Assembly: GCF_009914755.1 (NCBI RefSeq) | Contig: NC_060926.1 | Reading direction: 5' to 3' (one strand) | DNA length: 64,000 bases | Origin: the human T2T-CHM13v2.0 reference genome, Homo sapiens | Shown here: positions 1 to 64,000 of the stretch, in pieces | Layout of the letters: each line of letters begins with the position of its first letter | Position numbering within the stretch: the stretch's first letter is position 1 | Made by a program: the position numbers and the translations under genes | The notes under the pieces: generated by a model | The model's database searches: none | Seen by the model: only the letters and a program-made list of their open reading frames with translations | Told to the model about the DNA's origin: nothing

Positions 1-344
1 ACTGAAGAACAGTGGGCGTCTTCGTGGCTGGCTCATCCCAATCACTTCTATTGACAAGCAGGCTCTATTGCACCTGGGAGAGGTGGCTCTATCTGTTTCT
101 CTGATAGAGAAATAGTTCTTCAACTGGCAAGTAATTCTTTAACTTTGACTCAGTTTCCTCATTATTCAACTTCTCAGAGCAATTGCGCCTTCAAATGTCA
201 TGTGGGAAATTGCAGTGAAAATAAAATCTCTCGTTCTTACTATTGGTCTCTAAAGTGCTGTTAATCACTCCTTCTAAGCCAGGAAAGCTTAGGGAATGGT
301 GGCCTTGATCAGAATCAAGTTAGCTGCTCCTGTAACAACGCTGG

Positions 345-671
345 TTTTTTTTTTTTTGTTGTTGTTGTTGTTTGTTTGTTTGTTTTTGAGATGGAATCTC
401 CTGCTATCATCCAGACAGGAATGCAGTGGCATGATCTTGGCTTACTGCAACCTCCGCCTCCCGGGTTCAAGAGATTCTCCTACCTCAGCCTCCAGAATAG
501 CTGTGATTACAGGCACGTGCCACCACGCCTGGCTAATTTTTGATATTTTTAGTAGAGACGGGGTTTCACTATGTTGGCCAGGCTGGTCTTGAACTCCTGA
601 CCTCAGGTAATCAGCCCGCCTCGGCCTCCCAAATGTGCTGGGATTATAGGCGTGAGCCACCGCACGCAGCC
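345..671 (-). mobile_element. Alu SINE (AluS-like), tail decayed to (TTG)n/(TTTG)n
   Basis: Reverse-strand Alu dimer (tttgagatggaatctc...gtgagccaccgcacgcagcc) with T-rich tail at 345-388. Confidence 0.95.
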
Positions 672-1382
672 CAACCTTGGGTTCTAACGAGATCTTTCAG
701 GACCCTAAGAAGGGCCCTGACATCTAGTGTATCACCACCAAGACCAGGTAGATCAGAAGCAATTATGTGGATAAAGCTAAAACACAACCCAAAACAACAA
801 ACAAAAACAAAAACACACTACATTCCAAACAAAAAACAAAAACAAAAACCTTCATTTCTGCTAATTTTATCAGCTATCTTGAAAGAAACAATCTTTTTTC
901 CATTATTGTTATATCACTTGGGTTCTTTGCCTTGCTTATGTTCACATTTTTCTTAAAAATGAGCTCTCTGGCATCTTAATTTTAAGGACTAGTGGCCAAA
1001 GTAGAAGTTTTGGGAGGCCCCAGAGCAGAGCTATTTCCTTGTGTGAAGACCCACCTCCGGGGAAAGACTGCCCACACAGTGACCCAAACCCAGCCATAAT
1101 GAAATAGCCAGATGTCTGCAATGATCTCAGCCCATCCACAGGTTTAAATTGTTGCTTGAATGTGTTCGGGTTTGGTTGGCTGGGCTCGTCATGTGTTTCT
1201 TGTTCTACTCTAACTCTTACTTCATCTTGTTATTATAATAATCTTCCAAAGAGCATTGTACTTCCAAGAATCTAGGTTAGATCTCTGGCTCTGAGTGACT
1301 TGATCAACACGCAAGTTATGTTTGTTTGAAAATTGCAGAGTTAAGCTCTCTATGCTTGTTAGAGCTAATTGTACATGGATAC

Positions 1383-1679
1383 TTTTTTTTTTCTTTTTTT
1401 TTGAGACAGAGTCTTGCTCTGTTGCCCAGGCTGGAGTGCAGTGGCACGATCTCGGCTCACTGCAACCTCTGCCTCCTGGGTTCAAGCTCCCACCTCAGCC
1501 TCCCGATGGCTGGGACTACAGGTGCCACACCACCGTGCCCAGCTAATTTTTGTATTTTTCAGTAGAGACAGGGTTTCACCATGTTGGCCAGACTGGTCTC
1601 GAACTCCTGACCTCAGGTGATCCGCCCACCTCGGCCTCCAAAGTGCTGGGATTACAGGCATGAGCCACTGTGCCCGGCC
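1383..1679 (-). mobile_element. Alu SINE (AluSx/Sz-like) with TSD
   Basis: Full reverse Alu; TSD catggatacttttt at 1374-1387 and 1680-1693. Confidence 0.96.
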
Positions 1680-3024
1680 CATGGATACTTTTTGTGTGTG
1701 GTGCCTGAAGCCCCATGCTAGGCATGGGATGATATTTAAATCTTTTGATAGCATGATTACTGAAGATTTAAAAGTGATTAGAAAGACTGCCCATGACCAT
1801 CAGTTCATCGACAACACTGAAGGAAGCTTGCTTTCTTAAAGGCATAGAACCGTGTGGCAAGAACTCGCAACTACTGATGTTTAGAGATCTGCTGGAATGG
1901 GTAAACTGTCTCCCTTCCCAGAGCGGTGGATAATGTCATTTGTCTGCCTGTGGGTCTTTAATTATGGAGAGGCTGCTCAGTGCACCCCAATGGCCTTACT
2001 GCCTGCTCTTTCCAATTAATTTTGAAGTTATAACCCAAGTCAAGGGCTATTTCAGTGTGACCCTGAGGTTACTTTAGTTTCCCATTTGTATTTAAGTAAA
2101 TAACTGTGATCAGTAATTTCCCTCTGGAACTGTTAGAGTATGGCAATTACATGAAATTTGCTTGGCTGTTGCATGCATGCCTAGAGTTAGAAGTAAGTGC
2201 ATAAGGCACTTGGAATGATAATTTTTAAGATACGCATGAGCCCCTCAATAGTTCTGTGTTCTCTCTCTGGCTCATCAACAGTCCCATTGTCACTTTTAAC
2301 TGCATAGACTCAAGAAGATACTGTACATGGAGTGTATATTCTTTTAACCCACAGAGAAGAAATGGTTTCTATTTTCTCCCACTTAGTTGAAACCATATAT
2401 TTTCTCTGTGTACAAAAGCTAACACTTGGGCAATATTTTCTTGCTTGACTTTTTTTTTCTTTGCTGAAACAATATATTGATATTTCTAAAGTAAACTATG
2501 TTGTAGTTGGCTAGGAGACAGGCTGAATTTTGGAAATGAATTAAATAAAGTGTTATGTCTGAGTAACCACTTAGAAAAGTATTCACATTCTCAACAGCTC
2601 TTAAGGAAAGGCAATACATAATCAATAATGATGTACCGTTTGGTTCTTCTGAAAACCAAACCCTCCGTGTAGGGAATGCACTGATTTCTGAGAAATCAAT
2701 GGACATTAATTTTATAGAACCACAAGTCAAATTTATAACAAGTGGAGAGAAATAAAAATCTTGACACATCAACTTCCTAGAAATAGGATAAATGTTTGAT
2801 TATGCAGTCTGTTTTGTTATACCATAGAAATTCTAGAAGGTCCTGTGTTCTAGAATACAAATAGTGCTACAGAGTTTCATGACGACTAAATGATACACTG
2901 ATGTTATAAGGTCTAACAAGTTAAGAAATGATAAAATACGACAAAGTAGATAAAATAGGCAATAAAGTAGAAAGGTTCAAAATTTGCTAATAAAAAAGCT
3001 GTCAAATTTTCACTATGCAACTTA

Positions 3025-3160
3025 ATCACTATTAGACATTGACAAGTCCCTTAATATTCCTGAACTTCAGTTTTTTCATTTATAAAATAGAGATCCCAAT
3101 ACTTTACTCCAGTCACAAGGTTACTGGGAGGATGAATAAAATATTCATGATAGTGTATTA
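3025..3160 (+). mobile_element. MIR SINE fragment
   Basis: MIR core-like gacaagtcccttaat...cttcagttttttcatttataaaatagagat. Confidence 0.6.
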
Positions 3161-4031
3161 TAAATCATAATATGCAATGCAAATGCTTATATATTCTAAC
3201 AACATTTAATATGTGGCAAAGGTTCTTTAAGGATTGTAACCTTTGCTATCACTTTAAAGAGTTTACTGGAGTGCTGGTCTTGGAAGCTCACATTTTAAAT
3301 TTTCTTCATAGATATTTATGTCTATAATTTGCATCAATGGTCAACAGAAGAATTGTGACAAATAATCTAAATAGCTCAGCTTCTCATAAATGTGGATAAC
3401 AGATGTGGATAATAGCTTCTCATAGATATGGAGAAGAGCTAGTTCAATAAGCTTTTCTGCACATATATTCTTTTTGAAGAGAAATCAAAATAGAAAGCTA
3501 TTAAATGAGCAAATGTGCTAGATCTCCATGGGGCAAATGGAAAGACCAGTGAGCACAGTATAAAGAGGCTGATGGTGTCTTTCATGTCCTGGCATTACCT
3601 TGCTGTGTGACTTTTTCCAAATCTCTTCTGATTCCAGTTTCCTGTGGAGCCTGATGAAAACAGGGGACCACAACTACGGAGAGGCTATTTGGGAATAATT
3701 TACCAGGGAAGGAGTGAAGGGGAAAGAGTCAGCAAGGATATGGCCTAGGAAAAGTGGACCCTTGGCCTGATTCACTGGCACCTCTGGCATAAAACACTCA
3801 AGAGCACTTTCCCCTTGGAAGAGGGGAGGGCAGAAGAGACTGGAGAAGGGGCAGCTGTGAGCTCTTAGGAGGCAATAGCAAGCGATACTCACAGCTGGGG
3901 TGGCGTGCACAGGCCCAGTAAAGAGAATGGAGGTGGGGCACCAAATCACATCTATGACAAACAGGCCATACATTTTTTTGTGAAGAGCTTTCTAACAAAA
4001 AGACATGTAAATGTGCATTATGAACAAATGA

Positions 4032-5085
<1,054 letters not shown>

Positions 5086-5609
5086 TGAAACAAAGAAATA
5101 AACACTGTAAACCCCCCCCACCAAAAAAAAATCGGGTGGTAGGTTTACCTTCTTCATGCACATCCACCCTAATGGTAACTTTAGTAATAATATCACCTTG
5201 CCTTACAGGATAGACTCCAAGGAAAAGTCTACATTGCAAAAAAAATGCTAAGTTGATTTAAATGGCTTTCACAACTAAGATTCTCCTTTTTTTGTGTTCT
5301 CCCTTTTTTGCTTCTCCTTTTTGTGTTACCTTCCCATTCCCCATTTTCCATAAATATCAGGTTTGCTCTTTGACTGTCTAGGGCCAGCAGGATGAAAAGC
5401 TGTTATCAAAAACTAAGTATCGAGCATTTAATCATGTAAATTCCAGACCAAAATATGTAACCAATAGTTGATAAAAACTTAGAGTGGCCTTTCTCAAAGA
5501 GAGTCTTTCACTCTCCAAAAGATTTCCAGAAACAAAGATTTATGAAGCTAAATAATGTATGAGATATGCTGCACATTTCATTCCCATTGGGAGCTTCATC
5601 AGACACTTT

Positions 5610-5762
5610 GTAATTATTTAGTTTTTGGTTTACTGCTTATTGTCTGCCCGCCACTTGTTTGTGAGTACTGCAAGTGTGGGTGTCTGTCCTATTCATCATA
5701 TCACTAGCCAGGTCCAGAACCTGGCTCATCACATAACTCTCAATAATTATTTGTTAAAAAAA
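5610..5762 (+). mobile_element. L2 3' end fragment
   Basis: cctggctcatcacataactctcaataattatttgtt resembles the L2 terminus. Confidence 0.55.
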
Positions 5763-6008
5763 TTGTGTACATACTACAGTTTTGAAAATTTCTTGAGTAA
5801 AGAGTTCTGTTTGGTGTGTTGATCCAGAGTTTAATATGTTAATCCAGTGTTTCCCAAATGAATGTATGCACAAGAAATTCTCCTCTCCCCAAACACGCCC
5901 CCCTGCACACAGAGCACCCATCTGGAATATATTTGGGGAAATACTATCTTAGAGCCAGAAAAGACAGTTCAATAGAGGGTGGCATTTTGTGTTAGTCTAG
6001 ATGGTGAT

Positions 6009-6499
6009 TGTGTTGGTCATTCACCTTTTGCCCTTCCTCAAATCCATTCTCTACCCTCCTCTATCCTGACCTCCACAGGCTCCATCATCTGGGTTCCATT
6101 GCCCTCTCGTTTCCGGTTGGACTTGGCCAATGGGAAACAATGCAAGAGATGGAAGAGCAGGAAGACAGAGGTCAGAGTATGTCTTCCCTGCTCCCTTTGC
6201 TTGGAACTGCAGCCCTAGCGGTAGCTGCATCCCTCCCTGATGATCGTGCCTCCCCAGCAAACCCCCTTACTCTCTTTCGGCTCTCCCAGGATCCAATGAC
6301 ATGCATCTTCCCTCACTCTGTCAGGGCTTAGGTCTCAGGGTGGTAATGACTTGCCCTGGTACCATCCTTGGAATCCTCAGCTTTGCCTGTAGGTTTCCTT
6401 GATCACACCCAAGCCTCTGCAAAAATTTCTTTCATTACAGTCTCTTCAGAAACCCCATCAGAGCATGCCTTCTATTTTCTGTGGGTCCCAACTAACACA
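6009..6499 (+). mobile_element. Ancient ERVL-class solo LTR (LTR33-like)
   Basis: TG...CA ends; motif ccggttggacttggccaatggga; near-TSD gtgat (6004-6008)/gggat (6500-6504). Confidence 0.7.
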
Positions 6500-8031
6500 G
6501 GGATAGCTTCTTCAGTCTGAAATGAAATACCAAGAGGAAACTGAACATCTTCCTGGCAGAAACAGAGCTTCATATAGTGGTTTTGTTATTTTGATTAAAG
6601 TTTTATGAATTCTCAAAATCTCATCCACACCTCTACAAGTTAGTAAAGAAATAAACCCCAGAATCAGATATAATACTCTTATGAGTTATCCATCTTATTA
6701 GTTCACAGCTGGGAGGTAAACTATGTATGAGATAGTTTTAATCTATTCCTCACACAGATTTTGAGCTTTAAAGAAAATAGGAACTTATTCCACAGAGCCA
6801 TCAATCATCATTTTTAATATAGTTCAGGACACTGTGGGCACTCACTGCACGTTAATTCAATTCTTATATTCATTTAGATGATGGTCACAGCTGCTGAGAG
6901 TAGACGAAGTGGAGGCACATCCATTAGCTTCAGACAAAAGGATAACATTTGGCAGCACTGTGAACAAAGGCAAAGAGGAACACATTTGTGAAAAGAAGTG
7001 ACCAGTTCACAGGTGTAATGTTTAGCATTTTTTATGTGATAAGAAGCCTGAAATAATGTACTTAACGTTTTATTATTGTAAACTTGGCAATAATTAAGAT
7101 CTATCCAGTGGTGGTAGAATAATACCTAATATTACCTAGTAATACCTAAGAGCATATGCCCTATAAATAGGGGTGGTTTTTGTAACTGCGTGAAGTGTTG
7201 GTTTTCTAATGAGCTTTAGTAGGTTTATTTGCCTTGGAAATCAATGGAGATGGGACACTGAAAATCAAATGATGTCATAAAACAAAATTCCCTAAGAGGC
7301 ATGGAGAGAAAACTCCGCATTCTGATGATGGGAGTGTAGAAATCCATTGCCTTGCACAGGCCCCTAATGGATCCTATGAGCAGTAGGAGGGGGTTATGAC
7401 TAGAGAAGATGCAGACATAGGCCTGTCCCTGCAAGTTAGTTCCCTGAGCTGGTCAGTAATAACCTACTATAACCTCAAAGAGCCTCCAGCAGCATCAGTA
7501 TAAATACTTGACTGTCCATGGAGAGTTGGTCTTTTCCATCAAACATTTTGAGAGGAGTAAAGCCAATATAACCACTGCTTTTTTTTCTGAGCTCTTTTGC
7601 TCATTCCTCTATCCTTGATCTTAGTCCATTTCTTCTTGGCATAGTTTCTATCATCTTGGAAATTATTTTGCAGGATGAAACAGTTGCTTTTTAGTTGTGT
7701 GGGTCTTTGATAAGGGTTGTGTGTTTCCCTTCTGTGGAACTGGTTCATAGGATTGCAGGCTAAACCTGCTTAGGCAGCTAAACTTCTGATGAAAATAATG
7801 ATAACTCAGTTCTGTTTTTTTCTTATAATTATTTGTTTTAATAATCACTGCTCATATGCTTATCTTCTTCTCAAAGTATTATGTCCTTGAAAACCTGTCT
7901 ACAATCTCTGTCTTGTCCTAGGAGCTGACTCTTCCCAGGATGACTGAGAGTGGAAACAACCAGTCCCCCAGGGAAGGCCCAACCCTGACTTTTTATCTCC
8001 ACTGAAAAATGATATCAGAATACATAGGTGT

Positions 8032-8335
8032 GGCCAGGTGCTCATGTCTGTAATCCCAGCACTTTGGGAGGCTGAGGCGGGTGGATTGCTTCGAGCCCAG
8101 ACAACATGCTGAAACCCCATCTCTGCAAAAAATACAAAACTTAGCTGGGCGTGGTGGCCTGCACCTGTAGTCCCAGGTACGAGGTTGGGGTGGGGGTGGG
8201 AGGGTTGCTAAGGCAACGGGAGAATCACCTGAGCTTGGCGAAGTTGAGGCTGCAGTGAGCCCTGATCTCATCATGCTACTGCACTCCATCCTAGGCGACA
8301 AAGTGAGACCCTGTCTAAAAAAAAAAAAAAAAAAC
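8032..8335 (+). mobile_element. Diverged Alu (AluJ-like) with G-rich insertion
   Basis: ggccaggtg...tgtaatcccagcactttgggagg...gaccctgtct followed by A tail; non-Alu G-run at 8180-8205. Confidence 0.92.
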
Positions 8336-8829
8336 AACTGTATTTCTCTAAGTCTGAGTTATTCAGTCTAAATACCATGTGTAATATATACAGTCAAGGT
8401 TAAGTTTTATCCAGCCTGGTCCAGAACTGACCACAGCTACTTCTCATGAATGAGTTTAGGACCTAGGCTTGCACCACCACTCTTGCTTCATACTTTGAGG
8501 TTCCAGCCCCTTACCTCGCCAGTTTTTGCTGCTTCTCACGTAGGTAAGTTTTGAACCATTTAACGATGTATAGCCAGAACATTTCACAACCCTTATATTT
8601 CTAGTAATGGTATCTATCATTTACGTAAATCAATGGTTGGTTCTTTTAGTTTCCCCAGATCAAACCATCTAAGTGGATCCAAGTCTCCAACTCTTCCCTG
8701 GTGAAAGCAGCTGTGTTTATTCATTCCTAGTATCTCCATTAAGATGTCAAAGATTCTGTAGACAAGCTTCAGAGTATAAACCCAGGGTACTGCATTTAAT
8801 GTGCCAACCTAGCCCTTGAAAAAAATCCA

Positions 8830-9178
8830 GGTAGATCATGGCAAATTATGATTGACCACTGTAAGCTTAATCAAGTAGTAGCCTCAATCACAGCAGCTGT
8901 GCTGAATGCAGTGTCATATCAGTGTTGATATGTTCTAGAACATATCTACATAGCATCTCACACTTGGGAACTTGGTATGTGACTATTTATTTGGCATATA
9001 TACCCTTCAGGTTGCACCAGGAATTAGGATCAAAAGCAGCTTCCAGTCACCTGGGATGAACAGTCGTACTCAGTCAGAGCCTCACCCCAGGGTGATGTTT
9101 ACTGCTCTTTGACAGAATATAATCCAAAGGATCTTGGTTATCTTGACATTCCACAGAACATCATACTAATCCACTGCT
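8830..9178 (+). mobile_element. ERVL internal pol (reverse transcriptase) remnant
   Basis: Degenerate translation: KLNQVVASITAAV, DQKQLPVTWDEQSYSVRASPQG, LDIPQNIILIH, matching ERVL RT (KLNQVV...QFAFTW...LPQG...LDIPQNITLVH). Confidence 0.8.
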
Positions 9179-9369
9179 TCCTAGGCATTTTGGTGCCTCC
9201 TGCCAGAGGTCTAGCAGGCAGAGAAAGGAGTTCTTAAAGTCACTTGCTGACACTGACATTTTGAGGGGTTAGGGTGTCTGCTACAGCATGGGAGCTGGGA
9301 AGAGGCCATCTGACATATAAGAGGTTCCCCGGGGAAACTCTTAGTACTTCCCTACAATAAGACATCATG

Positions 9370-9635
9370 GAAGGACGCCCCTCCCATGCTCCTGGGACCT
9401 CAATATGCCCTTACATTTCCACAGCTTTCTATTGCAAGACCTGCAAGACTTTCTTCTGGCTGAGTGTTTTTTGTTCTTGCCAGGGGTGGGGTGGGGTGGT
9501 GGGGGGCTGAAATCATTCTTGGTCAATGCATGGGTCAGGCCAATATGCCAGGGAGCCCATGCTCCCCGAAGCAGCTCTCAACCTGTGCTAGATTGGAGTT
9601 AGTGGGCAAATACCCCAACTTCTTCTCCCTTGGAC
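9370..9635 (+). mobile_element. ERVL LTR fragment (LTR16-like)
   Basis: gcagctctcaacc...ggagttagtgggcaaataccccaacttcttctccct is typical of the LTR16 group; adjacent to the ERVL pol remnant. Confidence 0.5.
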
Positions 9636-9689
9636 TGGAACCAAATGGTGCTATGGAAAAGCAACTGCTACAGAAGGTTAGAATGGGAA

Positions 9690-10270
9690 TAATCACAATG
9701 ACTAGATAGGAAAGGCTTCACAGAAGAGGTGAAACTTTATCTTTTTTTAAAAAGACCAGATTTTGACAGGCAGCTAAGAGAAGGGAGTACATTAGATAAA
9801 AGGGAAGATACAGGCAAAGGTCTAGGACTATAATAGCTTTATTTTATACCAAGCAGAATAAACTAATATTTATTATTCTCCCTTCTATGTACCAAGCACT
9901 GTCTAGGTCATTAACCTACTTTTTTAGGGGGAAAGAAGAACAATTTTGAGTAGAGGAGCTTTCAAAATATATTAGAAATATGGCCAGCAAATTTGGATTC
10001 CAGCAACAAGAGTTTGAAGAATATTGGTGGGATTTGAATAGTGGAAGTGAAATATACAACCTCTTAGAGGTTAATTTGACAGCATGAGTAGCAAAGACTG
10101 GAGTAAAAAGATATTGGAGAGTGGAAAACTAATTGGGAGACCTTTGCAATAAACCAGATAAGTTATAACATGATGAGAGCCTCACTAGGACAAAGGCCAT
10201 GTGAGATGGATAAGAATGTTCAGACATGAGACTGTCAAAAATATGCAAAGGGAAGAGGGAGAAATTAAGG
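9690..10270 (-). mobile_element. L2 fragments
   Basis: ggaaaggcttcacagaagaggtgaaac and related purine-rich L2 antisense motifs. Confidence 0.5.
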
Positions 10271-12119
10271 ATGTCCTGCTTGGTGGTGGAGGGAGGGGTG
10301 GAGGGAGAGACATTAAATGACAGAGAAAGAATCAGTAGTCTGGAAGGTAGAAGAAATTATTAACTTACTTCTCCACACCTCTCTTCCTTTTGCTGTAAAC
10401 CTTTCCAGCTGGGAGCTTGTGAAACCTAATGCCAAAATCAGTGTTTGTGTACTGGATTCACCAGGGGAGAAAATGTTGAATCAGATTCTCAGCCTGCCTG
10501 AGCCTCCTACCTTTTGTATTCTTCATGTATCATAATATTTAATAAAAGGGAAACTGTAGTCTTTAATTCTCATTCCAATTTGCTGTCCTCGTGGAGAATC
10601 TTATTTTCACAACAGCAGGGATTGTACACATCCTAAATTTGGAATTTCTCGACTCTCATCAGGATAAGTCATATCTTTAATGGTTCTTAAGTATAGTGTT
10701 TGGGAATTTAATTATATTATGCAAAATTAGTAAACAGCTATTTCAAGACAGGGCTGATTAAAATGAATCTGCAAGGTATGGTATTTATTAGTATATTTTC
10801 AAAACTAAGTGATACAGTTTCCGAGCTCTTGAAGTTGAAAAATGAGTGGCGCCTACAAAACAATATAACGGGTATGATGGCTGGTGTTTAAGTTTCAGTG
10901 AAACAGTTGTTTTGACAATTTCCTATGGAACCGATTAGCTCCTTGAGGGGCTGGCTGAGATAGACACCTGCACTCTACCTTTTCCCCGCGTCACTTACAT
11001 AGCCCTGTGTGTGTTTCTCACCTATTCTGGACTTTTTGTTCCTTTTCACATCGTTAGATGTCTTGTCTGCTGAAAGAGATTCCCAGCACTATGAGGATGG
11101 CTATGGTCAAAGGACTGGGGCACTGTGGAGGAAAGATGATAACCACAAGTGCTAAAAATAAGACGGATCTTTCATCAGCAGGCTGATGGCTCAACTGTCT
11201 GCTGGTCCTTTGGCTAAAGACATGGGGATCACCCCTCTGTGATGAGGTCACTATGTGCTAAAGGAGGCCCTTGGCTACTGTGTGCCTTACAGAATTCCAT
11301 ACATTCCTCTCTTAAGTTTCTTTGTTTGTGAAAATAAGGTGCCAGGTGCAATATATTCTAAAATCCTTTTCTCATTCTCCCTCTGTTTGTATGTTGTCCC
11401 TATCTTTATGTTCTTTCCTGTTTTTAAGGGATTCTGAAGCAAAGTCACTTATATGCTTAATACCAGATCATGTATAGCCTATGAAATCTGCCTTGATCTC
11501 CAAGATTGATTTTTAACAGGATTCCACAGTCAGGCTGCTGTTCCAGAGACCAACTGGCTGAGATATCAGCTGGACCTGATTACAAACTTTTGGAGTCAGA
11601 TGATATCTCAAGATCATCACCAACAGTACTTTCTTTCTGTCTTTGGCCACCCTGAATATTACACGCAAACACTCATGTCACTTTGATCATATGTAGATCC
11701 TCTGGTATTCTGCTTTAGGGAAAGTAGTCGCTGTTAGCTCAGAACTCATTCATATTTAAAAATATGGATCCTCTGGATAGAAATTTAATTTAGAAGAAAT
11801 AATAGAGGACAAACTGAAAATCTGTGATTTTTTTTTTATGGACACCTTTTCCCCCTTGCATCTTAAATTCTAGTCTGTGACTAGCCTTTGTTTCTCCCTT
11901 GGCACTGAAGGGAATGACATCGTCTTAGGTTGTATCTCTCAGGGCCTCAGCTCTAGGAATTATTTCTGTATCTTGCAGAAACCATGGACACTTCTATTAT
12001 TTATGGTATATTTTCAATTGTGTGCCAGCTCCTCGGTTATTTTGGAATCAACACATTTTAACCTTGTTTCTGCTTCTTGTCATCCCTTTTCTTCTTTTAA
12101 TAAGGGACATACACTTCTT

Positions 12120-12626
12120 TTTTGGCAGTTCAACATGATTTTCCTTCAGGACCTACCTGCGTAGAGGGGCTGTCTAATTGCATTATCTCCCCTCCTCTGG
12201 TACCCAGCTCAGGTTGGCCAAAATACCCCATCTCGTTAGCCTGAACCCTGATTGGTTCAGGTGAGGGTATGTGACCTAAATCAAACCACTCCTAAAGCCT
12301 CTCTGGGATTTTTCTTGGAGGTTTTAGGAAAGTGGCCCTTTCTTATACTTCATCTGGAATTGCTAGCTGTAAAGAGACTAAAACTTAAGACTTGCAAGGA
12401 CCCATCTTTGCCACAACATGGGAGAATCTGCCTAAGAAAAAAGCCAGCACAAAGAATAACAAAGCCAGGAGAGAGGGGTGGGGAAGCTGCATGGAGTGCT
12501 TGAGATATTTGAGCCCCAGGCTTCTAGCTTTTCTAGGCCAATGGGCCAAAAAAATTCCCATTCCTGCATAAGCTAGTTAAGTTGGATTTCTGCCACAGCA
12601 TCTTAAGGGTTTCTGACAAAAATACA
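12120..12626 (+). mobile_element. MLT1-type MaLR LTR (old)
   Basis: ccatctttgccacaacatggggagaatctgcctaagaa...taagctagttaagttggatttctg...aataca terminus. Confidence 0.65.
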
Positions 12627-13196
12627 AACACAAAATGCCAGTTATAGTAAAAAATGTCACCTTAAACAAGAAAAGTTCTCACTAGCCTATAACCAGAAAT
12701 ATAATTCCACAGATATTAAGTAATGAATGAATGAGAGAGGCTAGATTCTTGTTATATCCAGAAGGTGGGGACATGAAACCAAAGTATCTCCAATTTCTAG
12801 TTTCTCCAGTCTAAGGCCCACCTCCCCAAACATTACTTCCTTTTCTAGAAGCAGCCTATTTCTGAGACAGTGAACAGTGGAAATGGCTTCTCCTGTGGAA
12901 GACGCCCACCCCATCCACAAGAACAAGGTGTTGCTCACTGGTCCCAGCAGGCTGATGGCTCAGCACATACTGGTTAATAATGCATTCAGCCTTTAACAAC
13001 ATCTTGTGTAGGACAGTGCCCGACCAGTCCAGTCCAGTTGAGTTGCTTTTGTTAGTGTCTCTCTTCCAGCAAGAGATGAAGATCACTCCTTAACCTATGA
13101 CATTCCTTAACTTATGGCACTTAATGCTGCCTAGTTAACACACCCCTTAACAGTGACTAGAATTCAGCTGAAAGTCTGGCTCTGCTGCTAAGCAGC

Positions 13197-13282
13197 TATT
13201 TGATTGGTGCAAAAGTAGCTATTGGGTTGACGCCATTACTTTTAATTTCAAAAACTGCAGTTACTTTTGTACCAACCTAATA
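13197..13282. mobile_element. MADE1 (Hsmar1-derived MITE)
   Basis: Palindromic ttggtgcaaaagta...ttacttttgtaccaacctaa, about 80 bp, flanked by TA. Confidence 0.85.
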
Positions 13283-13310
13283 AATCACATTTTAAGAGTA
13301 ACTCAGCCAC

Positions 13311-13342
13311 CAGAGTGAGACACTGTCTAAAAAAAAAGAAAA
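13311..13342 (+). mobile_element. Ultra-short Alu 3' stub (18 bp plus A tail) with 17-bp TSD
   Basis: cagagtgagacactgtct plus A tail; TSD aagagta(a/g)ctcagccac at 13294-13310 and 13343-13359. Confidence 0.85.
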
Positions 13343-14149
13343 AAGAGTAGCTCAGCCACTCTGAGTTTTGTTTTATTCAAATATAAAATGGGGCAAACAG
13401 AGTACTTACCTCACAGACATGTCAAAAGATGAACTGAGACACTAACTATCAGGTTCTTAGCCTAGTGCCTGACTTGTAATAAGTTCTCTACATAATATAA
13501 CTAGATAATGGTAGCCTCTGCTATTGACTTTCTACAGTCCTCATTGCCTCAGTGAGCTTCTATTTACAAAAGAATGTACCCAGGCCTTTTGAAGAACAAG
13601 AGACAATTGCAGGCAAAGTACAATATACCACCTACCTGATAAAATACTTGTGCCCTAACCCATAAAAAAGAGTGAGGAAAATTGTTTGCAAAGACATCCC
13701 TCTGCTTTAATTATTCTTAATGGTTCAGATTACCTGGAGCACTTAGCATCCTGACTAAAGTATGTATATTTAGCTCAATGAGGACTTCAAAGTTTTCCCA
13801 AACAAAACTTGGTAAGAACCTGATTTACTTATGTGAGAGCAAAGGTCCTCTTCTAATAGTTCTCCCAAATTGAGAAAACTGCCTTCCCCAAGATTAAAAC
13901 AATCTACTACCCTTTGAGAAACAGAACACTTTTTTTTGCAATCATTAAGACATTTTCTTTAACTTCTATCCATCCCAGTTTCAAAAGTCTTTGCTAGGGC
14001 ACTCTGTCCCGTGACATTTAAATCATTATCAGTTTAAATCACAATGATAAGCAATATGTTGTTGTTGTTGTTGTTGGAAGGATGGAGATAGTTGGATGGG
14101 TGAGCTTGTTTATTATCCACTGGCACAGCGGGAGGTACCAGATTTACAT

Positions 14150-16100
14150 TTTATTTGGGAATAAAGAAGGTGCCATCTCTGCACTCATGAAGCTTACAGT
14201 CTAGTGGGTGGGTAAGTAAGCAAATATGTACATATGAAGTGCTGGAAAGTAAACAGTGTACAGTGATAGAGAGTAAAGGGAATGGGGGACAGTATTTAAA
14301 CATGGTGGTCAAGACATGGTTCCCTAAGGAGGAGACATTTAAGTTGGTCCCTGAAGGATTAGAAGGAGCAGGGAAGAGAAAACAGAATGTTTCTGGACAT
14401 AGAAAAGACTCAGCATTTTCAAGGAAGTGAAGGGAAGCAAGGTATAGAGGGAGAAGGGGAGAGTAGCGAGAGGCAGGAGTCAAATATGCAGACACTTGCA
14501 GATGCTTGAATTCTATTCTAAATACAATTAGAAGACATTGGAGTCTTCTTTTACACTGCCATTTACACAGTTCAGGTACTTTTAATCAGAGTTATGATTT
14601 TGAAAGACTATTTAGGATTCCATATGAGAGTTGATTGGAGGAGGCAAAATTATAAAGAAGGGAGAACAGAGGAGAGGCTTTTGTAGTGGTTCAAGTGAAA
14701 GATGGTGGTAACTTGGTCGGGTGGTAAAATGTAGAGACCAAGAGATGTAGACCATTTGAGACGTGTCTTGAAGGTAAAATAGTTCTTAGTGGTTGATATG
14801 TTGCAGGGTGTGAGGGACAGAGGGATGAAGAATAACTCCTAAGTCTCTGCCTTACGCCACTGGGGGCCTGGCATGCCTTCTATTGAGATAGAGAAGACTG
14901 GGGAAGGAAAAGTTTTTGAGAGGAGGGAGTGGGAAATAAAGTGAGTTCAGTTTTAAACATGACAACTTTCAGATACTAACAAGATATTCACATAGAGGTT
15001 GTCATGTAGCAGGTTAATATTCCAGTAAGGAATTCAGGGCTTGGAGACAGACATTTGAGAAACATCATCAGATTGGTATTTAAAGTCCTGTAGCTGGATG
15101 AGATCACCTGGGGACAAGGTAGAGAAGGATCAAGGATCAAGCAGATCAAGGATCAAGCCTTGGGAACCCTCATAATTAATGGAGAGGTAAAGGAAGAGAA
15201 GTTGGCCAAAGAGACTGCAGAGGAGCCACCAAGGAGGAAGGAAGAAAACCTAGAAAATGCAGGCTTATAAAGGCCAAGGCAAGAATATATACAGAAGAAG
15301 AAGTACTCAACTGTGAGAGATCTGGAAGAAAAATCTCAAAGAAGGGATGGTTTGCTATGTGGGGGAGAATAAGTAATATCTTTTCTCCACCCATCACTAG
15401 GTTCGTGGTTAAGACCCCTGTAATAAAAGACAGATTAATAAGAGGAAAGCATACACATTTATTTAAGATAAGTGTTACATAATATGGGATCCTTCAGAAA
15501 TGTAGACTCAACGAAACAGTGAAATTGCGTATTTTTAATGCTTCAGTTTGATGAAGAGTACACAGTCACGCAGACATATGATTGAACCAAAGGGGTATGA
15601 TCTAATGGTACTAAACTGGAAGAACTTGGCAAGGCCTGTTTCCTCAGATTCTTCTGTGTCCTCATGTCTTCCTTCATGGATAAGAATGTTAACAAAGGTC
15701 TTAAGACCTACTTTGTGGAAGAAGGGAGAGAGAAGGTCAGAGAGTGACCTTCCTGCTTCTGTGATTTTCTCAATATCTTTCAGCTTCAAATATTCAGTAT
15801 GCCCAGGCACCACAATTTGGGGTAGCATGTTCTGAGCCCTGTTAACTACATGAAGATGAGAAATGACCTGGACAAGGTTGTTTTGGTGGAGTAGAAGGGA
15901 CAGATAGCATGCTGGGTTATAAGTGAGTGGGAGATGAGAAAGTGGAGACAGCACACTCAGAAAATATCTCAGGGACTTGGTAAAGGGAATTAGGAAAAGG
16001 GAGTAGTCATTGGAAATGAGTGTTTGGTTTTCTTAGATAGAAAGTATCAGACACTATTAGTTTACTGATAGGAATCAATTATTGTATTACTAGGGGAAAA
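14150..16100 (-). mobile_element. L2 LINE, long fragment interrupted by an LTR
   Basis: ctctgcactcatgaagcttacagtctagtggg, ggatgagatcacctgggga and other L2 antisense motifs; resumes after 15848. Confidence 0.75.
15358..15844 (-). mobile_element. ERV1 solo LTR (MER34-like)
   Basis: Reverse strand begins agggctcagaacatgctaccccaaa; near-TSD gcta (15354-15357)/acta (15845-15848). Confidence 0.7.
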
Positions 16101-16167
16101 GCAAATGACGACTTAGAAGAACGAGGATGACCAAAGGCATGATGTTCTTAAGAAGGAATAAGTCAAG

Positions 16168-16345
16168 AGTAGTGCTTTCAAGTGTTTGTGTACATAAACA
16201 CAGAAAACACCTGGGGAGCTTGTTAAATGGCAGATTGTGAGGCTGTAGGTGTATGATGGGGCCTGAGAGTCTGCATTTCTTGCATTTTTCCCAGGTGATG
16301 GTGATGCTGGTGCTGCCAGTCCACAGACCACTTTGAGTAGCAAGG
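16168..16345. mobile_element. MER5A hAT-Charlie MITE
   Basis: cacctggggagcttgttaaa...ggggcctgagagtctgcattt...accactttgagtagca. Confidence 0.85.
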
Positions 16346-17149
16346 GTAGTGCATAAAGGGTTATGCCTTTAATTGAAGAAATGACATTTCTTCAGTTGCC
16401 AGAGGAGGGAAGTCAGAGAAGATGGGTAGCTGTGGAGGTGGCAGGGATGGGGGCAGTTACCTGATAGTTTCTAGTTGCTAAGTAAACTCTGAGAGTGAAG
16501 GAGGGGGAAGTTGAATAAGACATTTGAGAAGATAAAGGCATAAAAGCTCTCTTAGAGAATACAAATGTAAGCCCTAAAGAAACATAACTAGATTTGGGGG
16601 CAAAGTTCAGGACCCATTTGAGGTTTTCCACTATGACTTAACATGAAACCAATCTACAATATTTAGCAGCTTGGGTGCCTACAAGAAGAGGATGGTTGGA
16701 TCTCTCACTATTATTGAGGTTTTACCAATTGATTGTGAAAGAGGGAGTGAGGGGTTAAAGAGGGGAAGGGGGTCTTTTCAAAAATTATTATAACAATGAC
16801 CATGGAATCTAAACTTAACTAGAATGGAAGTGCCCTTATTGTTCTTGCCACATGTGTGTCAGTTGAGATAGGAACATTAATTTCTGTGTAGAGACATGTC
16901 AAAGTTATTCTGGAAAAAAATACTGGCTCATTATACAAGACATGCTATTATCTTAAAAACAAAAGCACTAATTCTAATCGAGAAATGAGAGGTATCAGAT
17001 AGCTTTGGTTTTTCTGTTATTCCTGTGTATTTGTTAAGAATATATTTAGGTATAAGAGCAGATTTCTCAACAAATATTAGCCTCAGAGCATCTAACATAA
17101 CAAAAAATCTAGAACCATTGCTGTTGTTCTTTTAAATAGTTAATAACAC

Positions 17150-17485
17150 CATGCTGGATCCAATCTCTTTGTGTACTTTTTGTCCTCCTAGTCATTACCT
17201 CCTGCTTTCAAGATGGCTGCTGCTGCTCCAGACAGCCCTCCTGTGTTCAAGTCAAATTAAAGGAGGAGAGGATGATGCTAACTGTGATTGTCTCTTTTTA
17301 TCAGAGCTATAAAAGCTTTTCCAGAAAGCCCCAGCAGATTTCCACTTACATTTCATTGGCTGGTCATCATTATGCAAGGGAGGTGGGTGAAATGAATATT
17401 TAACTTTTCTACTCTCTATGATAGAGGTTGACAGGGGGAAAAAGTGTTGCGAATGGGTGTGAATCAGCCCACCTACAATATCTGT
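17150..17485 (-). mobile_element. MLT1-type MaLR LTR fragment
   Basis: caagatggctgctgctgctccag...gaaagccccagcagatttccacttacatttcattggc. Confidence 0.6.
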
Positions 17486-18217
17486 TTGATTCAGGGCTGG
17501 CTGGAGAGTTTAAGTATCTCTGTTTTAGAGCAATCACTCCACCAATAATATCCAATTATATTAAATACACTGTGCTTAATAATAAATAAAGAACTGCCTT
17601 CTCTTCCACTTGGCTTTTCTGCTCTCAGCTAGCAATAAGGTCTGTGTTTGAGAAGGAATATGGAATATACTGAGAACTTTTATTCTCTGGGCTTGCAATG
17701 GCTCTCTCATCTGGCTTACCTTCCCAAGATAATTCAGTGCTTGTTTAGGAGAAAAATAAAAAGTGAAGAACAACTATGTTGAATTCTAGGGAAGCACTCA
17801 ATTCTGGATCATCTACCAGAACATGATTTGTTTAAGGATTATACATATTGGAAGGGGAAAGCTACTAACTTCAACTAAATCCTGTGTTCTTATTCCTGAG
17901 AGTAATTCACAGGGGTTCTTGGCAGAAAATAGAGGAGTTCTATTACTTCTCAACCAGGTTATTTGAAAGCTGTGTTCTATAATTCACAGGCAGAGAAATG
18001 CCTTTAATTCAATGCCATGATAATATAAGACTTTAAGGAATTTTGAGGAATTGTGAGGAAATCACCAGAAAAGCCAAATACATGAACACCAGTTATATTA
18101 GCAGAGTCTCTGGGACAAAGCCTCTTACACAAAGCACATGAGGCTCCACATCCAAATGGAAGTGGGAAAGGGGAAAGGGAGACCCTCCCCTTTTATAAAA
18201 TCAAATCCCCTTTTATG

Positions 18218-21200
18218 GATTTGATTCTCCACTTGGTTGCTGTTGGTGTATAGAAGAGCTACTGATTTTTGTACATTAATCTTGTATCTGAAAACTTTGC
18301 TGAATTCTTTGATCAGTTCTAAGAGCTTTCTGGAGGAGTTCTTAGGGTTTTCAAGGTAAACGATCAGATTGTCAGCAGTGACAGTTTGACTGCCTCTTTA
18401 CCGATTTGGATGTCCTTTATTTCTTTCTCTTGTCTGTTTCCTCTGGCTAGGACTTCCACTACTATATTGAAGAGGAGTAGTGAGAATGGACATCCTTATC
18501 TTGTTCCAGTTCTCAGAGGGAATGCGTTTAACTTTTCCCCATTCAGTATTATGTTGGCTGTGGTTTTGTCATAGATGGCTTTTAATACATTGAGGTATGT
18601 CTCTTGTATGCTGATTTTGCTGAGAGTTTTAATCAAAAAGTGATGCTGGATTTTGTCAAATGCTTTTTCTGCATCTATTGAGATGATCATGTGATTTTTG
18701 TTTTTAATTCTGTTTATGTGGCGTATCACATTTATTGACTTGCATATGTTAAACCATCTCTGCATCCCTGGTATGAAATCCACATGATCATGGTGGAATA
18801 TCTTTTTGATATGTTTTTGGATTCAGTTGGCCAGTATTTTGTTAAGGATTTTAGCATCTATGTTCATCAAAGATATCAGTCTGTAGTTTTCTTTTTTGGT
18901 TATATCCTTTCCTGGTTTTGGTATTAGGGTGACGCTGGCTTCATAAAAGGAATTAGGGAGCATTCCTTCTTTATCCTGTGGAATAGTGTCAAAAGGATTG
19001 CTACCAATTCTTCTTTGAATATCTGGTAGAATTCTGCCGTGAATCCACCTGGTCCTGGACTTTTTCCTATTGGTAATTTTTAAATTACCATTTCAATCTT
19101 ACTGCTTATAATTGGTCTGTTCAGGGTATCTAATTCTTCCTGAATTAAGCTAGAGGGTTGTATTTTTCAGAAATTTATAGATCTCTTCTAGGTTTTCTAG
19201 TTTATGTGCATAAAGGTGTTCATAATAGCCTTGAAAGATCTTTTGTATTTCAGTGGTGTCAGTTGTAGTATCTCCTGTTTTGTTTCTTAGTGAGGTTATT
19301 TGGATTTTCTCTCTTCTCTGTTAATCTTGCTAATGAACTATCAATTTTATTTATCTTTTCAAAGAACCAACTTTTTGTTTCATTTATCTTTTGCAATTTT
19401 TTGTTTGTTCATTTCAATTTCATTTATTTCTGCTCAGATATTGGTAATTTTCTTTCTTCTGCTGGGTTTGAGTTTGGTTTGTTCTTGTTTCTCTAGTTCC
19501 TTGAGGTGCGACCTTAGAATGTCAGTGTGTGCTCTTTCAGTCTTTTTGAAGTAGGTGTTTAGGGCTATGAACTTCCCTCTTAGCACCGCCTTTGCTGTAT
19601 CCCAGAGGTTTTGGCCAGTTGTGTCATTATTGTCATTCAGTTTGAAGAATTGTTTAATTTTCATCTTGATTTTGTTTTTGACTCAATGCTCATTCAGGAG
19701 CAGGTTATTTAATTTCTATGTATTTGCATGATTCTGAAGGTTCCTTTTGGAGTTGATTTCCAGTTTTATTCCACTGTGGTCTGAAACAGTGCTTGATATA
19801 ATTTCAATTTTCTTAAATTTATTGAGGCTCCTTTTATGGCCTATCATGTGGTCTATCTTGGAGAAAGTTCCATGTGCTGTTGAATAGAATGTGTATTTTG
19901 TGGTTGTTGGATGAAATGTTTTGTATATATCTGTTAAGTCCATTTGTTCCAAGGTATAGTTTAAATCCATTGTTTCTTTGTTGACTTTCTGTCTTGATCA
20001 CCTGTCTAGTGGTGTCAGTGGAGTATTGAAGTCCCCCCACTACAATTGTGCTGCTGTCTATATCATTTCTTAGGTCTATTAGTAATTGATTTATAAATTT
20101 GGAAGCTCCAGTGTTAGGTGCATATATGTTTAGGACTGTGATATTTTCCTGTTGGACAAGGCCTTTTACCATTATATAATGTCCCTCTTTATCTCTTTTA
20201 ACTGCTGTTGTTTTAAAATTTGTATTGTCTGACGTAAGAATAGCTACCCCTGCTTGCTTTTGGTGTCCATTTGCATGAAATTCCCTTTTCCACCCCTTTA
20301 CTTTAATTTTATATGAGTCCTTATGTGTTAGGTGAGTCTCCTGAAGGCAGCAGATAGTTGGTTGGTGAGTTCTTATGCATTTTGTGGTACTTTATCTTTC
20401 AGTGGAGCATTTAGGCCATTTACATTCAATGTTAATATTGAAATCTTAGGTGCCATTGTATTCATTGTGCTCTTTGTTGCCTGTGTACTTTGTTTTTTTT
20501 GTTTTTCATTTTTACTTTTTAACATGTATTTTTGTTTTATAGGTCCTGTGTGATTTATGCTTTAAAGAGGTTCTGTTTTGATGTGTTTCTAGGATTTATT
20601 TCAAGATTTAGAGCTCCTTTAGCAGTTCTTGTAGTGGTAGCTTGGTAATGGCAAATTCTCTCAGCATTTGTTTGTCTGAAAATGACTGTATCTTTCCTTC
20701 ATATATGATGCTTAGTTTTGCTCAATACAAAATTCTTGGTGATAATTGTTTTGTTTGAGGAGGCTGAAAATAGGGCCCCAATCCCTTCTAGCTTGTAGGG
20801 TTTCTGCTGAGAAATCTGCTGTTAATCTGATAGGTTTCCCTTTATAGGTTACCTGGTGCTTCTGTTTCACAGCTCTTAAGATTCTTTCCTTTGTCTTAAC
20901 TTTGGATAGCCTGATGACAATGTGCCTAGGCAAAGACTTTTTTTGCGATGAATTTTCCAGGTGTTCTTTGTGCTTCTTGTATTTGGATATCTAGGTCTCT
21001 AGAAAGACCGGGAAGTTTTCCTCAATTATTCCCCCAAATATGTTTTCCCAACTTTTAGAATTATCTTCTTCCTCAGGAACACCAATTTTTCTTAGGTTTG
21101 GCCATTTTACATAATCCCAGAGTTCTTGGAGCCTTGTTCATATTTTCTTATTCTTCTTTGTCTTTTTGGATTGGGTTAATTCAGAGACCTTGTCTTTGGG

Positions 21201-22779
21201 CTCTGAATTTCTTTCTTCTACTTGTTCAATTCTATTGCTGAGACTTTCCAGAACATTTCACATTTCTAAAAGTGTGTCCAAAGTTTCCAGAATTTTTTAT
21301 TTTTTTTCTTTAAGCTATTTATTTCCTTGAATATTTCTCCCTTTACTTCTTGTATAATTTTTTGGATTTCCTTTCATTGGGCTTCATCTTTCTCTGGCCC
21401 CTCCCTAATTAGCTTAATACCTAACCTCCGGAATTCTTTTTCAGGTAAATCAGGATTTCTTCTTGGTTTGGATCCATTGCTGGTGAACTAGTATGATTTG
21501 TTGGGGGTGTTGAGGAGCCTTGTTTTTTTATATTACCACAGTTGGTTTTCTGCTTTCCTCTCATTTGGGTAGGCTCTGTCAGAGGAAAGGTCTAGGGCTG
21601 AAGGCTGTTGTTCAGTTTCTTTTGTCCCATGGGGTGTTCTCTTGATGTAGTACTCTCCTTTTTTCCCCATAGATGTGGTTTCCTGTGAACTGAACTGCAG
21701 TGATTATTGCCTCTCTTCTGAGTCTAGCCACCCAGCAAGTCTACCCAGCTCTGGGCTGGTACTGGGGTTGTCTGCACAGAGTCTTGTGATATGAATCGTC
21801 TATGGGTCTCTCAGCCATGGATACCTGCTCCTGTTCCATTGGAGGTGGTGGAGGGTGCAATGGACTCCATGAGGGTCCTTAGCTTTGGTGGTTTAATGCT
21901 CTATTTTTGTACTGGTTGGCCTCCTGCCAGGAGGTGGCACTTTCCAGAAAGCATTAGCTGTAGTAGTATGAAGAGGGACCGGTAGTTAGTGGGACCCTAG
22001 AACTCCCAAGATTATATGCCTTTTGTCTTCTGCTACCAGGATGCATAGGAAAGGACCATCAGGTGGGGGTAGGGCTAGGCGTGTCTGAGCTCAGACCCTC
22101 CTTGGGCTGGTCTTGCTGTGGCTGCTGTGGGGGATGGGGGTGAGATTCCCAGGTTACTGGAGTTTTGTACCTGGGAGGATTATGACTGTCTCTGCTGAGT
22201 TGTGCAGGTTGTCAGGGAAGTAGGGAAAGCCAGCAGTCACAGGTCTTACCTAGCTCCCATGCAAACTGAAGGGCCAGCAGATTGGACACAGCAGGATAGA
22301 GAGACACTGTAGCCCCCACCACAACAGCCCTGAGGTCTGTTTCCAGGCAGAGGATGTGATGGGCTTGAAAACTTGCTCTGGGCTACCCGCCTTCCAGATG
22401 CAAAAGTAAAGGGCTTGGTTCTTCCCCTGCCTGTGGAGTCTGCACACTGGATTTACACCTTCCCCTGAGTTCTGGCCAGGAGGCTTCTCGTCCTGTAAAA
22501 ATTGTCACAAAGTTCAGCTAGAGATTTCCTTCTCCCTGTGGAGTTTTACCCCTTGCTCCTCTGGTCACCCTCCTGATGGATCCCTGTGGTGCCAGGCAGG
22601 AATGGCCTGCTAGGGGATACAGTGAGCTCCCAGTGCCTTTCTGCTGCTTCTTCTATCCATGTATTCCACTAGGCTTTCTAAATTGATTCAGCTCCAGGTA
22701 AAGTCAGAAACTTCTCCCACAAACCGACCTTCAGCTTTTCCAGTGGGGCTGTGTGTTTGGGAGAGGAGGGTCTCCCTTT
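18218..22779 (-). mobile_element. L1 (L1PB-like): 5'UTR, ORF1 and 5' half of ORF2, truncated at both ends
   Basis: Minus-strand ORFs: ORF1 (PRHIVIRLSKVKTKERILRA, 20712-20933), endonuclease (LNIYAPNTGA, SDHSGIKLEI), RT ([21 protein letters not shown]); many stops; no 3'UTR, poly-A or conventional TSD. Confidence 0.95.
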
Positions 22780-22850
22780 TATAATAGGGGATTTGATTCC
22801 CACTGTGTCATTTCATATCTCCTTTGCATATACTATTATACTTAGAGTGC

Positions 22851-23250
22851 TGTATCATGCAGGGTCCCAACAGGGAACAGGCGGTGTACCCAGAAAGGTA
22901 ATGGAAGGTGGTAAAGGGATTCTCTGTAGAGACGTGGGCAGGATTAATGAAGCCAGTAAGGGAAGGTGACTAACCTGGGGCCAGCAACAGCAGGCAGCTG
23001 CCAACCTTGGCCCCTTCTAGTAACTGTTTCCTTCTCTTGCTAGAACTTGGGAGGGAGTCCTTGTCAGATGGAAGAACAAAGCTACTATCAAACTGGACAG
23101 AGAGGGAGGTGGAGGAAAAAATATCTCTCTTTTCTCTTGCTGGCACCTCCCCTCAGAAATGCAAACCTGAAAGGCAGGGAACAAGAGGGAACGCAGTCCA
23201 TAGAAGCCAAACTCGCAGGATACTGAGTAGGGAGAAGCCTGGAGATTATG
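22851..23250. mobile_element. Ancient LTR-like element (ERVL/MaLR class)
   Basis: tgtatcatgcagggtcccaacagggaacag start and gtgggcaggattaa motif; family and orientation uncertain. Confidence 0.4.
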
Positions 23251-23726
23251 CTGGGCATTCTCCATTTTCCCTTACAGATCCAAATGCCCTGCCTCCCGTC
23301 TGTTGTCCTAGCAAATTTATTGTCACCTATTATACCCTGTGTAGCTCATCCACTATGCCACCTTCTGTAACTTCTCACCAGCCCCTTTGCTTCTCCCTAC
23401 ACATGTCCATACCTCTCTGTGACATTGACCACCTCACATCCCATCATTGCTTAATAGATTAGTGCCCTGCTAACCTGTGAGATTGTTGAGATCAGAGACT
23501 ACACCATATTTATTTTGGTGTATGTATTTCTATATTCTCAACCCCTGGCCTACTGTCAGACATATTATTATATGTTCGATAAATGTTTGATGAATTAAGA
23601 AACATGGAAGCATATGAACTAAAGAGGCCCCCAAAGATGTATCTACTGAAACATAACTCTGTCAGCACTCCTTTACAAACAACGAAGACTGCATTCATTG
23701 GGACTAAGATTGAAGTGTTATATATG

Positions 23727-24023
23727 GGCCAGGCAAGGTGGCTCATGCCTGTAGTCCCAGCACGTTGAGAGGCTGAGGTGGAGGTCAGGAGTTCGAGACT
23801 AGCCTAGCCAACATAGAGAAACCCTGTCTCTACTAAAAGTAGAAAAATCAGTCGGGCATGGTGCCAGGCGCCTGTAACCTCAGCTACTCAGTAGACTGAG
23901 GCAGGAAAATTGCTTGAACATGGGAGGCGGAGGTTGCAGTGAGCCGAGATCTCACCACTGCATTCCAGCCTGGGTGACAGAACAAGACTGCCTCAAACAA
24001 AACAAAAACAAACAGAAAACCCC
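23727..24023 (+). mobile_element. Alu (AluS-like) with small internal deletion and TSD
   Basis: TSD aa(g/a)tgttatatatg at 23713-23726 and 24024-24037. Confidence 0.94.
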
Positions 24024-25319
24024 AAATGTTATATATGTAACTTGTTAAGTCCCACACTTCATAAAGTGAGAGGTGTCACATTTATAGAAATAGCTGGAAT
24101 CTCAATGCTCCAAAGCCCCTGCCTGCCTAATTGAAAATGTCATCTCCTCTCCCCGAAGACAGTGGAGAATCCCTAAGTGTGCCTACAGGTGTATTCTGAA
24201 TGATTCTAGCTTCCTCCTTACCCTTCCTCTAGGATTTAGGGGTTCAGCATGGAGTCAGTCCCCCTCCAGGAGTCCCAGGTTGGGGTATCATCTCCCAGTG
24301 GATGCAGTTTTGCAGAACTTTCATCTTTCTGCTGCCACTTGGCCGCCCACTAGATACTGCCCTTGCTGCTACCCATATTACTGTCAGTTTTCCTCTAGAC
24401 TGACTGTGTCTGCACCACCACAGGACACTGATCAAGCTTGAGCCTGCTGACTACACCGCTGATCATACCTGGCCTGCCCTAGAAACCACTGGCCTCCATG
24501 CTGTCAAGAGGTTCCTGTTCCACAGCTCCTGACTTCCTCTAATTCACCAATTGCCACTACTGCTCTTCCCCATCATTCACTAGGGAAGTACTTTCTCCTT
24601 GCCTGACCAGATTTTTCAGAAGGGCCTCCTATAGCAGAGCTGTAGGGCCTCTAAAGACAAAGTTCTCTATTCCCCATTCCTCTCTTTTGCAGAGCTCCCA
24701 GGCATTCTGGGGTTGGGGTTATATCTGGGTGGGTACGTGAGGGCCTTAATCCCCACTCAGAACTAAAGTGTCAATCCTTCTTGCTTAGTTAGCCTCCTTG
24801 AGAGGTTTCATCTTTCAAGATGACTTTTCTCCAGGGGTCCATGTTCCGTTTCTTATAGCTTGCTTCTCTTTGAAAATACTTAGTCCATCCAATGGGTCTA
24901 TAATGTCTGAAGCCACATTATACAGAGGATGCAAGTTCTTTGACATATGTCTTCAAGTTTCCATAAAGTTCAAGTAAAATTAGTGGGGATCTCTTTTAAA
25001 TATCTTCAAGTACTCTAGGTTAATTTAAAAATTCAGTTAATATCTACAGCAGGGGGCTTTCTGCTTAGAAAACCGAAGAGACTTTTAGGAAGTTGTATTG
25101 TTTAACCTCACACTCTACACAAAGAGTCTCACACCCAGTCCAGACAAGATACCCAGTGGTATCTGGGAGGAACAGCACTTTTTGATTCTACACATGAAAC
25201 ATTAGTGATTTTATTTGTCAGTAGGCCATGGCCAGGCCTGCTACAAACCCAGTGATGCAGTAAGTGATAGAACTTAGAAGCAGAGTGGTGCTGCAAGAAA
25301 TTCCTAATCATTTTTTTAA

Positions 25320-25440
25320 AAAATTAACCGATCATGATGGCATACACTAGTAGCTATACTCCTAGCTACACGGGAGGCTGATGCAGGAGGATTGCTTGAG
25401 CCCAGGAGTTTGAGGCTGCAATGAGATACGATTGTGCCAT
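25320..25440 (+). mobile_element. Alu monomer or right-arm fragment (FLAM/FRAM-like)
   Basis: ctagctacacgggaggctga...ggattgcttgagcccaggagtttgaggctgcaatgag. Confidence 0.8.
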
Positions 25441-25617
25441 AATAGGATGGCACTTGTATGGGTATTTGACCCAGGCCAGGGCACTCCTGAATAATAAATC
25501 TATAAACCCATAGGTCTTGTCTTCTAACACAGCAGAGTCCTCACTCCAGTGGAACACTGAATTTTACAGAAGGAACTGGAGAATGACAACTGGAGAATGA
25601 CAAAATGGCATTCTTTA

Positions 25618-25920
25618 TCTTGTTTTTTGTTTAATTTTTAGTTTGGAAACAGGGTCTTGCTCTGTCATCCAGGCTGGAGTGCAGTGAGCTATGATTATGT
25701 CACTTGAACTCCAGGGCTCAAGTGATCCTTCTGCCTCAGTGTCCCAAGTAGCTGGGACTACAGGCACATGCCATCATGGTGGCTAATTTTTAGAAATATT
25801 TACAGAGACGGGGTCTTGCTATGTTGTCCAGGCTGGTCTCAAACTCCTGGCCTCAAGCAATCCTCCCACATTGGCCCCTCTAAACACTAGGATTACAGGC
25901 ATGAGCCACCACACCCAGCT
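25618..25920 (-). mobile_element. AluJ-like with internal micro-inversion
   Basis: Reverse Alu with J-type ctcaagcaatcctcccac; segment 25686-25704 is in the opposite orientation. Confidence 0.9.
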
Positions 25921-25994
25921 AATCTTGTATATGTTATGTGCACTGCTTGTTTGCTGGTTCGGTGGGCAAGAGAAGTGAAAGTCAACTTAAACTG

Positions 25995-26170
25995 AGGCAG
26001 ATTCATCATTCGTGCCTTGATTTATTCATCTATAAACTGGAAATGACAATCATGTCTTTCCTAGAGTGTCATTTAGATGATTGAATGATTTAACATACAT
26101 AAGGAACTTGGAACAGTGTTTGGAAGTTAATTAATACTATCTACATATTTGCTATTATTTTTACCATTAT
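25995..26170 (+). mobile_element. MIR SINE fragment
   Basis: attcatctataaactggaaatgacaat...aaggaacttggaacagtgtttgg. Confidence 0.6.
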
Positions 26171-29100
26171 GACTGTTACTACTACTACTATTATACTTAT
26201 TTCTAACTTTCATCAAAATAGTGCCTTGGACCTAAACGAGGGATTCAATAAACATCTGTTGAAATGTTTTATGAAGGAAGGAAGATGAGGGCAGTTAGAT
26301 GGTAGATGATAAGACTTCTGGTCTCTATCATAAAATGATACTAATTTTTAGCCCAAGAAACCAGAGTGAATGAGGAAACTGTACGTGAATACATTAGAGA
26401 GAAACAGAGGCTATCTTCTTGTTCCCTAATTTAGATGACAGCCATTTGTATTCAGAGAAATTAAGTCCTGGTGCTGTCACTTGATGGATCACCAAAAATC
26501 CTCTAGAGTGGTGACTTTCGCACCTCCAATCCTGCAATTACTTGAAGGCTCATATGGGCTACTCCGGTGGGGAAGGGAAGCCCTGCTAATGAGACCCCTA
26601 ACTCAGCCAGTGTCACTCTGCTTTCAGCTGCTTTATATATAGTGGTTTCACTGCTTTAAAAATGTTCTCCAAAATCACTGTACTAGATGAATCAAGAAAA
26701 GAAAACATGCACCTACCTTTAAGGATTTCTAGTTCAGCCAACCCAGACCTGTCACATCATGATATTTTCTGGTAGGTCTGAGTGGGATGATGTGTGAATT
26801 GTCCCCTGAGTTGAAAGCCAAGAAAACAACATGCTTTTCTAAAGAACTTTCTTTCTGCCTTCTCCCCACTTTTTATTTCTTGTCATCCTTTCATGCACCA
26901 GTTATGCTATGTATTTTCTTTTTATGCTTTTATGGCTGCTGGGGTTACTTTTGGAGGGATACCATAAGACAGTGAAGAAATTAATGCAACAGGGGACTTC
27001 AAGCAGAAAAATCCATCTGACCTGGTGACAGTTGGTAAGCATTAGAGAAAATCTCATTTACTTGAGAACCATAACTTTGGCAATTTCATTTCGGCTTACT
27101 TCACTGCCCTTCCCAAAGCTCTGGTTCAATCAAAGAGAGGAGGAAAAAGTAACTTTGCTGAACTTGGTCACAGAGAGACTTTGAAGCCGACTGCAAGACT
27201 GTCCAGGAGAAAGGAACTGTAAGAAAAATATCTCATGGTTGTTGGTCTAAATCTGACTTCCTGATGCTCTGTTCCATTTTAATGAAAATTTTAAGCCGTG
27301 TCCCAGATTTTCCTTTTTAGCTGATGGATGGGGAGTATTGCTCCATAAGAAGGCACAAATTCTTTCTGCCTTTTTCTACTTTCAGTTGCTTTATTGGGTG
27401 CTTTATCTCAACCACTTACAATTGTTTTATGTTGAAGGCTATATTCCAGTTCATCTTGAAATGGAATGTGCTATTATAATGGGCTAGGCCGAGGAAGAAT
27501 GTCTTTCTCAAGAGAGGAAAAGTGGAATTTGTCAGTGATGCAAACCAGACAGGAAGGGAAGGAAGGAAACTCTAGTTATTCACAAAAGGGTACCAGGATG
27601 ATGAAAACTGAGCCCGACAGATTCCATCAGCGACTGGGGTCATCAGCCCGCAATTCAGTGATCTTGTCAACTAATCACAGGGCAGATACAACCCGGGGTC
27701 TGCTCTGGGCTGTGTACTGTTCTGTGCTTTGAAGATAGTGACAGGCAGTAAGGGTTTCATCAGGCAGAGTCATGAAGCCTCTCCCTGGGGAAGACCTTTG
27801 ACCTGGTTCCTGTTTTCTGTATCCTTAGTTTTCCACCTACTCCAAATTTGACTCTTCCGAACATGCCTGAGGAATGGTTCCATCCTTCTTAATCTGATTA
27901 GTCTAATCAAAGACTCAAATTGGAAACTAAAAGAATTCCCTAAGAGAAAGTTCATTTTATCCTCACTCTCCTATGATGTCCCTATCTTTCTGGGGCATTG
28001 CATTTTTCTGACTAGTTTACTAGGAGCGACTTAAAAAAAAATGGATTTTATAACCAAAAAATCTAATATTTTGTAGTGCCTCTGAGGTAACATCTAATTT
28101 AGGAGGAAAGAAACTAAGAAATAATCCAATTTTGTTTCATTTTTGATGTGTGATTTAAACCTGAGAGTCAACCAATTATTGATCATTTAATCAGGTATTT
28201 ATGCCTATGTTAGTCATTATAGCATGCCAAATAGTTTCAATACTCTTTGTTCACAAGAAGTTTAAAATTTAGTTGGGGAGACAAAATAATCTGAAATAGC
28301 AATTAGTGAGAAGACAATGTGATAATTAACTATATTTTATATTGACAAAACAGAGTGCTAAAGAGTCAAGTCCAGAGAACAAAGTGGAGTAGAATGAGGT
28401 GTTAATTGCATAGTATAGATTAGAAACGAAGAAGCAGTTGCAGAGAGATGATTAGGGCACAGCTTTGTTAGGTAACTACGGAGGAGGCAGCTCTTAGGCA
28501 GCATTTAAAAAATCTTGTTCTTGGTTGTATTGCATTGTTCTGGGACTACTTCATGATTGTTGATATCAGATCCTATTAGTTACTCTAGTGTCAGGGAAGA
28601 AAAGGCATATACCAATAGAGCTGTGATGTGTTAGGCTGAATTTGAGGGTTATGGGGAAGAGTTACCATGGGGAAGGGAGTGCTAATTTAAGCTTTTACCT
28701 GGTAGCTTTTATCCCACTGACTAAATTCATTCTCTCCTAAATATGTTTTCTAGCTTTTCCTAAAATGTCTAACAATGTTCATGGAGACTAATGACGGGGC
28801 TTTTAAATAGAGTAGATTCCATTACATGATTTCCTTTACCATCAATCCTGTTACTATTTTATGTGGCACAGTGGTGGGGTCTTCATGTCACGCACTCTAA
28901 ACCCTGAGGTGTGTTAGCATTTTCTTGTTTGTTATGAAGATCCTGCTTCAGCTGCTTTGCACTCTTTTTATTGAGGAAGCTGAAGGAGCTGACAAGATGA
29001 GTGACAGTGTGTGAGGAGACCTCTCTTGCTCTTCTGCAGAGGTCACATTGGTTAATGCCTAATGCTACCTACAAAACACCAAGGGCTTATCTCTTATACT

Positions 29101-29449
29101 AGTCCTTTCTTACACTATCTCATCTTATTCCTGTGGGCATCTATTCCAGCAGAGGCTTCCTGGTAAGCTTGGGTTTATTACAAAGAATCCAATGGGTTTT
29201 CTGTAAAAGTCATAATTAATCTTACATTTCCAATTTGTGAACTGGTTGGAAACAAAGTTGCTTACATGCTTTTATTTATCTGAAACTGTTAAAACACATG
29301 CAGCTTATTCGATGAGCTGCCAGGGACCACCAGTGTTCTTTAGACCACAGTATAAAAAACACTGCTTTTGGTCCATTGAGAAAATGGGCTGCATTGTCTG
29401 AAAAGAGAACAAGATGGGGACTTGGTGCTGTTTAGGTGGAAGAGGAAAG

Positions 29450-30353
29450 GGGCTAAATAGGAAAAACAAACTGTTTTTATCTACTTTCACAACACTTCTG
29501 ATACCAAATGTGGGGACAGGACATTCCCACACCAACCAGTACTCCAACTCTCCAGGCACCAATTGTGCCCTACAATTTAATTATGACACTAAACTACCTG
29601 GAGTTAGTGCAGACCCCTCAGGTTAAGTGGTCAGTTCCACAAGACTGTCCCCCAGCTTGGATGCGAATTACAAGTAGTGAGTCCCAGGTTACCCATGCTT
29701 CTGTCCAACTTGACTACAAACAGAGAGTTTTTATGACAGCCTCTTCAGGTTTGATCCTTTGCTGTAATGGCTTCAAATTCAGGGAAATATTTACTTGCAT
29801 TTACTGATTTATTATAAAGAATATAACCAAGGATACAAGTGAACAGCCAGATGAAGAGATACACAGAGTGAGATCTGGAAGGGTCCCAAGCCCAGGAGCT
29901 CTGTCCTGTGAAATTGGGATGCATCACCCTTCCTGCACATGGCCGTGTTCACCAACCTGGAAGCTCTCTCAACGCCATACTTTAGGGAATTTTAGGGAGG
30001 TATAACTGACCATTACCTCAATCTCTAGCCCCTTTTCCCTTTCTGAAGAATGGGGAGTAGGACTGAAAGTTCCAAGCTCTAACCATGGCCATGGGGGCTA
30101 CCAGCTCCCATTCTGAAGCTAGCCTAGCCAGAAGCCTATCCAAAGTTGCCTCATTAGAACACAAGATGATTTTATCCCCCTCAGGAAATTCTAAGGGATT
30201 TAGGCCATTCTGTGTCAAGAACCAGGATCAAAGACCACATTATACAAAAGATGTTTCTAATACTCCTAGCACTTAGGAAATTACAAGGGTGTTAGGAGCT
30301 CTATGGCAGGAACCAGGGACAGAGACCAAATATATTATATTTTATTATGTTAC
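29450..30353 (-). mobile_element. MER21-like solo LTR
   Basis: cacttctgataccaaatgt, ctacctggagttagtgcagacccc, gactgaaagttccaagctctaaccatggc, end gagaccaaatatatt...ttaca. Confidence 0.8.
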
Positions 30354-32149
30354 AGTGTCTGACCCTGGAGTATGGTAGTTTTCTTGCAACTGGGCAAAGC
30401 GATGAGGTCACTGCACTACAATATTCTAGAGATGGTAGAATCTCAGATAGAAATGACTCTGTGAAACTGGGAACCAAGCAGCATAGCTTTGGAGGTCCCA
30501 GCAAAGATTCCCTTAGCTGAGCTTAGTGGGAGTGTGGAAGAGTGTTGGAGGGACTGTATGCGATGCTAGTTGTTTGTATACCCTTAAAGGCCTGAGGCAT
30601 AAGAGAAAATAGCTCCACTTCAACTGAGTTATCTTCCATTTTTCTTGGCAATGTAAGATTGAGGTTCTTGTAAGATCCAAGAGTGTCAACTAAGCCCTGA
30701 TAGCCAACCTTCCCATCAACCTTGGTAAAGGGGTGTCAGAAGCAGATTTCTTTTATTTAGAAAAATTAAGACATGCAAATGTCATTGTATTCCGGAAGCT
30801 ATGGGGCAATTCAGATCTGTTTAAAGTCTCCAACAGGGGGACTCCCGGAGGCTGTGGAGGCAGCGCAGGCCCAGAGCCAGGCAGGGACAGGCCCTGAGGA
30901 GGCTCCTTGGCCGTCAGCCCACCTCAGGTCCATTGGCTGCCCCTCCGCTCCCTGCTCCAAGTCCCCGGCCACCGCAGCCCACTGGGAGTCCTGCTAAGGG
31001 AAGCTGAGAAAGGGGGTCCTGGGAAAGCGTTCCTAGTGCTCCTGAGGAAAGCTGCGACAAGATGGCAGCTCCCAGTGGGAGATGGAGGCCGAGTCTCTCT
31101 GCTCTCAGGAGGCCAGGCTGCTGCCTTTCTAACCCAACCATCTGGCTCTCAGCCCTCACCATCATGGCAGCTCTCACCAGGTCTGCTGCCTACACAGACT
31201 ATGGTGTTCCAGGGAGTAGGATCCTGGCAGTCGCAGTGGCGGAGGGCGGGAGCACCTTCTTAATGCTTCTGTGAGGGGCCAGGATTCTGCAGCAGGTGCT
31301 CATCCCAGCAGCTTCAGGCTTTTGGTTGTTGGTTTTACACCTCTGACAAATGACATGGCCAGACACAGGGTAATGTCTGAAAAAACCTCTGTAGAAGAGC
31401 AGGATGCATGGGGCATGCTGCAGCTCACATAGCAGCCGCCAAGCACATGGGAGCCTTCATCCACCCAATTTGGCCAAAGAAGCCCACATACTCTCCGTGA
31501 AAAAGATTTCCAGAAGCTATTGTGTCAAAGTCTCAAAATACACACACTCACAGAAAAAGCAAACAAACAAACAAAAAACAAAAAAACCACCAACACTAAA
31601 GGTCATTCTTGAGTCTGATTTGAAAACTAGGGTAAAATTCTGCAGAAATATTCAAGTGGCAAGCTAACATCCTAATAGCCACATCTGTAGGTCCTATCCA
31701 TCATGCCAGGGAAAATGCCCCATTCACAAGTCCTCAGCTTCTGGTTCTAGTTTTAGGGTTTGCTCTATAGTTAAAGGTAGAAGGTACGTTACCCACTTAC
31801 TCTTATTCACAGATCTGAATATGGAGGTCAGCAGGGGAAAGTGACATGTCCTAAGTTAGAGTAGAGTCAACAAGAAAACAAGACAAACAATAACTGAGCC
31901 CCTAGTGTATACTGGGCATTGGCGAGCTGCTGGAGAAAACACAGTTCCTTCTTCAAGGAGCTCCATCCTCTTTGCAGGCAGGACAGGTTTCCCTGCGGCT
32001 GAAGGAAGCTTGAAATTAGGATAATGAGGTTGAGCAGGGAGGGGCCACCACGCTGCCCTGAGAGGATCGTGTATGGACACAGAGCTGTGGCATGGCCCGG
32101 CTTTGACCCTCTAGCTGTGTTGTGGGGTGAGGTAGGTGCTGGAGTGGCC

Positions 32150-32640
32150 TCCTGCTTAAGATGGAATAACAAGGAGCAGATTTACCTTCCCACCTGAAAC
32201 AACTAAAAACTTGAACAAAATATATGAAGCAAACATTTTCAGGACATTGGACATCAGGCAATGAAGGCCAGTGATATCTGAGAGAGAGGAAACAAATGAG
32301 GTGAGCCCTGTAAGTGCCCCCAACTTATTGCCTAGAAACAGTTTCGAAGTGTGGTCCAGGGAGGGTAATTTCCAAGTATTTGAAAAATAAGTGACACACC
32401 TATACATTATCTATGGATCAAAACAGAATTTGAAATGGGAATTAAAAAGTATTTTGAAGTGAAAGAAAATGAAAATGTAAGATATGAGTATTTGTGGGAT
32501 TCCAATAAAGCAGTGCATAGGAGGAAGTTTACAGCACTCATCCCCTATATTAGAAGAAAGGTCTCAAATCAATGACTTCAGTTTCCACCCAAGAAACCAG
32601 ACAAACAGGAGAGAATTAAACCCAAAACAAGCAGAAAAAA
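32150..32640 (+). mobile_element. Old L1M fragments (5' end joined to an ORF2 piece)
   Basis: gatttaccttcccacctgaaacaactaaaaac (L1M 5' end), then aagtattttgaagtgaaagaaaatgaaaat...ttgtgggat (ORF2). Confidence 0.65.
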
Positions 32641-32751
32641 AGGGTTGGGCTTTATTATAACAACAATTAGCTGTGTGACCTGGGCAAGTATTGTTCTCTC
32701 TGGTTCTGCCTGATTTTATCACTTGAAAAATGAGGATTGTAAACGATATTA

Positions 32752-32872
32752 GTGTTTTCCAAAGTATGGGCCTGCTGCACAAGAATCATAAGGGAGTTGG
32801 TAAGAAATGCTAATTTCTAAGCCCTGCCCCAGATCTAGGAAATCAAAATTTCTGAGTAGGGCCGGAGAACCT
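32752..32872. mobile_element. MER5A-like fragment split by an Alu
   Basis: agtgttttccaaagt...agaatcataaggga...gccctgccccaga...gggccggagaa; appears to resume at about 33276 (gagaatctgtatatttaaaca). Confidence 0.6.
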
Positions 32873-32888
32873 TTCTCTCTCTCTCCCC

Positions 32889-32924
<36 letters not shown>

Positions 32925-32980
32925 TATATATATGTTATATATGTATATGGATACGTATCTGATATATATAACATATATAT
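32873..32980. repeat. Compound microsatellite (TC)n-(CA)n-(TA)-rich at the Alu tail position
   Basis: (CA) run at 32892-32921 flanked by TC and AT runs. Confidence 0.9.
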
Positions 32981-33274
32981 TGGAGACAGGGTCTCACTCT
33001 GAGGCCCAGGCTGGAGTGCAGTGGCACAAACATGGCTTACCACAGCCTCAACCTCCTGGGCTCAAGCAATCCTCCTGCCTCAGTCTCCCCAAGTAGCTGG
33101 GACCACAGGTACTGGCCACCTCTCTTGGTTAATTTTTTTTTTTTTTTTTTTTTGTAGAGATGGGATCTCTCCATGTTGCCCAAGCTAGTCTCAAATATCT
33201 CGGCTCAAGGAATCTTCCCATGCTGGTCTCACAAAGTGCTGAATTTACAGGCATTAAGCTACCAAGCCCAGCCT
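32981..33274 (-). mobile_element. AluJ-like
   Basis: ggagacagggtctcactct...ctcaagcaatcctcctgcc...; expanded middle T run. Confidence 0.92.
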
Positions 33275-33699
33275 GAGAATCTGTATATTTAAACACAATA
33301 GTAATAGAATGTTCTAAGAGAGAAAGTGTCCTCCTTCTTGGTGGCATTCTGTTCAGTGACATGACTTCTGAAGAGATGCAAGGTAGGCAGTCTCAGCTCT
33401 GAACAGGAGGGGGTCTCAGCTTCATATAACCTCTGTCCACCTGTAACTCAAGCAGTTCAGTCATCATGGAAGACTGTAAGAGCCTAGACATGAGGATAGT
33501 AACAATGGCCAGGATGGACTAACCATAGGGATCTTTCATTCATCTTATAATATTAGATAAGCCTCATAGTCTTATCATCCCTTCCGAGGTAGGGGAAGGA
33601 GTCTGATTATTACATAGGCTGGTTCCCAGCTCTTCCAACAATGTGGGAGCTGATGATGTGATTTAATTTGCTTCATTTCATTTCTGCCTATTTATGTTC

Positions 33700-34430
33700 C
33701 ATAATTTATTTATTTAATGTATAAATGCTTTATTATGTCTTTGAACCACATCAACAAATTTATTCTGACCTATTTTCAGGCTATTCTCTAAAATAATTTT
33801 TATTCGGGTGAATTACTGTTTCTGAATTATACTACCAAGTCTTCTGTTCCTTGGCTGTCCTTTGAGAAATTAGACTTCTTCATGTGTTTTTGAACTTTGG
33901 TTTGCAGGCTCATTTTGAGCATCCCCTTCAAACTTTTCCCTCCCTAAGAATTTAGTGGTTTTCTTTACCTAGCCCAGCCCTTTCACTCCTAAACCAGAAT
34001 CAGGTTTACAATCCAGCTTGGGATGTACTGCCCCTAGGGGACATTGTGGAGTATAGCAGATCCATTACCGAGTCTGCATGGTGCTGGCTCGGTTCCTGGG
34101 AGTCACACTTCGTCTTCGCCCTTTGTCTCTTCAGGTTTGCAGCTTCATCTGAAGCCATAGTCATAATAGAGCAGCGAGCGTTGTTTGCCTCTGGCATCAC
34201 ATAGGAAGCCTGGCTCTGCTCCAGGTCTCACTCACATTTAAAACTCCTTTTCCCATAGGGACCAAACCCTCAGTCACTAGTGTCTACTTCCAGAGCTCAG
34301 ACAACCCACGATTTATGGTTTTCTTTTGTTTCTGGTCCACGGAGATGTTTATCTTGTACCAGAGCCTAGTTAGATCTTCCCGCTTTTTTTTTCTTTTTAA
34401 AAAATATTTCATCTGTCATTGCTTTTTGTT
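33700..34430 (-). mobile_element. Old L1M 5'-region fragment
   Basis: T-rich degenerate L1-like antisense sequence; family uncertain. Confidence 0.35.
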
Positions 34431-36544
34431 CACAGAAGGTGAATTCACTGCATTTTGATCATTATAAAAGTCTGAATTAATTCATTTGAAAATGGTAAAT
34501 AAATGACATTTCTTTCAAGCACAAGTCTCTGGAGTGAGATCCACATCCTCTACAACAACATAAGAAATCCTTGTGGAAGACACCTCTGATTAACTCCTAT
34601 TTATTCCTCCACTTGACAGAGCCTGAGCATCGATATCTTCTATTAATATTTGTGGTATGTTGTACAAGTTGGTTCTTGTTGATTTGCTAGAAATGTTATG
34701 TGTGTGCATGCACCATTCTCCAAATAATCTGCCAACCGCTTAAAATCAGGGACCATGACTTATCATTAAAGTGTTCCCTAAATGACATATTTTCTGGTAG
34801 CCACACACAGTAAGCTTCAATATAAATATCAATTATCTGATTGATTTACTCCAGGTATCCCAAATTTTCTTAATCAAGTGCACTATGACACTTAATAAAA
34901 ATATTTATATATCCAAAGGTAATGTTGAAATAAAAAAATGGACAACTATATACAACATAGAAATGTGTACACATATTTGACACTTTCGGGGGGGATTTCC
35001 TTGCTACATGCTTTGAGAGTTAGTGCCTATTGACCTTCAACTTGGAAAACATTGTACAGTTATTTACAATCCATTTTGCATTTATACGGAGACAGAAAAA
35101 TTCCCCATGAAAGGGGCCTCCAGCCTTGCCTATCAGGAAGTCAGCTACCTGTGACCAGAGAGCCTGAGTACATTTTTTCTGGGAGCAGGTGTTAACCCAC
35201 CCCCACTAGTTAAGAGCCTGCAGGGCCCCTACCTTTGGGAGATAAAGAGGCAGTCTGTGTGGGGTCCCTTCTCCTCCACAGAGCCATTTGTTACTGGGGT
35301 TACACCCCCTGCAGGAATCTTTCAATGCTCTTTAAATCGTGGGCACGCACAATGCACCTGACCTTGTTCAAAGCCAGGGGTTGCACTGCCCCAGGCAAAG
35401 ACTGAAGAAATCCAACAAAATACATCTTACCAGGCTTTTTCTACTCTGTTGCATGGAAAGGCTCCTGTGTCTGACAACCAAAATACTTGTTAGTTTTCCC
35501 TTTTTTTCTTTTCACTCCAATAACTTAATTAATGCACACCATCAGTTGTTCATAATTCAGCAATAAGAATCTTTCCTTTGATAAGATGCAGCCAGTGGGA
35601 AAAACACAAAACTTTGTATCCTCTGCATTTTAGATCACTTATTTAGTTCTGAGAAGAATTTTTTTTTGGCATGTGCGCCCCTTATGGAATCAGGAATGGA
35701 CTTTGTGCAAAGAAAGCATGTTTTATCCTGTAGAAAGAATAAAACCCTTTGGAGGGTGGCATTTACTCAAGGGAACAGATGCCTGCAGGGTGTTCTCCTC
35801 ACGGTGGGGGTGGCTGGTGACAAGGTGTGACATCTGCAGAAGAAATACAGGCAAGCACTTTAGCCCCCAAGTACTTCCCAGTAGAGAGTGGGCTTACTCA
35901 CAACACAATAGTCGAAATCTGGCTCATGCTTGTTAAGCAATTCACTCAGAACTTTACCCACCCAATGGTATCTGTATTTTAATTACAGGAAAAAGGACTT
36001 GAAATTTGTGGGAGGCTACCACTTCCGCCACATACTCATGCACACACGTGCAATTCCTTGCTGAGAGTGGCAAAGACAATAAAGGAATTCACTGTAGGAG
36101 GTGTGTTCATGTATCTGTATGAGATTATGAGGGATACTTAACAAAAGTGGCATTTGCTAAGTGATTGAAAGATTATCCTTATACTCCAGGTTTCTTTTCC
36201 AGTTTCAGCTTAGGCTCACAAAGACAAACTAGATAGTTCCTGCATTCTGAAAACCCTGTGAAATGGACTGGTTCGAACGGGCAGTTTATAACATGATACT
36301 TTTAGATTGGAAGGCCCAGTGAGGTGAGGATCTTGAAGTACTCACTCCCTGAGAAGTTATTCTCAAAATGAAAACAGTTTAAATAGGTGGACAGGAACAG
36401 GTATTTATGAAGCAAAGAGTTAGGCTAATTTTTGCTTGGTCTCAATCATATTTAACATAGGGAGAGAAAAGTATTCCTGGTCCCAGAATTGGTTAGCACA
36501 AGACATGGGAATTCTATTGGTTTCAATTCTTGGGACTGGGAGGG

Positions 36545-36690
36545 ACCTCAGGAAGATGGCATAATAGCATTCTCCAGGTCCATCTCCCTGCAGGAACATC
36601 AATTTGAAAAAGTATCTATGCATGAAAATACACTCACAAGAGCTAAGGAAACCAGGTGAGAAAATACAGTACCTGGGCATAGTGATTCTT
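36545..36690 (+). mobile_element. L1M/L1MA 5' end fragment
   Basis: aagatggc...aggaacatcaatttgaa...cacaagagctaaggaaaccaggtgag. Confidence 0.55.
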
Positions 36691-36861
36691 GTGACTCATG
36701 AGGAAAAAATTATTTTAAAGTATATTCCTGTTTTTTTCTTTTTTTTTTTATCCAATTTAGATAACATGGTCAGTCACTTGAATAATGATCTTACTATCAT
36801 AAACACTTCCTTGACTACTATCCTGTTGTACTAGCCCACAGAGTGCTAAACATGGAGTAAT

Positions 36862-36894
36862 TCTAAACTGCAGTTACTTTTGCACCAACCTAAT
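36862..36894. mobile_element. MADE1 half (single TIR)
   Basis: aaactgcagttacttttgcaccaacctaata. Confidence 0.75.
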
Positions 36895-37735
36895 ACAACT
36901 TGTAATGAAGATTGTTTTTCATATCTGGTTCCAACTGTCTGTTGGTGGTGGCTTTGAGCAGCAGTGTACAAAGAAACAAGCTGAGCTCAGAAGAAACAAG
37001 TGCATGAGTGGATCACCCTGTCTATTATGGACACAAGTGGAGAGTAGTGAGAGGTTCAACTTTATACTTAAGTCTCAAAATGTCTATCTCTATTGTCTCT
37101 ATTGGACTTCGGACCTGCACATTCAACTACCCACTGGGTAATCTTATCTGGATGTCCCAACTACCTCAATCTGTACATGCCTAAAATTAAAATAAAAGTG
37201 GGTTAACTGATCCATCAAATTGGCATCATGATCCCTATTAGCATTGTGTTCCAGGCAGCCATTACCACATTTCAGATTAGTACTCAATTCAAAATAAACC
37301 CTCTTTGCCATCTGACTAAGGAAACTTGCTCTGATGGTGGAATTATAGGCATCAGCAATGGGGGTAAGGGAAAAAGTTGATGGGATGGTGGAAACGCAGT
37401 GTCTTAAAATCTTACCCATTTCACCTTTCCTGGCCCTGAGTACAGAAATAAGATCACAGGGAAAAATTCAAACTATGCTTGCTCTCAAGTGGAGTGATAG
37501 AAACTAGAAAAAATGAAGGTAATAAAACTTTTAGACTTTCTTTACAATATCCTATTTAGCTTATATATATCTGCCCATCTCCCTTAACTTCCTCTCCTTA
37601 GCCCCCAATATTTTTATTGTCAGATGGTCATTAGGACAAAAGCTTATTTATCTGAAGAATTATAGTGTCAGTCCCATGTAGGATGGTCTATGTGTTTACG
37701 CAAAAGTGCTCCGTGACACAAACAAGACACTTACG

Positions 37736-37790
37736 CCCCTTAGTTGCCTTGAGACATAAAACTGATTGATGTCTCAAAGCAACTAAGGGG
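37736..37790. repeat. 22-bp inverted repeat (21/22 matched) with 11-nt loop
   Basis: ccccttagttgccttgagacat (37736-37757) versus atgtctcaaagcaactaagggg (37769-37790). Confidence 0.95.
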
Positions 37791-38630
37791 TCTCTACTGG
37801 TAGCCAGGATTACCGTTTCCTTGTAGGAAAACTGGTAGAGAAAATTGAGTTCTTATAATAAATTCCATAACAGCAGCTTAGCTGTAAATGATTTTTTAAA
37901 AGTCATTTGACTGTGCAAACTGGTTAGAGCATAAATATTTTAATGATATTTCAAGAGCTTAATGTCAACCATCAGTGTCCAATAAATGAAAATTACTTTT
38001 AGTGATACATCTGGAAATATGATGGTTTTTTGAGCCAAAGTCTCTCAAGCTTTGCATAGAATCTGAATTTTTATTTTTACTCTGTGCCTGTTATATAAAC
38101 TTCTTATATTTGTTAGAGGAAAAGAAGATAAATTGGACACTACCTGGGATATTGAAAAATGAATAAAATGTTAAGACATGTTAAATTTATTGTTGGCTCA
38201 TTGAGGGAAAGAAAGTCAATAATTTATTTAAGAAAAACAATTTTACTTAAAGAAAGGGCAATATTTTAATAAGCAGAAATAGGAGAGGGAATATATTTTC
38301 AAATGAAAGCAGCACCACTGGAATGAAAAATGTAATGTGCCAAAGTCGCTACTTTGAAGGGGAGCGTGCTCATCTGAATGTAAAATCTTGTTATATTCCT
38401 GTAAAACCCTAACTTTATTTTCATTCTTATCTGTTTAATCATTTAACTAATATTTATCAAATACCCACTCTGTGTAATGGTGTTGTGGGAGGAAATTGTG
38501 GGGCCACAAAGACCCCGGTGAAGGAACGCCAGAGCATGTGAAAGCAGAAGATGCATCATCAAAGGATACCCGAAGATGTCTAAAAGAAGCTCGGTGGGAA
38601 AGCTGAGTGCTTGGAAGAACCAGGGTAACA

Positions 38631-42277
<3,647 letters not shown>

Positions 42278-43040
42278 CTTCCTGGGGAGCCACCAAAGAA
42301 GGTCCCCATGGGAGTTAGGGGACCCTTACCCTCAGGAAGAGTCAGTCTATTACTTGGAAGGTCTAAATTTAAAAGATGTTACTGTACATACAGGAATAAT
42401 TGACTCTGATTATACTGGAGAGATTCAATTAGTTATTAGTTCCTCGACTCCTTGATCTGCCTCCCCAAGAAAAAGAATTGCTCAGTTGTTGCTGTTACCT
42501 TACATAAAACTAGGAAGCAGCACAGTGAAAAGAACAGGAGGCTTTGGTAATACTAATCCAGCATGAAGGGCCGTGCACTGGGTTAATCAAGTGTCTGACA
42601 AAAGACCTATTTGCACAGTAACTATTCAGGGAAAAGATTTTGAAGGAGTAGAAGATACTGGAGCTGATGTCTCTATTATTGCTGTAAATCAATGGCCCTG
42701 GCACTGGCCTAAGCAAAAGGCATCCATTGGTATTGTTGGAGTAGGAGCTGCCTTCAGAGTTCTTTGATTTTACCATGTCAAGGGCTGGATGGTCAGGAAG
42801 GGACAATTCAGCCTATCATTACACCTATTCCTGTCCATTTATGGGGTAGAGACTCATTGTAACAATGGGATGCTGAAATACCTATTCCTACGGATCAATA
42901 TAGTAATCGTAGTAGACAAATGATGAAAAATATGGGATATCACCTGGGAATAGGACTAGGAAAAGATAAAAATGGCCAATCAGAACCTTTAGAATTAAAA
43001 GGGCAAATAGATCGGACCAGATTGGGGTGTCATTTTTAGA
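42278..43040 (+). pseudogene. pro: HERV-K dUTPase-protease-G-patch remnant
   Basis: VHTGIIDSDYTGEIQL and RTGGFG (dUTPase); DTGAD at 42654 (aspartic protease); [19 protein letters not shown] (G-patch); internal stops. Confidence 0.92.
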
Positions 43041-44150
43041 AGCGGCCATCGTTGAGCCTCTGGCTCCCATTTCTCTTGTCTGGCTAACTGCCAAACCAGT
43101 TTGGGTGGAGCAATGGCTGCTGAAACAGGAAAAACTGGAGGCTTTAAAAGAACTGGTACAGGAACAATTGCAAAAGGGACATATAGAGCCTACTTTCTCC
43201 CCTTGGAATTCTCCTGTATTTGTCATTAAGAAAAAATCAGGGAAATGGAAAACGTTAACAGATTTAAGGGCTGTTAATGCTGTGATTCAACCCATGGGCG
43301 CACTGCAACCAGGGCTGCCCTCCCCAACAATGATCCCCAAATACTGGCCTCTCATAGTGATAGATCTAAAGGATTGCTTTTTTACCATTCCTTTAGCTGC
43401 CCAAGATTATGAGAAATTTGCTTTTACTGTTCCCGCCATAAATAATAAAGAACCAGCAGACAGATACCATTGGAAAGTACTACCACAAGGCATGCTAAAT
43501 AGTCAGACTATTTGTCAAACTTATGTCGGGAAAGCTATTAAGCCAGTTAGAGAACAGTTTAAAAAATGTTGTATCATCCATTCCATGGATGATATTCTGT
43601 GTGCAGCTGAAACTAGGGAAGAACTGATGTTGTGCTACAAACTGTTAGAAAAGGCTGTAAATGCAGCAGGGTTAATTATAGCCCTCGATAAAATCCAAAC
43701 TTCTACTCCCTTTCAATAAAGCCATGGCTACATTTTTTCAACAATGGAATATTGCCCATACTACGGGTATTCCACATAACTCACAAGGACAAGCAATAGT
43801 GGAAAGAGCTAATTGTACTTTAAAAACTCAAATACAAAAAGCAAAAGGGAGGGGACCAGGAATATAAGACACCACATATACAATTGCATTTAACTTTATT
43901 AACATTAAATTTTTTTAACTTACAAAAACATCAACCCATGACTGCAGCTGAACAACATTTGACAGGGCAAAAGGAAAATAAAAAGGCTGGACAAGATATA
44001 TGGTGGAGGGATGCACATACAAAGAGCTAGGAAAAAGGAAAATAATCTTATGGGGAAGAGGATTTGCTTGTGTCTCTCCAGGTGACAATCAGGTACCTGT
44101 GTGGGTGCCCACCAAACATCTAAAGATCTATCATGAGCCACAGCATCTAG
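43027..44150 (+). pseudogene. pol: HERV-K pol: RT N-terminal half fused by deletion to the IN C-terminal half
   Basis: [41 protein letters not shown] (YMDD mutated); after about 43718 [27 protein letters not shown] and [11 protein letters not shown]. Confidence 0.93.
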
Positions 44151-44923
44151 TGGACCCACCTGTACAGTGCAAATTGAAGGCTGAAGGATTGCTTTTAAGC
44201 CTCGATTTGCTTTCTCTGTGCCTTCTGTTAGAAGGGGCCTGCTTCTTGTTATCAATGGTAAGTTTTACCCCATGCTAATTAACCAAAGAGGCAGAAGCTG
44301 AGTTACAAATGCTTCAGCAATGGCATGCCTCCTGGCTGCAGCCACAAAAGTTTTTGCTTCTGTTTCAGTAGATTTACTAACGTGGCAGTGAGGGTAGGCT
44401 TGTGGTTTTGCAGGAGATAAGCAAAACATGTAGGTGCCCTCAAGATGTGTACGACCATGGAACAGGAGACTGGAAGGACCCATGGATCCCAACCATGGAC
44501 TGGGTTCCCCCAGTATGAGCCATGCTGAGAAACTGCTGGAGTGCCAAGGTTTTACCTATAGTTGCTTAACGGACCAGTGCTTTCTGACTGAACTCCTCTC
44601 TACCCTGAATACAAGAGACCCTAATAGGTAGGATCGCCCCTATTCAGCATGAAGAAGTTACAGAAGATGGACCTTCATCCTTCTGCAACCCCTAGGATTA
44701 AGGGTCCTCTTGTAAAAGGGAAAGGGGAGATATGTGGGAAGCATTCAAACCAGAGCAACTCCATTTTGAATAAGGGCTAAGAAAAATAAAGCTGGATCAC
44801 CAACCGGCAAATAAGGGCTGTACAGCCTGCAATTGCGTTGCTCAATTAATTTAAAAAAGAGGCCACCTTATGCTAATAATAATGATAGCTGTGGTGGTTT
44901 TTACAAAAAAGAGATGGGGGCCA

Positions 44924-45257
44924 TGTTGGGAGAAAAGCTGAGTGTTGGGAGAGAAGCTGAGGCAGGGCTTGCATGTCTGCTAGACGTGTTGGCTCCTTGC
45001 TTCTAGCACTCCCATTATCTCAAGCAGCCATGTTTTTCATTCACTTGATACACTGTTTCCTTTCAACCCCCACATCCTCACCACCTGTTTGAGCATCAAT
45101 AAATAGCGTGGGCTCCCAGAGCTCGAGGGCCTTTGCAGCCTCCACACTTGCGATGGCCCCCTGGTCTTACTTTCTCTCTCATACTTTTTCTCATTCCTTT
45201 GACTCTGCTGGACTTCATTGCCCTCAAGACCTGGTGTTAGGTCTTATCACCCCAACA
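44924..45257 (+). mobile_element. 3' LTR (LTR14A-like, 334 bp)
   Basis: tgttggg...cccaaca termini; PPT aaaaaagagatggggg at 44905-44920; AATAAA at 45098-45103. Confidence 0.9.
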
Positions 45258-46663
45258 ATGACTCCCTGCTCTATGAGCTGCAGAATTGATGTTGTGTTAT
45301 CAGGCAAGGAAACACATGAATCTCCTTGTACATTTTCATCAGAGCTCTGAGATGACTAGATGAATTGTCAATAAGTAGTAGTATTTTTGAAATAAATCTT
45401 TTTTTTTTCTAAGCAGTAGGTCTCAACAGTGGGCTTACAATATTCAGCAAACTATTCTGTAAACAGATGTGCTGTCATATAGACTTTGTTGTTCTATTTA
45501 AACAGCATATACAGAGTAGATTTAGTATAATTCTGAAGGGCCCTAGGATTTTTGGAATGGTAAGTGGGGTAGCTTCACTAGCTGCGTCAGCCCCTAACAA
45601 GAGAGTCGGCCTGTTTTGTGAAGCTTTAAAGTCAGGCATTGACTTCTCTCTAGCTATGAAATTACTAGATGGCATCTTCTTCCCATGGAAGGCTGCTTTG
45701 TCTATATTGAAAATCCATTGTTTAGTGTAGCCACTTTCATCAATGATCTTAGCTAGATATTCTGGATAACTTGCCGCAGCTTCTCCATCAGCACTTGCTG
45801 TTTCACCTTATGCTTTCATGTTAGGGGCATGGCTTCTTTCCTTCAACTTCATAAACCAACCTCTATTAGCTTCCAATTTTTTTTTCTCCTGCAGCTTCTT
45901 CACCTCTCTCGGCCTTCATAGAAGTGAAGAGAGTTAGGGTCTTGCTCTGGATTAGGCTTCTGCTCGGGGGAATGTTTTAGCTATCTTTAATCTGAACCAC
46001 TGAAACTTTCTCCATATCAGCAACAAGACTGTTTTGCTTTCTTATCATTCTTATATTCACTGGAGTAGCATTTTTAATTTCCTTCAAGGACTTTTCCTTT
46101 ACATTTACACTCTGGCTAACTGGTACAAGAGGCCTAGCTTTGGCCTATTTCAGCTTTTGACACCTTCACCTTCTTCACTAAGCTTAATCATTTTTAGCTT
46201 TTGATTTAAAGTGGGAAACATACAACTTTCACTTAGAGGGACTTGTAGGGTTATTAATGGTCTATTTTCAATACTGTTGCACCTCAGGGAATGGGGAGGC
46301 TGGAGGAAAGAGAGATGGAGAATGGCTTGTTGGTGTAACAGTCAGAACACACACATTTATCAATTAAGTTTGCTGTCTTATCTGGACACGGTCCATGGCC
46401 CCCCAAAACAATTACAATAGTAACAACAAAGATCACTGATCACAGGTCACCATAATGAATATAATAATAATGAAAAAGCTTGAAATATTGTGAGAATTAC
46501 TAAAATGTGACACAGAGACACAAAGTGAGCACATGTTTTTGGGAAAATGGCACTGATAGATTTGTTCAATGCAGAGTTACTTCAAACCTTCAATTTGTAA
46601 AAAAAAAAATGCAGTATCTTTGAAATGCAATGAAGTGAAGTGAAATAAAACAATGTATGTCTG
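45258..46663 (-). mobile_element. Tigger1 DNA transposon, 5' part only
   Basis: Transposase fragment (ORF 45475-45675: [26 protein letters not shown]); degenerate TIR atgtatgtctg followed by TA at 46664-46665. Confidence 0.9.
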
Positions 46664-46665
46664 TA

Positions 46666-47200
46666 TGTAGGAGTAGGATTATTGGGCTATATGGTTAGGT
46701 GTATATTGAACTTTATAAAAGTGGCCAAACTATTTTTAGTGCGGACATACCATTTTGCACCCTCACCAGTGTGGTATGAGAGTTTCAGTTGCTCTGCAGC
46801 CTCATCAACACTTGGTATTGTCAGGTTTTTTTTTTTGCCATTCTAATAAGTGTCTAGAAGTTATCATTGCAGTTTTAATTAGCATTTCACTAAAGACTAA
46901 TGATATGAGTATCATTTCATGTGCTATTTGTCACCCATATATCTTCTTTGGTAAAGTGTTTGTTCAAATCTTTTGGCCATTGAAAAAAATTTGGTTGTTT
47001 TCTTATTGCTGAGTTTTGAGAGTTCTTTGTATGTATTAACTACAATTCCTGTGTCAGGTGTATGATTTGCAACTATTGTCTCCCTGTCTATTCTTGTCTT
47101 TTCATTCTCGTAACCGTGTTGTTTGCAGAGAAAATGTTTTAACTTTTAGAAAGCCCAATTGATTTACTTTTTGTTATGTATTGTGCTTTTTGGCTTTGCA
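46666..47200 (-). mobile_element. Old L1 (L1MA/MB-like) ORF2 3' fragment
   Basis: ccattttgcaccctcaccagtgtggtatgagagtttcagttgctctgcagcctcatcaacacttggtattgtc. Confidence 0.8.
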
Positions 47201-47756
47201 TTTTCAACCTTCAATTTTTATATATTAAAAGTAAAATTTCTAAAAAAAGATTTCCTCCTAGCAATAGCAGATTATCTACATGTATGTAAATAATAATTAC
47301 CTATATCTCCTAAATGTGAAATTAAATAAGACATTAGACAATTTGTGCAGAAAAAACAAATTAAAGTTAAGAAAGATGAGACAAGGATCTAATAATTTTT
47401 AAAACACGGAACTAATGTCTTTTCGATTTTGGATAATAGTTGCATGTAGACACATGAAATAAAATGCCTCATGGGGTTTCAAATACCCATTCATTTATTT
47501 ACCCATTCATTTTAGAATATTTACTGAGCACCCACTATAAACCAGGCACTGTGTTCTACGTGGGGGCATATGGATTCATATGATGGGACAAAGAACTTGC
47601 AATAAATAGATCAATGGATAACACAATGTGGTAAGAACTGTGATTGACATATATTCAAAATGAACCAGGTTTCTTTTTTTTACATGTGGTAGTGTCATCA
47701 TGCCTATCTCAGTATGAAATTGTTCATGTGACTATTTGATCTAAAGTCTTTCTCTC

Positions 47757-47855
47757 CTACTCAGGTGATGGGTGCACTACAATCTGACTTCACCACTATA
47801 CAATTCACCCATGCCAAAAACCACTCGTACTTCCAGAGCTATTGAAATAAAAATA
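47757..47855 (+). mobile_element. L1 3' terminus (L1PB/L1MA-like)
   Basis: ctcaggtgatgggtgcacta...cttcaccactatacaattca...ctattgaaataaaa. Confidence 0.75.
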
Positions 47856-47908
47856 TACATTAATTTAAAAAATCAGAAAGGGCTGCTTTTAAAATAATCA
47901 ATAAACAA

Positions 47909-48197
<289 letters not shown>

Positions 48198-48427
48198 AAA
48201 ATAATCAATAAACAGATCTGTAGTGAGAGCTGGGCAGGTTGGGAAGGTGCAGGGTGAGACCACGTATGGTAAATGTGAGCTGGCAGACTCAGCAGGGGTG
48301 AAACAGAGGATGGCACTCAGCCATGTTGGGCAGGGGTGAGAAGGAGAGGGCTTAAAATAAATAAATAAATAAAGTGCGTCTCTCTCTTCGTGCACTCCAG
48401 GAGTGTAAATACAATATATGTTTTCTT

Positions 48428-48500
48428 CATTGCGTCACTTTGCTCCAGCCTGGGCAGCAGAGTGAGACTCCGTCAAAAAAAAAAAAAAAAAAAAAAAAAA
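48428..48500 (+). mobile_element. Alu 3' fragment with pure A tail
   Basis: ctccagcctgggcagcagagtgagactccgtc followed by an uninterrupted A run. Confidence 0.85.
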
Positions 48501-48544
48501 GCTTGCTTCTGATGTACAGAAAGAAGGCGTTGCTTAATTCTGCC

Positions 48545-49140
48545 CCGGGCAGTTTCGAAGACTTGATTTTTAAAAAGGTGGTATTCGAAGTGAATCTTGA
48601 AGCAAAGATAGGAACTTGCTGTTGGGGCAGGAGAGAGTTGAGAAGGAAGAGAAGCACAGCATTCTAGCACTATGAAATCTTAGACATGGGTGTGTGAAGG
48701 TCCACGGACAGGCAGTTGTAGGTGGAGCAGAACCATCCTGCCTGCGGAACTGTGAGGACAGAAGATGAGACCAACGTGGAAAGCTGGGAACGGACTGGGA
48801 AGGAAACGCCTTGCCAACCAGGCTCCATTTGAACTTCCTCACAGTGGGGTTGGAACTGAAGAATTTTAAGCTTGAAAGTGACATGATTACATTAGTGATT
48901 CTGAAATAGAGAGGGCAGCGTGTGGTCGACTGGAGAGCAGAGCAGTGAAAGCCTGTTGCTGAAGCGCTGGTAAGGCATGATGAGGTCTGGCAGTGAAATA
49001 GAGATGCTGGGAGGGATGGATCTAGAAGTCATCCTAGGAGACAGAAACACAGGACTGGGCGATTGACAAGATGTGAAGGGAAAAGCAGAAGGAAGATTTA
49101 ACATTTTCGCTCTTCTGATGCCTGAGGAGTGTTGTATGTT
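48545..49140 (-). mobile_element. L2 fragment
   Basis: aaggtggtattcgaagtgaatcttgaag, gaagaattttaagc...gtgacatgatt, caggactgggcgattga. Confidence 0.65.
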
Positions 49141-49634
49141 GGTAGTCAACATTTTAAAAAAATTTTTAAATTAATATTAATGTTCTTTAGAAAATACCGT
49201 AAAGTATAAAGAACAAGAAAACCATCCATTATCCCAACACGCAGAGATAACCACTGCAGACATTTCATATGCATATCTTTCCAGCCTTCTTTGAAAATAT
49301 ATTTCTGAAAAGAGATCCTAAGGGTTCCATCTCTACCAGGAACTCGGCTCTCATAAACTGCATTAATACGTTGAACTTCACTTTGAACCCAAATATGAAT
49401 ATTTTCACTAAACTATGCACCGATTTTTTTTAAATAAAGTGAATAAGTACATGGACCGGAACTGCCAACTGGAAACTAAATGAGTGTCAGCAGTGACACC
49501 CGGGACATGCCCTCATTAGTAGATGCTAACCCGCAGAGGTAACCTGCCTAGACACGGAGAGACATTTCCAAGTTCAGGTTGATTAATTCATATTCAATTC
49601 ATTCACCCTGCTGAGCCCTGCAGGAAGACAGCGC

Positions 49635-49664
49635 GGCAGCGATCTCCACCTTGAGGGGGCGCTA
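49635..49664 (+). promoter_or_regulatory. Candidate CTCF site
   Basis: ccttgagggggcgc (49649-49662) fits CCNNNAGGGGGCGC; upstream ggcagcgatc resembles the CTCF upstream motif; CpGs preserved. Confidence 0.55.
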
Positions 49665-49949
49665 ATTATTTTTTGCCTACTTGAACCCTGAGCTTGGGCA
49701 AGCCTGTGCACATACACTAAGAGAAAAACTTTCTGAGGTCTAGCAGCTGTCGATCAAAAATAGGTTATCCTAGGCCCTTCCAAATAGAGGGACTGGGGAA
49801 GGAAGTTTAATTTAAAAAAGAGTAAGAATGTTTTTATGTTGGGATGGATAGATTATTGGGAAGGCAGGGTGATTCAGGAGAGGCCTGAAAAAATGCTCCA
49901 GGGGTAGAAAATCCAAGGAGAAGGTGGAGGGGTCTCAAAGATCGACAAA

Positions 49950-51700
49950 TAGCCACATGGCGGGCCGCCCTTACGAAGGTAGCCTTGCAGGCCAAGTTCG
50001 GGGGGAGGTGGGGAGGCTGGTTCCGAGTTTCCGGGCATATCCGTGGAGTCCTTCCAGACCTTCCTGGGGACCTTCCCCGGTCACCCCGGCTCCCCGCCGG
50101 CCCCCCGCGCTGCTCAGGGGAGAGTAGGACTATGACCCACTTCCACTCTAAGGCTCTAGATCGAACCGTCCAGGGGGGTCAAACACGATTTACAACAAGG
50201 AAGAGAAAAACCAATACGTCCCAAGAGGGCTGCAGGGGCTTTAACTGGAGGAAGGGTTGGGCAGAGGGTGGCAGTATTATGCCCTGGACTTTTTTGCACC
50301 AAACCCATAACCGGATTCCCACTTCCTAAGACCTGCCTTCCTGGCTCTTCCCACCGCCTCCATGCTCCGCCCCGCAGCTTAGGTCTTTTACTGCAAACGT
50401 CAAGTGGTCTCCGCCTTCCCTGGGTTCGGAGCTTCACTTGCTCTTGAGCTCTGCGGTCCGGCGGATTTCGCGGGGCCCAGGGGATGGCGGGGAGTGAGAT
50501 TTGGCCAGGGTCATTTCACACTGCCGGGCCTGCAGCCACGCACGCAGCTGCTGGCCCGGCTGAGGCTGGCGGCTAGGGAGAGGCGCCAGGGGGTCGCGCA
50601 CAGGAAGGTATCGGTGCACCCTGAGCAAACACTGCTCGCTTCCAACGCTCACTGGGAACAGGCTTCCCGGGAAGGTCCCAAATCTCTCCAGTTCCGCTCA
50701 CCCTGCGGGCGGGAGCGCGGCGCCCGGGTGCCCCACCTGCGCCGGGCGGTCGGCTCCCGCTGGCCGGAGTTTGCAGACTTGGCGCTCAGGCCGATTCTCC
50801 CGGAGTTGGGCCGCGCGCGCCGGGCCAATGAGCGCGCCCCGCGGAGGGCTCCGCTCCCCCCGCGCGCGCTGATTGGTCCCGCGGCCCTCGAGGCCGGGCC
50901 GGCCGCGGCTGCGGGCGGCGGCCAGTGCCCGGCGCGAGTGGGAGTGGCGCGCGCGCCCCTAGCCGCCCCCCGCCTCTCCCCGCTGCGCTCCCTCGCTCCT
51001 TCCCTGAGCTCCCGGGCTCCGGCAGCGCGCTGGCGGGGCGCCGCATTGCACACTCTGGGGGCGCCGCAGTGTTCGTGGGATGGGGCAGCGGGCTGCAGCT
51101 GGCGGCCGGAATCCGCGCGCAGCCCGGGTGAGTAGAGGCGGGCTTCCCGGGAGAGCACAAAAGAACAGGGGATTGGTGCCAGCGGCCCCGGCTTAGGCGG
51201 GGCCTGGCCAAGGCAGGGAGTGCGCTGAGTCCCTGGAACTACCCGATGCTAGGGCAGTCCCCTGGGGCCAGAGGAACTGGGGTCCCGGCCTCCGGCGTTT
51301 TGCCCCTAGTGGGCAGAGAGCCCCGCGAGTAGCCTGGACGGGTCCAGAGGGGCGTGTGTACTCGTGTGTGTTGGGCTGGCGCGTGGAGGGTGGGATGGAA
51401 AGGTCAGGAGCTGCCAAGTTCAAGGCTGGAGGAACCTTTCCCAGGAGTAATTCAGCATCTTCTCACCGCCCAACATGCGTCCACCAGGAACTCCAGCCGG
51501 AGGGAGTTCCTGGGCGGCGGACTGGCAGCACCCCACATGTTGCTGCGGGGCGGGGGGCAGTGGCGGTAGCCCGGCTGCGGCCACCCGGAGCCTCTAAGGG
51601 AGGTGCAGTGTGCTGGAGGTACCTCCCCGCCGCTGCAAGACCACGCTAGGCCTTTCAGCCATCCACCCCGACAACCCAGGGAAGGGACCATCCACCCACA
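49950..51700. promoter_or_regulatory. CpG island promoter
   Basis: Very high GC and CpG density; CCAAT at 50825-50829, ATTGG at 50872-50876 and about 51172; GC boxes. Confidence 0.93.
50950..51127 (+). other. Probable non-coding first exon of an unidentified gene (start approximate)
   Basis: Downstream of the CCAAT pair; ends at a consensus donor CGG|GTGAGT (51128-51133); followed by intron-like repeat-rich DNA to the window end. Confidence 0.6.
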
Positions 51701-53809
51701 GAGTTGGGATTTGGCCTGGGCTTGACTTGGCGACCTGTTTTTCTCTCCGGTAACAGCAGTTCCGTTGATTCACATTTGGCTAAGCGTTCAGTTACAACCT
51801 AAAGCTCACTATCTGACGGTCTGACTCGCTCTGACCCCCACCATATCCTCACTATCTCTACCGCTGCCCTCCTCCAGTCCCCTCTCCCGCCCCAGTATCT
51901 GCCCTGCTCCTCACTGCGGGGCTCAAAACTTGGTGTTTGAGCATGATTGCCTTCGGTGTGGTCCTTGGCATTTTCAAGTGTCACAATCACATCCCGTTTC
52001 CTAGAGGACTCCAAAGACTTGTTATAATGGGATCGGGGGAGAGAATTGGGTGGGGGGGAATGGAAGAGGGTCTTTGGTAGTCACTTGTTGGAAGAACAGC
52101 ATTGACCTCCCAGAGCATATGACAAAAAGAATGTTAAGCTTCTTTCTATGGTAACCTACCCAAGGTGTGACCTCCAAAATTCAATTTTCTTTGTGGGAGG
52201 CAAGGGAGTTTAGATTCTCCAGGGGGAAGCTTATTTCTTGTTAAATTGACTTGCGGTGACATACACACTGTTCTGCTCTGCTCTGGCCAGCCATTGCAGA
52301 TGCCATGATATTATTAGAGCAATTCCCTTAAAGCCATTACATTTTCTTTCGAGTGAGAGGAACTCGAGCTAGCTGTTTAAAATTTTGGATCTGCACCTTA
52401 TTTCTCTAGAAGACATTAATGGTTACTGTATATGCGCTCACGTGTACCAAGTTTGCAAAAGGTATTTGTGCAATCGCCCATGAAATGGGTTAATGCACAT
52501 TTATGTTAAACCCATTTAAATGTAAAACATCTATCTGTTTTCAATTTTAGTTTCCACCTCGACCAAAGGCACCAGACTGAAATAAGACTTAAAAGAGGCT
52601 TCCTTGTTTAAATAGAGGTTTATAGAACTCTAGTCCTGAGAGCACACAGTAAGCTTTCTGAGCTTGTAGGCACACAAAGCTTGTTAAAAATTGTGAAATG
52701 GTTCCTTGAGTTAGAAATAATGGAAATGCTTCCAGACCAATTAAGACAGACAATTGATGAAGCTACACTCTCAAGCTGTTGACAGTCTTTGTAAGGTGAA
52801 TGTTTATAGTACATAATGCATAAATCGGGCTGATTCTAGGCAAATAATATCAAGTAAAAAACCATACCATGTGTTGTATCATACTGGATAGTTTATATGG
52901 CATATTGAAATCTACTATTAAAGTGTCTGAGGAAATCATATCTTTATCATCCCCATTTCACAGATGAAACAACTGAGGCTTTCAAAGATTGACTTTTCCA
53001 AGATCAATAGCAGAGTTCAGTCAAGTGTTTTTCAAATTCTTTCCTACCTCACCCGTTCCCTTCCTTCCTTCCTTTTTGGTGTTTACCTACTTCTTTGTTG
53101 TTTACCTACTTCTGATTTCTGCACCTCTTTTTACTGTTTAACCCATAGCTTGAGGGACCATTGTGAATCATCCCCAAAAGGCTTTGCTGTCTGCTCAATA
53201 TCATTTAGCTCCCACTAAGGTGAGGGCTGATAAAGAATTAAGGTGAAAACTAGGAATAGTTTTAAAGAGCTACCCTTTTCAAAGAGATACGTTATTTTTG
53301 CTAATGAGTTGTTAAAGGTACATATAATCAAACCCCTAAAGGATGATGTCCTAATTGTAATGTTTCAGAAAGACAAGTAACAGTAGGAGAGATGTGTGAG
53401 AAATATGTAAGTCTCCTATTTTATAAACACACTCCTTATAAGCTCTGTAGACGATTAACAATAGAAATAATAAATGAATATCTCATTAGTGCTATTCTTA
53501 TTTTAAAAAGAATTGACAAAATAGATGACTTAAATAAAATCAGAACTACTCTGGAAACACAAAAAGCACCCACTTATCAAAAGTCCTGAAATCCTCATTG
53601 ACTAGTGTACAAATGTAGCAGAAGACATTGGTTAGAGAGAAATCATATTTTTACTTGCAAAGCTAGCAATAAGAAGCGTACAGATATCTGCCTATCTGAT
53701 TATTTTTTAAGGGCTCATCATCTGCAAATCTTTTCTTGGAAAATGATTGCTTACAATATTTACTTGTGTCATTGCATACTATTTATTAATGAGATTAATC
53801 TCATTTGCA

Positions 53810-54190
53810 ATAACGTGGTTAAGTGTTGAGCTTACTACTAGTAAGTCTTGGTTAAGTATGTGGGCTTTGGATTCAAGTCTTGTCTTCACATACACTAACT
53901 GTGGGACTTCAAAAAATGATAGAACTTCTCTGTGCTTTAGTTTTCTTATGTGTAAAGCGTGAATAATGCACCTACCTCATGCAGTTTTTAAAATTTATTC
54001 ATGCAGCAAATATTCAGCAATTGCCTATTAGGTACCAGCTCTGCTCTAGATGCTAGGGATACATGTGCAAACTCCTTGCTAATGAAGTTTACCGTCTGGT
54101 GCCTGAAATCTAATGACACAATGCATTTAAAATGCTTGGGATGGGACCTTACACCTACCAAATGCCCCGTTATTGTTAGCTGTTGGTATC
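53810..54190 (+). mobile_element. MIR with an embedded L2 fragment
   Basis: tggattcaagtcttgtcttcacatacactaactgtgggac...aacttctctgtgctttagttttcttatgtgtaaa; L2-like attcatgcagcaaatattca at about 53995-54095. Confidence 0.6.
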
Positions 54191-55221
54191 ATACATTCTT
54201 TCAGGAACTGTTCAGAGTGCCTACCAGATGTAACACAGATTGCAGCATGTAATGATGAATGATATGTGTTTCAATTCAATTAAGTCTTCTAATGGAAGAG
54301 GGGACTCCAAAGAAGGACATCAAGAGTATAATCAGTCTCTAAAAGGGAATTCAATGCTGATATGTTAGGGAAGAAATGAAAAGAAATACTTAATTTACCC
54401 ATAAGAAAGTGGGAAGCATACGAATTACCTTATAGAAACCCAAAAGTGATAAGAAAAACAAGTCTTGTACCCAAGCTCTGTAAAACACTAAACTCATAGT
54501 GAAAACACATAGGGAAAGTAAAGAAAAGAAAAAGAAAGCTTACCTGGATACATGTAATGAAAAAGGAAAATTTGAAGGGTCAGTTTATTAAATTGACCTT
54601 ATGAAGGGCAACAGATCCCAGGCATACTAGAAATGGGATAACCAAAAGTGAATTTGTTAAAAAAAAATCCTTGCAATGGATTTCCAAAACGATAATGAAA
54701 GTCCCTTAAATACTGTGAAATAAGGATTGTGGAACTACTCATCTTTCATCATACCAAACATGTACTGGGAGATAAAAAGAGATAAAACAGCGTGTAAATG
54801 AATTCTTTGCTTCTGTTTTTGCTGAGTAATATTCCTACACCCAGGCTTTCTCAAGCAATACACACATTGGAGGTAATAGATCAAGAAGTGGCAAGTGCTG
54901 AGGATATTCCAGACCTAATCAGCAGACTAATTACAGATAAATCACCAAGACTAGATGGCCTTCACCTAAGTATATTGAAGAAGCCTGGTGTGTACGTGAC
55001 AGCAATCTGGGGTATTGCTGGGGGATTGACTGGTGTCCTTGGGGGCTCCAGTCAGGGGAGGGGTTTCCAGAAGGACTGGGGGCCAAGAAACCAGACCCGT
55101 GTCCCTGTGGATGATTGGGAGATGGATATTCAAAGTAAACACAGATTACAGCAAGTAACGATTTTTTTTTTTTTTTTCTGAAGAAGGGGGATTGACGTAT
55201 TAGAGTTAAAAAAGGAAAATA

Positions 55222-56417
55222 CAGTCATGCACCTCATAACAATGTTTGGGTCAAGAATGCACTGCTTATATGATGGTGGTCCCATACGAGTATAGTGGAG
55301 CTGAAAAATTCCTATCACCTAGTGACATCTTAGCTGTGGTGATGTCGTGGCACAACACATTACTTACCTGTGGTAATGCTTGTGTAAACACACTTACTGT
55401 GTTACCAGTCTTAGAAGAGTATAGCACGTACAATTATGTACAGTACATACTACTTGAGAATGATATTAAACACCTATGTTACTGATTTATGTATTTACTG
55501 TTAATGCAATTTATCATTATCTTAGAGAGAACTCCTACTTATTTTTTTTTTTAAAGTGAACTGTAAACAGCCTCAGGCAGGTCCTTCAGGAGGTATTCCA
55601 GAAGAAAGCATTGTTATCATAGGAGATGTCAGCTCCATGCGTGTTATTGCCCCTGAAGACCTTCCAGTGGGACAAGATGTGGTGGTGGAAGACAGTGATA
55701 TTGATGATCGTAATCCCGTATAGGCCCAGCCTAATGTGTGTGCTTATGTCTTAGTTTTTAACAAAAAATTTTAAAACATGTTTTCATTTAATAGAAAAAA
55801 AGCTTACAGAATAAGGATTTGAAGAAAATAAGTTTGTACCATGTGTTTGTGTTTTAAGCTAAGTGTTATTACAAAGGAATCAAAAAGTTAAAACATATAA
55901 AAGTTTGTAAAATAAAAAAATTACAGTAAACTAAGGTTAATTTATCATTGAAGAAAGAAAAAATGTTAAAGTAAATTTAGGGTAGCCTAAATGTAGTATT
56001 TATAAAACCTACAGTAGTCTACAGTAACGTCCTCAGCCTTCACTTCTACTTCCCACTCACTCACTTGCCACTCACTCACTCACCCAGAGCAACTTACAGT
56101 CCTGCAAGCTCCATTCATGGTACGTGCCCTATATAGGTGTATCTTTTTTCTTTTATACCGTATTTTTATGGTACCTTTTCTATGTTTAGATACACACATA
56201 CTTACTATTGTGTTACAGTTGCCTGTAGTATTTAGTGCAGTAACATACTGCAGAGGTTTGTAGCCTAGGAACAAAAGGCTATACCATATAACTTAGGTGT
56301 GTAGTAGGCTATACATCTAGGCTTGTGTAAATATACTCTGTGATGTTCACACAGTGACAAAATCACCTAAGATGGCTCTCTCAGAACATATCTCCATTGT
56401 TCAGTGATACATGACTA
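55222..56417. mobile_element. Tigger3 (Golem) non-autonomous DNA transposon, about 1.2 kb
   Basis: TA|cagtcatgca...atacatgacta|TA termini; internal cctcaggcaggtccttcaggaggtattccagaagaa. Confidence 0.9.
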
Positions 56418-56949
56418 TATGTTTGTTGCCAAGTGTTGCAGGAAATATATTTTAATGTTTCAGAAAGCCTAACCAGGTTTCCGATTCCAGTTCCCTCCTC
56501 ATTCATGACCTTTTCTTATGAATGGGAAATTGGCTAAGGAAACAAAAAACAAAAAATGGAGATCAATAGGTATATCTCTGAGTGGACAAATAGCCTCTTC
56601 CAGGAAGTAGTTTGGGGATGGTCTAATTTAACACTTTTGTAAATGCTTATGGGTGATATGCAGTTCTTACGGTAAGTAAAAACCAAGCTGCTAAAGTTGA
56701 ACTATAGAAATAACTTAAAAGATCATCTAAATAGGAAGAAAAATAATAGAAGATTAAAGTCAAAATGGAAGATTGAAGATAAGTGTACTTGGAAAAAGCA
56801 ATCCCAAGAACATTTATAGGAGATAGTTTTAAATTCTGTTCCCATCAGCAGATAGCATAGCTGGCTAGTAGTCTCTCAGCTCTCTAAAACACATGTGTCC
56901 ACCAAGTTAAAGTCAATGTTAGAAAAAGTGTAGGTTATAAAACTCTGTA

Positions 56950-57170
56950 TTAATGTGATGCTATTTTAAAAATATATATGGCTGAATAAGTTTATATAAA
57001 TAAACCCTCTCTATTTGTTCATCTGTGTGGAAAGAAATACATCAAAATATTAACAGTGACTCTCTCTAAGTAATATGGGATTGGAAGTGATTTTTATTAT
57101 CTTCTTTTACCTGTGTTCTCCAAATTTTCTAGATTAAACACATATTCTTATAAGACAAAACATTATGAAA
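56950..57170 (+). mobile_element. Old L1 (L1MC/ME-like) 3' end
   Basis: ggaaagaaatacatcaaaatattaacagtgactctctct...gtgatttttatt. Confidence 0.55.
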
Positions 57171-57333
57171 ATAAGATTTAGTATTATAACCTCAGGTTTC
57201 ATGTAGTGTTAATAGAAAGAAAGCTCATTTGATTATTATTTCTATGTCTTCTGAAAATCTGTAGTTGAAAATTTTTTTGCCTTTTTCTCCCCTCTGAATT
57301 CCCCATGTAAAAAGGGCAGCATGTTGAAATAAC

Positions 57334-57334
<1 letters not shown>

Positions 57335-57374
<40 letters not shown>
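57335..57374. repeat. (TG)20 microsatellite
   Basis: Perfect TG dinucleotide run. Confidence 0.97.
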
Positions 57375-57378
<4 letters not shown>

Positions 57379-57519
57379 GTGTTAGGAAAAAATGTGGTTG
57401 ATGTGCTTTTTAAAATAGAACTAGGAAATGTAAAAAGATTTCGTTTTTACATTCAATGGATTTTACATTCAAATCCATAACTCAGGATTTGAAGAACAAA
57501 GTTATAGAAGCATTGCTGA

Positions 57520-57655
57520 TTTCTTTCTAGACTGTAAGCGCTATGAGGACAGGCACCGAATCTGTTTCTTTCCTTTCTGACTGTGTAGTGCTTGCCTTGG
57601 TGTCTAGCACAGAAGACTCTCCCAGTAAATACGTTGGAATGTTTTGAATTGAATG
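57520..57655 (+). mobile_element. L2 3' end
   Basis: ctagactgtaagcgctatgaggacaggcacc...tgtctagcacagaagactctcccagtaaatacgttggaatg. Confidence 0.7.
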
Positions 57656-58054
57656 ATAGGATTAAAAACTCTGATAAGCATGTAGAAATTTGAAATAAGA
57701 GTTTCTAGGGCCCATTGTATCCTCTGAGGTCATATGATTCACTCACGTTTTAGTTTGTTTCTCTGTAAGTTATCCTGGCAGTCTTTGTATTATATGACCC
57801 CTGGGCCACAAAAGTGGTTTGTGCTGGTCATCTGGGATCCTCTGGCTTATTCTCAAGTTTTGATCCAGCTCCTGCCACTTGCATCCATCTCTCATTTCAG
57901 TTTGTTTTGTGCTTTGGGGCTGGTGTTTTGTTTCTTTCCTTGGCTCTGGATTTTGTCTCTCTTTCAGCCTTTGGCTTGGGTTCATCATCTTTTTCTCCCA
58001 CTGTGGACACCAGTGTATATAATCCCAGTTAGCTCTGGCCCCCTTTAAAAAAAA

Positions 58055-58740
58055 AACTTATATTTTAGGTTCAGGGGTACATACACAGGTTTGTTAGATA
58101 GGTAAATTGCATGTCACAGGGATTTGGTGTACAGATTATTTCCTCACCCAGGAAATAAGCATAGTTCTCAATAGGTAATTTTTCATTCCTCACTCTCTTC
58201 CCACCCTTTACCCTCAAGTAGACCCCAGTGTTTGTTGTTCTCTTCTTTGTGTCCACGTGTTCTCAATGTTTAGCTCTCACTTATAAGAGCATGTGGTATT
58301 AGGTTTTCTGTTCTTGGATTAGTTCACTTAGGATAATGGCCTCCAGCTTCATCCATGTTGCTGCAAAGTACGTGATCTCATTTTTATGGCTGCATAGTAT
58401 TCCGTGGTGTATATGTACCACATTTTTTTAATCCAGTTTACTGTTGATGAGCATTTAGGTTGATTCCATGTATTTGCATTTAGGTTGATTCCATGTATTT
58501 GCTATTATGGATAGTGTTGCAACGAACATACACATTCATGTGTTTTTATGTAGAACAATTTGTATTCCTTTGGGTATATACCCAATAATGGGATTGCTGG
58601 GTCAAGTGGTAATTCTGTTTTAAGTTCTTTGAGAAATTGCCAAACTGCTTTCCACAGTGGCTGATCTAATTTACAATTCCACCAGCAGTGTATAAGAGTT
58701 CCCTTTTCTCTGCAACCATGTCAGCATCTTTTATTTTTTG
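58055..58740 (-). mobile_element. L1 (older L1PA/L1PB-like) 3' end
   Basis: ttttaggttcaggggtacatacacaggtttg...; contains a 25-bp tandem duplication at 58451-58500. Confidence 0.9.
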
Positions 58741-58818
58741 GCTGACCCTTCTTGATAAGCTAGAATCTTTTAAAGAGTGGTTTATACCACAAACTATTAA
58801 ATATTAACAATTGAATAT

Positions 58819-59162
58819 TACTGTGGTCTGAATAGTGGCATACCTCCAAAATTATGTGTTGGAACATAATCCCCAATGTAATAGTATCAAAAGGTGGGGC
58901 CTTTTGGACAGAGCCCTCATGAGTGGGATTAGTGCCTTTATAAAAGAGGTTGAAAGGAGCTCCCTTGTTTCTTCTGCCATGTGAGGACACAGCAACAAGG
59001 TGCCATCCATGAGGCAGAGAATGAGCCCTCACCAGACACCAGATCTGCTGGTATTGTCATCTTGGACTTCTCAGCCTTCAGGACTGTGAGCAATAAAATT
59101 CTGTTATTTATAAATTACCCCGGCTAAGGCATTTTATTATAGCCGCCTGATGGACTAAGACA
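58819..59162 (+). mobile_element. MLT1A-like MaLR solo LTR
   Basis: Ends ggactaagaca; 5-bp TSD aatat at 58814-58818 and 59163-59167. Confidence 0.88.
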
Positions 59163-60869
59163 AATATTAACACCTGATCCCCAGAAGGGATCTAGGAGTC
59201 ATTGTAGATTGTTCTCCAATATTAGCTTAATAAGGCACTGTAGTCAGATTATTCAGTAATATCCCTGGTATTGTCAGCAGGAGTCTTGGCAGAAGAACAG
59301 AAAATTTTATGTTGTTTTTACATAAAATCTGGTATATATGTTACAACATGCAACCCTTATTGTCATTTTCAAGAAAGACAGATAGGGAGGAATTGGATAA
59401 GAGCAATAACATGGTCAAGCCAGTGCCCAGGACTTTGAGTGAGGACTTAGGGGAAGTAGCTATTTTCTGACGACAGAATGTAAATAGAACTCTGGCTTGG
59501 AAGATAAAGACTCAAGGGATAGGAGCCTAGTGTATACATTATGAAGGTCACTGCCTGCTAGAGAGTCTTCTTTAACTAATCCGACTCCAAGACTAACACA
59601 GACCAACCCAAAGACTACGTATAACCAGAAGGCCATAGGGCAGGAACTCCTGCTTGCCATCAGGTGCTTCTCTTTGAGGGAGTTCTTGAAATGGTCCACG
59701 GCTCAGGTGTGAAGAGATGAGATCTATATTGGACAGGTTCTGGAGCCATCGTGGCTTAGAAGCCTCATTCCCCTAGGAGTTGATATCTCTTGTAACTCCA
59801 TAGACAAAGCTTCCAAGGTCTCATAGGGATGTGCCCAGTTTCCAGAATCATGGCCCTCAGGGAAGCCCCAAGCATGGTGTCCTATCAGGTAATTTTAGTT
59901 TTCAACCAGCCTACCAATTACAGTCATAGCTGTAACTTGTTACTATGACGTTTTTACTCTTATCAGGTTGCTACAATAAAACAGCTAGACAGATACCCAA
60001 AGTCAAATTCTCATGCACAGTTACAAGTAGAGTGAATTTGCATTATTTTTCACAAAAATTAAAAACTAGAACTAGAATACATCTGTTGATATCTGAAAAC
60101 AAGGGATTTTAGACAGAAAGCAATGAGGTCAGACTATGTAATACCCCTACCTCCTGTCCTGCATTCCCCCCTGCTCATCCTTATTCTCTGGACAAGAGGA
60201 TGCAAAGTAAAATTAAAAATAGGTTCAAAAGTGTTTAGGTGTATGCGTGAGTAATTACCACATAATGGATTGTTAGGCAAAACGAAAGTATTGGGTGTAA
60301 AATCTTCATCTTTTGCTAGAATTTTTATTGAATTCTTTTAATTCAGATTCCTGATCACCTAACCGAACGAATTCACGACAACTTTTGCAGCAGTTATTAC
60401 TTGTTCTCAGCCATAGATAAAGGAATTCGTAAACCCAGGATTGTCCTACTATTTCTGCCTTTTCTTTTGGAAATCATTATTGCTACTTGAACTACCAAAA
60501 AAAGTATATTTAAGCATTCCAGGTGATTAAATAACAATGCAGTTAGTGTGTTTTTGTAGTAGGATTTTGGGTAAACATTTTCAAAAAATATTTAATATTT
60601 TTATGACCTAAAAAAGCAGGAGAAATAAAGGTTATTTTAAGCACAATTTTTAGTGCCTTGTAGTATAACATATTAGCCCAGATGTACATGTTACTTAAAT
60701 TTCTATCAAGATATCTAGAAATACTAGTTCTTTTATGCTGTTACAGAACTTTAGATAATATAATCATTTACTTGCACTTATAATAACAGCATTTATTACC
60801 CTCTACTTTTACTTACATGGTTTTTCATCCACAGGACTCTACCTGCTTGTGAGAGATTATGTTAATTTT

Positions 60870-61100
60870 CCATTGGCAGAGAGGCAATGTAGAGGGAAGG
60901 TTGGAGGTCTGGGCTCTCCTGTAGTGTAATTCTGCCTCCACCAGTTGCTACCTGTGTGACCTTGGGCAAGTTATTTAGTTTCCTCCAGTTTTACCGGCTA
61001 CACCATTAACTAGCTGGCTGACCTTTAGCCAGTAGGTCACCCACTGGGCATCATTTGCTTCAGCTGTACAAATCAAAAGGCTTTACTAAATTCCCAGATG
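60870..61100 (+). mobile_element. MIR fragments
   Basis: ctacctgtgtgaccttgggcaagttatttagtttc; ctagctggctgacctttagcc. Confidence 0.6.
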
Positions 61101-61689
61101 AGTAGGAACCAACATATAGTTTTTGACATTTAAAATTACCCATTAATGCTGATCTAATAAAATTGCTTTGATTAACTGAAAGTGTGGCATAATATTGGTA
61201 TATAGACTAAAATAAATAAACATTCAAGAATTCTTGTCTTCTAAGAACATGAGACCTCTAATAAATAATTTAAAAGGTGTAGCACATCCCCCCAGAATAT
61301 ATTTTCTTGCTATGTAGATCTTCACTGTTCTTTGACTCGCCATGTGGAATACATTTAATTTCTTAGAAAATTTTCAATCTTGGAGAAAAAAATTCACTTT
61401 CAAGTGTTCTAAAAATATTGCCATTTAAAAATACTGACTTTAATAGAAGTAATATCCTGCGTTTATATAGTGGCTTTTCATGGAAGATCAAAGGAATGGT
61501 ATTAGAAGTACATGGTTTTTCTTTTATGTATAACTTCATAGGAGAATTTTCTTTTGTTGAGTTCTTTTAATTCAGATTCCCGATCTGAATTAAAAGAACT
61601 ACCTGAGTGAATTCACAAAAAGTTTGCAGCAGTTGTGCCTTTTTCTCAGTCAGGTGTGTCCTTGGTCAGGGGTGTCCTTCCATCCATTA

Positions 61690-61950
61690 TTCCACAATTT
61701 ACAATGCTTCTCATCCTTCAAAGCCTAGTTCAATGCAGCCTCCCCAAAGATGCTTTTTCTCCTGATTCCCTCATCAGTGTAAATTTTGCTCTTTTACGTA
61801 TACCTGTATTTTGTAGTAACATATTCTTTGTTACATTCTCTACATTCTCTTGTTACCTGTATTTTTAGTCTTATTTCTCATGGATGCCAACATGAACATA
61901 ATGTTTTGCATAGAGTAAGCCCTCAGTCAATATGCTTAATAGAATAATGC
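61690..61950 (+). mobile_element. L2 3' fragment
   Basis: ctcatccttcaaagcctagttcaatgcagcctcccc...gcatagagtaagccctcagtcaatatgctt. Confidence 0.55.
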
Positions 61951-61999
61951 CTTTCATAGAGAAAAGCTGTAAAGATCTGGGGGGAATCACAAAGGATTG

Positions 62000-62351
62000 C
62001 ATCTTAGACTCGTTGTGCTACTATAACAAAATACCTGAGACTGGGAAATTTATATCAAACAAAAATTTATTTCTCACACATCTGAGGCTGAGAAGTCCAA
62101 GATCAAGGCACCAGCTGGTGAGGGCACAGTCTCTCTGCTTCTAAGATGGCACTTTGTTGCTGTGTCCTCACACAGGGAAAGACAGAAGAGCAAGTGAGTT
62201 AAGGCCATGTGAAGAAGTCTCTTCTATAAGGCCCTAATCCCATTTGCGAGGGAGGAGCCTTCATGCATAATCACCTCTTGAAAGTTCCATCTCTTAATAC
62301 TGTCACATGACCACACCTGAATTTTGGAGGGATCACAGGGAAACCATAGCA
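62000..62351 (-). mobile_element. MaLR solo LTR (MLT1A/MST-like)
   Basis: gaggctgagaagtccaagatcaaggcaccagc...aaaccatagca; TSD gattg at 61995-61999 and 62352-62356. Confidence 0.88.
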
Positions 62352-62627
62352 GATTGGTTTAGATGGAAGGGATAGGTTTTGCATTATATGACAAACTGTT
62401 ACCTAATTTTGGTCCCTGGATGTCCAGGAAGAACAAATGAATACCACAAGCTATACACATTCTTCTTAGAGACTCTACTCTGCTGCTGTGTCCTTATAAT
62501 GAATACCTTTTAGGTATTGAGGGTATTCACAAAACAGACTCTAAGCCCTGAGTTGCCCATGACCTAGGACTTTGGAAAGTTAGGTATGATATTTTTACCC
62601 TTACCCTGGGGAAGGCACAAAACTATT

Positions 62628-62733
62628 AATGAAGGATATGCCCCCATGACCCAAATGCTAGGCCCCACCTTCAACACTTGGGATCACATTTCAACATGAG
62701 ATTTGGATGGGATACAACACCCAAACCATATCA
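62628..62733 (-). mobile_element. MST-type MaLR LTR fragment
   Basis: gcccccatgacccaaa...ggccccacc...atttcaacatgagatttgg...caaaccatatca. Confidence 0.8.
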
Positions 62734-64000
62734 GTGGGTAATTTCTATTTTTAAAATATACAAAAGTTTAAGGAAGAAAATAATCATTCCCCATTTTATC
62801 ACACAGATTTAATTATTCGTGTGTAATTTCTTTATTATTTTAATGATATTCTTTTTCTCTGTGTCACATGGTGGCTACCTAGTTATGGATACAGCATATG
62901 TTGAATGTATTTGATCCTTATCTTCCTAGAGTAAACCAGAGGCCAATATAGCAAATTTACTATGTATAAAGATGTACACTGTTCTTCTATGCTACTGAAA
63001 AACTCTTTCATCAATAGTCTCCCATGTGGCCTCCTATTTGTGGGAGGGAATAATGTGCATAGTTAGGGCTGGTATTTTTTAAACAAAGAAATAGACAAGG
63101 CCAGATCTGTTTAATCTCTAACGGCCAGTGTTCTTTCTGTTCATTCCCATAGATTAGAATCACAGCCAACTGGCTTAAAATGTTGTTTTAAGGAGCACCA
63201 GGTGAGAGGTGGCCAGATCAGCATCAGCTCCCCACAGTCCTGATAAATGACTCAGGGTTCAACTCCTCCTGTTGCCAATGTTGTTATTCTTTGGTAAGGT
63301 GAACCAGGCAAGCAAAAATCAACATGGTACAAAAAAATTTTTCTCACCAAAGCTATTTGGAGGCTCAGCTTTCTCAATGAAGGGCACTGCATTTCATAGA
63401 TAGAATAGCATTTTAAAGACATGTACTGTCTATAATGGTACTTTCTTCTCAGTTGGGAACTATTTAGGAGAGATCTGTGCTAGAGGAGACAGTTTTCAGC
63501 TAGGACATGCAAATTCAAGAAAGGTCCAGTGCCATAGCGTCTACAAGACGTCTTGTAGAGAAGCAAGCAGACTCATTTCCTATAGCTTCTGGGCAGTTCT
63601 GGCATTGCATGTGTGTTTCAGATCTCTTCCGGAGAAGCAGTGTACTGAATAAGATCGAACATGGAAAATGGAAAGGAAGAGTGGGCAGAGAAGAAGGAGC
63701 TAAAGAACTTTTAATAAAGAAAGTATCATCTACTTTATAATAGATTAAAAAAAAACTTTTCGATCCTATCTGATTCCTGTCCTATCAGAGAAATCCCTAA
63801 AATGAACAAATTTGAGGAGAATGACAAACATCCATCTGCCTTAAATTATCTTCCAAATTTCTGCCACTCCCAGCTTCAAAGCCACTCCTTTGGCAAGTCA
63901 TTGATTCAGCCTTAGAAGATCACTGTTAAAAGCCTTCCCTGAAGGGAAAATCATGCTCGTTAATGAATGAATCTAAGCTGGGTAACATACTCTTCCAGTA

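What the first reader, a model, noticed from the sequence alone, without database searches (positions are those of the whole stretch)
44181..44500. A collapsed second pol from a different HML lineage sits where env should be
Seen: right after the first IN end, pol motifs recur in the correct order, separated by large deletions: LKDCF (44181), [11 protein letters not shown] (44197), PASCYQW*VLP (44238), LTKEAEAELQ-MLQQWHASWLQPQK (about 44279), LLTWQ*G*ACGFAGDKQNM*VPSRCVRPW (about 44375-44460). They parallel the first pol ([45 protein letters not shown]) but are clearly divergent, so this is not a simple tandem duplication. Inference: recombination with another HERV-K group followed by serial deletion, perhaps retained for an RNA-level role. 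It may be common to env-less members of the family.
Basis: partly seen in the sequence, partly recalled or inferred. Interest (0 to 1): 0.7.

Follow-up and report, generated by a model that had tools for sequence, protein, structure and literature searches.

The report
HML-6 cassette replacing HML-1 env
In this fossil human retrovirus (HML-1/HERVK14) and at least 39 related copies, most of the envelope gene is replaced by a 715-base scrap of a different fossil retrovirus (HML-6), likely picked up once by template switching tens of millions of years ago; it encodes no protein and is likely a passenger.

Summary
All five motifs lie at the stated places. They belong to a larger cassette (44143-44857) that replaces about 1.05 kb of env in an HML-1 (HERVK14) provirus. 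Its pieces map in order onto a natural HML-6 provirus on chr16 (318 of 401 bases, against 211 of 401 for the best HML-1 match). The cassette also holds a protease piece, HML-6 env ends and a class I (MER41-like) 3' end. About 2.6 kb of deletions and the class I piece are already present in separate HML-6-derived elements with their own gag, dUTPase and LTR, so the piece was likely captured already collapsed. Forty fetched HML-1 loci carry it; 36 of 40 pass a strict test for the same 5' junction, next to an 8-base microhomology. I found no sign of an RNA role: no Rfam hit, no folding or covariation excess, neutral-level divergence. Mosaic ERVs are well known, and an automated 2016 table already shows HML6 slices in HML1 chains without naming them. 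The two specialist papers could not be read. Verdict: a new or undescribed variant of a known kind; modest interest.

The parts
38631..38797 (+). 5' part of HML-1 gag; no 5' LTR in the window
   Evidence: ORF 38687-38944 parallels the published HML1 Gag by eye; the 3' LTR finds no second copy in the window; locus listed as HML1 rvnr 705 in Vargiu 2016 Table S1
38798..40597 (-). L1 insertion in gag, with 22-nt direct repeats at its ends (target-site duplication)
   Evidence: direct repeat D11 38798-38819 = 40576-40597; L1 ORF2-like frames on minus strand (name recalled)
40614..42288 (+). FAM8A3P, captured FAM8A1 mRNA copy in place of most of gag
   Evidence: hub annotation; HERV-K capture of FAM8A1 cited in PMC5131818 (passages)
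42290..43040 (+). HML-1 dUTPase/protease (pro), broken by stops and shifts
   Evidence: translations; matches other HML-1 copies at 86-91%
42970..44142 (+). HML-1 pol: RT N-half, a deletion of about 1.43 kb at 43717, then the IN C-half
   Evidence: Pfam RVT_1 E=2.2e-34 and IN_DBD_C E=2.5e-6; gap against sister copies
44126..44142 (+). 5' capture junction: 8-nt microhomology (44126-44133) shared by HML-1 IN end and HML-6 dUTPase-protease linker; switch at about 44138-44142
   Evidence: env-bearing HML-1 loci L068-L070 match up to 44142 and then diverge; donor-type loci match from 44126
44143..44180 (+).
   Evidence: 33/37 to L061 vs 21/37 best HML-1; L061 279-317
44181..44272 (+). HML-6 RT pieces ([26 protein letters not shown])
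   Evidence: 32/34 and 33/42 to L061 vs 20/34 and 25/42 to HML-1; LKDCF alone is not diagnostic
44276..44365 (+). HML-6 RT thumb/connection pieces
   Evidence: 26/32 and 51/56 to L061 vs 18/32 and 28/56 to HML-1
44366..44550 (+). HML-6 IN C-terminal end and env-leader pieces; holds a branch-point-like TACTAAC and a splice-acceptor-like AG at 44412
   Evidence: 80% over 130 nt to L061 and 80% over 162 nt to L051; AG present in 36 of 40 hybrids; the splice role is inferred from recalled HML-2 anatomy
44551..44794 (+). class I (MER41/PRIMA41-like) internal 3' end, purine tract and first ~60 nt of its LTR
   Evidence: 75-77% to non-HML class I loci L063 and L064, which continue into a full LTR; junction; name from con_prima41 slices in Vargiu Table S1 and recall
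44798..44857 (+). HML-6 env end / 3' UTR up to the donor's purine tract (3' capture junction)
   Evidence: 80-92% to L060, L075 and L076, where it directly precedes the donor's LTR
44858..44924 (+). HML-1 env remnants (short SU scrap, env end) and purine tract
   Evidence: long-form hybrids L023, L024 and L053 keep SU and TM pieces 83-97% like env loci L068/L070; match resumes at 44881
44925..45258 (+). 3' LTR of HML-1 (LTR14A-type, 334 nt)
   Evidence: agrees by eye with the published HML1 LTR; LTR14A/B = HML1; subtype A recalled from length

Best explanation
The stretch 44143-44857 is a collapsed HML-6 (HERVK3)-derived cassette that replaces the 5' ~1.05 kb of env in an HML-1 (HERVK14) provirus; it was likely captured once, already collapsed, by a double template switch during reverse transcription of co-packaged RNAs, and is likely a non-coding passenger. 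Step 1 (structures shown, order inferred): a non-autonomous HML-6 lineage lost most of pro, RT, RNase H, IN and env in steps and picked up a class I 3' end. Step 2 (junctions shown, mechanism inferred): RT copying an HML-1 genome jumped from env SU onto this RNA at its purine tract, copied about 0.9 kb, and jumped back at an 8-nt microhomology at the end of HML-1 IN. Step 3 (shown): the env-less hybrid spread to dozens of dispersed sites, lost further small blocks in two main subtypes, and lost most leftover HML-1 env. Step 4 (inferred): sub-lineages later captured FAM8A1 mRNA (this locus) or HERV-W sequence. Any advantage likely came from losing env, not from the cassette.
For: Collinear mapping on L061, whose env reads MLAVISCEV, exactly as Vargiu 2016 reports for the HML6 element rvnr 4362 on chr16. 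318/401 vs 211/401 identity. Of the published group Pol sequences seen (HML1-9, by eye), only HML6 holds the RT and connection motifs together. 13 of 53 loci have HML-6 dUTPase upstream and no LTR14; 7 of them show the donor-type LTR. L067/L071 and L072-L074 carry the HML-6 pieces, the class I piece and the env end with no HML-1 sequence. L036, L045 and L055 share the exact pro|RT deletion of the hybrids. Same 5' junction in 36 of 40 hybrids by a strict test, 38 by eye. Tree: hybrids nest inside the deleted-donor clade (99), with L045 and L055 (86). Env-bearing HML-1 copies define both junctions. Neutral-level divergence and no structure signal. Double template switching at microsimilarities is the published model for such captures (PMC5131818, passages).
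Against: No fetched donor carries both the final pro|RT deletion and the class I insert: L036, L045 and L055 break off before that point, so the direct donor is inferred. Hybrids alone form one side of a branch with weak support (35/60). Small 4- and 12-nt deletions do not sort cleanly between donors and hybrids, which points to later recombination or repeated loss. The 3' microhomology is only about 4 nt. HML10 Pol was not seen, and the published group sequences were compared by eye only. One block (thumb|IN junction through the splice-acceptor-like site) is kept in nearly all hybrids, so a role is not excluded.
Confidence: 0.85

Rival explanations
1. The cassette was kept for an RNA-level role (a splice acceptor, a second purine tract, or a packaging/export element) that helped env-less HML-1 amplify.
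For: Present in 16 of 20 IN-bearing HML-1 loci (cross-read with 5, 12, 34). The block with the branch-point-like and acceptor-like sites survives in 39 of 40 hybrids (deleted in L050), and the class I purine-tract block in 40 of 40. One 120-nt window at 44160 has folding z=-2.5.
Against: Rfam: 0 hits at E<=1. Mean folding z -0.64 (10 cassette windows) vs -0.24 (35 others), and the lowest window is in the LTR. Pairs with changes on both sides: 0-2 per HML-6 region, the same as in the IN control; no consensus structure at all for 44366-44524 across 39 copies. Non-CpG divergence among 12 copies is 0.056-0.087 in the cassette vs 0.063 in IN and 0.072 in the LTR. The AG is kept in 36 of 40, about what neutral decay would give (my estimate). 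Wide sharing follows from single descent.
Confidence: 0.12
2. A full-length HML-6 pro-pol was captured by HML-1 first and collapsed afterwards.
For: Hybrids do show a nested series of later deletions.
Against: The three large deletions (about 745, 425 and 1465 nt against L061) have the same ends in elements with HML-6 gag, dUTPase and LTR and no HML-1 sequence. None of the 40 hybrids keeps any of those three blocks.
Confidence: 0.03
3. A DNA-level event in the host genome (nested insertion or gene conversion), or a duplication of the element's own pol.
For: LKDCF matches the own pol 14/15.
Against: No target-site duplication and no donor LTR at the cassette ends; same-strand replacement with loss of env; the same junction at dozens of dispersed sites; the own pol matches the other fragments only at shuffle level.
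Confidence: 0.03

Closest known systems
HERV-K(HML-1) / HERVK14 with LTR14A/B, env-less variant (Flockerzi et al. 2005; not readable here, content recalled)
   Same: Same family and LTR; the locus is classed HML1 (rvnr 705). Env-less majority, HERV-W hybrids and mRNA capture are recalled from that paper's abstract.
   Different: Here the sequence in place of env is resolved as HML-6 plus class I pieces, with junctions and a donor lineage. I could not check whether that paper says so.
HERV-K(HML-6) / HERVK3 with LTR3A/B (Vargiu 2016; Pisano 2019 not readable)
   Same: The cassette's pro, RT, IN and env pieces are HML-6 sequence.
   Different: About 0.4 kb of roughly 3.2 kb remains, with no reading frame, inside an HML-1 backbone. 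The donor is a deleted non-autonomous sub-lineage.
Mosaic HERVs such as Harlequin, spread by 'midwife' elements (Vargiu 2016, PMC4724089, passages)
   Same: Several same-sense chains with one mosaic structure and different flanks. Table S1's automated similarity images show a con_hml6 slice in 12 HML1 rows that I saw, followed by con_prima41 in 6 of them.
   Different: The comments on those 12 rows and the text passages I saw do not name an HML1/HML6 recombinant; the RepeatMasker column calls the stretch HERVK14.
LTR-mediated capture by double template switch, e.g. FAM8A1 in HERV-K (PMC5131818, passages; Jamain 2001 not seen)
   Same: Replacement of an internal segment between short similar sequences, then further rounds of copying.
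   Different: The captured RNA here is another retroviral group's defective genome, not a cellular mRNA.

Membership tests
HML-1 / HERVK14 (host provirus) | LTR14A/B-type LTR | tested here: met
   44925-45258 agrees by eye with the published HML1 LTR; LTR14A/B = HML1
HML-1 / HERVK14 (host provirus) | gag, pro and pol of HML-1 type | tested here: met
   window translations parallel published HML1 Gag/Pro/Pol by eye; rvnr 705 classed HML1
HML-1 / HERVK14 (host provirus) | Lys primer-binding site behind a 5' LTR | tested here: inconclusive
   5' LTR absent from the window; only a possible PBS remnant near 38498-38505
HML-6 / HERVK3 (source of the cassette) | best and collinear match to HML-6 pro-pol-env rather than HML-1 | tested here: met
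   L061 named HML-6 through MLAVISCEV
HML-6 / HERVK3 (source of the cassette) | better match to HML-6 than to every other HML group | tested here: inconclusive
   by eye only HML6 fits among HML1-9; LTKEAEAELQ alone also occurs in HML3; HML10 not seen; no computed comparison with group references
HML-6 / HERVK3 (source of the cassette) | LTR3-type LTR on the donor elements | tested here: met
   one LTR type shared by L051, L060, L067 and L072-L076; resembles the published HML6 LTR by eye; not present in the window itself
Functional second pol gene | open frame with RT/IN catalytic cores | tested here: not met
   no Pfam family in the cassette in any of three frames read with X at stops; cores absent against L061
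Structured cis-acting RNA element | conserved fold with covariation or an Rfam match | tested here: not met
Structured cis-acting RNA element | measured effect on splicing, export or packaging | not testable with these tools
MER41/PRIMA41 class I ERV (44551-44794) | match to the 3' end and LTR start of MER41-type elements | tested here: inconclusive
   75-77% to class I loci L063/L064; the family name rests on con_prima41 slices and recall, not on a repeat-library search

The most novel reading that the evidence does not exclude
The main env-less HML-1 lineage is a three-source chimera whose success depended on the captured cassette: the HML-6 env splice acceptor, the class I purine tract, or both, gave the RNA a cis-acting function. 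An undescribed non-autonomous HML-6 sub-family then acted as a donor of cis elements between HERV groups.
Probability: 0.12. Interest if true: 0.65.

Novelty: new variant of a known kind. Interest (0 to 1): 0.35.

Why it matters
It indicates that RNAs of two distant betaretrovirus-like groups (HML-1 and HML-6) shared particles in the primate germ line, and that the dominant HML-1 form lost env by replacement rather than plain deletion. It orders the family's history: the cassette is likely older than the FAM8A1 and HERV-W captures. It also has a practical side. The RepeatMasker HERVK14 reference seems to include this HML-6 and class I sequence (Vargiu Table S1 calls the stretch HERVK14, and labels part of an LTR3B element HERVK14), so HML-1 and HML-6 copy counts and RNA-seq assignments can be cross-contaminated. 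No protein or host function is implied.

Tried and rejected
Tandem duplication of the own pol: rejected. Functional second pol: rejected. RNA structure: folding scan, alignment folding with pair counts and Rfam all gave nothing above controls. A second acceptor-like site made by the thumb|IN deletion (44351-44368) is common in hybrids but not fixed; no weight is put on it. Dating by LTR pair: impossible, no 5' LTR. Monophyly of hybrids from sequence alone: neither shown nor rejected (L036 and L062 left out for too few columns, L057-L059 left out as near-copies of L055). L062 was useful only for pro and RT, as it breaks off into other sequence. Flockerzi 2005 and Pisano 2019 are not held. Eight paper searches returned no listing that describes an HML-1/HML-6 chimera; most listed papers were seen only as listings. 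A computed comparison with HML-1 to HML-10 group references was not run; natural loci and a by-eye reading stood in for it.

Full report
Observation. The DNA has almost no similarity to the window's own pro-pol (best 15/16 nt, E=0.04).

The host element. The locus is an HML-1 (HERVK14) provirus. It has a gag start near 38631, an L1 insertion with target-site repeats, the captured FAM8A3P copy (hub annotation), pro, a pol with RT (Pfam E=2.2e-34) and a 1.43-kb internal deletion, and a 334-nt 3' LTR; there is no 5' LTR. Vargiu 2016 Table S1 lists it as HML1 rvnr 705, with the chain ending before the segment in question.

It is a family feature. A search of the window's genome with 44100-44760 gave 60 matches at 77-100% identity; 40 of 488 candidates were scored, so counts are lower bounds. 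With I held 40 distinct hybrid loci. All 40 have the class I piece and 39 have an LTR14-type LTR within the fetched flank. Of the 20 loci that matched the IN side of the query, 16 carry the cassette (cross-read; 3 of these by the class I motif only), 3 keep env in whole or part, and 1 was not examined.

The source is HML-6. A pattern search led to a near-complete pro-pol locus on chr16 (L061). Its env reads MLAVISCEV, the sequence Vargiu 2016 gives for the HML6 element rvnr 4362 (passage). The window segment maps onto L061 in order: 44142-44180 to pro; 44196-44272 to RT; 44285-44365 to the thumb and connection; 44366-44524 to the IN end and env leader (split by an Alu in L061); 44526-44550 to the env signal region. 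Ungapped best matches total 318 of 401 bases for L061 against 211 of 401 for the best of five HML-1 references, which is shuffle level. Against my reading, the 15-nt LKDCF piece fits the own pol better (14/15 vs 11/15), and LTKEAEAELQ also occurs in the published HML3 Pol. Among the published Pol sequences seen (HML1-9, cut at about 400 letters), only HML6 has the whole set of motifs; HML10 was not seen.

The cassette is larger than reported. After the env-leader piece, 44551-44794 matches the internal 3' end, purine tract and LTR start of class I elements (75-77%, L063 and L064). The MER41/PRIMA41 name rests on Vargiu's con_prima41 slices and on recall. Then 44798-44857 is the HML-6 env end that precedes the donor's own purine tract. 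Env-bearing HML-1 loci match the window up to 44142 and again from 44881. Long-form hybrids (L023, L024, L053) keep HML-1 SU and TM pieces after the cassette. So the cassette replaced about 1.05 kb at the 5' end of env, and the rest of env was lost later.

The collapse came first. Thirteen of the 53 loci, plus L067/L071, have HML-6 dUTPase upstream and no LTR14; 7 of the 13 show the donor-type LTR. They form a nested series: L075 and L076 have the large RT and RNase H/IN deletions; L067/L071 and L072-L074 add the class I insert; L036, L045 and L055 have the final pro|RT deletion seen in the hybrids. About 2.6 kb of deletion against L061 is therefore shared with non-HML-1 elements. Later, smaller deletions define two main hybrid subtypes; the window belongs to the one lacking 103 and 22 nt in the env leader. 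No fetched donor shows both the final deletion and the insert, because those three break off early. That link is inferred.

One capture. Thirty-six of 40 hybrids pass a strict test for the same 5' junction. L029 and L066 show it by eye, the L065 fetch starts downstream of it, and L012 lacks that part. An 8-nt identity at 44126-44133 joins HML-1 IN to the HML-6 protease linker; the 3' switch lies in the donor's purine tract with about 4 shared bases. In a tree of 360 columns and 50 rows, the hybrids nest in the deleted-donor clade (99) and group with L045 and L055 (86). Hybrids alone get only 35/60. A double template switch at short similarities is the published model for captures by LTR elements (PMC5131818, passages); applying it here is inference. 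Non-CpG distances among 12 copies of the window's subtype are about 0.06-0.09, compatible with the 30-40 million years given for HML-1 activity (PMC11359688, passage); the rate behind that statement is my assumption.

No evidence for an RNA role. Rfam gave 0 matches at E<=1. Folding z-scores average -0.64 in 10 cassette windows and -0.24 in 35 others. Alignment folding shows no more double-sided changes than in the IN or LTR controls, and no consensus structure for 44366-44524 over 39 copies. The cassette diverges as fast as its neighbours. It does keep a branch-point-like heptamer and an acceptor-like AG at 44412 (36 of 40; deleted in L050), which by recalled HML-2 anatomy would be the HML-6 env acceptor. 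That level of retention is what neutral decay would give, but a role during amplification cannot be excluded.

What is known. Mosaic HERVs and helper-driven spread of defective recombinants are described (Vargiu 2016: main-text passages; supplement 2 passages and part 6). In its Table S1, con_hml6 occurs 91 times. I saw places 9-24: 12 of these 16 rows are HML1 chains with an HML6 slice near the 3' end, 6 of them followed by con_prima41, and none of their comments names it. The signal is therefore latent in a published automated table but was not named in what I read. Eight searches showed no paper describing it. Kojima 2018 (passages) only lists the families. PMC9178832, PMC8156875 and PMC6995185 were seen as passages and reference lists. 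Flockerzi 2005, Pisano 2019, Jamain 2001 and the Repbase/Dfam entries were not seen, and any of them, or their supplements, may already state the HML-6 origin.

Verdict. This is a real inter-group chimera that marks the env-less HML-1 lineage, built from a pre-collapsed HML-6 cassette with a class I insert. It is non-coding and likely a passenger. It is a new or undescribed variant of a known kind; interest 0.35.

Noticed in passing
window 43717: The first pol itself lacks about 1.43 kb (RT thumb, RNase H, IN N-half) relative to sister copies.
   Followed up: partly
window 38480-38630: The provirus has no 5' LTR; its 5' end abuts AT-rich genomic DNA near a possible PBS remnant.
   Followed up: partly
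L036, L045, L051, L055, L057-L060, L067/L071, L072-L076: A dispersed set of deleted HML-6-derived elements with shared deletion ends, some with a class I insert; it looks like a non-autonomous sub-family that I could not find described.
   Followed up: partly
L060 (G000:C7:151762089-151765121): An HML-6-derived element with the class I 3' piece placed upstream of the RT fragment rather than downstream.
   Followed up: no
L013-L015, L022, L025, L026, L028-L030: These hybrids match the window only from about 44039 onward; several sit near chains that Vargiu Table S1 lists as HML1/HERVW hybrids (position match inferred), so the cassette is likely older than the HERV-W capture.
   Followed up: partly
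L055, L057-L059 (C5) and L022/L025 (C6): Near-identical neighbours, likely segmental duplicates rather than independent insertions.
   Followed up: no
window 37736-37790: A 25-bp inverted repeat with a 5-nt spacer, 92% complementary (I2), upstream of the provirus.
   Followed up: no
L067 (G000:C1:160753450-160754550), 3' end: The donor-type LTR is followed by a short tandem repeat and an inverted copy of the LTR start.
   Followed up: no
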